Source: Eubacteriales bacterium
Lineage (GTDB): Bacteria; Bacillota; Clostridia; Saccharofermentanales; UBA5734
Assembly: GCA_028685755.1 (NCBI GenBank)
Contig: JAQUDJ010000001.1
Coordinates: 113,208 to 177,207 of the forward strand
Reading direction: 5' to 3'
DNA length: 64,000 bases
Part shown: one piece after another, positions 1 to 64,000 of the stretch
How the letters are laid out: each line of letters opens with the position of its first letter
Position numbering within the stretch: position 1 is the first letter of the stretch
Made by a program: the position numbers and the translations under genes
Notes under the pieces: generated by a model
Told to the model about the DNA's origin: nothing
The model's database searches: none
The model's input: the letters and a program-made list of their open reading frames with translations, nothing else

Positions 1-27
1 ATATTTCCGGATCGTTTCGAAATTTCA

Positions 28-375
28 TTAGAGCGTTTTGACAGCTGATGCGCCACGCTCGCCGGTGCGGATACGAACAGCATCTTTAACTTCTGAAATG
101 AAAATTTTACCGTCGCCCACTTCGCCCGTGCGTGCAGCTGCAACAACCGTTTCGATGACAGCTTCAACTTGAATGTCGAGTACGACCAATTCGATTTTGA
201 TCTTCGGTAGAAAATTGTAATCAACTTCTGAACCGCGAACAAATTCCTTCCAGCCCATCTGGCTGCCACAGCCCATGATCTGACTGATGCTTATCCCGTT
301 TAAGTCAATTTCTTTGAGGGCTTCTTTAACTTCTTCAAGTTTGTCTGGGCGAATATAAATTTCGAGTTTTTTCAT
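28..375 (-). CDS. glnK: P-II nitrogen regulatory protein (GlnK/NrgB-like, 115 aa)
   Basis: Complete ORF. It has P-II hallmarks: a T-loop region (GCGSQMG..RGSE) and a C-terminal GDGKIF..RIRTGE. It lies 20 nt downstream of an Amt gene, the classic amt-glnK pair. RBS is GAAGGAAG. Confidence 0.9.
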   Translation of the reverse strand: MKKLEIYIRPDKLEEVKEALKEIDLNGISISQIMGCGSQMGWKEFVRGSEVDYNFLPKIKIELVVLDIQVEAVIETVVAAARTGEVGDGKIFISEVKDAVRIRTGERGASAVKTL

Positions 376-395
376 TTGCTTCCTTCTTTCTTCAC

Positions 396-1649
396 TTAAT
401 CCATGCCGTTAAAGGACGGGTAGGCTGACTCTTCATGTTCGACGAGATCAAGACCACGTTCTTCATCACGAGCACTGACACGCAGTGGGCCGGTTAAACG
501 AGCGGCTGCTAAAGCAATCAAGGTGCCAATTACGGCAATTGCGATCGTGATGACGATCGAAAGAGCCTGGCGACCAAGCAGGGTAGCATCACCCGTGATC
601 AGGCCATTCCAGCGCACTGCATCCAGGTTAGGATCTGGATTGAAGCCTTTTAGGGCAAATATACCCGTTGCCAAAGCGCCCCAAACACCACCGACGCCAT
701 GGCATCCAAAAGCATCGAGGGAATCGTCGTAGCCAAATTTATTTTTGATAACAGCAATGAAGAAATAGCTGATCGGGCTAGCGAGCAAGCCAATGACTAG
801 TGCAGCCCAAATCGGAACAAAGCCGGCGGCCGGGGTGATCGAAACCAAACCGACAACTAAACCTGTCGAGGCACCAACAAGCGTCGGTTTGCCAACGGTT
901 ATTTTTTCGATAATCAACCACGATAATAGCGCTGCTGCTGCCGAGACTGTCGTTGTCATAAAGGCGTGGACTGCAAGTTCGTTCGCAGCGCCTGCACTGC
1001 CGGCATTAAAGCCAAACCAACCAAACCACAGAAGGCCAGCACCTAAAAAAACAGTCGGTACACTGTGCGGATGATATTTCGCTTTTCCAAAGTTTTTGCG
1101 TTTACCAATGACTAAAGCAGCCACGAGAGCGCTAACCCCAGAGCTGATGTGAACGACATTGCCTCCAGCAAAATCAATCGCACCGAGTTGCATTAAATAG
1201 CCACCGCCCCACACCATGTGAGCCAAGGGGTAATAAACGAGAATCGACCAAACGATGACAAATACGAAGAGCGCTGCAAAACGTGTACGCTCTACGATCG
1301 ATCCGGTGATCAAAGCGGGGGTAATAATGGCAAACATCATTTGGAAAATGGCGAAAGTCATGGTAGTCGGGGCAAACTTTAGCGCATCAACGCCTTCGAT
1401 ACCATTCAAGCCGAACCATGTGAAGTCACCGATAAACTGTCCTGCTCCAGAAAAGGACAGTGAAAAGCCAAATAAAACCCACATCACTGTCGCTAAACCC
1501 ATGATCATTGCAGACGACATAATCGTATTAATCATGTTTTTGCGTTTGACCATCCCGCCGTAAAAAAGCGCTAGTCCAGGGGTCATCAGCAGGACCATCG
1601 CGGATGAAGTGAGCATCCAGGCGATATCACCAGAATTAATTGGGTTCAT
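396..1649 (-). CDS. amt: Ammonium transporter (Amt family, about 417 aa, multi-TM)
   Basis: Amt signatures (AIDFAGG.VVH, FGWFGFNAGS, DDSLDAFGCHG.GG.WG). The start is set at the second ATG (1649) because GGAGGA sits 7 nt upstream of it. The ORF track extends to 1655. Confidence 0.93.
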   Translation of the reverse strand: MNPINSGDIAWMLTSSAMVLLMTPGLALFYGGMVKRKNMINTIMSSAMIMGLATVMWVLFGFSLSFSGAGQFIGDFTWFGLNGIEGVDALKFAPTTMTFAIFQMMFAIITPALITGSIVERTRFAALFVFVIVWSILVYYPLAHMVWGGGYLMQLGAIDFAGGNVVHISSGVSALVAALVIGKRKNFGKAKYHPHSVPTVFLGAGLLWFGWFGFNAGSAGAANELAVHAFMTTTVSAAAALLSWLIIEKITVGKPTLVGASTGLVVGLVSITPAAGFVPIWAALVIGLLASPISYFFIAVIKNKFGYDDSLDAFGCHGVGGVWGALATGIFALKGFNPDPNLDAVRWNGLITGDATLLGRQALSIVITIAIAVIGTLIALAAARLTGPLRVSARDEERGLDLVEHEESAYPSFNGMD

Positions 1650-1686
1650 GGGCATTTCCTCCAGCTAGTTTTGCGAAAATAGCGAC

Positions 1687-1729
1687 AAAAAAAGAGGCCG
1701 TCCAGATGCGTTGCATCTGCGCGACCTCT
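1687..1729 (-). terminator. Rho-independent terminator downstream of rplL, inside the amt leader
   Basis: On the minus strand, AGAGGTCGCGCAGATGC-AAC-GCATCTGGACGGCCTCT forms a 17-position stem with 3 mismatches and is followed by T7. It ends 31 nt before the amt RBS. Confidence 0.7.
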
Positions 1730-1749
1730 TCGTCGAACAATTCACTTGA

Positions 1750-1777
1750 ATTTTAGCAGACTTGTTTCACAAGTCAA
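1750..1777 (-). promoter_or_regulatory. Candidate sigma-A promoter overlapping a 7-bp palindrome
   Basis: On the minus strand, TTGACT (1777-1772), a 16-nt spacer and TAAAAT (1755-1750). The perfect palindrome GACTTGT-GAA-ACAAGTC (1759-1775) overlaps the -35. Confidence 0.4.
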
Positions 1778-1813
1778 GCTGTTTTTGCAAGTTCCGCAAG
1801 CGAAACTTTCAAA

Positions 1814-2194
1814 TTATTTGATTTCGACAACTGCGCCAGCTTCTTTGAGTTTGGTCGCAACTGCATCAGCGTCTTCTTTGCTGACATTTTCTTTAACAGC
1901 TTTAGGTGCGCCATCGACGAGGTCTTTAGCTTCCTTGAGGCCGAGACCAGTCAATTCGCGGACAGCTTTGATGACGTTGATTTTGGCAGCGCCAGCTTCT
2001 TTGAGGATGACGGTGAATTCGGTCTGTTCTTCAACAACAGCAGCCGGAGCAGATCCGCCAGCCGGAGCAGCAACAGCCATTGCAGCAGCGGAAACGCCGA
2101 ATTCGGTTTCGAGACCTTTGACGAGTTCTGCGAGTTCCATAACGGAAAGTGTTTTGACTTCTTCAATAAATTTGGTTACTTTTTCACTAGCCAT
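1814..2194 (-). CDS. rplL: 50S ribosomal protein L7/L12
   Basis: 126 aa with an Ala-rich hinge and a C-terminal domain ([25 protein letters not shown]). Confidence 0.97.
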
Positions 2195-2245
2195 GAGATT
2201 GAACCTCCATTTTAATTGATCCCTGTGGGATCATATTTTGATTGA

Positions 2246-2785
2246 TTATTCAGCAACAACTGCGAGTTCAGCGACATTTGTGATGCCAGCTGCTTCACCT
2301 TTTTCGACAATCGCATTCAGTGCGACGGCCAATCCGGTGATTGGTGCGAGCAAGGTGTAAACGATCTGGCCATAGAGCACGTCTTTCGACGGGATCGATG
2401 CGATGACTTTGACATCATCAGCAGAAATCGCTTTGCCTTCAATGACGCCGCCTTTGATTTTCATCACATCATGTTTATCAGCAAAAGTTTTGACGACTTT
2501 CGCCGGAGCGGTCATTTCGTCTTTGCTGTAAGCAATCGCTGTCGGACCTTTGAGCACATCTTCGAGACCGGCAATGCCGATCGCGTCAAGGGCGCGGCCA
2601 GAGAGCGTGTTCTTGATGACCTGATATGTGACGCCAGCTTTACGCATTTCGGCGCGCATTGCAGTGTCCTGGGCAACTGTCAGTCCGCGATATTCAACGA
2701 ATACCATAGCCTGGGCAGTCTTGAAATCAGTCGACAGATCAGCGACAATCTTGGCTTTCTCTTCGAGAACTTTCTTACTGGGCAT
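2246..2785 (-). CDS. rplJ: 50S ribosomal protein L10
   Basis: L10-like sequence starts at MPSKKVLEEKAKIV. GGAGGTA lies 6 nt upstream of the ATG at 2785. The ORF-track extension to 2923 runs through the leader and is not coding. Confidence 0.93.
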   Translation of the reverse strand: MPSKKVLEEKAKIVADLSTDFKTAQAMVFVEYRGLTVAQDTAMRAEMRKAGVTYQVIKNTLSGRALDAIGIAGLEDVLKGPTAIAYSKDEMTAPAKVVKTFADKHDVMKIKGGVIEGKAISADDVKVIASIPSKDVLYGQIVYTLLAPITGLAVALNAIVEKGEAAGITNVAELAVVAE

Positions 2786-3018
2786 GGGAGTACCTCCTTT
2801 TTTTGAAAATAAAAACCCCTCTCGCCTACAAGACGTGAGGGGTTTGCATGACAATTCATCGGGGCCATCATTTGGCACACAATGGGGTCTAGCAAGCACA
2901 AAGCAGGCAAGTCCATCGGGCAAAGACAGGCGGTGAGGTTGTTCAGGCTATCCTCGGCAGGATGAGGTTTTAAGGTGATCAACATTCGTCGATCAGCTCC
3001 TGCTGTCTCGGGCGCACT
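2786..3018 (-). promoter_or_regulatory. Long structured rplJL 5' leader (probable L10(L12)4 autoregulatory leader)
   Basis: About 230 nt lie between the promoter and the rplJ RBS. The leader contains several hairpins and ends in an intrinsic terminator just before the RBS. This architecture is known for Bacillus-type L10 leaders controlled by attenuation. Confidence 0.5.
2805..2845 (-). terminator. Leader (attenuator) terminator upstream of rplJ
   Basis: On the minus strand, AAACCCCTC-15 nt-GAGGGGTTT forms a 9-bp stem followed by TTTTTATTTTC. It lies immediately 5' of the rplJ RBS. Confidence 0.7.
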
Positions 3019-3024
3019 GGTTGA

Positions 3025-3054
3025 TTATAGGGGGCGTCTAGGTGCTTTGTCAAC
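3025..3054 (-). promoter_or_regulatory. rplJL promoter
   Basis: On the minus strand, TTGACA (3054-3049), an 18-nt spacer and TATAAT (3030-3025). Confidence 0.6.
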
Positions 3055-3121
3055 AAATATCCTGTGCTTGCTGTGCCGCGCAAGGATCGCGTTTGCAGCA
3101 AGCTAGGCTCAAGTCAGCGGA

Positions 3122-3814
3122 TTAGCCGAGCTTGGTGGTGTTGACGCGGATGCCAGGGCCCATGGTCGAAGACAATGTCACGCTTTTCAGGTAGTGACCT
3201 TTGGCTGCGGCCGGTTTTGCTTTGATAACGGCGTCCATTAGGGTTTTGAAATTGTCCGCCAGTTTTTCGCCGCCGAAGGAAACTTTCCCGATCGGGCAGT
3301 GAATGATGTTGGTTTTGTCGAGACGATATTCGATCTTACCGGCTTTGATTTCGGCGATTGCTTTGGTCAGATCCATGGTGACGGTACCGGATTTCGGGTT
3401 AGGCATCAGGCCTTTCGGGCCGAGGACTTTACCGAGGCGGCCGACAACACCCATCATGTCCGGGGTTGCAACGACGACATCATAGTCGAACCAGTTTTCG
3501 CTGGTGATCTTGGCAACGAGTTCGTCGCCACCGACAAAGTCGGCGCCAGCAGCAGTTGCTTCATCAGCTTTCGGGCCTTTGGCGAAAACGAGGACGCGTT
3601 TGGTGCGGCCTGTGCCGTGGGGCAGAACGACGGCGCCGCGGACCTGTTGGTCAGCGTGGCGTGAGTCGACACCGAGACGGATGTGTAGTTCGACAGATTC
3701 GTCGAATTTTGCTTTGGCGGTTTGTTGGAGTAACTCAAGTGCTTCAGCCGGTTCGTAGCTCACGGAGCGGTCGACCAGTGAAGCAGCGGCGGTATAACGT
3801 TTACCCTTCTTCAT
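3122..3814 (-). CDS. rplA: 50S ribosomal protein L1
   Basis: 230 aa. L1 family motifs ([34 protein letters not shown]). Confidence 0.97.
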
Positions 3815-3834
3815 AGCTAATTCCTCTCCTTCGC

Positions 3835-4263
3835 TTAACCGTCAATGACCACGATACCCATGCTGCGAGCGGTACCAGCGACCATACGGGCGCAAGATTC
3901 CAAATCAGATGCATTGGTGTCGATGATCTTGAGTTGTGCGATTTTCATGACTTCAGACATGGTGATTTTGGCAACCTTGTCTTTGTTCGGCTTGCCCGAA
4001 CCACTTTCAATGTTGCAGGCTTTCTTAAGCAGCACTGGCACCGGCGGAGTCTTGGTAATGAAAGAGAAGGATCGATCTGCAAAAATCGTGATGACGACTG
4101 GAATGATCAGGCCGACATCTTTAGCAGTTCTTTCATTAAACTCTTTGACGAACCCGGCGATATTGACACCGTGTTGACCGAGAGCTGGTCCAACCGGCGG
4201 CGCTGGCGTAGCTTTACCTGCGGGGATCTGTAACTTGACATACCCGGTAATTTTTTTGGCCAT
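3835..4263 (-). CDS. rplK: 50S ribosomal protein L11
   Basis: Begins [43 protein letters not shown] lies 6 nt upstream of the ATG at 4263. Confidence 0.96.
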
Positions 4264-4350
4264 AACGTCCACCTCCCAAAATATTCACCGGGCAAGTCCC
4301 GGTAGCCTTATCATCAGCACCTTGCGGCGTGAAGAAACGAAATTGTGTGA

Positions 4351-4896
4351 TCAGATCCGCAGGATCTGGGTGAGTTCGAGTTCGACTGGGGTTTCGCGGC
4401 CAAACATCGAGACCAACACGCGGACCTTTTTCTTGTCGAGATTGATCTCTTCGACGGTACCGATGAAGCTTTCCAAAGGTCCGTTGATGACTTTGACGGA
4501 ATCGCCAATGCTGTAATCGACCACCGGTTCCCATGTCGATTCGAGACCCATGAGCATGAGCTCTTCTTCGGTCAGCGGGGTCGGCTTGGAGCTTGTCGGT
4601 CCGACGAATCCAGTGACGCCACGTGTATTACGGACGATGTACCAGATCTCATCAGTCAAAATCATCTTGACCAGCACGTAACCTGGGTAGATTTTGCGCT
4701 GGGTGACTTTTTTCTTGCCATCCTTGATTTCGATCTGTTCTTCCATCGGTACGGAAACTTCTTGAATGAAGTCTTGAATGCCGCGGTTTTCAACGATCTG
4801 TTCAAGGGTCGCTTTAACTTTGTTTTCGTAGCCCGAGTAGGTGTGGACAACGTACCACTTAGCCTCGTTGAGCTCGCTGTTCAAAGCATCTGCCAT
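4351..4896 (-). CDS. nusG: Transcription termination/antitermination factor NusG
   Basis: 181 aa. It has an NGN domain ([14 protein letters not shown]) and a KOW domain ([21 protein letters not shown]). Confidence 0.96.
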
Positions 4897-4938
4897 GCAT
4901 GTTGCTCCTTAAAAAGCGCGATTGTCTGGAAAACCAGA

Positions 4939-5313
4939 TCAACCTGCAGCTTGGGTCGTTTCAGCGGCAGCCGGTGCTGCAGTCGTTTCGGCGACCACAG
5001 TCGTTTCTGCAGCTTGAGTTGTTTCGACGGTCGTCTGTGCTGGGGTGTAGAAGCCGATTGCTTCTAGGGTCTTGCCCAGTACGGTGTCGACAGCGAATAA
5101 AATGACGGCAGCGATGACGACGATCGCAAGCACGGTTGCCGTGCTTTGGATCAGACGCTTGCGGTCCGGCCACATGATTCGCTTGATTTCTGCTTTCATA
5201 CTGATGAAGAAAGCGACAAAGCTTTTGCCGAGCTTCTTGAAATAAGCCTTCACTTTTGCGAGGGCTTTTCCAGACTTCTTCTCGGATTGCTTAGCAATTT
5301 TGCTGTCTGACAT
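4939..5313 (-). CDS. secE: Preprotein translocase subunit SecE with Lys-rich N-terminal and Thr/Ala/Glu-rich C-terminal extensions
   Basis: SecE core (EIKRIMWPDRKRLIQSTATVLAIVVI) and a conserved position between rpmG and nusG. The start is set at the ATG at 5313, with AGGATG 8 nt upstream. Confidence 0.88.
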   Translation of the reverse strand: MSDSKIAKQSEKKSGKALAKVKAYFKKLGKSFVAFFISMKAEIKRIMWPDRKRLIQSTATVLAIVVIAAVILFAVDTVLGKTLEAIGFYTPAQTTVETTQAAETTVVAETTAAPAAAETTQAAG

Positions 5314-5345
5314 TTTCAGCACATCCTGACCAGCGTGAAGCCGAA

Positions 5346-5510
5346 TTATTTTGTTTCGCGATGAACCGTGTGTTTACGGCAGAAACGGCAGTACTTTTTC
5401 ATTTCAAGTCTGTCCGGATCATTCTTCTTGTTCTTCATCGTGTTGTAGTTGCGCTGTTTGCAATCTGTGCAAGCCAGTGTGATCTTGTCGCGAACGCCTG
5501 CTTTGGCCAT
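5346..5510 (-). CDS. rpmG: 50S ribosomal protein L33 (54 aa)
   Basis: Not in the ORF track because it is under 60 aa. My translation is [54 protein letters not shown], which has the CxxC..CxxC L33 zinc-ribbon pattern. GGAGG RBS. It sits in the canonical position upstream of secE. Confidence 0.93.
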
Positions 5511-5564
5511 TTTTCGGCACCTCCGCCTTGTCTTTGTTTATTCATCTGAGGAGTTTCTTTCCAT

Positions 5565-5617
5565 AAAAAAAAGATCCCTCTTGTGGACGAGCAAACAGGA
5601 TTCTACCACAGGGAGGG
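5565..5617 (-). terminator. Candidate his-operon terminator interlocked with the rpmG promoter
   Basis: On the minus strand, CCCTC(CC)TGTGG-19 nt-CCACA(A)GAGGG forms two 5-bp helices around a small internal loop and is followed by an 8-T run. The loop is large, so confidence is moderate. Confidence 0.45.
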
Positions 5618-5628
5618 ACCCTTGTCAA
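5600..5628 (-). promoter_or_regulatory. rpmG-secE-nusG promoter
   Basis: On the minus strand, TTGACA (5628-5623), a 17-nt spacer and TAGAAT (5605-5600), preceded by TGg (extended -10). Confidence 0.65.
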
Positions 5629-5644
5629 ACAAAACGGCCGGTCA

Positions 5645-5932
5645 TTAACGCCGCTTTTTGAGTTCGGCATAGATCGAATCGAGTGGGATATCATTTGTGA
5701 CTAACAAGACATTCAAATGATAGAGCAAATCCGCTACTTCGTAGATAATTTCACCAGCATCGTTATTCTTGGCGGCGATGATGACTTCGGCAGCTTCTTC
5801 GCCGATTTTCTTGCAAATTTTGTCGACGCCCTTGGTCAGCAAATAGTTGGTATAGGAGCCTTCCTTTGGGTTTTGACGGCGATCTTCGATCACAGTGTAT
5901 AGTTCATCTAAAATGGTTCCAATTTCACTCAT
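5645..5932 (-). CDS. hisE: Phosphoribosyl-ATP pyrophosphatase
   Basis: MazG-like HisE motifs (SYTNYLL..G.DKI.KK.GEEA.E..IA). GGAGGA lies 7 nt upstream of the ATG at 5932. Confidence 0.9.
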   Translation of the reverse strand: MSEIGTILDELYTVIEDRRQNPKEGSYTNYLLTKGVDKICKKIGEEAAEVIIAAKNNDAGEIIYEVADLLYHLNVLLVTNDIPLDSIYAELKKRR

Positions 5933-5983
5933 GGGTAGTTCCTCCAAAAAATAATAAATTCAGATCGCGCTTGTAATAGCGAA

Positions 5984-7150
5984 TCAGTGAATTTCAAGTT
6001 GGTCAAGATCGCGATAAAAACAGGAATGGTTGCCAGTGTGGCAAGCGGGTCCAATCTGATAGATATCGGCAATCAAGGTATCGGCGTCGCAGTCGATTTT
6101 GAGGCTGCGCACTTGCTGAAAATGGCCGGAGGTTTCGCCTTTGAGCCAGAGCTTTTGGCGACTGCGGCTGAAATAATGCATCAGGCCAGTCGCAAGGGTC
6201 TTTTGAAAGGCTTCTTGGTTCATATAGGCGAGCATCAGGATCTCCTGGCTTTCTTGTTCGCGCACAATGACTGGGATGCGGTCAAATTCGTCAAGTTTGA
6301 GCTTGGGCCAGTATTCGCCTTTAAGCGTGTAACCTTGACCCGCAGCGGCTAATTCTGACGCAATCGAATCGGATTCGAGTTGATCTTCATGCGGCAAGCG
6401 AATCGGTACACCGCGAAGATTTAAATAGCTCTTCAACGTGGGAATCCCGATCTCGCCAAAATGGAATAGGCTCGCTGCCAAAACTGCGTCTGCGCCGCCA
6501 TCGACAATCCCATCGTAGAAGTCAGAGAGCTGGCCGGCACCTCCGGATGCGATGACTGGTATGGCAACGCGGTCCGCGATTGCCCGGGTTATGCCAATAT
6601 CGTAGCCACTCTTCGTGCCGTCTTTGTCCATACTCGTCAAGAGAATTTCTCCAGCGCCAAGCTTTTCGACACGCGACGCCCATTCGATGGCATCAAGTCC
6701 TGTGTAGCGAGTTCCGCCGGCGATCATGACCTCGTAGCGGCCGAGCGGGTTCTTTCGCACATCAATCGCCACGACTATGCATTGACTGCCGAATCGCTCA
6801 GCAGCTTGCGTAATCAACGTCGGGTTCTGGACGGCAGCTGAGTTAAGCGAAACCTTGTCAGCGCCAGCTTGCAAGAGCACCCGAATGTCCTCGAGGGTGC
6901 GAATGCCCCCGCCAACGGTAAACGGGATAAAGATCTGTTTGGCGACCTGGCGCACCATGTCAATCATGATGCCACGTTCTTCGATCGTCGCGGAAATATC
7001 AAGAAAGGTCAGTTCGTCGGCTCCCGATTCATTGTAAATTTTGGCGATTTCGACTGGATCACCAGCATCGCGAATATCGACGAAATTAATGCCTTTGACG
7101 ACGCGACCGGCGCGCACATCGAGGCAAGGGATTATACGTTTGGCCAGCAT
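5984..7150 (-). CDS. hisF: Fusion protein: imidazole glycerol phosphate synthase cyclase subunit (HisF) plus phosphoribosyl-AMP cyclohydrolase (HisI)
   Basis: The N-terminal 250 aa or so are HisF ([28 protein letters not shown]). The C-terminal 100 aa or so are HisI (PVIV.E....[10 protein letters not shown]...T...G...YFSRSR..LW.KGETSG..Q.V......DCD.D). Confidence 0.9.
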
Positions 7151-7845
7151 TGTGCTAAGGTCACCGTCCCTTCATAAATTGCTTTACCGACAATTACCCC
7201 AGCAGCGCCAGTTACGCGCACCGCTTCAATATCGGCATAACGACCGATACCGCCGGAGGCAATTACTGCAAGTGTTGTCTCAAGGACGAGTTCGCGGACG
7301 CGATCGGTCGCGGTACCCACCATCATACCGTCACGGGCGATATCGGTGAAAATGACAACCCGGGCCCCAAGTGATTCCATCGTTTTGGCGAATTCGAGCG
7401 CTGGTAAACCGCTGCCTTGGGTCCAACCATCGACGCTGACTTCGCCATCACGGGCGTCGATGCCTATTGCAACTCGGTCTGGGTAATATTTGAGAATTTC
7501 TTCGGTCAAGGTGCGGTTTTTGACCGCTGCCGTTCCAAGAACAGCCCGCGTGATGCCACCTTCATCGAGCAACTGTTCGAGATGGCGCATCGTCCGAATG
7601 CCCCCACCGGTTTGGATTTTGAGGCCCGTTTGGCAGCTGATCTCTCGAATGATTTCGAGATTGGTCGGGATGCCACTTTTAGCGGCGTCGAGATCCACGA
7701 CATGAATCCATTCGGCGCCGGCTTTTTTAAATTGCATCGCTTGAGCAATGGGGTCTTTGTTGTAAACTGTCACCTGGCTATAATCGCCCTGGCGCAAACG
7801 GACACATTGGCCACCAAGCAGGTCTATCGCTGGATAAATAATCAT
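7132..7845 (-). CDS. hisA: ProFAR isomerase
   Basis: 237 aa. Begins [17 protein letters not shown]. HisA barrel motifs are present. There is a 1-nt start/stop overlap with hisH. Confidence 0.93.
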
Positions 7846-8444
7846 CAGTCTTCTCCTCCAAAAATCCAGTCAGATAGGAGCTTGAGCCCACTATCTCCGG
7901 ATTTTTCCGGGTGAAACTGGGTGAGCAGGATGTTGTCCTGTTGGACTGCGGCGGCAAACCGTGTGCCGTGCTGGCTCCAGGCGGCGACAATTGAATCGTC
8001 GGCTGGATCACAGTAATAAGAATGGACAAAGTAAAAATGTTGGCCTTCGGGCAGTAACGCTAAGCGCGAGTCGGTCAGCTGATTCCAGCCCATATGTGGG
8101 ATTTTAAGCCCAGGTTGGGGCTGGAAACGGCGCACAATGCCTGGCAAAATACCGAGACCTTTGGCATCGCCTTCTTCGCTGGCTTCAAACATCAATTGCA
8201 TACCAAGACATACACCAAGGAAAGGTCGACCCGTTTTTAAAAAGTCGCCAATCGCCAGGTCGAGACCCTTTTTCTGTAGTTGTTCGGCGGCATAACTCAT
8301 TGCGCCAACCCCGGGCAAAATAACCCGATCGGCTTTAGCAATGGTTGCAGGGTCGCTGGTGATTTCGACACGTTGGCCGAGGTATGTCAGCGCTTTGGCA
8401 ACACTGCCGAGGTTGCCCATTTCGTAGTCTAGGATGGCAATCAT
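7845..8444 (-). CDS. hisH: Imidazole glycerol phosphate synthase glutaminase subunit
   Basis: 199 aa class-I glutamine amidotransferase (GVCLGMQL, FHPEKS). Confidence 0.93.
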   Translation of the reverse strand: MIAILDYEMGNLGSVAKALTYLGQRVEITSDPATIAKADRVILPGVGAMSYAAEQLQKKGLDLAIGDFLKTGRPFLGVCLGMQLMFEASEEGDAKGLGILPGIVRRFQPQPGLKIPHMGWNQLTDSRLALLPEGQHFYFVHSYYCDPADDSIVAAWSQHGTRFAAAVQQDNILLTQFHPEKSGDSGLKLLSDWIFGGED

Positions 8445-8460
8445 GGAATCTCCGTTCTGG

Positions 8461-8517
8461 TCGGATTCGGTCGGAATCGGTCGGATTCGATTGGATTCGC
8501 TTGGATTCGCTTGGATT
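8461..8517. repeat. Six phased 10-bp tandem units in the purC-hisH spacer
   Basis: The units are tcggattcgg / tcggaatcgg / tcggattcga / ttggattcgc / ttggattcgc / ttggatt. The core GGATTCG recurs every 10 bp exactly. Confidence 0.9.
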
Positions 8518-9406
8518 ATGCGAGGGTGAGGCCGGTCAAACGTTCATAAGCTTCGCGATATTTGGCGGCAGTTTTGGCAATGACTTCACTTGGCAGAGTC
8601 GGAGCAGGCGGGGTTTTGTCCCAGTCCAACGTTTCGAGCCATTCGCGCAGATATTGCTTGTCAAAGCTCTTTTGGGCGCGGCCGGGCTGATAGTCCGACT
8701 GCTCCCAGAACCGCGAGGAATCTGGGGTGAAAATCTCGTCGGCGACGACAAGATGGCCGTCGAGCAGACCAAATTCGAACTTCGTGTCGGCAAGGATAAT
8801 ACCACGGCTTTCCGCATATGCTGCGGCCTTTTCGTAGAGGGCAATACTCTTCTCTTCAAGTTTGGTTGCCATGGCGGAGCCGATCAATTTGCCGAGCTCG
8901 GCGATCGTGATATTGATGTCATGGCCTTCGTCGGCTTTGGTGGATGGGGTAAACATCGGTTTTGGGAGGCGGTCGCCTTGGCGCAAATCAGCTGGCATTT
9001 TGACGCCACTAATCGTGCCACTTTGCCGATATTCTTTGAGCGCGGAACCCTCAAGGTAACCGCGCACGATGCATTCGGCCGGGAGCATTTGCACTTTCTT
9101 GACCCACATCGAACGGCCACGCAATTGATCCTGGTACGGGGCTAAACTGGCAGGATACGCTGCCGGATCCGTTGAAATCACATGATTCGGGATCACATCT
9201 TTGGTGTAGTCAAACCAGAAGGCGGCAATGCTGTTCAGCACGGTGCCTTTGTCTGGGATCAATTCGTCAAAAACCACGTCAAAGGCGGAGATTCGATCGG
9301 TTACGACGATCAATAATGAGTCACCTAAATCGTAAACGTCTCGGACTTTACCACGGACGAAAAGAGGCAGTGGAATGAATGATGTGTCATTGAGCAAGTG
9401 TGACAT
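8516..9406 (-). CDS. purC: SAICAR synthetase (long, about 296-aa type)
   Basis: PurC motifs (RGKVRDVYD, LI.V.TDRISAFD, ADTKFEFG). The gene is embedded between hisB and hisH. Confidence 0.9.
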   Translation of the reverse strand: MSHLLNDTSFIPLPLFVRGKVRDVYDLGDSLLIVVTDRISAFDVVFDELIPDKGTVLNSIAAFWFDYTKDVIPNHVISTDPAAYPASLAPYQDQLRGRSMWVKKVQMLPAECIVRGYLEGSALKEYRQSGTISGVKMPADLRQGDRLPKPMFTPSTKADEGHDINITIAELGKLIGSAMATKLEEKSIALYEKAAAYAESRGIILADTKFEFGLLDGHLVVADEIFTPDSSRFWEQSDYQPGRAQKSFDKQYLREWLETLDWDKTPPAPTLPSEVIAKTAAKYREAYERLTGLTLA

Positions 9407-9420
9407 AATACCTCCGAAAT

Positions 9421-10008
9421 TTAGAGCACGCCTTTAGTGCTGGGGATCTGGTTCTGGCGGCGTGTATCAATGCGGACCGCCACGGCTAAAGCACGGGCGA
9501 GGGCTTTGAATAAGCCTTCAATTATATGATGGTCATTTTTACCATAGCGGCAAGACAGGTGCAAGGTCAATCCGGCGTTGAAAGCAAGTGCTCGAAAAAA
9601 TTCTTCGGCCAATTGGGTTTCAAAATCGCCGACTTGTGGCGCCTGCAGCGCAACGTTGTAAACAAAGAATGGCCGGCCCGAGCAGTCGACAACGGCTTCA
9701 AGCAAGGCTTCGTCCATCGGGATGAGTGCTTGGCCATAACGGTTGATACCCCGTTTGTCCCCGAGGGCGCGGGCGAGGGTTTGGCCGATGACAATGCCCA
9801 CATCTTCGACGGTATGATGGGCATCAATTTGCAGATCACCCACCGCATGGACGTTGAGATTGAATTGAGCATGTTTGGCTAGCAAGGTCAACATGTGGTC
9901 GAGAAAACCCACGCCGGTTTGGATCTCGGAATTGCCCTGACCATCGATGTCCAAGCTAACTTGAATGTCGGTTTCTTTTGTCTGGCGGTTTTGTTGGGCA
10001 CTGCGCAT
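9421..10008 (-). CDS. hisB: Imidazoleglycerol-phosphate dehydratase
   Basis: IGPD motifs (GVGFLDHML, DAHHTVEDVGI, NDHHIIEGLFKA). GGAGG lies 8 nt upstream of the ATG at 10008. The ORF-track start at 10050 has no RBS. Confidence 0.92.
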   Translation of the reverse strand: MRSAQQNRQTKETDIQVSLDIDGQGNSEIQTGVGFLDHMLTLLAKHAQFNLNVHAVGDLQIDAHHTVEDVGIVIGQTLARALGDKRGINRYGQALIPMDEALLEAVVDCSGRPFFVYNVALQAPQVGDFETQLAEEFFRALAFNAGLTLHLSCRYGKNDHHIIEGLFKALARALAVAVRIDTRRQNQIPSTKGVL

Positions 10009-10077
10009 GGCTATGTCCTCCTCATGTTGTGAAAATATCGTTCGATTCATCAGACGGTTTTATTATAGGGTATCTAT

Positions 10078-10115
10078 ACTGGACTGGCTATTCCTGACTG
10101 GACTGGCTATTCCTG
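10078..10115. repeat. Perfect 19-bp tandem duplication in the hisC-hisB spacer
   Basis: actggactggctattcctg occurs twice, back to back (10078-10096 and 10097-10115). Confidence 0.95.
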
Positions 10116-10184
10116 CGTCGCTTGCATCCTGCTATGTGACGCAGTGGCTAGTTCACTGTCGGGCAAGTTTCATTTGTCCTCATT

Positions 10185-11294
10185 TTAGGACACGATTGTT
10201 TCAAGGGCTGTGATCAGACGATCCATTTCAGCGTCGGTGCCGATACTGATGCGCAGAAACTGCTCAATGCGAGGCTGTTTGAAATGACGCACGAGAATGC
10301 CAGCTTCGCGCAATTGACTGTATAGCAGGTCGCCAGCGAGCCGTTTGTGACTGACAAAAATAAAATTGGCGGCTGAGGGTAAAACGGTGAAGCCGAGCCT
10401 TTCTAAGGCTGCTGTAGTGCGTTGGCGAGTCGCCATGATGTGGGCGCGAGTTGATTCAAACCAATTGCCATCTTCAAAAGCAGCAACCGCACAGGTCTGC
10501 GCCAGTGAGTCGAGCGTATATGAGTTGAATGAATCTCGGACCCGCTCAAGGGCGGCGATCAATTGCGGATCGCCAAAAGCAAAGCCAACACGCAAGCCAG
10601 CTAAAGCGCGTGATTTGGAAAGGGTTTGGATCACGAGGATATTATCAAATTCGGTAAGAAGTGCAACTGCCGATTCGCCACCAAAATCGATATATGCTTC
10701 ATCAACTATCACGAGACGGTTGCGATCAGCTGAGGCTAGGTTGGCAACTTGGTCGAGGGTGAGCGCTATCCCGGTCGGGGCATTGGGATTGGCCAAGATG
10801 ATCCCAGCCGATGGCGCGGCTAAGTCGCCAAGCGGAATCGTGAAATCTTCGTTCAAGGCCACACGGCGAAAAGGGATGTTGTAAAGATTCGCGTAGACTG
10901 GGTAGAAACTGTAAGTTACATCCGGAAAGACGATCTGTTTTGTCGCTGTTGCGGTGTTTGGATCCCCATGGTAATCAAAAAAGGCTTGAAAAGCCATCGC
11001 TAGCACTTCATCAGACCCGTTGCCGGCAAAGACCTGGTTGAGAGGCAGACCATAATACTCGGCAATTGTCGTCCGCAATTTTAGGCCCGTTGGATCGGGA
11101 TATAGCTTTAGTTGCTCAATTGGGAAGCTTTTCAGCGCTTCAAGGACTCCCGGCGCTGGCGGATAAGGGTTTTCATTGGTGTTGAGCTTGATAAATTGGC
11201 GATCACGCGGTTGTTCACCCGGAATATACGGGGTCAAATCGTGTGTCTTTTTACTCCAGAGACGGCGGGCGTCTTGCGGGTTCGGTGAGGTCAT
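10185..11294 (-). CDS. hisC: Histidinol-phosphate aminotransferase
   Basis: 369 aa class-II aminotransferase (LNTNENPY, VIVDEAY, SKS.ALAGLR). There is a 4-nt overlap with hisD. Confidence 0.92.
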   Translation of the reverse strand: MTSPNPQDARRLWSKKTHDLTPYIPGEQPRDRQFIKLNTNENPYPPAPGVLEALKSFPIEQLKLYPDPTGLKLRTTIAEYYGLPLNQVFAGNGSDEVLAMAFQAFFDYHGDPNTATATKQIVFPDVTYSFYPVYANLYNIPFRRVALNEDFTIPLGDLAAPSAGIILANPNAPTGIALTLDQVANLASADRNRLVIVDEAYIDFGGESAVALLTEFDNILVIQTLSKSRALAGLRVGFAFGDPQLIAALERVRDSFNSYTLDSLAQTCAVAAFEDGNWFESTRAHIMATRQRTTAALERLGFTVLPSAANFIFVSHKRLAGDLLYSQLREAGILVRHFKQPRIEQFLRISIGTDAEMDRLITALETIVS

Positions 11295-12664
11295 AAAGCC
11301 TCCTTTGGGGTGCTCGGTTCGGTTGTAGCGGCGAGGTCTGCCCCAAAGCGAACACGTAACGCATCAGCATGGGCGGCGAGATCTTCTTGGTCGGCGAAAT
11401 GGGCGACTTTTTCCCAGACAGCTGCAAGATCTTCGCGGGTATAGTGGATCAGACTTGTCTTTTTGATAAAGTCAGCGGTGTTGAGCGGTGAAAAAAAGCG
11501 AGCTGTGCCACTGGTCGGTAGCACATGATTGGGGCCGGCAAAGTAATCGCCGAGGGGCTCGGGGCTGTAATGGCCGATGAAGATCGCGCCGGCGTGGCGA
11601 ATAGAAGCTAAGGTCGAATCAAGATCTGCATCTTTTAGACATAATTCGAGATGTTCAGGCGCGAGTTCGTTGACAAAATCGATCGCGGTCGCAAGATCGG
11701 GCACAAGTAAGATTGCTCCGTAATCATGCAAAGAACGCTCAATAATTGCGTGGCGCGGCAACAACGGCACGCGGCGTTGCAGCTCTTTTGCAACCGCTGT
11801 CGCAAGGACTTCGCTTGTCGTAACGAGAATACTTGAGGCGAGCGGATCGTGTTCGGCTTGTGAAAGCATGTCGGCTGCAACATATGTGGGGTTTGCCGAC
11901 TCGTCAGCCAAAATTAAAATTTCGCTCGGACCGGCAAACATATCAATGTCACAGTGGCCATAAACGAGCCGTTTGGCGGTATTTACGTAAATATTTCCCG
12001 GGCCACAGATTTTATCGACAGCTGGAACACTTGAAGTGCCGTAAGCCATAGCGGCAATCGCCTGTGCGCCGCCGATGCGGTAAATTTCATCAACACCGGC
12101 AATATCCGCAGCTGCTAAAATGGCCGGGTGGACAGTCCCATCGGCGCGTGGTGGTGTGCACATCACGATTTTTGGGACACCAGCTGCTTTGGCAGGTAGT
12201 ACATTCATCAGAACGGATGAAGGCAGCGGGGCAGAACCACCCGGTACATAGACCCCAACGATGTCGAGGGGGCGTTGGATCAGACCTGTGTAGCCGCCAT
12301 ATGCGGTCGGCAAACGCAAGTCCGGGGTGAGTTGGGCTTTATGAAATGTGCTAATGTTAGCAGCTGCTGCTTTGAGCGTTTGGAGGAAATCGAGATCGAG
12401 GCTAGCTGTAGCTGCTGCGATTTCGTGCGGTTGTACGCGGAGTTGATCGGCGGTGAGGTTGGCTTTGTCAAAACGCTGGGTCAATTCGAGGACAGCTGCA
12501 TCACCCCGGTTCCGAATCGCGTCGATCACGCTCTGGACGGTCTCAATTACTGGTGCTAAATCCATTTTGTGGCGCAAGCCTAATTTAGTGGTGATAGCCG
12601 ACAATTCCGCGCGTTCCGTCCGGATGATCGGAATTTGAACAGTATTGGATTTTTGATCGACCAT
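11291..12664 (-). CDS. hisD: Histidinol dehydrogenase
   Basis: HisD motifs (CGPGN.YV, SQAEHD, GDY..G.NHVLPT). The start is set at the ATG at 12664, just after the hisG stop, with a GGAGG inside the hisG 3' end. Confidence 0.92.
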   Translation of the reverse strand: MVDQKSNTVQIPIIRTERAELSAITTKLGLRHKMDLAPVIETVQSVIDAIRNRGDAAVLELTQRFDKANLTADQLRVQPHEIAAATASLDLDFLQTLKAAAANISTFHKAQLTPDLRLPTAYGGYTGLIQRPLDIVGVYVPGGSAPLPSSVLMNVLPAKAAGVPKIVMCTPPRADGTVHPAILAAADIAGVDEIYRIGGAQAIAAMAYGTSSVPAVDKICGPGNIYVNTAKRLVYGHCDIDMFAGPSEILILADESANPTYVAADMLSQAEHDPLASSILVTTSEVLATAVAKELQRRVPLLPRHAIIERSLHDYGAILLVPDLATAIDFVNELAPEHLELCLKDADLDSTLASIRHAGAIFIGHYSPEPLGDYFAGPNHVLPTSGTARFFSPLNTADFIKKTSLIHYTREDLAAVWEKVAHFADQEDLAAHADALRVRFGADLAATTEPSTPKEAL

Positions 12665-12665
12665 A

Positions 12666-13322
12666 TCAGGCCTCCTTCGCGCGGTTAACACTAAGTTGTG
12701 TCCGCACGGCTTGAATCAAGGGGTTGATTCGGTCTGCTTTCATTTTCATGCTGACACGATTGACAACCATGCGTGCACTGACGGCTTCGATCACTTCGAG
12801 CACGGTCAAGCCGTTTTCTTCAAGTGTCTTGCCACTCTCGACGATATCGACTATTACATCGGCGAGACCAATCAAAGGAGCGAGTTCAACTGAACCATTG
12901 AGCTTGATGATTTCAACGCTTTCGCGCTTTTTTGTTTCAAAGTATTCTCGAGCAATGTGTGGATATTTCGTCCCGATTCGCTTGTTTGGCAGGCGATCAA
13001 GCTTGCCTATGAGGGCTTTGGGCCCGCACACGCACATCCGACAGGCGCCAAAGCCGAGGTTGAGGACTTCGAACAATTGACGGCTTTCTTCGAGCAGTGT
13101 GTCTTTGCCAACGACCCCAATATCTGCAGCACCATATTCGACATAAGTCGGTACGTCAGCGGGTTTAGCCATGATGAAACGCAGTCCCGTTTTTTCATCC
13201 TCGAGAATCAGGCGACGACTTTTTTCTTTGGCCGCACTGCAATCATATCCGGCTTGTTCGAATAATTCGATCGCCTGTTCGGCGAGGCGTCCTTTTGAAA
13301 GGGCAATCGTTAATTTATCCAC
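12666..13322 (-). CDS. hisG: ATP phosphoribosyltransferase, short form
   Basis: 218 aa with no C-terminal regulatory domain. Begins [10 protein letters not shown]. It is paired with hisZ. Confidence 0.92.
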
Positions 13323-14553
13323 GGGATTTCCCTCCCTGAGTATCGTTTGTCAAGGTGATGAGCTCATCACCTTCAGCTCCAAGATAGAGAACCTTGGCGT
13401 AATCACTGTTGCCGACGCGGCCGCGCAAGGCCTCGAGGGTCTGATTGTCGTAATCGCAAACAATGGCCCAACCATCCTGTCGCATGCTTCTGGCGCGAGC
13501 TAGCGCGTCGGCGCGACGCGATGGATGATAACCAAGAAAGTCGACCGTCGGACGATCGGGTAAATTTTGGCCTTGGCGACGCAAGGCTTGCATCGCAAAA
13601 TTGAGTCCCATTGAGAAGCCGGTCGCCGATAGGTCGCGGCCAAAGTTGGTGACGAGTTGGTCATAACGACCGCCACTGAACAGCGGAAACCCAAGGCCGT
13701 ATGTAAAACCTTTAAAGATAATGCCGGTATAGTAGTTTAAGCTTTGCAACTGACCCAAATCAAGTGAAACGTAGGGAAGCAGGCCATAGAGGTCGAGTTG
13801 TTCGAGGACTGCCCGGAGATTAGCCAAAGCGTCAAGGCACAGTGGATTACTCACTAAGCCGGCGAGTTGGTCGAGGACATCATATGTTCCATAAAGGGAA
13901 GGCATCAAGAGCAAGACTTCTCGAGCTTTCGCTTCGAGACCAACGCCGTCTGCTAGTTCTTCTAAGGCGACCATATCCTTTGCATCGATTAAGCGTGGGA
14001 GTTTTTGCGCGACTTCCTCAGCGAGGCCCCATTCAGCGACTAAACCTTTGAAAAAATTAACTTGGCCGATTGAAACTTGCAGATCTTTAATCCCGATCGC
14101 TTGCGCCGCCTCAATTGCCATCGCGATGACTTCTGCATCAGCCGCTGGGGATTGACTGCCCATCAATTCGACACCTGCTTGGGCAAATTCACGCTGACGA
14201 CCACCACCAAATTCATTGTAGCGGTACATGCTATTCACATAAGAAAAGCGCAAGGGCAGTTGGCTGTCACGGTACAAAGTTGCCGCAACACGAGCAGCTG
14301 GGACTGTGCCATCATAACGCAGGCAGAGAATCCGCCCCTGTTGATCGAAAAATTTAAATAGACCTTCCTGAGGCGCAAGGCCACTGCCGGAAGCGTAAAC
14401 ATCATAAAATTCGATGCCCGGCGTTTCAATTTCTTGATAACCACCTCGCTGGAAAAGTTCGCGCAGCTGCTTCTCGAGTTGCCGCTTGGCATAACAATCA
14501 TCAGGCAGAATATCGCTGACCCCGTCGGGTGTATGAAATTGCCATTGTCCCAT
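13315..14553 (-). CDS. hisZ: ATP phosphoribosyltransferase regulatory subunit (HisRS paralogue)
   Basis: 412 aa class-II aaRS-like core without an anticodon domain. It lies directly upstream of, and overlaps, the short hisG. Confidence 0.88.
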
Positions 14554-14657
14554 AGAAAGTCCCTCGTTTCATCGTGTCACTGCTTTAATTTTAAGGCATT
14601 AAGCTTTTAAAATCACTTTACTGTGATAAAGCTATAAAGTGTTAAAGCAATGGCTAG

Positions 14658-14686
14658 AGTATATACAGCGCATATGACCTTGTCAA
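14658..14686 (-). promoter_or_regulatory. his operon promoter
   Basis: On the minus strand, TTGACA (14686-14681), a 17-nt spacer and TATACT (14663-14658). It lies about 100 nt upstream of hisZ. Confidence 0.6.
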
Positions 14687-14740
14687 CGGGGATTTGCAAC
14701 AGGCTGATTTTGATTGTCTGCGGGACATTTATGGCACACG

Positions 14741-14770
14741 AATAAAAAGGCGCCGGTTAAACGGCGCCTT
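14741..14770 (-). terminator. V-ATPase operon terminator
   Basis: On the minus strand, AAGGCGCCG-TTTAAC-CGGCGCCTT forms a 9-bp stem followed by TTTATT. The ntpD stop codon lies in the loop. Confidence 0.8.
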
Positions 14771-15434
14771 TGAGGTCTGCGAGTCGAGCTTTTTCGATGG
14801 CCTGTTTGACAATCATGTCTTTGACTTTCATCAGGCGGGTCAGATTACCACGTTCATTTTCTTCCATTTTCATTGCGATCGAGTGAATTTGCTCTTTTAG
14901 CTCCGGAATCAAAATGTATTCGAGCGAATTGACGCGTCGGCGGGTTTTTTCAATCTCGTCAGCTAAGAGCTGAGCACTTTTCTCGACTTCGGCCAATTCG
15001 AGCATGACCGGGAAAGCTTCGTGCAAGGCGACGATCGCTTGGTCAAGTTCGCCGGCAGTCGAAGCTAAGCCGTAAGGCAAGCCTTCGATTTCACCCGTGA
15101 CTTCGAAGAGCGAAGCGAATACCGGCACTTTGACGCTCATGACGTTGCGGGTATCGATCGACAGCGCTAATGATTCGCGACCTGCCATCAAAGCGGTTTC
15201 TAGCGTGGAGGTGTCCATCACGGCGCGGGCCATCACCATATCTTGGTTCGCGCTAGCTAGCAAATCTTCAACCTTTAGACGCAGCGCGCGATTGGCTCGG
15301 ATCAGTTCTAGGAACTGCCGCATCAATTCATCACGCTTGTCTTTGAGTAGCTTGTGACCGCGGCGAGCCGTCACAAGCTGTTTCTTCAGCCGGAGAAGCT
15401 CCATGCGATTGGGATTGACTTGTCGTTGGGCCAT
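14757..15434 (-). CDS. ntpD: V-type ATPase subunit D
   Basis: 225 aa coiled-coil central-stalk subunit. It is the last gene of an ntpFIKECGABD-ordered operon. Confidence 0.9.
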   Translation of the reverse strand: MAQRQVNPNRMELLRLKKQLVTARRGHKLLKDKRDELMRQFLELIRANRALRLKVEDLLASANQDMVMARAVMDTSTLETALMAGRESLALSIDTRNVMSVKVPVFASLFEVTGEIEGLPYGLASTAGELDQAIVALHEAFPVMLELAEVEKSAQLLADEIEKTRRRVNSLEYILIPELKEQIHSIAMKMEENERGNLTRLMKVKDMIVKQAIEKARLADLKGAV

Positions 15435-15440
15435 GGCCTA

Positions 15441-16814
15441 TCAGTCCTTCCCGTAATACTGATCGATAAAAGATTCTTTGATACGTTTGAGTTCGTTTTT
15501 GGGCAGCATCGAAAGGAGTTTCCAGCCAATCTGTAAGGTTTCGAGGATGGCGCGGTCGCCTTCGAAACCCTGAGAGACGTATTCGCGCTCAAAAGCTTCT
15601 GCAAAACGTGCGTAAATGCGATCAACTTCAGAGAGGGCATCTTCACCGAGGATGACGGCCAGTTCTTTGGCGTCTTTACCACGGGAGTATGCTGCAAACA
15701 ATTGGTTCATGGTATTGGCGTGATCGGCCCGGGTCTTGCCTTCACCGATACCCTTGTCTTTGAGTCGGGACAATGACGGCAAAACATCGATCGGTGGCTT
15801 GACGCCTTTTTTGTGAAGATCACGGCTCAGAATAATCTGGCCTTCTGTGATATAGCCTGTCAAATCAGGGATTGGATGGGTTTTGTCATCATCAGGCATG
15901 GTCAAAATCGGCACGAACGTAATCGAACCTTCTTTGCCGCGCTGACGTCCGGCACGTTCGTACATGGTCGCCAAGTCGGTATACAGATAGCCTGGATATC
16001 CGCGGCGGCCGGGGACTTCTTTGCGAGCGGCGGAAACTTCACGCAGCGCTTCAGCATAGTATGTAATGTCCGTCATGATGACCAACACGTGCATGTCGAG
16101 CTCAAAGGCGAGGTATTCAGCAGCAGTCAAGGCCATGCGCGGCGTAGAAATACGTTCGATTGCCGGGTCACTTGCCAGGTTGATGAAAAGTACGGAACGG
16201 TCGATCGCCCCGGTGCGGCGGAAATCATTGATGAAGTAATCTGCTTCTTCAAAGGTGATCCCCATGGCTGCGAAAACAACCGCAAAATTGCCAGATCCGT
16301 CGCGGACCTTGGCTTGGCGGGCTATTTGAGCAGCAAGTTGGGCGTGGGGCAAACCGGATGCCGAGAAAATCGGCAATTTCTGACCGCGAACGAGGGTGTT
16401 CAGCCCGTCGATTGCGGAAACGCCGGTCTGAATGAATTCATTCGGGTAGTCACGCGCTGCTGGGTTCATTGGCTTGCCATTGATATCGAGCATGCGGGTC
16501 GGGATGATCGCCGGTCCACCGTCTTTAGGGGTACCCATGCCATCGAAAACGCGGCCGAGGATATCCGGTGAAACAGCTAATTCGAGGCCTTTACCGAGGA
16601 AGCGGACTTTGCTGTGCTCAGCATTGATCCCGAGGGAGCTTTCAAAAAGCTGAACTAAAGCGTTTTGACCGTTGATTTCGAGCACTTTACAGCGGCGAAT
16701 TTCACCACTCGGTAGCTCGATTTCGCCAAGTTCATCGTATTTGACACCTTCGACCTGTTGCACGAGCATCAGCGGTCCGGCGACTTCTTCAATGGTGCGA
16801 TATTCTCTGGGCAT
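15441..16814 (-). CDS. ntpB: V-type ATPase subunit B
   Basis: 457 aa non-catalytic nucleotide-binding subunit with A/V-type B motifs. Confidence 0.95.
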
Positions 16815-16815
16815 G

Positions 16816-18594
16816 TTACATCACCCCCTGGGGAATTGCGGCTTCGATTTGTTCGGTCAACTCACGTGCCAACTGATCAGCACGTTCGGTGACCTGCGCC
16901 TCCGGCACGAATTTCAGACGGCTAATGCCATCGCGGACGGGCAGGTTGATTAAGTCACGGAAGGAAGCGCTGCGCTCTAAAGCGCGCTGTCCATCGTAAT
17001 AGAACTGCATCATCAAGCTGAGCATGCGGTGCTGTTTATTCAATGAGGAGTAGGTATCGATTTCATCATAGGAATTCTGATGCAAGAAATCTTCACGCAC
17101 GGAACGTGAGGCTTCGAGTTTCAGACGGTCAACTGCAGACAGGGAATCCTGGCCAACCAGTCGGACGATTTCTTCGAGTTCGGATTCTTCTTGGAGCAGG
17201 CGCATGGCATCGCTCCTGAGTTTGCTCCAATCTGGTGTGACCATTTGGTTCATCCAGGCGTCAATTTTGTCGGTGTACAACGAGTAGCTGTTGAGCCAGT
17301 TGATCGCTGGAAAGTGACGTTTGTATGCGAGTGCGGAGTCAAGTCCCCAAAAGACTTTGACGATACGCAACGTGGATTGGGCAACTGGGTCAGAAAGGTC
17401 ACCACCAGGTGGTGAAACGGCACCTATTGCGGTCAATACCCCAATGCGGCCTTCTGAGCCGAGGCAGCGAACACTGCCAGCACGTTCGTAGAAGTTGGCC
17501 AAACGGGACCCGAGGTAGGCGGGGTAGCCTTCTTCACCAGGCATTTCTTCTAAGCGGCCAGACATTTCGCGGAGGGCTTCCGCCCAACGTGATGTTGAGT
17601 CTGCCATGATGGATACCGAAAAGCCCATGTCTCTGAAGTATTCAGCAATGGTGATCCCGGTATAGATTGACGCTTCACGGGCGGCAACTGGCATGTCGGA
17701 CGTATTGGCGATCAAGATCGTGCGCTTCATCAATGAATAGCCGGATTTAGGGTCGATCAATTCCGGAAATTCCATGAGCACGTCGGTCATTTCATTGCCG
17801 CGTTCGCCACAGCCGATGTAAACAACGATATCAGATTCAGCCCATTTGGCGAGCTGATGTTGGATAACGGTCTTGCCACTTCCGAAAGGGCCTGGAACGG
17901 TTGCTGTTCCGCCTTTTGCGACGGGGAAGAATGTATCGACGACACGCTGGCCTGTAACAAGCGGCGCATCCGGCGAAATTTTTTCGGCATAGGGGCGACC
18001 ACGGCGAACCGGCCATTTTTGGAGCATGGCCACATGGACGGACTGACCTTTAATATTACGGACAACGGCGATGGTTTCGGTGACGAGTTTGTCGCCAGCT
18101 TCGATCGACTCGATCGTTCCAGATAAGCCGGGGGGTACGAGTACTTTGTGCAAGACGAGTTCGGTTTCTTGGACAGTTCCAAGGACATCCCCCGCTACGA
18201 CGACTTGACCAACAGTTGCGACGGGCTGGAAAGCCCAGTGTTTTGTGCGGTCGATTGCGGGGACGGAAACACCACGGTCAATGTTATTACCGGCCATTTC
18301 AACGAGGCGTGCCAGCGGTCGTTGGATGCCGTCAAAAATCTGACCAATCAAACCGGGTGCGAGTTCGACTGATAACGGTGCACCTTCGGAAACGACCGGT
18401 TCGCCCGGACCGAGACCAGCGGTGTCTTCGTAGACCTGGATCGATGCTCGGTCACCGTGCATTTCGATGATTTCACCAATCAACTTTTTGTCCGAAACAC
18501 GGACGACGTCAAAGAGTTCCGAGTCGCGCATGCCTTCGGCAACGACGAGCGGACCTGATACTTTGACGATTGTCCCCTGACTTATGTTAGCCAT
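16816..18594 (-). CDS. ntpA: V-type ATPase catalytic subunit A
   Basis: 592 aa. It has a Walker A motif (GPFGSGKT) and the non-homologous insert typical of A subunits. Confidence 0.96.
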
Positions 18595-18599
18595 GGTGT

Positions 18600-18947
18600 T
18601 TACTCCTTATCTTGATCGGCTTGGTTCACTTCGTCTTGAGCGAAGATATCCATGCCGACAGCTTTTTTAACGGATTCCCGAACTTGGCGCAAACCTAAGC
18701 CGGTTGATCCCAATACCGATGGGATCGGAATAATTGCAGGCAGCTTGTAACTCCGCAGGTCACGCAATAAGGCTTCATTTTGTTCTGCCAGCTCTTCAGT
18801 GATGAAAATGACTGCATATTGTTCTTCCACGAGACGGGTCAGCAGTTTTTCAGCTTCAGCTCCTGTTGTCGCTTCCAAGACAGACATGCCGAGCGCGCGA
18901 AAACCGATGATACTATCTCGATCGCCAATGACGCCTACTTGATACAT
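18600..18947 (-). CDS. ntpG: V-type ATPase subunit F
   Basis: 115 aa. Begins [15 protein letters not shown]. Position is between the C and A subunits. Confidence 0.85.
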
Positions 18948-18950
18948 CGG

Positions 18951-20072
18951 TTACCTCCTGCCAAAATAACTGTCGCGCATCATCTCCCGGCCTTTGGCGG
19001 CGGGGATGCGATTGCGCAGTAACGTCTGGGCAATGCGGATGTTTTTGATTTCCATTAAACGGGCGATCAAATATGCAACGGGGATTTCCGGTCCGCGCAA
19101 AATGAAACGGGCCAGTTGCAAATGATCGAGGATCAGATGATCGGCGGCTTTCCCAAACTGCGTGGCACTGTTGCGCTGACCAGCAGGCTGGACAAATGGA
19201 ACTAAGGCCGAAAAACGAGTCCCGGCTAAGAATTCAGTCACAGCTTCAGGCTCGGCGTCATAACTTTCAAGTAGTTTTTCGCGATTGAGGCGACCTGCCG
19301 GTAGAAGGGTTTGTTCGAACAATCGTTTCCCAGCTTTTAGCGCTCTAGCTCGCAACAGCACATCGATATTCGTGACATCCGCACGCAGGTGGAGGTAGTT
19401 GAGAAAAAACCGATTGCCGAGATGTTCCGCTCGGTTAATCGCTTCACGAAAGGCGACGCGATCGAGAATTTGGTCGATTTCGGATACATCATAACGGGCC
19501 TGAACCGCCGAAGCGGCTTCGATCGCGGCCTGATAGAGCCACGCAGGGATTAATTCTGGTTGGCGATCACGAATCGAACGGAAGAGTTTTTCAGGTGCTA
19601 TCAGACAAGGCTTGTGCATCTGACTTTCGATCGAAGTAAAGGCGACTGAAGCATTGACCGTTGGTAGTTCCGGGGCGATAAAATCGGTTCGGTTTTCCTG
19701 GCGGGTATACGCTTCAGTTTCATAAACGTCTTCTAAGTTTTCACGTTGTTTCGGCCACCAGGTCGCTAAATATTTTTCGATGACTTTCAAGTTATGGCAG
19801 TCATTGAAAATAAGCAGCGCTTCAACAAATTCGCGGTCAGGCATGAGCTGTGAAATGAGTTCGTAGGTGTTTGCGGTTTCGAGATCCAGTGCGAGTTCCG
19901 GCGATTCAGCCGGATATCCGCTTTCTTGCATGACGCGACTGATTTCTTCTGGCGACCGCGCATCAAACAAACGGTTCATTTTGGAACCGTCCATGAGTTG
20001 GGCCTCTAGCGCACGGATGCGGCCAGATACGTAACCATATCGATTAAGATCGATTTGCGATTTATTTGGCAT
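18951..20072 (-). CDS. ntpC: V-type ATPase subunit C (d-type)
   Basis: Helical subunit of about 373 aa. The start is set at the ATG at 20072, with GGGAG 8 nt upstream. The ORF track extends to 20099. Confidence 0.82.
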   Translation of the reverse strand: MPNKSQIDLNRYGYVSGRIRALEAQLMDGSKMNRLFDARSPEEISRVMQESGYPAESPELALDLETANTYELISQLMPDREFVEALLIFNDCHNLKVIEKYLATWWPKQRENLEDVYETEAYTRQENRTDFIAPELPTVNASVAFTSIESQMHKPCLIAPEKLFRSIRDRQPELIPAWLYQAAIEAASAVQARYDVSEIDQILDRVAFREAINRAEHLGNRFFLNYLHLRADVTNIDVLLRARALKAGKRLFEQTLLPAGRLNREKLLESYDAEPEAVTEFLAGTRFSALVPFVQPAGQRNSATQFGKAADHLILDHLQLARFILRGPEIPVAYLIARLMEIKNIRIAQTLLRNRIPAAKGREMMRDSYFGRR

Positions 20073-20106
20073 ATTCTTGCTCCCTGTTCTCGTGCTCATC
20101 TACTGA

Positions 20107-20682
20107 TTAATCCACGTCAGGGAAAAGAATGCTCGCAGCCAGTGCGGCCAAATGAGGGCGCTGGTTGCGAATGAGCAAATCAAAGGTTAAGTTGTCAACA
20201 ACTTTACCGCGCTGGAGCAATAGGCCACCAGCAAAGGAACCTACGACGGTGTTTAACTCGAATCGTCCGCTGATTTTTTTGAGGAGTTGGGCCACAAGGG
20301 CATGATCCTGTTCATTGGCGGTGATCAAACCGTCTTGTGCACCAAGTGATTCGATCAGGCTTTGATACAGCTCGGACTTGGCCAATGGATCAAGTTTGAC
20401 TAGATGGTCAAGTGCGGCTGAAATTGCTTGGTCGATCAGAAGCTGACGAGCTTCAAGTAAAGCGCGACGATGTTCCATCGCCGCCTGGCTTTTGGCTCGG
20501 TTAATGATAGCTTCTGCTGCAAGGTCAGCTTTAAGCGCGGATTGTTTGGTGATTTCCTCGCACGTGGCATCGGTCTGGCGCTTGATTTCGGCGACCTGTT
20601 CGGCAGCAGACGTCTGAAGCACAGCAGCCCGCTCACGCGCTTCTTTTAAAATGTGTTCAACGATGGCGTTGATTCCATCCAT
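20107..20682 (-). CDS. ntpE: V-type ATPase subunit E
   Basis: 191 aa with a long N-terminal coiled coil. Called partly from operon position. Confidence 0.82.
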   Translation of the reverse strand: MDGINAIVEHILKEARERAAVLQTSAAEQVAEIKRQTDATCEEITKQSALKADLAAEAIINRAKSQAAMEHRRALLEARQLLIDQAISAALDHLVKLDPLAKSELYQSLIESLGAQDGLITANEQDHALVAQLLKKISGRFELNTVVGSFAGGLLLQRGKVVDNLTFDLLIRNQRPHLAALAASILFPDVD

Positions 20683-20733
20683 GAGTTATGGCTCCTTTCA
20701 ATCGGGATTCCCCGGTAAGACTAGAGCAATTAC

Positions 20734-21228
20734 TCAGACAGGCTTGATACTGAGAACAGAGAGGACGGTGGCAAGCAATGCAAGGATCGCGTAGGTTTCG
20801 ACCATCGCGGCCATGACGATCGCTTTGGATTGTTCACCAGGGCGTTTTGCAACTAGTGCCACACCAGCTTCGGAAACGCGACCTTGATAATCAGCGGAGA
20901 ACATGCCAACGAAAGCAATCGGCAGAGCGGCCATGAAATAAGTCAGACCGGTTTGCCAAGAAATGTTAGTGCTGCCAGCCAGTAAGCCGGACGAGTTCAT
21001 GATCATAAACCAAGACAGCAGGCCATAGATACCTTGCGTACCTGGGAGTGCTTGCAGGATTAGGATTTTACCAAATAGGCTCGGATTCTCGGTGAGCACG
21101 CCTGCGGCGACTTCGCCGACTCGGCCTACACCTTTTGCTGAGCCAATACCCGGCAATAGCGCTGCGAGTGCGCCACCTAGTAGTGTCAAACCTGGGCCTA
21201 AGAGACTGATGAGTTCGTTCATGGTCAT
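20734..21228 (-). CDS. ntpK: V-type ATPase proteolipid subunit K (16-kDa, 4-TM c subunit)
   Basis: 164 aa duplicated hairpin. Motifs are ILQALPGTQGIYG, DYQGRV and AAMVETYAIL. Confidence 0.92.
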   Translation of the reverse strand: MTMNELISLLGPGLTLLGGALAALLPGIGSAKGVGRVGEVAAGVLTENPSLFGKILILQALPGTQGIYGLLSWFMIMNSSGLLAGSTNISWQTGLTYFMAALPIAFVGMFSADYQGRVSEAGVALVAKRPGEQSKAIVMAAMVETYAILALLATVLSVLSIKPV

Positions 21229-21248
21229 TTACCTCCTGATAGTTGGAC

Positions 21249-23207
21249 TTATTTTGTACGATCGAACTTGATGAAATGTGAACGTTGCTTCAACGGGTTG
21301 AAAATTTTGCCGCCGCCTTCATAAAATTTGCTGAAAAATTCAACATACTGTAAGCGGCTGGTGTGGACGTATGCGCCCAAGACGGAAAGTGCTAGGTTCA
21401 AGGTGTGTCCGAACAGGGCGACTAGCGTAAACATGATATAGCCAGCTGGTGTCGGTCCCAGCATGAAGCCGAGTAAATTGATGACCATCGCGATAACGCT
21501 GCCCGCTAGAACGAGCGCCAAGATACGGGTATAGGACAGCAAATCGCTGAAATAACCGGTAATGTTGTAAAGCGCGCCTAAGCCTTTGAAAAGACGAACG
21601 ATTGGGTTTTTGGCATCGCGGCCACCAAACAGTAGAATTACCGCTGCGCCACCAAGCGCCATCCATTGACCAATTTGAGCCATCGGCAAGCCAGGTAAGA
21701 TTGAATTCCCGCCAAGTAGCAAACCACCACCAATGATGATCAAATACCAAGGTGCAATATCAAAGATTCCGTCCATGATATGTCCCGTCTTAGCTAGCAT
21801 ATAGATTTTGGCACCCATCGCTGTAAATAAATGGACGGCACCAAAGAGAATACTCCAGATCATCATTTTGATTGGGTCATTCATTGGATTGAACCAAAAA
21901 GAGGGGACGACAACTTGGCCTTGGGTCAAAACAGTCAGCATGTCGCCGAAGAAACCACCGAACAGAACGCCGAAGAAGATCGCGCCGATACCACTTAAAA
22001 AGAGCAATCGAGCCAGTCGCCCCAATTCGCCTTCAGCTTTTTTGACAAAAGCGAGCCAGCCCATCAGGCCAGTCAAGACTAAGCCGTAGCCGATATCTGC
22101 TAACATCATGCCAAAGAAGAAAAAGAAAAACGGGGCAAGGATTGGGGTCGGATCAATGTCCGCGGCCGAGGGCGGTGCATACATTTCAACGATGACTTCA
22201 AATGGCTTGACCAAGGGGTGGTTGTCGAAAAGCACAGGGGGTTCTTCACCATCGATTGGTTGGCGATGCGCAACTGCAACAACAAAGCGGCTTTGTAGCG
22301 CACTGCCCATGTCATCTGCCACATCGGCAGGAACCCAGCCCTGGAGATAAAACGTGCTAGTTGTGCTTGAAAGGTGATGTAACGCGTCAATCTTGTCGCT
22401 GCGCAACAAGAAGAAATCATGTAGCAACTCAAAATCGACGCCCATTGGCACGAGGTTTTGGAGCTCGGTTTCGAGGCGTTCGATCCGGCGCTGATAATCA
22501 TCCTGGCGATTGAAAATTTGATCGAGAATTGCTTGTGGTGTGCCGTCCATGCCTTGTACGGGCAAGAGGTGGAAGCCGTGTTGGCGGAGGTTGCCGTGGA
22601 CGACACTTTCACGGGACTTTAAGGTGGCGATCAATACACGAAAGCTAGCGGCATCCGCACCAATCAATTCAAAATATGTCTCCGGTGCGTCTTCAGGTAT
22701 TGTGGCTTTGAATGCCTCAACGGCCTCAGCAGTTGGGAAGGCCCCGATCAAAATGACCGTTTCTTGCGTCATCATTTCCGCTAAATTAATCTTCAATGAT
22801 CGCCACGGCGCTAAGGTTTCTTGTAAGGTGCGGTCATGTGCAATCAGGGTCTTAATTTCAGCAATTTGCGTTTGGAGATATTCCATTGCTGTCAGCTGTT
22901 CCATGATCGCATGTTCGCGATCGGCAACCGATAGGAATGCTTCAGGTTTGACGAGTCTCGCACCCGTACCTAAATGCTGACTTGCGGGATTGTGGTGACG
23001 GCAATATGCCGCTGCTAACTCGAGACGTGAAATTGCATTGAGGGATAAATAGCCCCGTTCATCGTAAGGTTGCGTTTCAAGCGCAACGTGCTGTGCGCTC
23101 AGTTCATCCATTTCGACCGCGCCTAAACGCATGAGCGCTTCAAGGACGTCGGCTTTTTGTTCGGTTAGGCCCACAAGGGTGAGCCGATGCATTTTAACGA
23201 CCGACAC
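21249..23207 (-). CDS. ntpI: V-type ATPase subunit I (a-type stator/channel)
   Basis: 652 aa with a soluble N-terminal half and a multi-TM C-terminal half (conserved YVHTSRLQYVEFF). Confidence 0.9.
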   Translation of the reverse strand: MSVVKMHRLTLVGLTEQKADVLEALMRLGAVEMDELSAQHVALETQPYDERGYLSLNAISRLELAAAYCRHHNPASQHLGTGARLVKPEAFLSVADREHAIMEQLTAMEYLQTQIAEIKTLIAHDRTLQETLAPWRSLKINLAEMMTQETVILIGAFPTAEAVEAFKATIPEDAPETYFELIGADAASFRVLIATLKSRESVVHGNLRQHGFHLLPVQGMDGTPQAILDQIFNRQDDYQRRIERLETELQNLVPMGVDFELLHDFFLLRSDKIDALHHLSSTTSTFYLQGWVPADVADDMGSALQSRFVVAVAHRQPIDGEEPPVLFDNHPLVKPFEVIVEMYAPPSAADIDPTPILAPFFFFFFGMMLADIGYGLVLTGLMGWLAFVKKAEGELGRLARLLFLSGIGAIFFGVLFGGFFGDMLTVLTQGQVVVPSFWFNPMNDPIKMMIWSILFGAVHLFTAMGAKIYMLAKTGHIMDGIFDIAPWYLIIIGGGLLLGGNSILPGLPMAQIGQWMALGGAAVILLFGGRDAKNPIVRLFKGLGALYNITGYFSDLLSYTRILALVLAGSVIAMVINLLGFMLGPTPAGYIMFTLVALFGHTLNLALSVLGAYVHTSRLQYVEFFSKFYEGGGKIFNPLKQRSHFIKFDRTK

Positions 23208-23523
23208 TGTCGCTCACAATCCTTTCCAAGACGGCTTGAGTAGCTGCGTTGAGACGATTTTGGGCAGCGGCTTGTATCACTTGGGCAGCCTTTTCAGACT
23301 GTGCAGCACTTTGCTTGATCACGTTTTGCGCATCTTGGCGAGCTTGCTCGAGGCGGGCAGATGCGTTTTCGTCTGCCATTTGGCGAGCTTGTGCAATCTG
23401 TTCTACTGCCTGTTGGCGTGATTTGTCCTGATTGAGGCGGCCTGTTTCGATTGTCTGAGTCTGTATGGCTTCAGCCTGAGCTTCAGCCTCGTGAATCTGG
23501 GTTAGAAAGTCCTGATCTGGCAT
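23194..23523 (-). CDS. ntpF: V-type ATPase peripheral-stalk subunit (G/H-like, NtpF position)
   Basis: 109 aa, Gln/Ala-rich single long helix. It is the first gene of the operon. GGAGG lies 9 nt upstream. Confidence 0.7.
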   Translation of the reverse strand: MPDQDFLTQIHEAEAQAEAIQTQTIETGRLNQDKSRQQAVEQIAQARQMADENASARLEQARQDAQNVIKQSAAQSEKAAQVIQAAAQNRLNAATQAVLERIVSDSVGR

Positions 23524-23546
23524 GAGAGACGACCTCCTGTTTCAAG

Positions 23547-23586
23547 GTGCAAACGGATTGAAGTTAACCAATTTAGCCGTTTGCAC
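23547..23586 (-). other. 10-bp stem / 20-nt loop hairpin in the V-ATPase 5' UTR
   Basis: GTGCAAACGG (23547-23556) pairs with CCGTTTGCAC (23577-23586). It lies between the extended -10 and the RBS. Confidence 0.5.
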
Positions 23587-23596
23587 ACCGTTTGAA

Positions 23597-23625
23597 ATTA
23601 TAGCATATGATTTTGTCGAGATGAA
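23597..23625 (-). promoter_or_regulatory. Candidate V-ATPase promoter (extended -10)
   Basis: On the minus strand, TGcTATAAT (23605-23597). The -35 is weak: TTCATC at 17-nt spacing. Confidence 0.45.
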
Positions 23626-23725
23626 CAGAAATGTTGCCAAACACCTCGTAAATATACAACAAATTCACAAATATCTGCAGTTAGCATGATAATATTTTGG
23701 TCACTTTGGGGCGCAAACGTTTTCG

Positions 23726-25462
23726 TCAGCCTGGAATTTCACGCATTTTTCGGGGGATAAGACGACGCGCAACCATCAATAACCCGGAAGTGAGTAATAA
23801 AGGAACAACGACAATCACAGCGATCGTACTCAGAAGATTGAGTTTGAGTATAGCGACAGCCGCAATGAGTATACCGGCGACTACCATCGAACCTAAAATG
23901 ACATAAACGACATTCATATTTTGTTTAACAGCTTTTTGTTCATTATCCCAATGTAGCTTAGGCCAATATAACTCAAAAATGATCCCTGCAAGATTAGGCA
24001 GGAGTAACGCGCCGGGGAAAGTTAAAAGGCATAATCCCATAAACCAGATCGGGAGCGGGATGAAATAGTAAATCATCACAAAGCTCAGTGTTAAGCCTGA
24101 CAGGCCTAATAAAATGCCCACTACTAATTTGGCGGCTATTTGGCGAGTGTAGCTCATCGGTAAAATTTTCATGATGTAAAACTGACTGCCTTCGCGCGAC
24201 AAAGCACTTGATGCGATTCCGTTCGTGCCATTCACAAAAATAGCGAGGCCAAAAACGACCGCTAACAGGATCGGGGCAGCCTGGATGTCCCCATCAATAA
24301 CCAGACGATTAATGAACTGATTCAATTGTTGGAGATCAGGATCAGATGAGCCCGCACTCAGGAGCGGTAAGCCGAGAAATAGCGGCCAGAGAAAGTTCAT
24401 CGCTACATTGTTGATCATAAAAATGGGGGTGCGATACAGCACACGCCAGTCTTTCAATGCATAGGTCCAAAATGCTGCCAGCTGATTGTGTTTGCCTGTT
24501 GCTTGATGCAAGTCCTTTACTGCAGTGAATCCACCTAGTTGTTGACCTAATGCTGTTTTTGATAAGGCTTTGCGACGACTCACTGCTGTTGAAAGGCCGA
24601 TGACGCCTTTGAAATAGAGCGCTTTGCCAAATTTTAAGAGGAGCCAGATTGCAAGGGTTGACAGCCCAATCAGTGATAATAGCCTCATAAAAGCATCAAG
24701 GGGATCGCTTGTGGTCATGATCTGAACAGCCAAAACAGCCCCCGGAAAAGCGGATGCTGTGAGCGTGGCGATTTGATCAGCCCGTTGCGCAAATAGCAAG
24801 GCAAGATCGGCTTTCGGGAGTGAGCCTAAATTGGAAACGGTATATGAAAATGCGAGGGAAAGGATTAACAGGATGGTGCCAGAAATCGCTTTGAAGCGAT
24901 CCTTGTTGCGCGTGAGTGGGGCGAAACGCATCACGATCATGATCAAAAAAACGGCGATTGCCAGAGGGATGACCGGCATAATGAGGTACGTTGTGATGAG
25001 CGTCGGAAAATATAACCACCCAGTGTGATTGAGCACCCCATATACAAGGAGTGGCGGCAATATGAAGCTGGCGGTAAAAAGATAAATATAGGATACTGTG
25101 ACGATTAATTTGGCGATAATAACGGTTTCAGGTTTTAATGGTAACGGCAATATGCGATCGACATCACTCGAATAATAAAAGACGCTCAGTGCGTACATCA
25201 GCCCAAAAATGAATGTGATCATGATGCCAGAACTGATGTATAGCCCCGGAATAAGCGCTGCTAATCCAAGTGGTGAAAGGATCGAAAACAATGCAAAAGC
25301 GGATGCACCGCTAATGCCTGCGAGGTAGCCAAACAAGAGTACCACTAAAAATGTGCTACCGATTTTCCGCCATTTGCTCTTTTCATGTTGAGCATCGCTG
25401 CCAAAACTAAAAAAGCTACTGCCACGGATGATCGTCAAGGCTAATAACCAAGCGTTTTTCAC
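23726..25462 (-). CDS. Large multi-TM permease of an ABC exporter (uncharacterised family, 578 aa)
   Basis: I estimate 12 or more hydrophobic segments. There is a 4-nt overlap with the preceding ABC ATPase. I recognise no catalytic motif. Confidence 0.75.
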   Translation of the reverse strand: MKNAWLLALTIIRGSSFFSFGSDAQHEKSKWRKIGSTFLVVLLFGYLAGISGASAFALFSILSPLGLAALIPGLYISSGIMITFIFGLMYALSVFYYSSDVDRILPLPLKPETVIIAKLIVTVSYIYLFTASFILPPLLVYGVLNHTGWLYFPTLITTYLIMPVIPLAIAVFLIMIVMRFAPLTRNKDRFKAISGTILLILSLAFSYTVSNLGSLPKADLALLFAQRADQIATLTASAFPGAVLAVQIMTTSDPLDAFMRLLSLIGLSTLAIWLLLKFGKALYFKGVIGLSTAVSRRKALSKTALGQQLGGFTAVKDLHQATGKHNQLAAFWTYALKDWRVLYRTPIFMINNVAMNFLWPLFLGLPLLSAGSSDPDLQQLNQFINRLVIDGDIQAAPILLAVVFGLAIFVNGTNGIASSALSREGSQFYIMKILPMSYTRQIAAKLVVGILLGLSGLTLSFVMIYYFIPLPIWFMGLCLLTFPGALLLPNLAGIIFELYWPKLHWDNEQKAVKQNMNVVYVILGSMVVAGILIAAVAILKLNLLSTIAVIVVVPLLLTSGLLMVARRLIPRKMREIPG

Positions 25463-26190
25463 GACTGTTGGTCCTCAACAAGATCAAGAAATATCGATTC
25501 CAACGTTGCGTCTGCTGCAAAATGGCTGCGCAATTCGGTCAATGTACCGAGCGCCCGAATGTGACCGTGATCGATGATCGCGACGCGATCGCAGATTTTC
25601 TCGGCAACGTCGAGGACATGGGTGGAAAAAAAGACAGTTTTGCCAGCATCAGCGTGTTCCCGCATCATAACTTTCAATTCAAAGGCCGCTTTGGGATCAA
25701 GCCCGGTCATCGGTTCATCGAGAATCCAAACGGCTGGCTGATGGATGAGCGCCCCGATGATAATCAGCTTTTGACGCATGCCGTGTGAGAAGCTTTGGAT
25801 CCGATCGCCGAGGGCTTCAGTCAGACCTAAGCGGGCAGCAAGTTTGCTGACGCGTTCGCTGCGCACGGCCGGATCGACCTGATATATATCGCCCATAAAA
25901 CGCAGATATTCGATCGCTTTTAAGCGGGGAAAAATGTTTGGATCATCGGGTACAAAACCAAAGGATTGTTTGGCTAGAATAGGATCACGCACAATATCAT
26001 GGCCATTGACTAAAATAGTGCCTTGATCGGGATCGAGAATACCGGTGATCATTTTAATGGTGGTCGTTTTGCCGGCGCCATTCGGTCCGAGAAAACCGAC
26101 GATCTCACCCGGATTGACCTTGAGATCAATCCCATCCACCGCTTTAATTTTGCTGTTATAGCTTTTACTCACGCCACGAATTTCGATCAT
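25459..26190 (-). CDS. ABC transporter ATP-binding protein (ABC-2/DrrA-like)
   Basis: It has Walker A (GPNGAGKTT), a signature motif (FSHGMRQKL) and Walker B (ILDEP). The ATG at 26190 forms an ATGA overlap with the pheA stop. Confidence 0.92.
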   Translation of the reverse strand: MIEIRGVSKSYNSKIKAVDGIDLKVNPGEIVGFLGPNGAGKTTTIKMITGILDPDQGTILVNGHDIVRDPILAKQSFGFVPDDPNIFPRLKAIEYLRFMGDIYQVDPAVRSERVSKLAARLGLTEALGDRIQSFSHGMRQKLIIIGALIHQPAVWILDEPMTGLDPKAAFELKVMMREHADAGKTVFFSTHVLDVAEKICDRVAIIDHGHIRALGTLTELRSHFAADATLESIFLDLVEDQQS

Positions 26191-27371
26191 AAGGCCCCCG
26201 TTGGCTCTGTTGGATACCAACCTAGTATTTGTAAATAACTCATCTCGCGACTGAGTTGATACAGCGATGCGAGTGCCTGTGGATCATAAGCCGGGCAGTC
26301 AATGTCCAAGTCAAAAAGATAGGACCAGGATTCAGCTGGATTCGCACGGGAATGGATTTTTGACAGACTTAAATTGCGGTCGGAGAACAAGGCTAAGGTT
26401 GCGGCTAATGAACCACTCGCATGCGAGGTCTTTAATACCAAACTCAAGCGATCCGCATCCGGCGTAATAACAAGTTCGCGGCCAACCACGCCAAAGCGGG
26501 TTGCATTTTCGCGAGTATTGCTGATCTGATCATCTAAGACGATCAAGCCATTCGCCGCCGCCGCATCTAAAGAGGCGATCGCCGCTTGGGTCGGATCTCC
26601 AGCTGAGGCAACCGTTGCTGCCGCAAAAGCCGTATTGAGTGATTCGACTGCCTGCCATCCGCGCATACGGATTTTATCTGAACATTGCTGTAAACCTTGA
26701 TTGTGCGAGACCACCGTTTTAATCTGATCGATCGTGGTGCCAGGCACCGCCAATAAGTGATGGTGAATCGGCAGATCAAAAGAGCGCCAGAAATAGAGTT
26801 TGTAGTCTTGGATCAAATGATAGACATCACCGATTGAACCGGCGGTTGAGTTCTCGATCGGTAAAACCGCTGCATCTGCTTCGCCAGTTTTAACGAGGCG
26901 GCAAGCTTCTTCAAACGTTTGTACCGCACGGGCTTCAAGCTGTGGATACAATTTACGGCTCGCTTGTGCTGAGTATGAAGCGGGGGAACCTTGGTGGACG
27001 AGTCGCGTGACAGGCGGTTCGAGCGTTAACGCGTTTTTGATCTGTGCACCGAGTTCAAAATGCTGGTCATCTGGTAATAGTAGATCATATTGAACGCCTC
27101 GAGACAGCCGCATGAGGTTACGTAACAGTTTTTCAGCGCGAATACCATCGGCGCCTTTGATTTGATCGCGTGCGGCAGCGGCGATTTCATCTTCACGCAG
27201 GGGGTCAAAGACAGCCGCTCCGGACACCGCTTTCGTGCGCGCGACATCCCGGGCCAGTTCCATGCGTTCAGCAAACAGCTCGAGCAGGTGGCTGTCGATT
27301 GCGTTGATCCGTTTGCGCAATTGTGGCAAATCCGGCAATGGCCGGCTGTTGTCAGCATCGAGGTTTGCCAT
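26187..27371 (-). CDS. pheA: Bifunctional chorismate mutase / prephenate dehydratase (P-protein)
   Basis: N-terminal CM helix bundle (LRKRINAIDSHLLELFAERMELA), a PDT domain and a C-terminal ACT domain (ESWSYLFDLD). Confidence 0.9.
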   Translation of the reverse strand: MANLDADNSRPLPDLPQLRKRINAIDSHLLELFAERMELARDVARTKAVSGAAVFDPLREDEIAAAARDQIKGADGIRAEKLLRNLMRLSRGVQYDLLLPDDQHFELGAQIKNALTLEPPVTRLVHQGSPASYSAQASRKLYPQLEARAVQTFEEACRLVKTGEADAAVLPIENSTAGSIGDVYHLIQDYKLYFWRSFDLPIHHHLLAVPGTTIDQIKTVVSHNQGLQQCSDKIRMRGWQAVESLNTAFAAATVASAGDPTQAAIASLDAAAANGLIVLDDQISNTRENATRFGVVGRELVITPDADRLSLVLKTSHASGSLAATLALFSDRNLSLSKIHSRANPAESWSYLFDLDIDCPAYDPQALASLYQLSREMSYLQILGWYPTEPTGAL

Positions 27372-27374
27372 GGT

Positions 27375-27920
27375 TTAGTTCTCCTTCTGGACAATCAGTT
27401 GCATTAATTCCTGAGCCCCGACAGGGTAACTTTCCAGACCGAGACCTTTGACCTGACCGGCGCAGACTGAATGAATCACCGAAACCTGACGAAATGATTC
27501 GCGCAGGGCAATATCTGAGATATGAATTTCGTAGACTGGAATACCACAGGCATCGATGGCATCGCGCAGCGCATAACTGTAATGCGTCAAAGCGCCGGCA
27601 TTAAGCAGAATTCCGGCATACCGGCTGGATGCAACTTGGATCAGATCGACGAGGGCGCCTTCATAGTTGGACTGAAAAGCATCGAGTGTAAAGCCGTGAT
27701 CATGTGCCGTAGCTCTAGTCTTGGCTTCGACATCGGCTAAGGTAAACGTACCATATTGAGTCGGATCGCGTTGACCGAGCAAATTAAGATTAGGCCCATT
27801 CAGCATCAAAAGGCTTCGTGCAGGCCCACTGTCAGTGGCTAAAACGAATGGGTCGCGCTGCAAGGTGCGAGCAGCTTCGCTGCGTTGTACCAGTTGCCAA
27901 TCAAAATCAGGATCATGCAT
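27375..27920 (-). CDS. aroQ: Type II 3-dehydroquinate dehydratase with an N-terminal extension of about 37 aa
   Basis: AroQ core (LMLNGPNLNLLGQRDP..YG, HISDI..RE.FR). GGAGG lies 6 nt upstream of the ATG at 27920, which supports the long form. Confidence 0.88.
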   Translation of the reverse strand: MHDPDFDWQLVQRSEAARTLQRDPFVLATDSGPARSLLMLNGPNLNLLGQRDPTQYGTFTLADVEAKTRATAHDHGFTLDAFQSNYEGALVDLIQVASSRYAGILLNAGALTHYSYALRDAIDACGIPVYEIHISDIALRESFRQVSVIHSVCAGQVKGLGLESYPVGAQELMQLIVQKEN

Positions 27921-27937
27921 ATCAGACCTCCGGGCAG

Positions 27938-29056
27938 TTAGTTTGACTGGCCACGTTGCGCGAGGGGGCGACGCCCTTCGGCTTCTAAGAGTAAATCGAG
28001 CGTCGCAATTGCCGCTACGGCTTCAACAACAGGTACTGCGCGGGTCGCGATACATGGATCATGGCGGCCATGGATGACTAAGGTCTCCGCTGTTTTTGTT
28101 TTGAGATTAATGGTCTGTTGTTCGCGGCCAATCGAAGCGGTCGGTTTGAACCCAACTCGAAAGGAAATCGGCATGCCATTGCTGATGCCGCCATCAACTC
28201 CACCGCCGTGATTGGTCATCAGTCGAATCCCCGCACTAGAAAAAACGGGCGAATCATTATTTGTTGAACCTTTGCGTTTGGTGACAGCAAAACCATCGCC
28301 AAATTCGACACCTTTAACCGCAGGAATGGCAAATAGCAGGCTGCCAAGTCGCGATTCAATGCCATCAAAAATCGGGTTGCCGATCCCAGCTGGCACACCG
28401 ACAATCATCGTTTCGATGATGCCCCCGACTGAATCAAGGTTGGTTTTAGCGTCGAGAACAGCTGCTTGCATCGCTTCAGATGCGGTGTCAGAAATGACCG
28501 GCAGTGGCTTGTCCGCAAGCGCTGCATAGGCGGCGACGTCTGGGTTGACTGTATCCATCGGTAGATCACTGATGCCCGCGATCTCTTTAATATGCGAAAC
28601 AATTTGTATCTTGTGCTGTTTGAGGATCTGGCGACAAACGGCGCCGGCAAAAGTCAGAGGGGCAGTCAAGCGACCGGAAAAGTGGCCACTGCCTCGCGGA
28701 TCATTAAAACCGTCGTAGCGAACCATCCCAGTCAAATCAGCATGACCTGGTCGCGGTTTGATTTGGAGTTCTGAGTAATCACCTGAACGGGTGTCCGTGT
28801 TTTGGATCAATGCCGTCAAGGGGGTGCCAGTGGTGTACCCTTCAAACAGACCCGATACGATCTGGGGTTCGTCTGCTTCAACCCGCGGTGTTGACCAGGC
28901 GGTGCGACCGGGTGCGCGGCGCTTCATGAAAGCTCTGATATCATCAAGATCGAGATGATGGCCGGACGGCAAGCCGTCGATCACAACCCCAATCGTGGGG
29001 CCGTGAGATTCGCCAAATATACTGATAGTCAGCAGATTACCCCACATGGAGCTCAT
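27938..29056 (-). CDS. aroC: Chorismate synthase
   Basis: FGESHGP.IG.VIDG and other AroC motifs. The start is set at the ATG at 29056, with GGGAGG 9 nt upstream. The ORF track extends to 29164 inside aroA. Confidence 0.92.
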   Translation of the reverse strand: MSSMWGNLLTISIFGESHGPTIGVVIDGLPSGHHLDLDDIRAFMKRRAPGRTAWSTPRVEADEPQIVSGLFEGYTTGTPLTALIQNTDTRSGDYSELQIKPRPGHADLTGMVRYDGFNDPRGSGHFSGRLTAPLTFAGAVCRQILKQHKIQIVSHIKEIAGISDLPMDTVNPDVAAYAALADKPLPVISDTASEAMQAAVLDAKTNLDSVGGIIETMIVGVPAGIGNPIFDGIESRLGSLLFAIPAVKGVEFGDGFAVTKRKGSTNNDSPVFSSAGIRLMTNHGGGVDGGISNGMPISFRVGFKPTASIGREQQTINLKTKTAETLVIHGRHDPCIATRAVPVVEAVAAIATLDLLLEAEGRRPLAQRGQSN

Positions 29057-30251
29057 GACAGTCGCCTCCCAAACGTTCGAATTCTTGGAAAAAATCGGGG
29101 TATGATTTGCGGACCGCGCCAGCATGGCTGATCGTGACCCCGTGTTGAGTCGATAGTCCGGCAATCGCCAAGGCCATTGCTATTCGATGATCGCCATGTG
29201 AATCGGCTTGGCCGCCGGTCCACATATGCTGACCCTTGATAACGAGCGTGTCCCCCTCGATCGTGATGTCGGCTCCAATCGCATTGAGAACAGCTGCCGT
29301 AACCGTCAGCCGATCACTTTCCTTGAGGCGCAACCGTGCGCCATTGATGATCCGCGTGACACCCGGGGTCATTCCAGCAGCAACTGCTAGAATCGGCACA
29401 AGATCAGGGATCTGTGCCGAATCAATGATATAGGGTTCACCGGCAGCTCGTGGCCGTTTTAGGCCCGCTAAGATTGTTAGAATTGCGCGATCACCCTGAG
29501 CCGAATGGACTGGCAGGTCAGACAGCTTGATTTCACTGCCGAGGTAATTGGCCGTGAGCCAAAAAGCGGCCTGAGAGTAATCCTTTTCAACTGTGTAAGT
29601 AGTTTTCGTCAATTTTTGTGGCCCACTTATCACAAAGCCCGCCTCGGTAGTCGTGACGGCAACGCCGAATTCACTAAGTGTCCGACGCGTCATTTCGACA
29701 TAAGGTGCGGATTCCAGGGGGCTCGTTAATTCGATTGTCGAATCACCCTCGACCAGCGGTAAAGCTAGTAATAGCCCTGACAAATACTGCGAACTAATAT
29801 GGCCTGGAACATGAAACGATCCAGACTGCAATCGCCCGCGAATGGTCAGTGGCAAACTGCCTTCAGTAGGAAATTCAAGCTCAACGCCCTTCCCGCCCAG
29901 AATATTTTGGTACTCCTGTAGCGGACGCTGTGGCAAACGCCCAGACCCGATAAAGGTTGCCGTCACGCCAAGTGCGGCAGCCACCGGGATTAAAAGTCGC
30001 AACGTTGTGCCTGATTCGTGGCAGTCCAAGATGACTGGTTGTCTGTGCTCGTTATGTGCGGCTTGCATTAAGACCTGTAGGCAGTGCTTCGTCGCGATCA
30101 AATCATCGGATGGATGCAAACCAATCCCGTGAACGAGAGCAAGATCGCCCGCCAAGGCCGCACAAATGAGTGCGCGATGGGCGTCACTTTTTGATGGAGG
30201 CGGTGTGAGCGACCCCTTCAGGTGACCTGGGCGAATCAGGCGTTCAGGCAC
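29037..30251 (-). CDS. aroA: EPSP synthase
   Basis: 404 aa. Motifs are PPSKSDAHRALI, LKESDR and DHRIAMA. Confidence 0.94.
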   Translation of the reverse strand: MPERLIRPGHLKGSLTPPPSKSDAHRALICAALAGDLALVHGIGLHPSDDLIATKHCLQVLMQAAHNEHRQPVILDCHESGTTLRLLIPVAAALGVTATFIGSGRLPQRPLQEYQNILGGKGVELEFPTEGSLPLTIRGRLQSGSFHVPGHISSQYLSGLLLALPLVEGDSTIELTSPLESAPYVEMTRRTLSEFGVAVTTTEAGFVISGPQKLTKTTYTVEKDYSQAAFWLTANYLGSEIKLSDLPVHSAQGDRAILTILAGLKRPRAAGEPYIIDSAQIPDLVPILAVAAGMTPGVTRIINGARLRLKESDRLTVTAAVLNAIGADITIEGDTLVIKGQHMWTGGQADSHGDHRIAMALAIAGLSTQHGVTISHAGAVRKSYPDFFQEFERLGGDCHELHVG

Positions 30252-31305
30252 GGCTCAAGACCTCAGATAAGACTCTTTTTAAGTCATTGGCATCCATCGG
30301 GTTGAGCACCGCTTCGCCGATTTTGTTCAGTAAAATGTAATACAATTTGCCAGCTAGGCGCTTTTTGTCGGAATGAATGGCCGGCATGAGCTCGTCAGCG
30401 GACCACGTGCATTCGGTCGGCAATTGATAATGGCTAAGGACTTGGCGCAAACGGTCGGTGGTTCCAGCGGGCGTTTTGCCTAGTTTTTCACCAATTTGCG
30501 AGGCAACCATCATACCAATGGCTACAGCTTCACCGTGTGTCAACGTTGTGTAGCCCGTGACTTTTTCGATGGCATGGCCAACGGTATGGCCAAAATTGAG
30601 CAGCATCCGTTCGCCAGAGTCGCGCTCATCGGCAGCGACAACGGTGGTTTTGATGCGGACGCAGCGTTCAAGGACCCATTCCAAGTCATAGGTCTGGCTT
30701 TCGATCTGGTCGAATAAGCGTTCATCACGGATCAAGCCATATTTGATGACTTCCGCCATACCTTCGGACATACGGGCACGCGAGAGGGTGCGCAGGACGA
30801 GCGGGTCAAGCACGACGGCTTTGGGTTGGTAAAATGCGCCGGCGAGGTTTTTGCCGAAGGGCAGATCAATCGCAGTTTTACCACCAATTGACGAGTCAAC
30901 TTGAGCGAGCAAAGTCGTCGGGATCTGAATCAGCGGCACGCCACGCAAATAGGTCGCCGCTGCAAAGCCGGTGACATCGCCGACGACGCCACCGCCGAGA
31001 GCAATGATTAAATCTGAGCGAGATAACCCAGCTTGATGAAATTGTTCGTATAGTGTGAAAAGTGTCGTAGCTGTTTTGGAGCCTTCACCCGCTGCAAAGG
31101 CATAGCCGGCAACAGAAAAGCCGGCAGATTCGAGGGATTTTGCAACTTGTGAATAATAAAGTGGGTACACCGTTTCATCACTGACCACAAAAGCTTTGCG
31201 GCCAACGACGGCCTCCGCCGCTAAGTGACCGACAAGATTGAGGGCACCGTTTTTGATCAGGATTGGGTAATCACCGCTGGATGTACTGGCAATCAGTTCT
31301 GGCAT
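30244..31305 (-). CDS. aroB: 3-dehydroquinate synthase
   Basis: GGGVVGD.TGFAAATY.RG and other AroB motifs. AAGGAGG lies 5 nt upstream of the ATG at 31305. Confidence 0.93.
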   Translation of the reverse strand: MPELIASTSSGDYPILIKNGALNLVGHLAAEAVVGRKAFVVSDETVYPLYYSQVAKSLESAGFSVAGYAFAAGEGSKTATTLFTLYEQFHQAGLSRSDLIIALGGGVVGDVTGFAAATYLRGVPLIQIPTTLLAQVDSSIGGKTAIDLPFGKNLAGAFYQPKAVVLDPLVLRTLSRARMSEGMAEVIKYGLIRDERLFDQIESQTYDLEWVLERCVRIKTTVVAADERDSGERMLLNFGHTVGHAIEKVTGYTTLTHGEAVAIGMMVASQIGEKLGKTPAGTTDRLRQVLSHYQLPTECTWSADELMPAIHSDKKRLAGKLYYILLNKIGEAVLNPMDANDLKRVLSEVLSRA

Positions 31306-31315
31306 GTTGTCCTCC

Positions 31316-32332
31316 TTAAATGGTGCGACCGACTGCTTCGGCAACGGGGCGCAGTTTGCCCATCAGGTCGGTAAAACCCTCCGGTGTCAAGGACTGCGGG
31401 CCATCCGACAAAGCGTGCTTAGGATCGTTATGAACTTCAATAATCAAACCATCTGCACCGGCAACGACTGCGGCCATAGCGAGGGGTTCGACCAGCCAGG
31501 CGATTCCGCCGGCGTGACTCGGGTCAACAAACACGGGTAAATGGGTTTTGCTTTTGAGGACAGGTATAGCACTGATATCAAGGGTGTTGCGGGTGCTCGT
31601 TTCAAACGTTCTGATCCCGCGTTCGCAGAGGATAACATTCTGATTGCCGCCACTCATGATGTATTCCGCTGACATCAGCAGTTCATCAATCGTATTCGCA
31701 AAGCCACGTTTGAGGAGGATCGGTTTTTTGACACGGCCCAGTTCTTTGAGGAGTTCAAAATTCTGCATGTTGCGCGTGCCAACTTGGATCATATCAACAA
31801 ATTCCATAAAGAGCTCAAGTTGGGCGGGGTTGGTGATTTCGGATACAACCGGCAGGCCGGTGGATTGACGGGCACGCTTCATATACATCAGGCCTTCGGC
31901 TTTGAGGCCTTGGAAAGCATAGGGCGAGGTGCGGGGTTTGAAGGCGCCGCCACGCAATAAGGTTGCACCAGAGGCTTGGACTTGTTCAGCGATCAATCGG
32001 ATTTGATCTTCTGATTCGACTGAGCACGGGCCAGCAGCAACGATAATTTTCTTTTCGCCTACTTTGACCCCGTTGATGTCGATAATCGAATTGTCCGGAT
32101 GGAATTTACGATTAGCACGTTTGTAAGGCTCTTGCACTTTCATGACGCGTTCGACAACGTCGTTTTGTTCGACGGCATCAATCTCAATGCTTGAGGTGTC
32201 GCCGACTAGGCCGACAATCGTGGTGCCTTCGCCAAAAATCGGACTTGTTTGCACACCATAGCTCGAATGGAGCCAGGCACAGAGTTCGTCTACTTTGTCG
32301 CGGGATGTACCTTGTTTTAAGATTAAAATCAT
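31316..32332 (-). CDS. aroF: DAHP synthase, type I-beta with an N-terminal ferredoxin-like regulatory domain
   Basis: The KDSA-like barrel is GPCS.ES and LKRG. The N-terminal domain of about 70 aa begins MILILKQG.. Confidence 0.9.
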
Positions 32333-33720
32333 TAGGTCTTTCCTCCGAGTCCTAGGATCGATGTGATCCTCTTTAATTTTGTTTCCAATGCCTGATCGGC
32401 GTCAATGGTCAAATCGGCAATTGTTGCATAAATTGGGCGGCGAATTTCATAAAGTTTCGCCAGACGTTCCCGTTCGCCTCCAGCAATCAGCGGGCGGCCA
32501 GCACCATCGCCGACGCGATGTTCGATCGTTTGCAGACTTGCATCGAGATAAATAACCAGAGCGGGATGGGCGCGGACAATTGATTGAGCCTCTGGACTCA
32601 GGAGGGCTCCGCCACCGGTTGCGAGAATTTGGCAGTGCTCGGCTTGCAACGCTTGATCTAGGGCCGTGCGCTCAAGTAAACGAAATGCCGGTTCGCCTGC
32701 AGTAGCAAATAGTTCTGGGATGGTGCGTTTGGCAGCTTTTTCGACTTGCGCGTCGAGATCGATCAGTGGCCAACCGAGGCTTGCCGCGAGTTCGCGACCG
32801 AGACGACTTTTGCCGCTGCCCATAAAACCAACAAGAATGAGCGTCAGAGGCGAGTGGCGGTATATTTCGGCTGTCAGTTCTTGGGCAATTTCAGAAGCTG
32901 CTGCTAAAGATATTTCAGCCTGTGGATTCCAGCGTTGCTGGGCTAAAATAGCTTGATTGACGAGCATCCCAAGTCCTGTTTTGGCTGGTATCCCGTGCGC
33001 TTGCGCTATCAAGACCAATTTAGTCGCATAGGGATTATAAATCGTATCATAAACAGCCTGCGCCTGCGCAATAATTGCTTCAGAAATTGGTAAAGCACCC
33101 ATTTTCGGCCACATACCAAGCGGTGTTCCATTCAAAATGACCCAACGCGCAGCGGCGTCTGGTAAAACGGAGGACCACGCACGGTTTGGTTCATCGGTGA
33201 TCGCAATTGGGCAGTTTGGGTAACAGGCTAGCACGGCAGCCGCCAGACGATTGGCTTTTTCTAAGTTGCGTGCGAGAATCAGGATTTCTTTCGCGCCACG
33301 CATGGCTGCGGCAAAAGCAAGCGTCCGACTGACTCCACCCGCCCCGAGAATCAGAACCCGTTGATTCGCTAATTCGGGTGCATCGGCGAGGAAACCTTCG
33401 AGATCAGTATTATAACCAATCGTTTGACCCGCAGCATTGCGCACTACAGTATTGACCGCACCAATTTGCTGCGCGAGTGGATCGATCTGATCGAGAACAG
33501 ACATCACGTCTTGCTTATATGGAATTGTGATGTTAAAGCCGTCAAAATCTTGAATCAAGTGTCGCAGTTGAGTTTGTAAATTTTCGGGTGCTGTTGGCAA
33601 CAATTCATACGAACCGGAGAGCCCGGCACGTGCTATCAGACGGTGATGAATTTGCGGGGATAAACTATGCCCGAGCGGATAACCGAGCAAGCCATAGCGC
33701 GCCGAATTAGTCACACTCAT
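32332..33720 (-). CDS. aroE: Fusion protein: shikimate dehydrogenase (AroE) plus shikimate kinase (AroK)
   Basis: The N-terminal 280 aa or so are AroE ([18 protein letters not shown]). The C-terminal 170 aa or so are a shikimate kinase ([15 protein letters not shown]). Confidence 0.9.
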
Positions 33721-34813
33721 AACCGGCCTCTTTCAGCAACCAGGCCGCCTTGGCCGCCTGTGCTGAATCGGGGAGCAACAGTTGCAAGCTCCCGCCTTCA
33801 TAAGTGCGGAATTCCCGAATACGGAGATTGGTAATATTAATTTCACTTTGACCCAAAAGAGTCGTAATTTTGCCGATCACACCAGGCACGTCGGGAATAT
33901 ATACATTAAGAATGCTTTGCGCTAACAATGCACCACGGCCATCGAGTGGCAAAGAACCCCGGAAATGCGAGGCTTGGAAAAAATACTGCCGCATCGATTC
34001 GATTGATTGTTCGCCGAGATCTCCGCGAAACTCTTGGAGAATTGCAATATATTGATCGATCAATGGCAGGAGCTCGGTGCGCGATTCTAGGCTTATCCCT
34101 GCCCACAAACTTGCGTCTGACGAAGCGATGCGCGTAATGTCGCGAAAGCCTCCCGCGGCAAGTCGGTTGACATTGTTATCGCCCTGGCGCGCGGCTAACA
34201 AGGCAAGTGCCGCAGCGGCAACATGTGGCAAATGGCTGACAGCTGCCACCGCGCGGTCATGTGCTGAAGCATTAAGAGTCATTGGCGTGGAGCCGATCGC
34301 CTTGATGAGATTTTCGAGCAAATGGATTTCCTGAGCCTTGATCGCTGAATCTTCCGGCAGGCAGAGCACGTATACAGCATTTTCAAATAGAATTTCATTC
34401 GCATTGTGGTAACCATGTTTTTCGGAACCGGCCATCGGATGACCGCCCACAAAGCGATCATCGGTTATTTGATCTAACACAGGTTTTTTGACGCTAGCCA
34501 CATCGGTTAGGATCGCCGTTGTGTATGGTCTGACCGCGCGCACTAATTCAGGAATTGTAGACGGCGGCGTGCAGATAAAGACAACGGTGCAGTCTTGTAG
34601 CAAAGTCCAATCTTTTGTCGCAGATCCAGCAACGAGGACGTGGTCGGCTATTCCTTGTGCGACTGCTTGAGCATCGAGATCAAAGCCAATGACCTGAACG
34701 TGTGCACGTGCGGTTAACGCTTTGGCAAGCGAACCGCCGATCAGGCCAAGGCCAATCACACCAATACGAATCGGTGGATTTGCGGCGAGTTGGACTTGTT
34801 GCGCTGTGTTCAT
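33707..34813 (-). CDS. tyrA: Prephenate dehydrogenase with a C-terminal ACT domain
   Basis: Rossmann motif IGVIGLGLIGGS plus the HPMAG motif. GAGGAG lies 9 nt upstream of the ATG at 34813. Confidence 0.9.
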   Translation of the reverse strand: MNTAQQVQLAANPPIRIGVIGLGLIGGSLAKALTARAHVQVIGFDLDAQAVAQGIADHVLVAGSATKDWTLLQDCTVVFICTPPSTIPELVRAVRPYTTAILTDVASVKKPVLDQITDDRFVGGHPMAGSEKHGYHNANEILFENAVYVLCLPEDSAIKAQEIHLLENLIKAIGSTPMTLNASAHDRAVAAVSHLPHVAAAALALLAARQGDNNVNRLAAGGFRDITRIASSDASLWAGISLESRTELLPLIDQYIAILQEFRGDLGEQSIESMRQYFFQASHFRGSLPLDGRGALLAQSILNVYIPDVPGVIGKITTLLGQSEINITNLRIREFRTYEGGSLQLLLPDSAQAAKAAWLLKEAGYECD

Positions 34814-34826
34814 TTGGGCAGGCTCC

Positions 34827-36134
34827 TCAATATTTACGGTTATCAATGACGCGCTTGGCTTTACCTTCACTGCGCGGCAGTGATCGCGGCTCGACTAAGG
34901 TGACTTTGGCGGCAATGCCAAGGGTTGACTGAATATCAGCTGTCAGGCGCCGTTCTATGTTTTCGATTTCACGAATCGAGTCCGAGAAAAAGATTTTTGA
35001 CATTTCAATTTGGACTTCGAGTTTGTCGAGGTTATTTATGCGGTCAACGTAAATCATATAATGGGGCTCGAGCTCACCATACGTAAGAAGAATCGACTCA
35101 ATCTGGCTCGGAAAGACGTTGACGCCGCGGATGATCAGCATGTCGTCAGCACGTCCTGTGACTTTTTCCATACGTACGGTTGTTCGCCCGCAAGCACATG
35201 GGCCATAGTAGAGCCGGGTCAAATCATGGGTGTTGTAGCGCAAAAGAGGCGTACCTTGTTTCGTTACACTTGAGAAAACAAGTTCACCGAGTTCACCTTC
35301 ACCAAGGACTTTGCCGGTATCCGGGTCTACAACTTCGGCAATGAAATGATCCGATTGAATGTGTAAGAGATCAGAATGTTCGCAGCTCATAGCAACCCCT
35401 GGGCCAAGTGTTTCGGATAACCCATAGATATCAAAAGCACGAATACCGAGGCGGTCTTCGATCTGACGTTTCATTTCTAATGTCCACGGCTCAGCACCGA
35501 ATATCCCGACTTTAAGCGCTAATTGCGATTTATCGATGCCATGAGCATCCATTTCATCAGCGAGATGGAGTGCGTAGCTCGGTGTACAGGCCAAAGCGGT
35601 CGGTTGAAAATCGACTAATATATCGAGTTGACGTTTGGTATTGCCAGATGAAACGGGAATAACCATGACGCCCATTCGTTCCGCGCCATAATGAACGCCT
35701 AAGCCTCCGGTGAAAAGGCCATAACCATAAGCAATATGCAAGGTATCTTCGTTAGTCAGACCGGTCATCGCCAGTGAGCGACTAATACATTCAGCCCACA
35801 GGTCGATATCGGCTTTGGTGTAGCCGACAACTTTTTGCTTACCTGTTGTACCCGAGGAAGCATGAACGCGGACAATTTGAGAGAGTGGCACAGCAAACGT
35901 GCCATAGGGGTAGTTGTCGCGCAAATCTTGCTTATCGGTGAAAGGCAACTTGGCTAGATCGTCAACGTCCGTTATGTCTTCCGGTTTCAGACCAGATGCT
36001 TGCATTTTTTCGGTATAAAACGGAACGGTGCCATAGATGCGCTTGACACAATCAACCAAACGCTCACCCTGAAGTGTTCGCAGGGCTTCTCCAGATAAAG
36101 TTTCCTTTGCTTGATCCCAGATATAGCCTGTCAT
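34827..36134 (-). CDS. Phenylacetate-CoA ligase family adenylate-forming enzyme (PaaK-like)
   Basis: PaaK-type motifs (SSGTTGK, YGLSE, a C-terminal ACT-like domain with KAKRV.D). GGAGG lies 9 nt upstream of the ATG at 36134. Confidence 0.85.
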   Translation of the reverse strand: MTGYIWDQAKETLSGEALRTLQGERLVDCVKRIYGTVPFYTEKMQASGLKPEDITDVDDLAKLPFTDKQDLRDNYPYGTFAVPLSQIVRVHASSGTTGKQKVVGYTKADIDLWAECISRSLAMTGLTNEDTLHIAYGYGLFTGGLGVHYGAERMGVMVIPVSSGNTKRQLDILVDFQPTALACTPSYALHLADEMDAHGIDKSQLALKVGIFGAEPWTLEMKRQIEDRLGIRAFDIYGLSETLGPGVAMSCEHSDLLHIQSDHFIAEVVDPDTGKVLGEGELGELVFSSVTKQGTPLLRYNTHDLTRLYYGPCACGRTTVRMEKVTGRADDMLIIRGVNVFPSQIESILLTYGELEPHYMIYVDRINNLDKLEVQIEMSKIFFSDSIREIENIERRLTADIQSTLGIAAKVTLVEPRSLPRSEGKAKRVIDNRKY

Positions 36135-36171
36135 GATGCACATCCTCCAACACTTAACTGGTTTTACAATA

Positions 36172-36224
36172 ATGAAAAATCCGCTTGATCACAAGCCTTT
36201 CCGCCGTCTTGGCGTCATAAGCGG
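36172..36224 (-). terminator. Candidate tex terminator
   Basis: On the minus strand, CCGCTT...AAGCGG is a 6-bp closing stem around an inner CGCC/GGCG hairpin, followed by ATTTTTC. The structure is weak to moderate. Confidence 0.4.
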
Positions 36225-36288
36225 CAGATTCAGATGTTTTTCATGCAGATTATTAACGAAATATGCCGAGCAGGTGACTTCGCCGCGG

Positions 36289-38415
36289 TCACAAGCCTTT
36301 CATGGAAAGGGCAATTCGTTTGCGTTCAATGTCAACTGAAATCACGCGAACGTTGACAGCTTGGCCAATTTTGACAACAGTCTGGGGATCGCGAACAAAG
36401 TGATCGGCCAGTTCTGAAACATGCACAAGACCGTCTTGGTGCAAACCAAGATCAACAAATGCCCCGAAATCGGCTACATTGCGAACGACGCCTTGGACAA
36501 CCATGCCGGGCTGGAGATCTTTGATGTCAAGAATCGCTTGATCCAAAATCGGCTGGGCCAAATCGTCGCGCGGGTCACGGCCGGGTCGCGCTAACGTTTC
36601 AAGAATATCGGCTAAGGTGAATTCACCGATTTCAAGTTGGCCAGCGAGTGCAGCTACGTCCTGTTGACGAGCCTTATCTGCTAAATCCGGATTAATCGAA
36701 GATTTGAGGAGTTTGGCTAATTTTTGGACCTTTGCGTAGCTTTCGGGGTGAACGGAAGTGTTATCAAGGGGATCTGCTGCGCCGGGAATTCGTAAAAAGC
36801 CAGCTGCCTGTTCAAAGGCTTTCGGTCCGAGCCGTGGGACTTGCAACAGTTGCTTGCGCGACGTAAACGCCCCTTTGCTTTCGCGATATTCAACGATTGA
36901 TTTCGCTAAAGCCGGGGTGATGCCAGCAACGTAGCCAAGTAAGGATGGTGAGGCAGTGTTCAGATCGACGCCCACTTCGTTGACACAAGATTCGACTACC
37001 CCTCCCAAAGATCCGGCGAGGCGTTTCTGATTCATATCGTGCTGGTATTGACCAACACCGATCGATTGCGGATCGATTTTGACCAATTCGGCCAACGGAT
37101 CTTGGACGCGACGAGCAATTGACACAGCACTGCGGACATTGACGTCAAGCTCTGGGAATTCCGCTGCCGCAAGTGGTGAAGCTGAATAAATTGATGCCCC
37201 AGCTTCACTGACAACAAGGCATTGCACTTTTTTACCTGAGTCTGCTATCCAGCCTCGGGCAAATTGCTCTGTTTCACGTGACGCTGTGCCATTGCCGATA
37301 ACGATTAAGTCAAATGTGTAGCGAGTATACAGTCGATCTAATGCTTCTGATGCTTCCGTCAATTTGAAAGCTGACGTCGTTGGATAAATCACCCCGGTTT
37401 GTAGCATCAGCCCCGTGGGATTAACAACGGCCATTTTGCAGCCGTTGCGATAGCCTGGATCTAGTCCAAGAATCGTGCGACCGCGCACTGGCGGAACCAT
37501 TAAGAGACTGCGCAAATTTTCAGCAAAAACGGTGATTGCTTTTTCTTGAGCGCGACTTGTCAGTTCACTCCGGATTTCATTGCTTAAAGACGGCTCGATC
37601 AAGCGTTTCCACGCATCGCTCAAGGCTTTAAGGATGAGTTCACGGCAACTACTCTGGGGACGAATTGTCCGCTGTTCGATTAACTCGAGAGCAGCCTCCG
37701 GAATCACCTCAAGCGACACGGCTAGAAATGCTTCGCGTTCACCGCGATCAATCGCTAAAACTCGATGGTCAGCAATTCGTTTAAGCGGTTCGGTATAGGC
37801 ATAATACTGGCGGTAGACGCTATCTTCTTTCTTTTTAGCTTTAGCGACAATCAGACCTTCGCGCCAAATCAACGCGCGCAAGCTGGCACGAATTGCCGGA
37901 TCATCCGCCAATTGCTCAGCGATGATATCCAAGGCGCCATCGATCGCGGCTTGTGTGCTCTCGAGCTCTGGCGTGACCGCTATTTTAGCTGCAGCAGCCC
38001 GATTGATTTCGGAAAAAAGCGCTTTTTGTTGCCAGATCATCTCAGCCAAATCACCGAGGCCTAGAGCCTTGGCGACGGATGCCCGAGTTTTCCGTTTCGG
38101 GCGGAAGGGTCGGTATAAGTCCTCAATTCGAGTTAAACTTTCGGCACGTGTAACAGCTTTCAATACTGCGTCATCTGTTATACCCTGTTCACCCAAAAGA
38201 CGTAAAACATCCGCACGTCGTGCTTCGAGTGCGCGTAAATTTTCGAGTTGTTCCGCAAATGAACGCAGGACTTGATCGTCAAGATTACCGGTCACTTCTT
38301 TGCGATACCGCGCAATGAAGGGTATCGTCGCACCTTCGTCTAGCAAGGTAATAATTTGGCCGACAACCGCCGGGCTGACCTGCAAATTATGGCTGAGTTT
38401 GTCGGCAATATTCAC
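36289..38415 (-). CDS. tex: Tex-like transcription accessory protein (S1 RNA-binding domain)
   Basis: LLDEGATIPFIARYRKE, a YqgF/HhH region and a C-terminal S1 domain. The start is probably the GTG at 38415, with AAGGAG 8 nt upstream. The ORF track gives 38424. Confidence 0.92.
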   Translation of the reverse strand: MNIADKLSHNLQVSPAVVGQIITLLDEGATIPFIARYRKEVTGNLDDQVLRSFAEQLENLRALEARRADVLRLLGEQGITDDAVLKAVTRAESLTRIEDLYRPFRPKRKTRASVAKALGLGDLAEMIWQQKALFSEINRAAAAKIAVTPELESTQAAIDGALDIIAEQLADDPAIRASLRALIWREGLIVAKAKKKEDSVYRQYYAYTEPLKRIADHRVLAIDRGEREAFLAVSLEVIPEAALELIEQRTIRPQSSCRELILKALSDAWKRLIEPSLSNEIRSELTSRAQEKAITVFAENLRSLLMVPPVRGRTILGLDPGYRNGCKMAVVNPTGLMLQTGVIYPTTSAFKLTEASEALDRLYTRYTFDLIVIGNGTASRETEQFARGWIADSGKKVQCLVVSEAGASIYSASPLAAAEFPELDVNVRSAVSIARRVQDPLAELVKIDPQSIGVGQYQHDMNQKRLAGSLGGVVESCVNEVGVDLNTASPSLLGYVAGITPALAKSIVEYRESKGAFTSRKQLLQVPRLGPKAFEQAAGFLRIPGAADPLDNTSVHPESYAKVQKLAKLLKSSINPDLADKARQQDVAALAGQLEIGEFTLADILETLARPGRDPRDDLAQPILDQAILDIKDLQPGMVVQGVVRNVADFGAFVDLGLHQDGLVHVSELADHFVRDPQTVVKIGQAVNVRVISVDIERKRIALSMKGL

Positions 38416-38528
38416 GTCGGACACTCCTTGTTTTTCCTTTGGTCACACTATGATAACATATTCGGTATAAGCTAATCGGGTACACCCTGTGGCACAATGA
38501 CACCATATGAGGAGGCCAAAGACAGCCC

Positions 38529-39386
38529 ATGGCTCGATTTTGTTTCTATTGCGGCCGCGAACTCGCGACCGGTGAAAAATGTGATTGCCGCGTCCATCAG
38601 TCGACGTCGGCTGGATCAGCCACTCAGACCAAACAAGCTCCACCACCACCCCAAGCGCCTCCGCGCCCTAAAGCCGCACCACAGGGCAAAGCCGCACATA
38701 CAACCCGCGCATCACACACCGCGCGACCAAAATCTGGCCCTGTTTTTGACAAGGCAGCGATCCTCGCTGGGGTTCAACAGTTTGTTCGCTATTTAGCTAG
38801 ACCGGTCGAAACCATTCGCCAATCGGTCCAATATGCCGACCCCAGGCGTTTACTGACCCTTATCTTGTTGCATGCCGCTTTGAGCGGGGTTGCCGCTCTG
38901 ATCCTCAGTCAACTAGGCACGTTAGACCTACTCTTGCAATTGACAGTTGCTGGATCAGCTGACAATCCAGCACTCGGGGCAATTTTCTTAGCTGTCCAAG
39001 GCTTTGGATTGACTCTAGCCATGGATTTGCTGCTGATCATCATCACCCAAATCGCCTTAAAATACGTCTTTAAAGCAAGCTATTCGCTCGTACGCGTTGC
39101 TTCTAGCTTATCACCGGTTTTCTTTTACAGTATTTTGTTTTTAGTATTAGCGCTATTCTCTTTAACGGCCGTCCCGATCAGTAGTCTGCTGATGCTCGCC
39201 GCCGGTCTAGCCGTTTCAGCGATTGCACTCTATTTGGCCTTGCGCCAGTTGACTAACTTCGATGAAAACCGTTGTTTCATGCTCGTTGTTTTTATTCTGA
39301 TCGCTTATACATCGGTGATTTCAATGTTGCTAAGTCTGGCAACGCCCGTGCTTACTGTCCTATTGGATCAGACATTGCCGCTGTAA
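38529..39386 (+). CDS. Zinc-ribbon / Pro-rich linker / multi-TM membrane protein (hypothetical)
   Basis: It begins MARFCFYCGRELATGEKCDC (CxxC..CxC). A Pro/Ala/Gln linker follows, then 5 hydrophobic segments or so. Confidence 0.7.
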   Translation: MARFCFYCGRELATGEKCDCRVHQSTSAGSATQTKQAPPPPQAPPRPKAAPQGKAAHTTRASHTARPKSGPVFDKAAILAGVQQFVRYLARPVETIRQSVQYADPRRLLTLILLHAALSGVAALILSQLGTLDLLLQLTVAGSADNPALGAIFLAVQGFGLTLAMDLLLIIITQIALKYVFKASYSLVRVASSLSPVFFYSILFLVLALFSLTAVPISSLLMLAAGLAVSAIALYLALRQLTNFDENRCFMLVVFILIAYTSVISMLLSLATPVLTVLLDQTLPL

Positions 39387-40044
39387 AGCGGTCAATCATA
39401 CGTTCCGCATACGTGCTGTCGATTAGCGCAAACGCCGCCGGATCATGGTTTAACGTATCCGTCGTTTGTTCTAGAATCATCTGCGCATTGTGGTAGGCAT
39501 CCACGACTAATTGGTACTGAAACCAGCCATCTTCCAATTTCATGACGAAATTGAGCTCGGACTTAGCGACGCCGACCAGACGGAGTTCTTCGATCGGTGT
39601 ATCCTGGGCCTGGTGCTTAATGACGACAAATTTAACAAGTTCTAACGCGCGATCATCAAGTCCTTGCTCATGCACTAAGATTTTTTCAATCAAGTCGTTG
39701 ACAGAAGCAACCAATCGGCGAAACGGTGCGGTTTCGGCAGGGGTTGGCCACAAAGTAGGGCCTGCAGCTTGCAAGTCCTGTAACCGAACGAGTAGATCAT
39801 CCGGGCCTAAATCAGGGCGGCTTTCGATCAGAATATGTTGCTTAGGATCGCGATAGACGAGCGGGGCTGCAATCAGCGTCGAATGGCCGCAATTGCGGCA
39901 TTCGAGCGATTGCAGGGTCTTTCGCAACAGTTTTTCTTTGAGGTCCGGATCTGTCGATGTGTCGATCACGTCCCAAATCGTCAATTCTTCTTCATTGAGG
40001 CAGACTGGGCATTGGGCCATGACTTGATGAAAGGCAGTCGTCAC
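39352..40044 (-). CDS. CpXC-domain zinc-ribbon protein
   Basis: It has CPVC...CRNCGH spacing typical of CpXC domains. The GTG at 40044 overlaps the clpC TGA (GTGA). The alternative ATG at 40020 cannot be excluded. Confidence 0.7.
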   Translation of the reverse strand: MTTAFHQVMAQCPVCLNEEELTIWDVIDTSTDPDLKEKLLRKTLQSLECRNCGHSTLIAAPLVYRDPKQHILIESRPDLGPDDLLVRLQDLQAAGPTLWPTPAETAPFRRLVASVNDLIEKILVHEQGLDDRALELVKFVVIKHQAQDTPIEELRLVGVAKSELNFVMKLEDGWFQYQLVVDAYHNAQMILEQTTDTLNHDPAAFALIDSTYAERMIDRFTAAMSDPIGQ

Positions 40045-42767
40045 GGTTCTTCTCCTTGTGGGTTGGATTCTGATTGTGGTGGCGCAAGGTCAGTTTGTTG
40101 CGGACTGGAATCAGTTAGAACCGGTTCGCCTCGGATAACAATGTTATCCTGATCCGCATCGACAATCGCTTTGCCACCAGCCTTGACAACACCATCGAGC
40201 ATGGCTTCAGAAAACTGATCCTCGACCATCGATTGGATCATCCGGCGCAAAGGTCGCGCGCCATACATCGGATCATATCCCTTATGGGCAAGTAATTGCT
40301 TAGCTGCATCAGTGACTTCCAAATCAAGCCCAACCTCAGCCACTCGTTTGCGCAGCCCCTTGAGCATGATCTCAACAATCTTGAGCATGTCGTCGCGACC
40401 AAGCATATGGAAGAAGATTATTTCATCGACACGGTTGACGAATTCTGGATTAAAAGTCTTTTTGACCTCATCCATCACCATCAAGCGAGCTTCAGAGTAA
40501 GTCTTGCCGCCATATAAATGACCGTTTTCCTTGTCATCTTCGGATTTTTCAGCTGCGTCAAAGCCAATCTTTCGGCCACCGGAGCTCGTCAACAAGCGGG
40601 CCCCGATATTTGACGTCATGATGATGATTGTATTTCTAAAGTTTATGGTTCGGCCTTGGCCATCCGTCATACGGCCATCTTCAAGGATTTGCAGTAGTGC
40701 ATTAAACACATCTGGATGTGCTTTTTCGATCTCATCAAAGAGTACGACCGAGTAGGGTCGGCGGCGAACTTTTTCTGTCAATTGGCCGCCTTCCTCATAG
40801 CCAACGTATCCAGGCGGCGAACCGATCAGCTTGCTGACGTCGAATTTTTCCATGTATTCAGACATATCGACGCGAATCATGGCATTTTCGTCACCGAACA
40901 TGACCTCGGCCAAAGCACGCGCGAGTTCAGTTTTGCCAACACCGGTTGTCCCGAGAAATATAAACGATCCCGTTGGTCGTTTAGGATCTTTGAGCCCGAG
41001 TCGGCCGCGGCGAATAGCCTTGGCAACCGCGTGGACCGCGGCATCTTGCCCAATGACTCGGTGGCCAATTTCGACTTCGAGATTCTTGAGTCGTTCGTTG
41101 TCATCTTCAGTCAGTTTGCGAACCGGGATTTTAGTCCACGCGGCAACCACATCAGCGATTAGATCTGCATGCAAAACCCGGTGAACTTCGCGTTCTTCGT
41201 GTTCGAATTGTGCCCGTTCCTGTTCAATTTGAGTTTGCAAAGCGAGTTCATCCTTGCGGAGCGTCGCGGCTTCTTCGAAGGCTTCACGGTCGGCTGCTTC
41301 CTTTTTCTTGACTCCAAGAGCCTTCAGTTGTTCTTCGAGGTCTTTCACATGACCAGATTGACTGGTTCGGGAAAGGCGCAATTTGGAGGCGGCTTCATCA
41401 ATCAAGTCGATCGCTTTATCTGGGAGAAACCGATCTTGAATGTATCGAGTCGATAATGTCACAGCAGCCTCAATTGCTGAATCAGTTATCCGCACATTAT
41501 GATGTGCTTCATATTTTTCACGCAATCCCCTGAGAATCAATAAGGTTTCTTCTGGAGTTGGTTCGCCGACCGTAACGGGTTGGAAACGCCGTTCAAGCGC
41601 TTTGTCTTTTTCGATATGTTTGCGATATTCATCGATTGTCGTGGCTCCAATGACCTGTAGCTCCCCACGAGCCAACATCGGTTTGAGAATATTCGCAGCG
41701 TCCATCGCCCCTTCGGCACCACCAGCACCAATTATATTGTGGAGCTCGTCAATAAAGAGAATGACTTTGCCACTGTTGATCGCTTCATCTAAGCCTTTTT
41801 TGAGGCGCTCTTCAAATTCACCGCGATATTTACTGCCAGCGACCATTCCGGCCATATCTAATGCAACCAAGCGTTTGCCTTGCAAGGGTTCTGGGATGTC
41901 ACCGCTGACGAGTTTTTGTGCGAGACCTTCGGCGATCGCTGATTTGCCGACGCCGGGTTCGCCAATTAGGCATGGATTGTTTTTGGTCCGCCGACAGAGA
42001 ATTTGCATCACCCTGTCCATTTCATCTGCCCGACCAATGATCGGATCAAATTTACCTTCCCGCGCCATTTCGGTTAAATCACGGCTGAATTTATCCAAGG
42101 TTGGGGTGTTTGTTTTCTTTTTGGATTTGCCAGAAGCACCATGGCTGCTTTTCGCGCCACTTTCGCCGCTACCTTCGCCGCGCAATTGGGCGTTAATTTC
42201 ATCAATATCGGGATTGCCAGAAGAATCGCCACCCGTTTGAAAGGGATTGCGCTCGTCTGCTGAATCATCGTCCGCATCTAATGCTTGCCCCGAAGCCATT
42301 TCTGCCAGTGCAGCAACCAAAGCCTTTGTTAATTCTTTGATATCAACATTAGCTGCACGTAAAACACGCATGGCCACGCTTTCGCCCTCATTCAGAATCC
42401 CGAGCAATAAATGCTCTGGTTCAATGACATTAGCTGAAGCGCTAGGATGCTTGCGGGCAGCTTGTGCCGCAAGGTCGACAACGCGTCTGGTGCGGGGCGT
42501 AAACATTGCCATGATTTTATCGCCATCAACCTCACCCTGGATCTCCGTATTTTCAGGTTCGCGGCCGGTGAGTTGCGTTAAGGCTTGTTGGACAATTTCG
42601 GATTCAAGCCCAGCATTGGTCAATGCTTCATATGCGCCACCTTGATTTTCGGCCAGCAAACCAGCAAGTAAATGCTCGGTGCCAATATAATTCAGCTTAT
42701 AGGCTAGGGCGAGTTGGTAGGCGGTGCCAAGCACTGAACCCATCCGATCGGAAAATCTCATCATCAT
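40041..42767 (-). CDS. clpC: ATP-dependent Clp protease ATP-binding subunit ClpC (908 aa)
   Basis: It has Clp-N repeats, two AAA+ modules (GEPGVGKSAI, GTTGVGKTEL) and a UVR-like middle domain. It is the fourth gene after ctsR-mcsA-mcsB. Confidence 0.95.
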   Translation of the reverse strand: MMMRFSDRMGSVLGTAYQLALAYKLNYIGTEHLLAGLLAENQGGAYEALTNAGLESEIVQQALTQLTGREPENTEIQGEVDGDKIMAMFTPRTRRVVDLAAQAARKHPSASANVIEPEHLLLGILNEGESVAMRVLRAANVDIKELTKALVAALAEMASGQALDADDDSADERNPFQTGGDSSGNPDIDEINAQLRGEGSGESGAKSSHGASGKSKKKTNTPTLDKFSRDLTEMAREGKFDPIIGRADEMDRVMQILCRRTKNNPCLIGEPGVGKSAIAEGLAQKLVSGDIPEPLQGKRLVALDMAGMVAGSKYRGEFEERLKKGLDEAINSGKVILFIDELHNIIGAGGAEGAMDAANILKPMLARGELQVIGATTIDEYRKHIEKDKALERRFQPVTVGEPTPEETLLILRGLREKYEAHHNVRITDSAIEAAVTLSTRYIQDRFLPDKAIDLIDEAASKLRLSRTSQSGHVKDLEEQLKALGVKKKEAADREAFEEAATLRKDELALQTQIEQERAQFEHEEREVHRVLHADLIADVVAAWTKIPVRKLTEDDNERLKNLEVEIGHRVIGQDAAVHAVAKAIRRGRLGLKDPKRPTGSFIFLGTTGVGKTELARALAEVMFGDENAMIRVDMSEYMEKFDVSKLIGSPPGYVGYEEGGQLTEKVRRRPYSVVLFDEIEKAHPDVFNALLQILEDGRMTDGQGRTINFRNTIIIMTSNIGARLLTSSGGRKIGFDAAEKSEDDKENGHLYGGKTYSEARLMVMDEVKKTFNPEFVNRVDEIIFFHMLGRDDMLKIVEIMLKGLRKRVAEVGLDLEVTDAAKQLLAHKGYDPMYGARPLRRMIQSMVEDQFSEAMLDGVVKAGGKAIVDADQDNIVIRGEPVLTDSSPQQTDLAPPQSESNPQGEEP

Positions 42768-42809
42768 AAAAATGTACCTCCTCGTAAAGTCTGTCAGATA
42801 GTTTTATGT

Positions 42810-43847
42810 TTAATTTGCGGGTTGTTCACCCAATAAATTGCGGATAGCCGTTGCGCGTGCGATGTCACGTTCTTCTGGAGTCATGGGCTGGCCATGAGTC
42901 TTTTGAATACTTGCTGGTCCAATTGAGGCGATCAGGCGATTGACTTCCGATTCAGAGATGCCGTGGATGAGCCCAAGCGCCAATCCAAGCCGCAGATCTG
43001 ATAGCAAGTTCAATGCTTCGTCATTCGCCATTTGCCGAGCCTTGAGCAAGACCCCGTAGGATCGCATGATTTTATCTTCAACAAAGACAGGACGCGAGCG
43101 GTAAATCGCCCGTCTTGCTTTTCGTTCCTGTTCGATTAATTGATTGAGCATCCGCTTGAGGTCATTGATCAAATCCTCTTCGGAGAGACCTAAAGTAAGC
43201 TGGTTGGAAATCTGAAAAACATTACCTTGGCTTTTGCTGCCTTCGCCGTGATAGCCCCGTACAGCAAAGCTCATTTTACTGAGGCTATCGACAATGGTTC
43301 GGATTTTACCGGTCATAACTAAGCCAGGTAAATGGGCCATTGCTGAAGCACGCATGCCGGTGCCGGTATTGGTCGGGCAAGCGGTCAAAAAGCCGAATTG
43401 TTCGCTGTACGCAATATTCAGATTGTCTTCGAGTTGTCTCGATGCCCCTGATGCTAAAGCAAATGCCCCTTCGAGATCGAGTCCGGCTTGCATGGCTTGG
43501 ATCCGAATATGATCTTCTTCGTTGATCATGATCGAAAGAGATTCATCGCGGCTGATAATCACCCGATGGTTTTTACCGACACGGGCGAGGTCTTCACTGA
43601 CTAAATGCTTTTCAACTAGGGCCATGCGATCGATCTCATTTAATGTTTCAAGATCGAGTGTCAAAAAGTCATGTCGCTGCTTTTCGTCATGATTGAGAAA
43701 AGCATCAACAATCTCATCCGCCGCTTGTTTCGCTTGTTGGTTGTCCATGCGGTGCGGAAATGGAAATTGCGTCAGATTACGCGCCAAACGGATGCGACTC
43801 GAAACTATGACATCACTTTCTGGACCTTTGTCGATGTACCATGTCAT
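42810..43847 (-). CDS. mcsB: Protein arginine kinase McsB
   Basis: Guanidino-kinase catalytic domain (SSRIRLARN, CPTN.GTG.R). There is an ATGA overlap with mcsA. Confidence 0.93.
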   Translation of the reverse strand: MTWYIDKGPESDVIVSSRIRLARNLTQFPFPHRMDNQQAKQAADEIVDAFLNHDEKQRHDFLTLDLETLNEIDRMALVEKHLVSEDLARVGKNHRVIISRDESLSIMINEEDHIRIQAMQAGLDLEGAFALASGASRQLEDNLNIAYSEQFGFLTACPTNTGTGMRASAMAHLPGLVMTGKIRTIVDSLSKMSFAVRGYHGEGSKSQGNVFQISNQLTLGLSEEDLINDLKRMLNQLIEQERKARRAIYRSRPVFVEDKIMRSYGVLLKARQMANDEALNLLSDLRLGLALGLIHGISESEVNRLIASIGPASIQKTHGQPMTPEERDIARATAIRNLLGEQPAN

Positions 43848-44389
43848 GTTTCTGCCCCCCCTTCGATCGGTTTCTCTATGTTGCGAATCTCATCGCGCAA
43901 TTGAGCCGCTTGCTCGTATTGTTCATCTTTAACAGCTTTTGCCAATGCTTTGCGCAAATCCGCAATCTGACTGAGACGCTTTTGCTTTTCTTGCAAGTCA
44001 GGACTTTCTTGTAATTTATGACCAACATGGCGTGTCCCACCTTGGACACGGCGGAATACAGGTTCTAGTCGATCGGCAAAAGCTTCATAGCAATGACTGC
44101 AGCCGAGCAAACCAGAGCTTCTGAATTCATCAAAAGTCAGACCACATGTCGGGCAGACCACATTGCGCGGAACAGATTGGCCAAACGCCGGAATCCCACC
44201 GGTTGTGTTGAATATGGATTGGCCAAACATCGATTGCCCAAAAAAATTGTCAAAAACGGATTCGAGATTGGGTTCAAGACCAATTTCTTTGGCACACACA
44301 TCGCAGAGGTGCTGTTCGACCGTCTGTCCTTGATGGGTTTGCGATAAATGGATGGTCGCTTCACGCTGCTTACAACGCTCACACAACAT
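43844..44389 (-). CDS. mcsA: McsA (zinc-finger / UVR-domain activator of McsB)
   Basis: It has N-terminal CxxC pairs (MLCERCKQREA..CDVC, CPTCG, CSHCY) and a C-terminal UVR motif. Confidence 0.9.
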   Translation of the reverse strand: MLCERCKQREATIHLSQTHQGQTVEQHLCDVCAKEIGLEPNLESVFDNFFGQSMFGQSIFNTTGGIPAFGQSVPRNVVCPTCGLTFDEFRSSGLLGCSHCYEAFADRLEPVFRRVQGGTRHVGHKLQESPDLQEKQKRLSQIADLRKALAKAVKDEQYEQAAQLRDEIRNIEKPIEGGAET

Positions 44390-44414
44390 AGTCGTTCGCC
44401 TCCCTTTTTAGCAC

Positions 44415-44891
44415 TTAGGCTGATCTGACGATAAGGCTCGCCAGCGTGTTTTTTAAAATGGTCATCCGCACGTGGTCGCGTAGGTCACTGTCAATTTCGC
44501 GCAATGCGCGATCCGACGTCGCGGCATGCAACACGCGAGCGACGAGGGTGCTAATGACTTCGTAATCTAAAAAATTACGAATGAGCACATCAGCTTGGTG
44601 TTCACTTAAAGCTACGCCAAGCGAATTAATCGTATGCATCAAGTAGCGGGTCGGTGATTCAAGCGTGACTCGGCGAATGCGAATCCAACCGCCACCACCA
44701 CGCCGACTCTCAACAAGATAGCCTTGACCATTCGTGAATCGCGTCGCTAAGACGTAGTTGATCTGCGAAGGCACACAATTGATGCGATCGGCCAACTCAC
44801 CTCGGGTAATTTCGATTACGCCGTCGTTTTGGTCAATCAATTGCTTGATCAATGTCTCAGCAAAATCGCTAATTTTGGCCAATCTGACCAC
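44415..44891 (-). CDS. ctsR: Class III stress-gene repressor CtsR
   Basis: 158 aa with CtsR HTH-region motifs (RGGGG.I.I). GTG start. A cognate operator lies upstream. Confidence 0.93.
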   Translation of the reverse strand: MVRLAKISDFAETLIKQLIDQNDGVIEITRGELADRINCVPSQINYVLATRFTNGQGYLVESRRGGGGWIRIRRVTLESPTRYLMHTINSLGVALSEHQADVLIRNFLDYEVISTLVARVLHAATSDRALREIDSDLRDHVRMTILKNTLASLIVRSA

Positions 44892-44926
44892 CTGCTTTCC
44901 AAATCAAAGATCGTCGCAAATCAGAC

Positions 44927-44943
44927 TTTGACTATTTTTGACT
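44927..44943 (-). promoter_or_regulatory. CtsR operator
   Basis: On the minus strand, AGTCAAA-AAT-AGTCAAA matches the RGTCAAA-NAN-RGTCAAA direct heptad repeat. It lies immediately downstream of the -10. Confidence 0.88.
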
Positions 44944-44945
44944 AT

Positions 44946-44974
44946 ATTATAAAAAGCACGGAAATATTTTTCAA
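44946..44974 (-). promoter_or_regulatory. ctsR-clpC operon promoter
   Basis: On the minus strand, TTGAAA (44974-44969), a 17-nt spacer and TATAAT (44951-44946). Confidence 0.75.
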
Positions 44975-45007
44975 GCGGGTTGGAGAACAAATGTTTTCAG
45001 TGGGCTG

Positions 45008-45016
45008 TGCTATAAT
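45008..45016 (+). promoter_or_regulatory. Extended -10 element for the plus-strand SBP5 operon
   Basis: TGcTATAAT lies 31 nt upstream of the GTG start. There is no convincing -35. Confidence 0.4.
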
Positions 45017-45046
45017 TAAAACCATTCGCGCCAAGGAGTTTAGCCG

Positions 45047-46642
45047 GTGAAATCCGATCCCTCACAGCCTGAAAATCGCCATCCGATTCCAAGTGTCCGA
45101 CTTGTCCCAGCTCGGCAGCCACTGAATCAAACCCAACATTGGCTCTTGGGCAGTGCCATGATCATTTTATTGATCATTCTGTTCGTCATGGCTTGGGCTG
45201 TTAGGCAATGGCAATCGGATGTGACCAGTCCGACTACGGCCCTACCTGCAGCGACGATTGAGCCTACCCCAGCAATGGTTGCTCCCGAGGCGGTTTGGGA
45301 ACTCCTCCAATCGGAAGCACTCGCGCGCAAAAATGCCCTCGTAATTGGAATCGATCGTCCCCTCACTCGAATTAATCCTCTCTATGCAGCCGGTCCTGGA
45401 GAACAGGATGCGGTTGCTCTGATTTTTGAACCTTTAATGACGCTCGATTCACAAGGACAACCGCAACTCATACTTGCTGAACATTACGATTTGAATCGCG
45501 CTACACAGCAGCTTATCTTCACACTCAAAGATGATCATTTTTTTCGCGATGGGCGCGTTGTCAGTCCTGCCGATATTGCTTACACGTATAATTTATTGCT
45601 TGCAGATTCCTATGATGGTCAACTTCAAGGCCTTTGCGGGGGGATTCAATCGGTTACAATCAATCCCGACAATGAACAGGAAATTCGCTTCCAGCTAGAT
45701 GATTGGGTCATTGAGCCGGATTGGTCCTGGTTCACCATTGGCATCTTAAAATTCGATACAGATCCAGTAGATATCACGCGGGTTTTTGATTTAGGTCAAC
45801 AAACCCCTTTTCCGGAGGGCAGCGGACCGTATGAGCTAACGAGCCAAACGGAATCCGAAACCCATTTAGCCTTGCGGGCAGGTTATGATGGCGAAATCAG
45901 CACCGTTATTTTTACGACTATAGCCTCTGAACATATATATCCAGCCCTCGTCGCCGAAACAATCGACATGGCCTATGCTGTGTGGGATGATCGAATGAAA
46001 ACACGAATTAATGCATTATCGGCCTATACCTTCATGGTCGGCAAGCAGACTTCGATTTATACCTTGGTCAATCGCGTCACAGAAGGCGCAACCTATTTAA
46101 AAACGCCGGACATGCAAGATGCTGTGCTTGCAGTATTAGCAGGTCAACCTTTGTCCGATGAAGCAATGACAGCACTCGACCCCTTGGCCTTAGCTGATTT
46201 AACTTGCTATTTTTATCGCGGCATTGATGAGCCAACCCGCATCGCAAACGAAGCCAATGCACGAGCTGCGATCAGTCACCTCACAGATTTAGGTATCCAA
46301 GTCACCCTAACGGGCATCGATTGGCCGGATTTGGCAAGCCGCACTTTCGAAGGCCGATATGATCTCATGGTTATGCCGTTGCCGGCGAATGAAGCCTTAC
46401 CCGATCGCGCTGTTCTGATGAATCCACTGTTAATACAGAGGGCTTTAACTGCTCAATCAACTATTCCAGGACTTTCAGATGCGAATGCACTCATTGGCGG
46501 TTATGATGAATATATCCTGCTTGCACACCGTCGCCTATTGAACATGAACCTATCCACGATGTCCAAACCACTCGCGGCCTTGTCGCTTGGGTGGACCCAG
46601 CACCTGGCAGATGCTCACTATTTAAAATCGGAGGAGGGCTGA
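45047..46642 (+). CDS. Membrane-anchored solute-binding-protein family 5 (OppA/DppA-like) protein, with no adjacent ABC partners
   Basis: GTG start with AAGGAG 8 nt upstream. It has an N-terminal TM helix (LLGSAMIILLIILFVMAWAV) rather than a lipobox. The SBP5-like core includes INPLYA..GEQD...LIFEPL and YNLLL. Confidence 0.7.
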   Translation: MKSDPSQPENRHPIPSVRLVPARQPLNQTQHWLLGSAMIILLIILFVMAWAVRQWQSDVTSPTTALPAATIEPTPAMVAPEAVWELLQSEALARKNALVIGIDRPLTRINPLYAAGPGEQDAVALIFEPLMTLDSQGQPQLILAEHYDLNRATQQLIFTLKDDHFFRDGRVVSPADIAYTYNLLLADSYDGQLQGLCGGIQSVTINPDNEQEIRFQLDDWVIEPDWSWFTIGILKFDTDPVDITRVFDLGQQTPFPEGSGPYELTSQTESETHLALRAGYDGEISTVIFTTIASEHIYPALVAETIDMAYAVWDDRMKTRINALSAYTFMVGKQTSIYTLVNRVTEGATYLKTPDMQDAVLAVLAGQPLSDEAMTALDPLALADLTCYFYRGIDEPTRIANEANARAAISHLTDLGIQVTLTGIDWPDLASRTFEGRYDLMVMPLPANEALPDRAVLMNPLLIQRALTAQSTIPGLSDANALIGGYDEYILLAHRRLLNMNLSTMSKPLAALSLGWTQHLADAHYLKSEEG

Positions 46643-47967
46643 TGGATCGTCAATCTTTTCTAAAATGGCTTCAATCAGCGAATCCGATCATTCTTGACGG
46701 GGCAACCGGCACCAATTTGCAGGCTGCGGGAATGCCCTCCGGTGTTTCACCAGAACGTTGGGTTCTGGAGAATCCTCTGGTACTACAACAGTTGCAGCGT
46801 GACTTTTATCATGCGGGTAGCGATATCGTATATGCGTTTACCTTCGGCGCAAATCGTTGCAAATTGAGCCACCATGGCATTCCAGACGCAGATGTTGCAT
46901 CTTGGAATACTCGTTTAGCGTTGCTTTCGTGTCAAGTTCGTGATGAAATCGCGCCCGGCAGAACGCGTCAACCACTCGTCGCTGGCGATTTAGCCCCGAC
47001 TGGGGAGTTTTTAGCACCTGCTGGTCATCTTGAGTTTGAAGAATTGGTTGATATCTATCGCGAACAAGTTCGCGGCATGTTGAAAGCTGGAGTCGATTTA
47101 TTTGTTGCAGAAACAATGCTCGATCTGGCACAAACTCGTGCTGCCGTCATGGCCGTTCATGACGTGTGTGATCTGCCAGTCTTGGCTTCTCTCACCGTCG
47201 AAAAAAACGGTCGGACGCTGTCGGGCAATTCAATTCACGAATGCGTTTTGTCTCTCGCGTCCTGTGGAGCCGATGCCATCGGTTTAAATTGTTCTTTCGG
47301 ACCTGAAGGACTAGGTCAGTTGGTTCAGCAAGTTTTAGCGACCTCACCGGTGCCCCTTCTCGTAAAGCCAAACGCCGGCTTGCCTCATTTAATCGACGGT
47401 CATACCGTCTTTGACATGCAACCTGATCACTTTGCACGGTCGATGACAGCGTTAGCCAAAGCAGGCGTCCAATTGGTTGGTGGTTGCTGCGGGACACGGC
47501 CTGATCACATCAAAGCCCTCACGGCTCAGCTTGCTCAAGAGGGTGTCTGGACAACGCATCTTGCGAAAAGAGACGGCCTCATATTAGCCGAGCAGCAATC
47601 CGCAATCCAAGAAACCTTTGCGAAAATGATCTGTTCGTCGCGGCGCTCGCTCGACTGGCGAGAAGTATGTACCTGGCCAACTCTATCCATTACACAACCA
47701 GATGATTTGTCCGATGCTTGTGCGGATGCCGCAGAAGAGGATCCTCTAATTATCTGCCTAGACACCGCAACATGGGGCTCGCACACCAGCGCCGAATGGT
47801 GTAATGCATTAGATGACGTTCAAATTACTTTTCCGATTCCACTCATTTTCAAAGGTGAAAACCGTGAGTTGATCAATGCATTAATTCGTCGGTATCATGG
47901 GCGAGCGGGATTAATAACACGTTCCTTGACCGATCTGACCAACGTAGCTATTTTGATTGAGGCATAA
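46642..47967 (+). CDS. Homocysteine S-methyltransferase-domain protein with a short degenerate pterin-binding-like tail
   Basis: It has the Hcy-binding barrel (ILDGATGTNLQ, the GLNCS motif, and GGCCGT with zinc-ligand Cys). The C-terminal 130 aa or so resemble only the start of a MetH pterin-binding barrel. Its ATG shares 1 nt with the upstream TGA. Confidence 0.75.
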   Translation: MDRQSFLKWLQSANPIILDGATGTNLQAAGMPSGVSPERWVLENPLVLQQLQRDFYHAGSDIVYAFTFGANRCKLSHHGIPDADVASWNTRLALLSCQVRDEIAPGRTRQPLVAGDLAPTGEFLAPAGHLEFEELVDIYREQVRGMLKAGVDLFVAETMLDLAQTRAAVMAVHDVCDLPVLASLTVEKNGRTLSGNSIHECVLSLASCGADAIGLNCSFGPEGLGQLVQQVLATSPVPLLVKPNAGLPHLIDGHTVFDMQPDHFARSMTALAKAGVQLVGGCCGTRPDHIKALTAQLAQEGVWTTHLAKRDGLILAEQQSAIQETFAKMICSSRRSLDWREVCTWPTLSITQPDDLSDACADAAEEDPLIICLDTATWGSHTSAEWCNALDDVQITFPIPLIFKGENRELINALIRRYHGRAGLITRSLTDLTNVAILIEA

Positions 47968-47969
47968 AA

Positions 47970-48311
47970 ATGGTAGCATCGCTTTCGACTCGACTCCGAA
48001 AGATCCGCAGACAGCGCAAATTGACTCAGTTGCAAATGTCTGTTTTATTAGGTGTCAAACGAACCACCTATGTTCATTACGAAACGGGCATTCGAAAGCC
48101 TTCAATTGATCAATTGATTCTAATGGCAAGCCAACTTGGCACATCATTAGATTATCTCGTCGGCATTTCAAACTTCGAATTGACTTACGAAAACGCTCAA
48201 AAAGGTGGCGTTGTGAAAAAAACTCGCCGCACACGTGGCGCAAACGCTAAAGCGTATGTTATTCCAAAACCTGATTTGTCTGAAGTCGCCGATCGCGATC
48301 CTGGCCAGTGA
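47970..48311 (+). CDS. XRE-family helix-turn-helix transcriptional regulator
   Basis: The HTH_3 pattern is LRKIRRQRKLTQLQMSVLLGV.RTTYVHYETG.R.PS. The gene starts 2 nt after the preceding stop. Confidence 0.85.
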   Translation: MVASLSTRLRKIRRQRKLTQLQMSVLLGVKRTTYVHYETGIRKPSIDQLILMASQLGTSLDYLVGISNFELTYENAQKGGVVKKTRRTRGANAKAYVIPKPDLSEVADRDPGQ

Positions 48312-48332
48312 CCCTGCTTTTCTGATTATTTC

Positions 48333-50024
48333 TTAACTGTTTTTTCGCTTGTCTTCATACATACGAGCATCACTGCGCGACAATATAGCATCAGATGATT
48401 CTTGACCTGGCACAAAATGTTCGATGCCAACTGAGATCCCAACGGATAATTCCCTATCATTCAAAATAAATGAATGAGTAAAGCTTTCCTTAATTCGTTC
48501 AACTAGTAATTTATCTTGATCCAGAGCATTAGTTTGAGCCAAAATCACGAATTCATCGCCACCTATTCGGTAAACATGATCTGTTGAACGAATGCAATTC
48601 TGGAGCCTGTTAGCGGATAATCGCAGGACCTCATCGCCTAAGGCATGCCCAAACGTATCATTAATCGATTTAAAACGGTTGAGATCAAGAAAGAGGATCG
48701 ATCGTTGAGCTTGGTCTCGGCTTTTCTGCCAATGATCTAGCTGTCGAAACATAGCTACGCGGTTGCCTAAACCGGTTAAAGGATCGCGTAATATTTCAGA
48801 TTCTAGCAAATCATGCTTTGACTTCACATTGGCGATTTGGATGACCACAAAAACTGAAATGAAAAGGACAAATAGGATTGAGGTAAAAAACAGGCCGTAT
48901 CGATTTTTTAGCGGGCTTATTTCAATAAGACCGCCGATAATAAGTGAACTAAATCCGATTGTGGCATATACAAAATCTTTATAATTATGCCTCAATCCAT
49001 TCACCAAGATATAAAGGGTGTAAGCAGTTAAGCCAATTATTACAATTTGTACATATACAAAGGACTCTGTTAATACAGCATTGGGGACGAGTAATACAAA
49101 AAGGATTGTCGCAGGAATTGCACCAAGGTAAATGTTAAATAAGATTGGTTTGCTTCGTTTGATTTTAAACTCTTCGAGTAACATCCCCGCTAAGGGAATA
49201 AATAAATAGCCACTCAAATATTCAATTCTGATTATCGCCATGAGTGGCATATTGGGAAATACGATTTGGATCAAATGGATCCCCGTACTAACCATGCGCA
49301 GTGCGATCATCAAAAGAAATGCTGCCATTAAAATTGAGCGATTTTCGCGTTGCCAAAGGCTGAGTAAAACAAATAACACTCCTAGTGCCAACACGAAGGC
49401 AAGAATCATGACTTCGATGCTCAAGAGATTATTAAAATGCTTTTCTATTGTTTTAGCTTGGCCTATCAATGGCGCATTCCAAAAGCCACCATTTGAACGT
49501 GAAAAATTTGCGATTTCTATGGTTATAATCGTCTGCCCAGATTGGTCTGCGATAAAATAACCTGTATCTGAATAGACTCTCGGTGTGTAGTCTGATTGTA
49601 CTTTACCAACCTGTCCATTTTGGAGGATAAGGTTGCCATTTATCATTAAAGAATAAGCACTGAATTCATCCTGAATATAAACCCCATACATCGATCCAGG
49701 CTGTAAACCGGTCACGATTAATCGATATGTTGCAAAGCCATACGCATAACCAGTCGCCGGGTCTTTGTCCCATTTGTGTTCAACTACTACGGTTTGAGGG
49801 TTTTCAGTTTGTCCGGTTGGGATTTCATTTGCTAGTAAGCCAGGATAATATTGCCAATCACCCAACAGATTATTCAATTGACGAACATCATTGAGTGTGA
49901 CATTCAAATGGCCATCAACCGCATGTACAGGAATCAATTTGATTTGTTGTACTTGCTGAACCCAGCCGACAAAGCCAATTACTATTATGACGAGAAAAAA
50001 TGTAGCAATCAATTTTTGTTTCAT
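48333..50024 (-). CDS. Diguanylate cyclase with a 7TM-DISM sensor module
   Basis: It has a signal anchor, an extracellular beta-rich domain, 7 TM segments and a GGDEF domain (RIGGDEFV). Confidence 0.88.
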   Translation of the reverse strand: MKQKLIATFFLVIIVIGFVGWVQQVQQIKLIPVHAVDGHLNVTLNDVRQLNNLLGDWQYYPGLLANEIPTGQTENPQTVVVEHKWDKDPATGYAYGFATYRLIVTGLQPGSMYGVYIQDEFSAYSLMINGNLILQNGQVGKVQSDYTPRVYSDTGYFIADQSGQTIITIEIANFSRSNGGFWNAPLIGQAKTIEKHFNNLLSIEVMILAFVLALGVLFVLLSLWQRENRSILMAAFLLMIALRMVSTGIHLIQIVFPNMPLMAIIRIEYLSGYLFIPLAGMLLEEFKIKRSKPILFNIYLGAIPATILFVLLVPNAVLTESFVYVQIVIIGLTAYTLYILVNGLRHNYKDFVYATIGFSSLIIGGLIEISPLKNRYGLFFTSILFVLFISVFVVIQIANVKSKHDLLESEILRDPLTGLGNRVAMFRQLDHWQKSRDQAQRSILFLDLNRFKSINDTFGHALGDEVLRLSANRLQNCIRSTDHVYRIGGDEFVILAQTNALDQDKLLVERIKESFTHSFILNDRELSVGISVGIEHFVPGQESSDAILSRSDARMYEDKRKNS

Positions 50025-50060
50025 TAAATCCCCTGAGAGGGTCCTTGAATTAATTAAAAA

Positions 50061-50111
50061 TGGTTCTAACTAACCAAATCATCGGCAAGTTAGAACCATT
50101 TCTTATTTGAG
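50061..50111 (-). terminator. rpoBC terminator
   Basis: On the minus strand, AAATGGTTCTAAC-18 nt-GTTAGAACCATTT forms a 13-bp stem followed by TTAATTAATT, with the stem itself ending in T3. The reverse orientation also carries a T-rich tail. Confidence 0.8.
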
Positions 50112-50146
50112 GTTATTCACCGTGTGCCATTCATTCAGAAGCTCGT

Positions 50147-53100
50147 TCAGCCCTGTTCGAGTAACTCACGGTTGTCTTCGATGACCGGCACTGGGGTGAT
50201 GTTGCGATAACGCGCCATACCGGTGCCGGCTGGGATCAATTTACCAATGATGACGTTTTCTTTGAGGCCGAGCAGTGGATCGATCTTGCCTTTGACGGCC
50301 GCATCGGTGAGGACACGGGTCGTTTCTTGGAAGGAGGCAGCCGACAGGAAAGAATCCGTTGCAAGCGAAGCCTTGGTGATTCCGAGCAGGACGCGTTTGC
50401 CGCTGGCCGGGATTTGTCCGGTGCCATTGACGCGATCGTTTTCACGCATGAATTCGAACATATCGACCATGCTGCCGGTCATCAATTCGGTTTCACCCGG
50501 ATCATCAATACGAACTTTACGCATCATCTGGCGGGTGATGATTTCAATGTGTTTATCATTGATTTCAACACCGTTGTTCTTATAGACCTTGAGAACTTCG
50601 CGAATGATGTAGCGTTGGACGCCTGAGACGCCTTTGATTCGCATGATATCGTGCGGATTAAGGGAACCATCGGTGATTTGGTCACCGGCTTCAAGGGTGT
50701 CACCTGTATTGACGATCAGCGGTGAGCTAAGGGCAATGGTGTAGACCTTGGTTTCGCCGTCCGGTGCCGTGATTGTAACATCACGTTTGCGTTTGCTCGT
50801 TTCTTCGACTTTGACTACGCCGCTGATATCCGTGACGATTGCTTGGCCCTTTGGTTTGCGAGCTTCGAAGAGTTCTTCAACACGGGGCAAACCTTGTGTA
50901 ATATCGTCACCAGACGCGATGCCACCGGTATGGAAGGTACGCATCGTGAGCTGGGTGCCAGGTTCACCGATTGACTGAGCGGCCATAATGCCAACTGCTT
51001 CACCACCAACGACCGGTTCACCAGATGCCAAGTTGAGGCCATAGCAGTGGGCACATACGCCAATTCGAGCTTTGCACGCGAGGACCGAGCGGATCGGGAC
51101 TTTGGTCAAGCCACTCGCGACGATCGCATCGGCAATTTTGTCGGTGATCAGATCGTTTTTGCCAACGAAAACTTCGCCGGTTTCCGGGTGAACAATTTCG
51201 AGGGCAGCATAACGGCCCGTGATGCGATCTTCAAGGGATTTGACAATACGTTTGGATTTGACGCCACCACCAACGGTGACTTCGCGAACATTGACGTATT
51301 CTTCCGTGCCACAGTCTTCTTCGCGGACGATAACGTCTTGGGCGACGTCAACAAGACGACGTGTTAAATAACCTGAGTCAGCGGTCTTTAACGCCGTGTC
51401 GGACAGCGCTTTGCGGGCGCCATGTGACGAGATGAAGAATTCGAGCACGTTCATGCCTTCACGCAGGTTAGACTTGATCGGAATTTCAATCGTCTTACCG
51501 GATGTGTCGGTCATGTTACCGCGCATACCAGCGAGCTGTTTAATCTGGTTGATGTTACCACGAGCACCAGATTGGGACATCATGTAAACCGGGTTGAATT
51601 GGCTCAAATTAGCTTTCAATGCTTCGGTGATGCTGTCGGTCGTTTTACGCCAAATTTCGATAACCGCTTTGTATCGGCCCTCTTCATTGAGCAAACCACG
51701 CTGATGCTGCTTTTTAATGAATTCAACTTTGGCTTCGGCTTCTTCGATATGCTTTTTCTTGACATCTGGGACGATCATGTCAAAGATACCGATCGAGATA
51801 CCACCGCGGGTTGAATAGTGATAGCCGAGTGATTTGATTTTGTCGAGAATAATTGCAGTTTCGGTAATCCCATGGGTGCGGATGCAGCGTTCAATGATAT
51901 TGCCCAATTCCTTTTTGCCAGCTATGAAATCGCATTCAAGCTTGAAGGCATTTTCGGGGAGTGAACGATCAATGTAGCCGATATCCTGCGGGATAATTTC
52001 GTTAAAGATGATGCGACCGAGGGTCGAACTGATCAGCGCTGTTTTTTCAACGCCATCAATAACCAAGGTGCGACGGACTTTGATCTGGGTGTGGAGTTCG
52101 AGTTCACCATCGTCATAAGCCATGACAGCTTCGTCAACGCTCGTGAAAGCTTTGCCTTCGCCTTTTTCGCCATCTTTACTAATCGTCAGATAGTAGCAAC
52201 CCATAACCATATCCTGAGTCGGAACGGTGACTGGTTTGCCGTCCTGCGGTTTGAGCAGGTTATTGGCGGAGAGCATGAGAAAACGGGCTTCAGACTGGGC
52301 TTCAGCGGACAGTGGCACGTGAACAGCCATTTGGTCACCGTCGAAGTCAGCATTATATGCTGTACAAACGAGTGGATGGAGCTTGATTGCGCGGCCTTCA
52401 ACGAGAACGGGCTCAAAAGCTTGGATGCCAAGGCGATGCAGCGTAGGTGCACGGTTCAGAAGAACTGGATGATCTTTGATGACTTCTTCAAGGGTGTCCC
52501 ACACGAGGTCATTGGCACGATCAACCAAGCGGCGAGCCGTCTTGATGTTGTGCGCATAACCAGCCTGGACAATTTTTTTCATGACGAAAGGCTTGAAGAG
52601 TTCGAGAGCCATTTCTTTCGGCAGACCACACTGGTGGAGCTTGAGTTCTGGACCAACGACGATAACGGAACGGCCAGAGTAGTCAACACGTTTACCCAGC
52701 AAGTTCTGACGGAAACGGCCCTGTTTACCTTTGAGCAGGTCGGACAGGGATTTGAGTGCGCGGTTGCCAGCGCCGGTGACTGGACGGCCACGACGACCGT
52801 TGTCGATCAGCGCATCGACAGCTTCCTGGAGCATGCGCTTTTCGTTGCGGACGATGATTTCCGGCGCACCGAGTTGCAACAGCTTGTTGAGGCGATTGTT
52901 GCGGTTGATGACACGACGATATAAGTCGTTCAAGTCAGAAGTCGCAAAGCGGCCACCGTCGAGCTGAACCATCGGGCGCAATTCAGGCGGGAGTACAGGA
53001 AGGACGTCAAGAATCATCCAATCCGGACGATTGCCTGACTTTTTGAAGGCTTCAACAACCTCGAGACGTTTGACAATACGAACTTTTTTCTGCCCGCTCG

Positions 53101-53695
53101 CTGTGCGGAATTCTTCGCGCAAGTCTGTGGCCATTTCGCTGATATTGATCGAACTGAGGAGTTCTTTGATCGCTTCTGCACCCATTTTGGCACGGAAGGT
53201 ATTCTTGCCGTACGCGTCGATTGCATCGCGGTATTCTTTGTCATTGATAACCTGACGAACCGAAAAAGTCGTCTGGCCGGGATCGATGACAACATATGCG
53301 GCAAAATAGAGGACTTTTTCGAGATTGCGTGGGGTCATGTCTAACAAGAGACCCATGCGGCTCGGAATGCCACGGAAGTACCAGATATGGGAAACCGGGG
53401 CAGCTAATTTGATATGGCCGAGACGTTCACGACGAACTTTAGCTTTAGTGACTTCAACGCCGCAACGATCACAAACAATGCCTTTGTAACGGATTTTTTT
53501 GTACTTACCACAATGGCATTCCCAGTCCTTGGTTGGCCCGAAAATCTTTTCACAGAAAAGGCCGTCGCGTTCTGGTTTGAGCGTGCGGTAATTGATGGTC
53601 TCAGGCTTTTTGACCTCGCCACGGGACCATTCGAGAATTTTCTCCGGAGAAGCCAGGTTAATCCCAATGGCTTCGAAATTGTTCATTTCAAACAT
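50147..53695 (-). CDS. rpoC: DNA-directed RNA polymerase subunit beta'
   Basis: 1182 aa. It has the zinc motif CHCGKY..C..CGVE and the NADFDGD catalytic loop. Confidence 0.98.
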
Positions 53696-53719
53696 TTAGC
53701 GTAATTCTCCTTCCGCACC

Positions 53720-56700
53720 TTACTCGACATCGTCTGTGAGATCGCCGGTTACTTCCGCTTCGCCAAAGTCTTCGAATTCAGCAAAAGCATCTGTCATATC
53801 GAGTTCGGCGGTGACGCCACCTTCTTCGTCGAGCAGACCTTCTGAGAAACCTGCAGCGGCGAAATCTTCAAGGACTTCAGCGCTACCGATCAGTTCATCG
53901 AGTTTGCTGCGATCGATTTCAGGGACATCGGTCTCTTCGTCAACGGTTTCTTTGATGTCGAGCATTTCGTTCGTTTCTGAGAAAATGCGAACATCGAGAG
54001 CCAGAGACTGCAGTTCTTTAACAAGAACTTTAAATGATTCTGGAACGCCTGCTTCTGGAACGCTTTCGCCTTTGACGATGGCTTCATAGGTCTTGGTACG
54101 ACCAGTGATATCGTCGGACTTGACGGTCAAGATTTCTTGCAGGGTGTAGCTGGCGCCGTATGCTTCGAGCGCCCAGACTTCCATTTCACCGAAGCGCTGG
54201 CCACCGAACTGAGCTTTACCACCGAGCGGTTGCTGAGTGACAAGGGAGTACGGCCCAATGGAACGGGCATGGATTTTGTCATCGACCAAGTGGAGCAGTT
54301 TGAGGTAGTACATAACACCAACGGTGATACGGTTCTCAAACGGCTGTCCGGTGCGGCCATCGTAAAGGATGGTCTTTCCGTCGTCATCGATGCCAGCCAT
54401 TTTGAAGGCTTCGACAACATCGGCTTCGGTAGCACCATCAAAGACCGGTGTGGCGATCTTCCAGCCAAGCTGGCGGGCAGCACGACCGAGGTGAACTTCA
54501 AGCAACTGGCCAATGTTCATACGGGATGGAACGCCAAGTGGGTTCAGAACGATGTCCAGCGGGGTGCCATCTGGCATGAAAGGCATGTCTTCTTCCGGCA
54601 AAATGCGGGAGATAACACCTTTGTTACCATGGCGGCCGGCCATTTTGTCACCAACCGAGATCTTACGTTTCTGAGCGATGTAGACGCGAACGAGGCGATT
54701 AACGCCATGTTTGAGGTCATCATCATTTTCACGGGTGAAAACTTTGACATCTACGACGATACCGGATTCACCGTGTGGTACACGGACGGAGGTGTCGCGA
54801 ACTTCGCGGATTTTTTCACCAAAGATCGCGCGGTAGAGACGTTCTTCAGCAGTGAGTTCGGTTTCACCCTTAGGTGTAACCTTGCCAACGATGATGTCAC
54901 CAGAGCGGACTTCAGCACCGATGCGAATGATACCGTATTCGTCGAGATCTTTGAGCGCATCGTCACCGACGTTAGGGATTTCACGTGTGATTTCTTCCGG
55001 ACCTAGTTTAGTGTCGCGGGCTTCACACTCGTATTCCTCAATGTGGATTGATGTGTAAACATCTTCGCGAACCAAACGCTCGCTGATTAGGACGGCATCT
55101 TCGTAGTTGTAGCCTTCCCATGTCATAAAGCCGATCAAGACATTGCGACCGAGCGCGATTTCACCGTTGTCGGTGGATGGACCGTCAGCGATGATATCAC
55201 CGGCTTTGACGATTTCGCCACGTTTGACGAGCGGACGCTGATTGATACAAGTGCCTTGGTTCGAGCGCTGGTATTTGACGAGATTATAAGAGTCTTGGCT
55301 CATTGAGCCGGTTTTGATAATGATTTTATTGGCTGAAACAAATTCAACCGTACCGGTGTTTTTGGCAATCAAGCAAACGCCGGAGTCTTTAGCTGCGTAA
55401 TATTCCATCCCGGTACCGATAATCGGTGACTCGGTGCGGATCAGCGGAACAGCCTGACGTTGCATGTTGGAACCCATCAGCGCACGGTTCGCATCATCGT
55501 TGCCGAGGAACGGAATCAAGGCGGTGGCAACGGAAACGAGCTGTTTCGGTGAAACGTCCATCAAGTCGACACGAGCCGGATCAACTTCGATAAATTGATC
55601 GAGGTAGCGGCAAACGATCTGGCGGTCAATGAACTTGCCTTTTTCGTCGAGTGGTTCGTTAGCCTGGGCGATGTAGAAGAAATCTTCTTCATCAGCGGTC
55701 ATGTAACGGACTTCTCGGGTGACGATGCCTTTTTGTTTGTCATAGACGCGATAGGGGGTTTCGATGAAACCATAACGGTTGACTCGGGCATATGTCGCCA
55801 AGGAGTTGATCAAACCGATGTTCGGACCTTCAGGTGTTTCGATGGGGCACATACGGCCGTAGTGAGATGTATGAACGTCGCGGACTTCGAAGTTTGCACG
55901 TTCACGCGACAGCCCACCTGGCCCAAGGGCTGATAGACGACGCTTGTGAGTCAATTCGGCCAGCGGGTTAGGCTGATCCATAAACTGCGACAACTGCGAT
56001 GATCCGAAGAATTCTTTAATAGCAGCACTGACCGGACGGGTGTTGACGATCTGCTGTGGGGTCGCGCTGGCCATATCGGTCAACGTACCCATACGTTCGC
56101 GGACAACACGTTCCATGCGGGAGAACCCAACACGAATCTGGTTCTGCAAAAGTTCACCGACTGAACGGACGCGGCGGTTACCGAGATGATCAATGTCGTC
56201 TTTGTTGCCGACACCGTATTCGAGGCCAATCAAGTAGCTGACCGACGCCACGATGTCTTCGACAGTCAAATGCTTAGGCATTAGCTCGGAGACTTTAGTT
56301 GAGAGTAGCTGGCGCAGAACCTGTGCCGGATTTTCACTAGCCTGTGCTTCGTGAATAATCTGTTGCAGGATGGTCGTCCGGACTTTTTCGGTGACGCCAA
56401 GGGTCTTGACATCGAGATCGCCGAGCACGTCAGCACCGATGCGAGCCTTGAGATATTCCTGTGCGTTGACTCGGTTATTACCGATGACGCGCAGTTTGTT
56501 CTCATTTTGGATGATCGAGTCACCGACTACATTCATCGGGAAAATCGTCACGGCCGTGATACCAGCAGTCTGAATCGCTTCAGCAATCGCGAGGGTGATG
56601 ATTTCGCCCTCAGCAACGAGCAATTCGCCATTGTCATCAACGACATTTTCAGCAGCTTTGTGGCCAGACAAACGACGAGCCAAGCTGAGCTTTTTGTTGA

Positions 56701-57523
56701 GCTTGTAAATACCGACCCGAGCAAGGTCATAGCGTTTCGGATCGAAGAACATATTATGCAGTAGAGTCTCTGCGCCTTCGACGGAAATTGGTTCACCCGG
56801 ACGGAGTTTTTTGTAAAGTTCTTGGAGGCCTTCTTCACGCGTACGGCAACCGTCCTTGAGCATAGTCTGCGTCAAGCTGCTTTCTTCGCCAAAGGCTTCG
56901 ATGATTTGTTCGTTGGTACCAAAGCCCAAAGAACGCAGGAAAATGGTCAGGTGGAACTTACGCGTACGATCGACACGAACCCAAAGTAGGTCATTCGCGT
57001 CGGTTTCGTATTCAAGCCATGCACCGCGATTCGGAATAATCTGCGATGAGATCAGCTCCTTGTCGGTTTTGTCGGCAGCCATGGAGAAATAAGCACCTGG
57101 TGAACGGACGAGCTGCGAAATGATAACACGTTCGGCACCGTTAATAATAAACGTACCGTTGTCTGTCATAATCGGGAATTCGCCGATATAGATATACTGA
57201 TCTTTGAGGATGTCATCGCGTTTGTTATGCAAGCGCACTTTAACACGCATTGGCGAGGCAAAATTAGCGTCGCGTTCTTTGCATTCTTCGATAGCATATG
57301 TTGGACTTTGGGTGTCAAATTCCTTGTCGATGAATGAAAGCTCGATGTCGCCCGAATAATCGGTTATCGGCGATACATCGCGCAGGACCTCCATCAGGCC
57401 CTCATCCAGAAACCACTGGTAACTGTTTTTCTGGATTTCGATGAGATTCGGGATGTCAATGACCTCATCGATTCTCGAGTAGGACATTCTCTCGGCTCTT
57501 CCCAGTTTGACGGGACGCACCAT
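53720..57523 (-). CDS. rpoB: DNA-directed RNA polymerase subunit beta
   Basis: About 1267 aa with canonical beta motifs and an acidic C-terminal tail of about 80 aa. The ATG is at 57523, with GAGGTG 7 nt upstream. Confidence 0.98.
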
Positions 57524-57587
57524 CAATGATCACCTCACGCATATTCTAGGCTTTTAAAGGCCCGATTCCGGGTTCTAGAAAAAAGAA

Positions 57588-57615
57588 TTGACGAGTTCCC
57601 GGCTGATGCTATAAT
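57588..57615 (+). promoter_or_regulatory. Near-consensus plus-strand promoter inside the rpoB upstream region
   Basis: TTGACG (57588-57593), a 16-nt spacer and TGcTATAAT (57607-57615). It points away from rpoB. Confidence 0.5.
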
Positions 57616-57688
57616 TGACTTAAATCAAGTCAGTTCCAACCCCGAAAAGGGCAGGGAAATCCCCTCCACCTTCTAGGCGCGTTATAGT

Positions 57689-57717
57689 ATGTTATCACCA
57701 GTCTGTAAAAGTGTCAA
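57689..57717 (-). promoter_or_regulatory. Candidate rpoBC promoter
   Basis: On the minus strand, TTGACA (57717-57712), a 17-nt spacer and TGaTAACAT (57697-57689). This would give a leader of about 160 nt. Confidence 0.45.
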
Positions 57718-57740
57718 TTCAAATCGGCACTTTTTTTATT
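57707..57740. terminator. Bidirectional intrinsic terminator overlapping the rpoB -35
   Basis: AAAAGTGTC-10 nt-GGCACTTTT forms a 9-bp stem that includes one G-U pair. T7 follows on the plus strand. The paired A-tract supplies a U-run on the minus strand. Confidence 0.5.
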
Positions 57741-58006
57741 GCCAAAATTTCAGTTTCCAAAAGATTCACAAGTTAAAAGGGATACTCGCTTTCCTCCAGT
57801 GACGGGGCGTTCTGGAGGTAGCGGTGGTGGTGATTTTGGCGTTAGCTGATCTAGGCGATTGAAGTGGGACTAATCAAAAAATGAAGTTTTTGATAGCATT
57901 CAATCTGACATCCTTATTGCAACCGTGAAGATCATGCATAAGGAGATCATTCATAAAAAGGATAACGGACCTAATCGCCTAGAAATCGAACATTCCGGTT
58001 CACTTT

Positions 58007-58038
58007 CCCAAAAGGGTACGACCCCATCCGCCGAGCGA
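58007..58038. repeat. Inverted partial copy of the 44-bp unit
   Basis: cccaaaagggtacgaccccatccg is the imperfect reverse complement of cggatgggtgtccgtagcccttttgg in the tandem units. It is followed by a direct-oriented CCGAGCGA. Confidence 0.85.
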
Positions 58039-58045
58039 GTTCGCA

Positions 58046-58079
58046 GAAACGCCGTAATCGCAGGCGATTACGGCGTTTC
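58046..58079. other. Perfect 15-bp stem / 4-nt loop hairpin
   Basis: GAAACGCCGTAATCG-CAGG-CGATTACGGCGTTTC. No U-tract follows on either strand. Confidence 0.9.
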
Positions 58080-58086
58080 GAGAATG

Positions 58087-58216
58087 TCCGAGCGAACGGA
58101 TGGGTGTCCGTAGCCCTTTTGGTTGTGTTTTCCGAGCGAACGGATGGGTGTCCGTATCCCTTTTGGTTGTGTTTTCCGAGCGAACGGATGGGTGTCCGTC
58201 GCTCTTTTGGCAATTT
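58087..58216. repeat. Three tandem 44-bp units (REP/BIME-like or terminator array)
   Basis: The units are 58087-58130, 58131-58174 and 58175-58216. Units 1 and 2 are 43/44 identical. Unit 3 shares the first 25 nt, gains a longer stem, and overlaps the PPIase stop codon. Confidence 0.92.
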
Positions 58217-59732
58217 ACGGGACGAATTTCAGACCAAGACCCTTTAATTCAAACGGGTAGGCCGTGCGCGTTTCTTCAACATAAGCTGTGTAGGCTTCAT
58301 CAAGGAGGATGTCTTTGATGTTAAGTTTCCATTCTGGTTCACTGTCGGAAATGAAATACATGATGTGGAAGCCGTAGTTGGTTTGGACGATGCCGGTGTC
58401 ACCTGGGAGACGCGCTGCATCAAATGCCCAATTGTTGAAGGTTTCGACCATTTGACCCGGGTAGACGTTTTCGTAGAGGCCGCCAGCATCAGCATTGTCT
58501 TCTGAATTGGTTTTGGCTAATTCGGCAAAGGCATCTTCAGTTCTGTCGCCTGCTGTGTATTGTGCCAAAATGCCTTCAGCTTTTGTTTTTGCGGCAGCAA
58601 TTTCTTCAGGTGTGGCAGTTGTTTCGTCAGCCGTAATCAGGATATGACGGACATTGACACGGGTCTGATCATCAATTGAACGATCAATGAAATACAACAC
58701 GGACGATCCTGTTGTGTCATCTACGACTGCAATGTCCCCGATTTTGCGGGTTGCATCAAATAGCCAGGATGATTGAATCAAAGAAGATATGTCACTATAC
58801 CGTATGTTTGATGATAAGGAGGCGTCACTGTTCGTGTAGCTTTCCTTGGCATCTGCGGTGGCATTCGCAATGGCCTGAGCTTTGAAGCTTTCTTCATCGC
58901 TGATTAGTGTTTTCATTGCTTCAGCTTTGGCTTTGGCATCTGCTAACGCTTTTGTCGATTCTTCATCGGTTGCGCCTTCAGCGATTTCAGCTGCGAAGAA
59001 GAAACTGCGGAAGTTCACGATATCAAATTCATCTTGATGCGCTTGGTAATAAGCGCTGAGTTGGTCATCCGTAATGGCAAAATCAGATCTTTTTTGTTCG
59101 GCAAATTTATTGGCCAAAAGTAATTTTTCAAAAACTGGGGTCAAGGATGCTTCTGAAGCGCCTTTACCAAAATATTGGGCCATATAGTTCGTGGTACTGA
59201 CCCCGGCTTGTGTGGCAGCGTCGGCAATCGAAACGAAAAAATCTGTAATGAGAGTATGATCTGCTTCTTCAAGGGTTAAACCCGCTTTGGCGGCCTCAAC
59301 AGATAGCATGTGGTTTTCTTGAACAGATTCTGCTGCATAATTCAGAATGTAATCTTGCATGGTTTCATAGCCATCGGTGTAGCTAGGTCCGGCAAGAAAT
59401 TCGGTCTTGGCAATTTCATCTGTAAAATCAATGCCATAATTGCTAGCGATCATGTAAAAATAGTAGTTCATTTCAACAGCTTTGATTTTGTCACCGTTGA
59501 CATCCATGACGGACAATTGCTGTTGGGGCAAACCACTGTTCACACCATACCAGCCGCCACCTGCCAAGAGAGCGACAACGAGGACGACTGCGAGGATGAT
59601 TCGGACGAGCGGGCTACCCATTTTGATCGGTTTTTTACCGCCGCGTTTGTCTTTCAAGCCTTCTAGCCGTTCTTTGCGTTCTTCGCGGGCTTTTTCCGCA
59701 TTCCACTGCTGTTCGTTTTTTTGTTCAGTCAT
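58215..59732 (-). CDS. Membrane-anchored parvulin-type peptidyl-prolyl isomerase (PrsA/SurA-like)
   Basis: It has a Lys-rich N-terminus, a TM helix, a long chaperone-like domain and a parvulin domain (VNVRHILI, NYGFHIMY). The start is set at the ATG at 59732, which has an AGGATGG RBS. The ORF track extends to 59807, which has no RBS. Confidence 0.85.
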   Translation of the reverse strand: MTEQKNEQQWNAEKAREERKERLEGLKDKRGGKKPIKMGSPLVRIILAVVLVVALLAGGGWYGVNSGLPQQQLSVMDVNGDKIKAVEMNYYFYMIASNYGIDFTDEIAKTEFLAGPSYTDGYETMQDYILNYAAESVQENHMLSVEAAKAGLTLEEADHTLITDFFVSIADAATQAGVSTTNYMAQYFGKGASEASLTPVFEKLLLANKFAEQKRSDFAITDDQLSAYYQAHQDEFDIVNFRSFFFAAEIAEGATDEESTKALADAKAKAEAMKTLISDEESFKAQAIANATADAKESYTNSDASLSSNIRYSDISSLIQSSWLFDATRKIGDIAVVDDTTGSSVLYFIDRSIDDQTRVNVRHILITADETTATPEEIAAAKTKAEGILAQYTAGDRTEDAFAELAKTNSEDNADAGGLYENVYPGQMVETFNNWAFDAARLPGDTGIVQTNYGFHIMYFISDSEPEWKLNIKDILLDEAYTAYVEETRTAYPFELKGLGLKFVP

Positions 59733-59856
59733 GTGTTGTCCATCCTTTATTTGCGATCTTTTAGCTGATTTTGTTTCGAGTGGCGGTGTTTGAGTTTTTG
59801 ATATCATTTGACATACCGTGTTGAGTCAAATTGAAGTCTTTGACGCACAGTCAATC

Positions 59857-59884
59857 ATTATAGCATCTCAATGTGATCTGACAA
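59857..59884 (-). promoter_or_regulatory. Candidate PPIase promoter
   Basis: On the minus strand, TTGTCA (59884-59879), a 16-nt spacer and TGcTATAAT (59865-59857). Confidence 0.5.
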
Positions 59885-59898
59885 TGATCAAATTAATG

Positions 59899-60507
59899 TT
59901 ATTTAGTTGGAGTGGTTTTGGGTCGGGGTTGGCGCGGGGGTGCTTTGAAGCCAAGTTCGGCCGCTTTTTTATAAAATGATGTGCTGCGCAGATTGGCTAG
60001 CGCCGCTGCTTCACGACCAGTAAGTTGGCCTTGAGACCAGCGTTGGCAGATATCACGGAATGCTGCTGGGATCGCAACGGGTGGTCGGCCGATCCGTCGT
60101 CCTTGGCCACGAGCGATTTGAATGCCTTGCTTTTTACGTTCAGACTGGAATTCAAAATCAAGTTCTGCAAAGGTTCGCAGAATTTTTAAACTTTGGCGAC
60201 CAGTTGCACTTCGGCTATCAAAACCATCTTCAAGCAAAACCAGTTCAGCGCCCTTGGCTTCAATCTGAAAATAAACGTCAAGAAAATCTCGGCTTTGACG
60301 ACAGAACCGATCGGCAGCTGCAGCAAATACCACATCGCCAGTAACAAGGACATCGAGAAGTTTCTGGCGTTGCTCAAGCTTGTCGGAGCGCGGTGTCAAT
60401 CGCTCGACATAAATTTTATCGAAATTGCCGATGGTATCGAGTTGCATCGCTTGGCGGCTGACTTCTTTTTCAATCTGATCCAATAACATATAGGCGTATC
60501 GGGACAT
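59899..60507 (-). CDS. Serine-recombinase (resolvase/invertase) homologue lacking the catalytic serine
   Basis: It aligns by eye to gamma-delta resolvase over the catalytic domain and the C-terminal HTH. The YARVST nucleophile motif reads YAYMLL here. GGAGAG RBS. It starts 1 nt after the HAD gene stop. Confidence 0.75.
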   Translation of the reverse strand: MSRYAYMLLDQIEKEVSRQAMQLDTIGNFDKIYVERLTPRSDKLEQRQKLLDVLVTGDVVFAAAADRFCRQSRDFLDVYFQIEAKGAELVLLEDGFDSRSATGRQSLKILRTFAELDFEFQSERKKQGIQIARGQGRRIGRPPVAIPAAFRDICQRWSQGQLTGREAAALANLRSTSFYKKAAELGFKAPPRQPRPKTTPTK

Positions 60508-60508
60508 G

Positions 60509-61189
60509 TTAACTCTCCAAAAATGTGATTAAGTCATTTGGATGGTCGATCCAAACAGCAGGATGGGCTTGTTGCAGTGGGCTTTTGGGCATGCGTGTCC
60601 ACCCGACCATGACTGGCTGGCAACCTGCGCGCACGGCACATTCGAGGTCATGAATGCTGTCGCCGACATAAATCACGCGGCCGGGTTGCGAAAGGCCTAA
60701 GCGATCCATCGCAGCGAAAAGCGGGTCAGGATTGGGTTTATGGCGCACGGTGTCTTCCTTGGTAATAATTAGATCAAAATATTCCGCAAGCTCAAAATCA
60801 CGCAAGCTCGGTTGTAATGCAACGTTGCGTTTGCTCGTCACGATCGCGGTCGGAATATTCATCTTGCGCAAAGTTTGCAGCATTTGTGGAATACCAACAA
60901 ATAAGCCAATACCCTGGCCAAGATGCGCAAGATTGTATTCGAGATAGGTTTTCATTAAGTTCTCTGATATTTCCGCTGGATATGAACTAAAAACAGATTC
61001 CAGCGGCATCCCGATCGTCGCTTTGATGGCGGCTTCGTCTGCTGGCTGCCCCAGATTTTGGGTGAATGTCTGTTGGAAGCATTCGATAATGAAAGGGATA
61101 GAGTCGATCAAGGTACCATCGACATCAAAAATGATCGCGTCCCATTGCTTTGGGTCAATCTTCATTGGTTTCAACTTTCTTGTCGTCAT
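60509..61189 (-). CDS. HAD-superfamily hydrolase (phosphoglycolate phosphatase / PpaX-like)
   Basis: It has motif I (FDVDGTLIDS), motif II (VTSK) and motif III (GDS.HD). The start is uncertain: 61189 or 61165. Confidence 0.85.
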   Translation of the reverse strand: MTTRKLKPMKIDPKQWDAIIFDVDGTLIDSIPFIIECFQQTFTQNLGQPADEAAIKATIGMPLESVFSSYPAEISENLMKTYLEYNLAHLGQGIGLFVGIPQMLQTLRKMNIPTAIVTSKRNVALQPSLRDFELAEYFDLIITKEDTVRHKPNPDPLFAAMDRLGLSQPGRVIYVGDSIHDLECAVRAGCQPVMVGWTRMPKSPLQQAHPAVWIDHPNDLITFLES

Positions 61190-62537
61190 GATTCAAGATG
61201 CGAATTTGAACTTTAGCAATCCGTTTATCATCCATCGACATAACTGTAAATTCGAGTGTGCCAAAGGATATTGTCAATTGTTCGTTTTCATCGGGGATTT
61301 TGCCGAGTAGTCGAATAACTAGGCCTGCAAGTGTATCAATGTCGTCGTCTGGAAATTGAACGTTGAAGGCTTCTGACACGTCATCGAGTGGCGTCATGCC
61401 ATCTACGATATAGGTGTTCTCATCGATTTGGACGATCAAGGACTCTTCTTCGTCATATTCATCTTGCAGGCTACCGACGATCTCTTCAATCAAGTCTTCA
61501 ATCGTGATGATCCCAGCCGTTCCGCCGTATTCGTCGATTACAATGGCCATCTGCACGCGATTTTTCTGCATTTCACGGAAAACCGCGTCAGAATTCTTTG
61601 ATTCAGGCACGACATAGGGAGATCTGATGAGGTTGCGCAATGAAAAGTCATCATGCTTGCCATCGAGGGCAACTTGTAAGAGATCCTTGACGTGTAAAAT
61701 ACCGATAATATTATCGATACTTTCTTCATAGACCGGAATTCGGGTGTATTGATCTTGAAGGGCTTTTTCGATCACTTCTTTAAAAGTTGCTTCGACATCG
61801 AGAGCAATGACATCCGTGCGGTGGGTCATGATTTCTTTGACAGCCATGTCGTTGAACTCAAAGATGTTTTCGATCATCTCTTTTTCTTCTTCATGGATGC
61901 TTCCAAGTTCACGGCCAACATCGACCATCATGCGAATTTCTTCTTCAGTCACGCTGCGGTCGACTTGATTCGGATCGATTCTGAGCAAGCGCAGGACAAG
62001 GTTCGTGGATAGCGTCAGCAAACGGACGAAGGGGTGCATCACGACACCCAATACGGTAATTGCGCCAACGACAGCATTCGCCAGTTTTTCCGGATTATGT
62101 TGAGCGAGGCGTTTGGGAACAAGTTCGCCTAGGACAAGCGAAAAGTAGGCTAAAAGGATCGTCACCGCCACGACGCTAAAGGTATGAATAATGGGCATAT
62201 CAAGACCGATTAAGGCATATAGACGGTTGGCAAATTTCTCTGCTGCAAACGCTGATGATAAGAAACCAGCTAATGTGACCCCAACTTGGATCGTGGCAAG
62301 AAAGCGGCTTGGTTCGACAATGAGGCGATAAATTTTTGCCGCTATTTTGTCGCCTTCTTCGGCTTTGCGGCGAATTTTGTTGTCATTGAGTGAAATAATC
62401 GCTAATTCGGTGGCAGCAAAGAATGCATTGACCAGAATGAGAAGCGCCAGAATAAACAAGTCGATGATCCATGACGATGTTTCGGTGGTTGCAGCGGTTG
62501 CCAAAGACATTGCAATCCGTATACTGCCTTCTTCCAA
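61155..62537 (-). CDS. CNNM/TlyC-family membrane protein (DUF21 + CBS pair + CorC_HlyC)
   Basis: It has a 4-TM N-terminal domain, tandem CBS domains and a C-terminal transporter-associated domain. TTG start with AAGGAG 9 nt upstream. Confidence 0.85.
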   Translation of the reverse strand: MEEGSIRIAMSLATAATTETSSWIIDLFILALLILVNAFFAATELAIISLNDNKIRRKAEEGDKIAAKIYRLIVEPSRFLATIQVGVTLAGFLSSAFAAEKFANRLYALIGLDMPIIHTFSVVAVTILLAYFSLVLGELVPKRLAQHNPEKLANAVVGAITVLGVVMHPFVRLLTLSTNLVLRLLRIDPNQVDRSVTEEEIRMMVDVGRELGSIHEEEKEMIENIFEFNDMAVKEIMTHRTDVIALDVEATFKEVIEKALQDQYTRIPVYEESIDNIIGILHVKDLLQVALDGKHDDFSLRNLIRSPYVVPESKNSDAVFREMQKNRVQMAIVIDEYGGTAGIITIEDLIEEIVGSLQDEYDEEESLIVQIDENTYIVDGMTPLDDVSEAFNVQFPDDDIDTLAGLVIRLLGKIPDENEQLTISFGTLEFTVMSMDDKRIAKVQIRILNHDDKKVETNED

Positions 62538-62692
62538 GGTTATAAACTCCTTTTGTGCTCGGGTGCCAACTGTCTGATAAAAGACGTCATTGGTCAGTCA
62601 CCCTGTGTTTCGAAAAACTGATAGTTTTCATATCATACCAAGTTTCCGAAGCTCGGGCAACCGCGGCAAGGGTCGCAGGTTACGACTCATAG

Positions 62693-62721
62693 TTGGAAAT
62701 ACGTAATATAATGGTTAAAAT
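62693..62721 (+). promoter_or_regulatory. Candidate promoter of the amino-acid ABC operon
   Basis: TTGGAA (62693-62698), a 17-nt spacer and TAAAAT (62716-62721). Confidence 0.45.
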
Positions 62722-62738
62722 TATGCAAACCATAATTT
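62718..62738. promoter_or_regulatory. 8-bp perfect inverted repeat overlapping the -10/TSS (operator-like)
   Basis: AAATTATG-caaac-CATAATTT. Confidence 0.4.
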
Positions 62739-62771
62739 AGCAAACTAATTAACCCTACAAGGAGTTCTCGC

Positions 62772-63587
62772 ATGAATCGGTCCACACAACGTCTCTTCAC
62801 GCTCGTTCTAACTCTCGCGTTGACCCTAGGTCTTCTCGCCGGTTGTCAATCCACCAAAACCACCACATTGACTGTCGGTATGGAACTGGCCTACCCCCCA
62901 TTTGAAACATCAACAACCGATAATCAGCCCACTGGGTTTAGCGTTGATTTTGCGCAAGCGCTCGGTGCTAAATTGGGGCGCGACGTAGTCATTGAAAATA
63001 TTGCTTGGTCCGGACTGATCCCCGCGCTTGAAACTGGCAAAATTGACTTGATCATTTCATCGATGACGATCACCGAAGATCGCCAAAAGACAATCGACTT
63101 TTCAGACCCCTATGCGATGAGCAATCTTGCGCTGCTCATTAACTCAGATTCACCGGTTCAGTCGTACGCTGACTTAGCAATGGACGGTCGCATCCTCGCC
63201 GTCAAAAAAGGTTCAACCGGCCATATTTACGCTGAAAAGAACCTGCCTGCAGCAAATTATCGCGTATTTGACAAGGAAAGTGCCTGCGTCCTCGAAGTTG
63301 TCCAGGGCAAAGCGGATGCTTTCACATATGATCAGCTGACCATTTTCCGCAATGGCCAAGATAATCCAGACACCACGCGTGTCAATCTCATGCCATATTC
63401 CGAAAACACAGAATATTGGGGTGTCGGTATCAAAAAAGGTAACGATCAGCTAAAAGCAGATGTCAATAAATTCATCGCCGAGTATCGCCAATCTGGTGGG
63501 TTCGATCTTTTAGCAGAAAAGTACCTCACCGCTGAACAAAAGACTTTTGATGAACTCAATATTCCATTTTTCTTTGATGTCGGCTAA
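62772..63587 (+). CDS. Amino-acid ABC transporter substrate-binding lipoprotein (SBP family 3)
   Basis: It has a signal peptide with the lipobox LLAGC and SBP_bac_3 motifs (YPPFE, G.DV...IA, D.IIS.M). AAGGAG RBS. Confidence 0.9.
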   Translation: MNRSTQRLFTLVLTLALTLGLLAGCQSTKTTTLTVGMELAYPPFETSTTDNQPTGFSVDFAQALGAKLGRDVVIENIAWSGLIPALETGKIDLIISSMTITEDRQKTIDFSDPYAMSNLALLINSDSPVQSYADLAMDGRILAVKKGSTGHIYAEKNLPAANYRVFDKESACVLEVVQGKADAFTYDQLTIFRNGQDNPDTTRVNLMPYSENTEYWGVGIKKGNDQLKADVNKFIAEYRQSGGFDLLAEKYLTAEQKTFDELNIPFFFDVG

Positions 63588-64000
63588 ACAACCGTCCAAT
63601 AAAAACTACGCATCCCCGGTGACGGTTGAACGACCGTCATTTGGGATGCGATTTTTACATGGCGGTGTCGTCTTTCTTGTGATCGCCCTATTTTTTGGCT
63701 ATGCGGTCTTTAAGCTCGACCATAATTGGCAATGGGAACGGCTCTGGGAATACCGCCAGAAATACACGTTTGGCTTTGGCATAACCTTGTTTTTGAGCGG
63801 TGCATCGCTGATCGGCAGCTTGATTCTCGGTGTTTTGGCTGCTTTCGGCCGTCGATCACCGATTTTAATGTTGCGCTATTTAGCTCGGGTTTATATCGAG
63901 GCGATTCGTGGGACACCGCTGTTAGTCCAAACGATCTTTTTTTTCTATTTTATTGGTACGGCTTATCAGCTCAATAACCGCTATTGGATGGGTGTTCTCA
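63577..64000 (+). CDS. Amino-acid ABC transporter permease (5' part, runs off the window)
   Basis: An open frame runs from the ATG at 63577 to the window end and overlaps the SBP gene by 11 nt. It has TM segments and the EAIRGTPLLVQ motif of polar amino-acid permeases. Confidence 0.85.
   Translation, partial: MSAKQPSNKNYASPVTVERPSFGMRFLHGGVVFLVIALFFGYAVFKLDHNWQWERLWEYRQKYTFGFGITLFLSGASLIGSLILGVLAAFGRRSPILMLRYLARVYIEAIRGTPLLVQTIFFFYFIGTAYQLNNRYWMGVL

Follow-up and report, generated by a model that had tools for sequence, protein, structure and literature searches.

Repeats in the spacer between the PPIase gene and rpoB

The window, by which we mean the whole analysed stretch of 64,000 nucleotides from an Eubacteriales bacterium, carries on its minus strand a gene for a parvulin-type PPIase (58215..59732) that is followed by rpoB, after which comes rpoC, and this strand is the sense strand of both the PPIase gene and rpoB. 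The 505-aa product of the PPIase gene is identical to NCBI MDD2533233.1 (MAG: Eubacteriales bacterium), and an exact-protein look-up gave no record for the PPIase taken as a 530-aa ORF or as P0001. The spacer between the two genes is 690 bp long and contains an array of repeats next to the PPIase gene. It also contains a promoter-like site of rpoB, TTGACA-17-TAACAT (57689..57717, minus strand), which is conserved in relatives and lies ~290 nt downstream of the element described below, the position of the element being between the PPIase stop codon and this promoter-like site.

Tandem Repeats Finder reported a repeat with a period of 44 at 58087-58210 (2.8 copies, 95% matches, score 227), and the repeat search of the window gave in-register 44-bp copies at 58087-58130 (100%), 58131-58174 (98%) and 58175-58218 (82%), in agreement with the initial annotation, which was made from the sequence alone and described an array of three 44-bp units. 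Unit 1 (58087..58130) consists of box 1 (defined below) without its first base, an arm and the 8-nt linker TTGTGTTT, while unit 2 (58131..58174) differs from it at 1 of 44 positions, as had been stated, and has on the minus strand TTCGCTCGGAA, a variant of box 1. Unit 3 (58175..58210) is diverged; its local stem, GAGCGA(A)CGGA/TCCGTCGCTC, is longer, and TTTT follows it on the plus strand. The array had been described as overlapping the PPIase stop codon, but unit 3 is similar to the other units only up to about 58210, and the part of its formal 44-nt frame in which the stop codon (58215-58217, minus strand) falls is a non-homologous tail. Array and stop codon are thus adjacent, with a gap of 4 nt between them.

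The window contains the 24-mer CCGAGCGAACGGATGGGTGTCCGT at exactly three sites, with 0 expected from shuffled sequences, and has no further site at up to 3 mismatches. A fourth direct copy of CCGAGCGA is located at 58031-58038 and adjoins an inverted partial unit at 58007-58030; both were found where the initial annotation had placed them, and so was the hairpin at 58046-58079, which is a perfect 16-nt inverted repeat (58046-58061 / 58064-58079) that forms a 15-bp stem with a 4-nt loop. Predicted folding of either strand gives the long hairpin of ~120 nt between the inverted copy and unit 1 that the annotation had proposed (energies of -70.5 and -69.8 kcal/mol, with z = -9.3 and -8.9). When the whole region is folded, the inverted copy pairs with unit 1, and units 2 and 3 are left with small hairpins. 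The tetranucleotide GTAG, to which attention had been drawn as standing beside the hairpin, is present in unit 1 and confined to it, the same position being GTAT in unit 2 and GTCG in unit 3. Two small ORFs extend over the array (57925-58113 on the plus strand and 57971-58213 on the minus strand); coding is unsupported for them, and the 44-bp period is not a multiple of three. A CRISPR or a type III antitoxin array was also rejected, as the array has no spacers and no toxin gene.

These parts form one element, whose core at 58005-58122 is a single copy of the family described in the next section, read on the minus strand of the window. In this direction (58122..58005) the element consists of an arm, box 1 (TTCGCTCGGAC), ATTCTCG, the perfect hairpin, CTGCG, box 2 (AACTCGCTCGG) and a second arm, here called arm'. 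The outer arm, which is the 5' arm in PPIase sense, lies inside unit 1 (58097..58122, minus strand) and has GACACCC beside box 1. Box 1 (58086..58096, minus strand) reads GTCCGAGCGAA on the plus strand, and the inner segment from ATTCTCG through the hairpin to CTGCG occupies 58042..58085. Box 2 (58031..58041, minus strand) reads CCGAGCGAGTT on the plus strand, and arm', the 3' arm in PPIase sense and the inverted partial unit of the initial annotation, lies at 58005..58030 on the minus strand and is paired with 58097-58122 whichever strand is folded.

A family of nested palindromes dispersed in relatives

Rfam (15) gave no match at gathering thresholds in the whole window or in 15 loci of the family, and at E <= 10 (57500-58300 and the family loci) only chance-level matches. 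The exact 44-bp unit had no match in viral contigs, plasmids and phages and no other copy in the window, while an exact 20-mer of it gave three single chance matches in unrelated sequence among 185,579 species genomes, in which the source genome is absent. We also did not find the family described in the literature, which was searched by box sequence and by topic. The initial annotation reserved the reading as a local 3' UTR structure for a unit that is unique to this locus and invariant. The exact unit is local, while the core of the family is dispersed in the genomes of relatives, and at the level of the family the same architecture is found at many unrelated loci.

The upstream synteny CNNM-HAD-resolvase-PPIase is kept at all retrieved loci with a PPIase homologue. 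Relatives with a 75-77% identical PPIase have another gene after the PPIase gene, or the contig ends there, and at the element-free loci L004 and L007 a canonical intrinsic terminator is found after the PPIase gene. L016 (PPIase 60% identical), which is also element-free, has a canonical terminator, then an extra gene and then rpoB. At L017, L013 and L014 (PPIase 66, 67 and 62% identical, respectively) rpoB is the next gene after the PPIase gene, as in the window. Misassembly at the repeat as the source of this gene order is ruled out by the same adjacency of PPIase and rpoB at L013, L014, L016 and L017, and the neighbouring small serine recombinase is ruled out as a partner of the element because it is syntenic also in element-free relatives.

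The spacers of L017, L013 and L014 have the same plan in PPIase sense: an arm, TTCGCTCGRAC, a short GC hairpin, AACTCGCTCNG and arm'. The sequences of the arms differ between these genomes yet are complementary within each of them, the two boxes are direct repeats, and the conserved blocks in an alignment of the four spacers are only box 1, box 2 and the promoter/leader of rpoB. This plan is that of the whole family, in which a variable arm, the first box, a variable GC hairpin, the second box and a complementary arm' follow each other on the strand corresponding to the minus strand of the window, and the position of the inner segment is occupied in other members by a different GC hairpin of 20-50 nt. 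Arms and inner hairpin vary in sequence between lineages with their self-complementarity kept, and the two boxes are kept, in direct orientation, from the 50%-GC Eubacteriales clade to 65-73%-GC Actinomycetota-type contigs. GACACCC beside box 1 is common to the arm in the window and to arms in L013, the L014 genome and L051. The element is 116 nt long in the window, ~100-190 nt in the family and up to ~190 nt in the L014-type genome.

Scanning of metagenomes with the pattern TTCGCTCGRAC-N{20,50}-AACTCGCTCNG gave 64 loci. About 30 of the 64 have complementary arms (at least 8/12 Watson-Crick pairs) directly against the boxes, as compared with 3% of randomly paired flanks, and the remaining loci look like chance or coding matches. 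In an alignment of 31 sequences 75.8% of the cells in the outer 20 bp are paired, as against 39-47% with one side slid. Double changes occur at 20 of the 20 pairs and the covariation score is 0.655 as against 0.16-0.23, a count that is partly circular because the aligned sequences were picked for the complementarity of their arms. The invariance of the boxes is partly a matter of ascertainment by the search pattern, and copies found only by the covariance model built from this alignment have 1-4 changes per box. The model finds further copies, not ascertained by the pattern, in related loci, and in the window it gives a single significant match at 58007-58122 (57 bits, E 5e-12; the next best has E > 1).

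Loci hosting the family are found on contigs of 50-73% GC. One Eggerthellaceae-like lineage has copies ~85% similar to each other at at least nine distinct loci, five of which are contigs of one sample with 16-20x coverage. The lineage can be assigned to Eggerthellaceae, Actinomycetota, from its RelA, which shares 86% identity with that of Adlercreutzia. In this lineage the arms belong to the repeated unit; they are conserved within the lineage and vary between lineages. The metagenome sample of L014 has copies at at least five loci, with two or three copies per 7-kb locus. The copies lie in intergenic spacers, mostly directly after stop codons and in sense orientation, and their neighbours are housekeeping genes (pheS/pheT, relA, glmS, amt), no recurrent neighbour or partner gene being present in ~30 family loci. 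Clusters, tandem copies and inverted pairs are formed, and tandem or inverted neighbours were found also in L014, L052, L056, L074 and L082-L085, which indicates that the family is prone to local amplification.

The spacer between relA and the MBL gene is ~270 nt long and contains the element in L072, while in Adlercreutzia it is 7 nt long and element-free, which indicates that the element was gained or lost at orthologous sites; the two are too diverged for this comparison of a filled and an empty site to define the ends of the element, and neither a target-site duplication nor a parent IS was identified. No transposase or RAYT was identified for the family either, so it is presence/absence together with copy number that speaks for mobility. 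As the 64-kb window holds one copy, we infer dispersal in the source organism from its relatives. The family exists and is dispersed in the genomes of these relatives, and the repeat after the PPIase gene is a locally amplified copy of an apparently uncatalogued nested-palindrome family of at least two phyla.

On the minus strand each 44-bp unit has the order arm, box 1 and a linker of 8-9 nt, and the inner hairpin, box 2 and arm' come only after unit 1. The three units are a local tandem amplification of one arm and box 1, which would have arisen by slippage or unequal exchange. Directly after the PPIase stop codon L013 and L017 have a solitary degenerate half-unit, and unit 3 of the window matches that of L017 in its position and in its ...CCATCCG-TTCGCT sequence. 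Unit 3 is probably older than the other two and orthologous to these solitary half-units, while the difference of a single base between units 1 and 2 indicates that their duplication is recent. An older half-unit shared with relatives would in this case have been followed by a later duplication that gave units 1 and 2. A dedicated function for the triplication is not supported.

Insertion of IS110-family elements into box 2

IS110-family (bridge-RNA) insertion sequences insert at box 2. In the PPIase-rpoB spacers of L013 and L014 the palindrome is interrupted at box 2 by an IS110-family element. Five more copies of the IS of L014 (transposase P0121) are present on four other contigs of its sample, and seven near-identical copies of this 1765-bp element are found at five loci, all at AACTCG-CT^C(G/T)G. 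They differ by 0-3 substitutions and one of them by 1 bp in length. The loci themselves are different (recG-uvrB region, argJ/clpB, radical-SAM/ABC, dnaJ-NUDIX), and a tandem contig from another sample (ctg39040c) provides an eighth context. From the presence of the IS in family elements at separate loci it follows that a relative of the window organism among the Clostridia has dispersed copies of the family. Box 2 of the window is an 11-mer identical to the sequence in which the L014-type IS is inserted in the relative's genome, and the window itself carries no IS. The left end of the L014-type IS contains AACTCGCT, which is a sense match of the left target and core, and 26 nt further on CCGAG, which is the complement of the core and right target; the two together are what the target loop of a bridge RNA would need.

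The second IS110, found in L013, has a transposase 26% identical to the L014-type and is inserted in box 2 on the other strand, a few bases away. Its junction is CCGAGCGAGT^TCCGCAG and its left end carries GAGCGAGTT; the second guide, a complement of its right target, was not found in this IS. It is known that the IS110-family elements IS621, ISPpu9 and ISPpu10 insert in REP hairpins, REPs being hit in E. coli and Pseudomonas, and ISPpu10 was reported to require the REP stem-loop as its target. The family described here resembles such bridge-recombinase targets (e.g. the REP of ISPpu10) in being a conserved multi-copy intergenic sequence associated with a hairpin and having a CT core, with each IS copy at one position and an IS left end in which guide-like matches to the target occur. 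It differs in being another target family, with hosts in Clostridia, and in that two unrelated IS110 elements (the transposases that are 26% identical) use one box on opposite strands. With insertions at the same position, a short core and guide-like matches in the non-coding end of the IS, the family has the make-up of an IS110 target site.

We consider it most probable (a probability of about 0.7) that the feature in the window is a copy of a dispersed intergenic nested palindrome, one half of which has been amplified, and that it is a probable 3'-end hairpin or terminator and an IS110 target. The association with IS110 could also be explained in the opposite way, with the elements themselves as relics or miniatures of an IS110-type insertion. 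The inner hairpin would then be a tiny non-autonomous insert placed by a bridge recombinase in the loop TTCG-CT-CGG (TTCGCTCGG) of a hairpin, with the boxes as its junctions, box 1 being LT-CT-LE and box 2 RE-CT-RT. The boxes do share a direct TCG-CT-CGG around a variable insert, as is expected of a site-specific insertion with a CT core, IS110 elements act on box 2, and tandem arrays of an IS plus spacer occur. However, the ends of both IS110 elements seen (AGTAC...GCTGGT and TTGTATC...GCTGGT) are unlike the boxes, no IS110 genes are present in the ~30 metagenome loci that carry the family, and the arms are part of the repeated unit in the Eggerthellaceae-like lineage. This explanation also requires that hairpins with one same 9-nt loop were present beforehand in distant phyla, and we regard it as unlikely.

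Relation to known repeats and possible role

The initial annotation compared the array with REP/BIME clusters, and one part of this comparison stands. The family shares with REP, BIME and REPIN sequences an intergenic location, formation of hairpins, dispersal in many copies after stop codons or within operons, the presence of clusters, tandem copies and inverted pairs, and targeting by the IS110 family; termination and stabilisation of mRNA have been proposed as roles of REPs (PMC6006769). In the window the plus-strand unit also resembles a tag, CCGAGCGA, with a small hairpin ACGGA-TGGGTG-TCCGT and a tail. The other part does not stand. REPs are defined by an unpaired GTAG/GTGG (or CGTC) 0-2 nt 5' of the foot of the hairpin and are species-specific (PMC6006769, PMC3733652), whereas the 31 aligned sequences show no conserved GTAG, GTGG or CGTC tag at the foot of their arms, and the two central 11-nt boxes are kept across phyla, being common to the Eubacteriales MAG and an Adlercreutzia-like actinobacterium and kept also across contigs of 50-73% GC. 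The size is different as well, since a REP is a hairpin of ~20-65 nt with a basal stem of 7-20 bp and a small loop, and the family is a nested palindrome of 100-190 nt. Its conserved motifs are direct, not inverted, the small hairpin in the arm is specific to the window and not family-wide, and neither a RAYT nor a recurrent neighbour gene was seen by the copies at ~30 loci. Firmicutes and Actinobacteria are not mentioned in the main text of two REP surveys (PMC6006769, PMC3733652). We regard it as quite improbable that the units are canonical REP hairpins, carrying a 5' tag and moved by a RAYT (TnpA-REP) whose gene lies elsewhere in the genome. The family is REP/BIME-like in its behaviour and is not a canonical REP/BIME; its members are dispersed extragenic palindromes into which IS110 elements insert.

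As long, imperfect and dispersed non-coding palindromes, the copies are also similar to MITEs, Correia, ERIC and BOX/RUP elements and to the enterococcal and rickettsial palindromic elements, some of the likeness being that they may supply terminators and are polymorphic at orthologous sites. MITEs have conserved terminal inverted repeats that match those of a parent IS, and a target-site duplication. In our family the outer arms, which would correspond to these terminal repeats, are variable and the centre is conserved, which is the reverse of a MITE. Integron attC sites are likewise imperfect palindromes with short conserved boxes, a variable centre and strand-asymmetric pairing, and some IS110/IS1111 elements target attC. 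The core sites of attC, RYYYAAC / GTTRRRY, are inverted and located at the base of the hairpin, while the boxes of the family are direct and internal. An attC site was rejected, as the boxes misfit the consensus, gene cassettes and intI are absent, and the adjacent genes have housekeeping functions (pheS, relA, glmS).

All seven loci at which both neighbours run in the same direction have the TTCGCTC strand as their sense strand. Mismatches in the arms are mostly A x C on this strand, which corresponds to G.U/G.T on the CCGAGCGA strand (~19-25 vs 3-5), and in each of the four members tested the fold of the CCGAGCGA strand is the more stable one, with the boxes paired on this strand as CG/CG, AG x AG and CGAG/UUCG. 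A step of propagation that involves single-stranded DNA and is strand-specific may lie behind this asymmetry. The bias towards G.U in the arms is on the strand opposite to the sense strand, and a model of the element as a 3'-UTR hairpin leaves it unexplained.

The same asymmetry could be attributed to a structured non-coding RNA or a single-stranded DNA motif of the plus strand, with the conserved ladder of paired boxes inside it and the 44-bp units as its plus-strand terminators. The G.U mismatches and the more stable fold of the CCGAGCGA strand (4/4 members tested) are as such a molecule would have them, and the consensus terminator scan of the window placed sites on the plus strand in units 2 and 3, which score as terminator-like, and none on the minus strand. 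However, functional RNAs do not typically have near-perfect outer stems of 20-26 bp or occur in many dispersed copies, the sense strand according to the orientation bias is the other one, Rfam has no matching family, and neither a promoter nor a plus-strand gene is located upstream in the window. We therefore think a plus-strand RNA or DNA motif very improbable, and the array of plus-strand terminators which the initial annotation offered as an alternative to REP/BIME has no plus-strand gene to serve.

Returning to the reading as a dispersed palindrome with a probable role at the 3' end, the minus strand has the long hairpin followed by CCCUUUUGGG, the U4 of which can pair with A4 of the other arm. 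In the window this hairpin, with a U4 tract on either strand, may replace the canonical terminator that the PPIase gene has in element-free relatives, and as a predicted 3'-end hairpin located between the PPIase gene and the promoter of rpoB the element could terminate transcription, stabilise mRNA or serve as an insulator. It is probably the 3'-end hairpin or terminator of the PPIase gene. In the L014-type genome an A-tract, a GC stem and a T-tract frame the elements and give them the shape of a bidirectional terminator. For the family in general the function of a terminator is doubtful, because the high-GC members have no U tracts and some members are situated inside operons (pheS-pheT, relA-MBL), and in the window the consensus scan gave no terminator site on the minus strand. 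A purely local structured 3' UTR or PPIase terminator, duplicated by slippage and outside any repeat family, would agree with the presence of the exact 44-bp unit at this locus alone, with one copy in 64 kb and with its place in lieu of the PPIase terminator, but it is hardly credible given that searches with the covariance model and the box pattern recovered this architecture from numerous unrelated loci as well as from a second phylum.

More speculatively, the family could represent non-autonomous mobile elements or structured single-stranded DNA elements of a new class, recognised across phyla by a conserved enzyme that is neither a RAYT nor the IS110 seen here. Its conserved centre would be the two direct CGAGCG boxes, which pair with a tandem purine mismatch and a flanking TCC/GGA rung, the G.T asymmetry and sense bias would be signatures of strand-specific copying, and IS110 elements would have evolved their bridge RNAs against a universal safe harbour. 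We regard this extension as possible at best and propose it only tentatively.

If confirmed, the dispersed palindrome would be a REP-like repeat family in Gram-positive lineages (Bacillota, Actinomycetota), and its 11-nt boxes conserved across phyla would be unusual among extragenic palindromes. For annotation this means that the element can substitute for a terminator after a housekeeping gene and that it marks spacers prone to rearrangement and to IS insertion, such as the PPIase-rpoB junction. The family also gives at least two unrelated IS110 bridge recombinases a natural target that is present in many copies and embedded in hairpins, which bears on the choice of safe harbours by IS110 elements and on the role of the structure of the target (cf. 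ISPpu10).

Breakpoints and possible recombination at palindrome loci

The PPIase locus of the window is a synteny breakpoint among relatives, in which the PPIase gene is followed either by rpoB or by a gene for an ABC-transporter binding protein. Two independent assemblies of a relative with 75% identity (L011, 7519-7575, and L012, 5332-5389) both end 57-58 nt past the PPIase stop codon, and this common break point suggests the presence of a repeat or an IS at that spot. The dispersed palindromes of this family carry two direct 11-nt conserved motifs, box 1 and box 2, flanked by variable complementary arms. The metagenome locus L065 (2984-3105) has its right arm and flank in common with L025 (1578-1699) and L033, while its left arm diverges from theirs starting about 8 nt outside box 1, as would be expected if separate copies of the family had recombined.

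Tandem IS110 copies and loci without arms

The 16.7-kb contig ERZ21878447 ctg39040c (L086-L091), which bears a circular-type name ('c' suffix), is made up solely of about eight tandem repeats of the 1765-bp IS110 and a 202-bp spacer with a family element. Two tandem copies of IS110 plus spacer are also found in a chromosomal context (L085, 2658-6391). These tandems could have arisen by amplification of the IS in tandem or as concatemers of IS circles, or they could be an artefact of assembly. Six metagenome loci (L034, L049, L067, L071, L073 and L081) share a conserved sequence of about 110 nt, TTCGCT-TTCGCTCGGAC-gagccgac...-AACTCGCTCCG-ctcgcgac, which contains both boxes without complementary arms and may be coding sequence or belong to another kind of element.

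The rpoB promoter and leader

On the minus strand, the rpoB promoter and its leader of about 190 nt (57527-57745) are approximately 90% identical in L013, L014 and L017, PPIase-homologue loci of relatives with rpoB nearby, and still recognisable in a fourth such locus, L016; the remainder of the surrounding spacer is not alignable. The region holds the promoter-like site TTGACA-17-TGATAACAT; the other strand has a site close to consensus, TTGACG-16-TGcTATAAT (57588-57615). It has no match in Rfam, and the fold proposed by RNAalifold is plausible, though hardly any of its pairs covary (2 of 55). The region is a candidate for an rpoB leader RNA, to which an antisense promoter may or may not belong.

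Other features of the window

A 10-nt tandem repeat, GGTCGGATTC, is present in 5.9 copies at 8459-8517, where ORFs are called both ways (8384-9145 plus, 8516-9406 minus). GC content is 0.40 at 48001-50000, compared with about 0.50 elsewhere; this dip covers a 563-aa ORF (48333-50024) directly downstream of rpoC and may be foreign DNA. On the minus strand, 59899-60507 encodes a small serine recombinase of 202 aa (Resolvase domain, residues 15-137). Its CNNM-HAD-resolvase-PPIase synteny is kept in every relative examined, palindrome-free ones included, and the gene seems to be a core or domesticated one, not a component of a mobile element.
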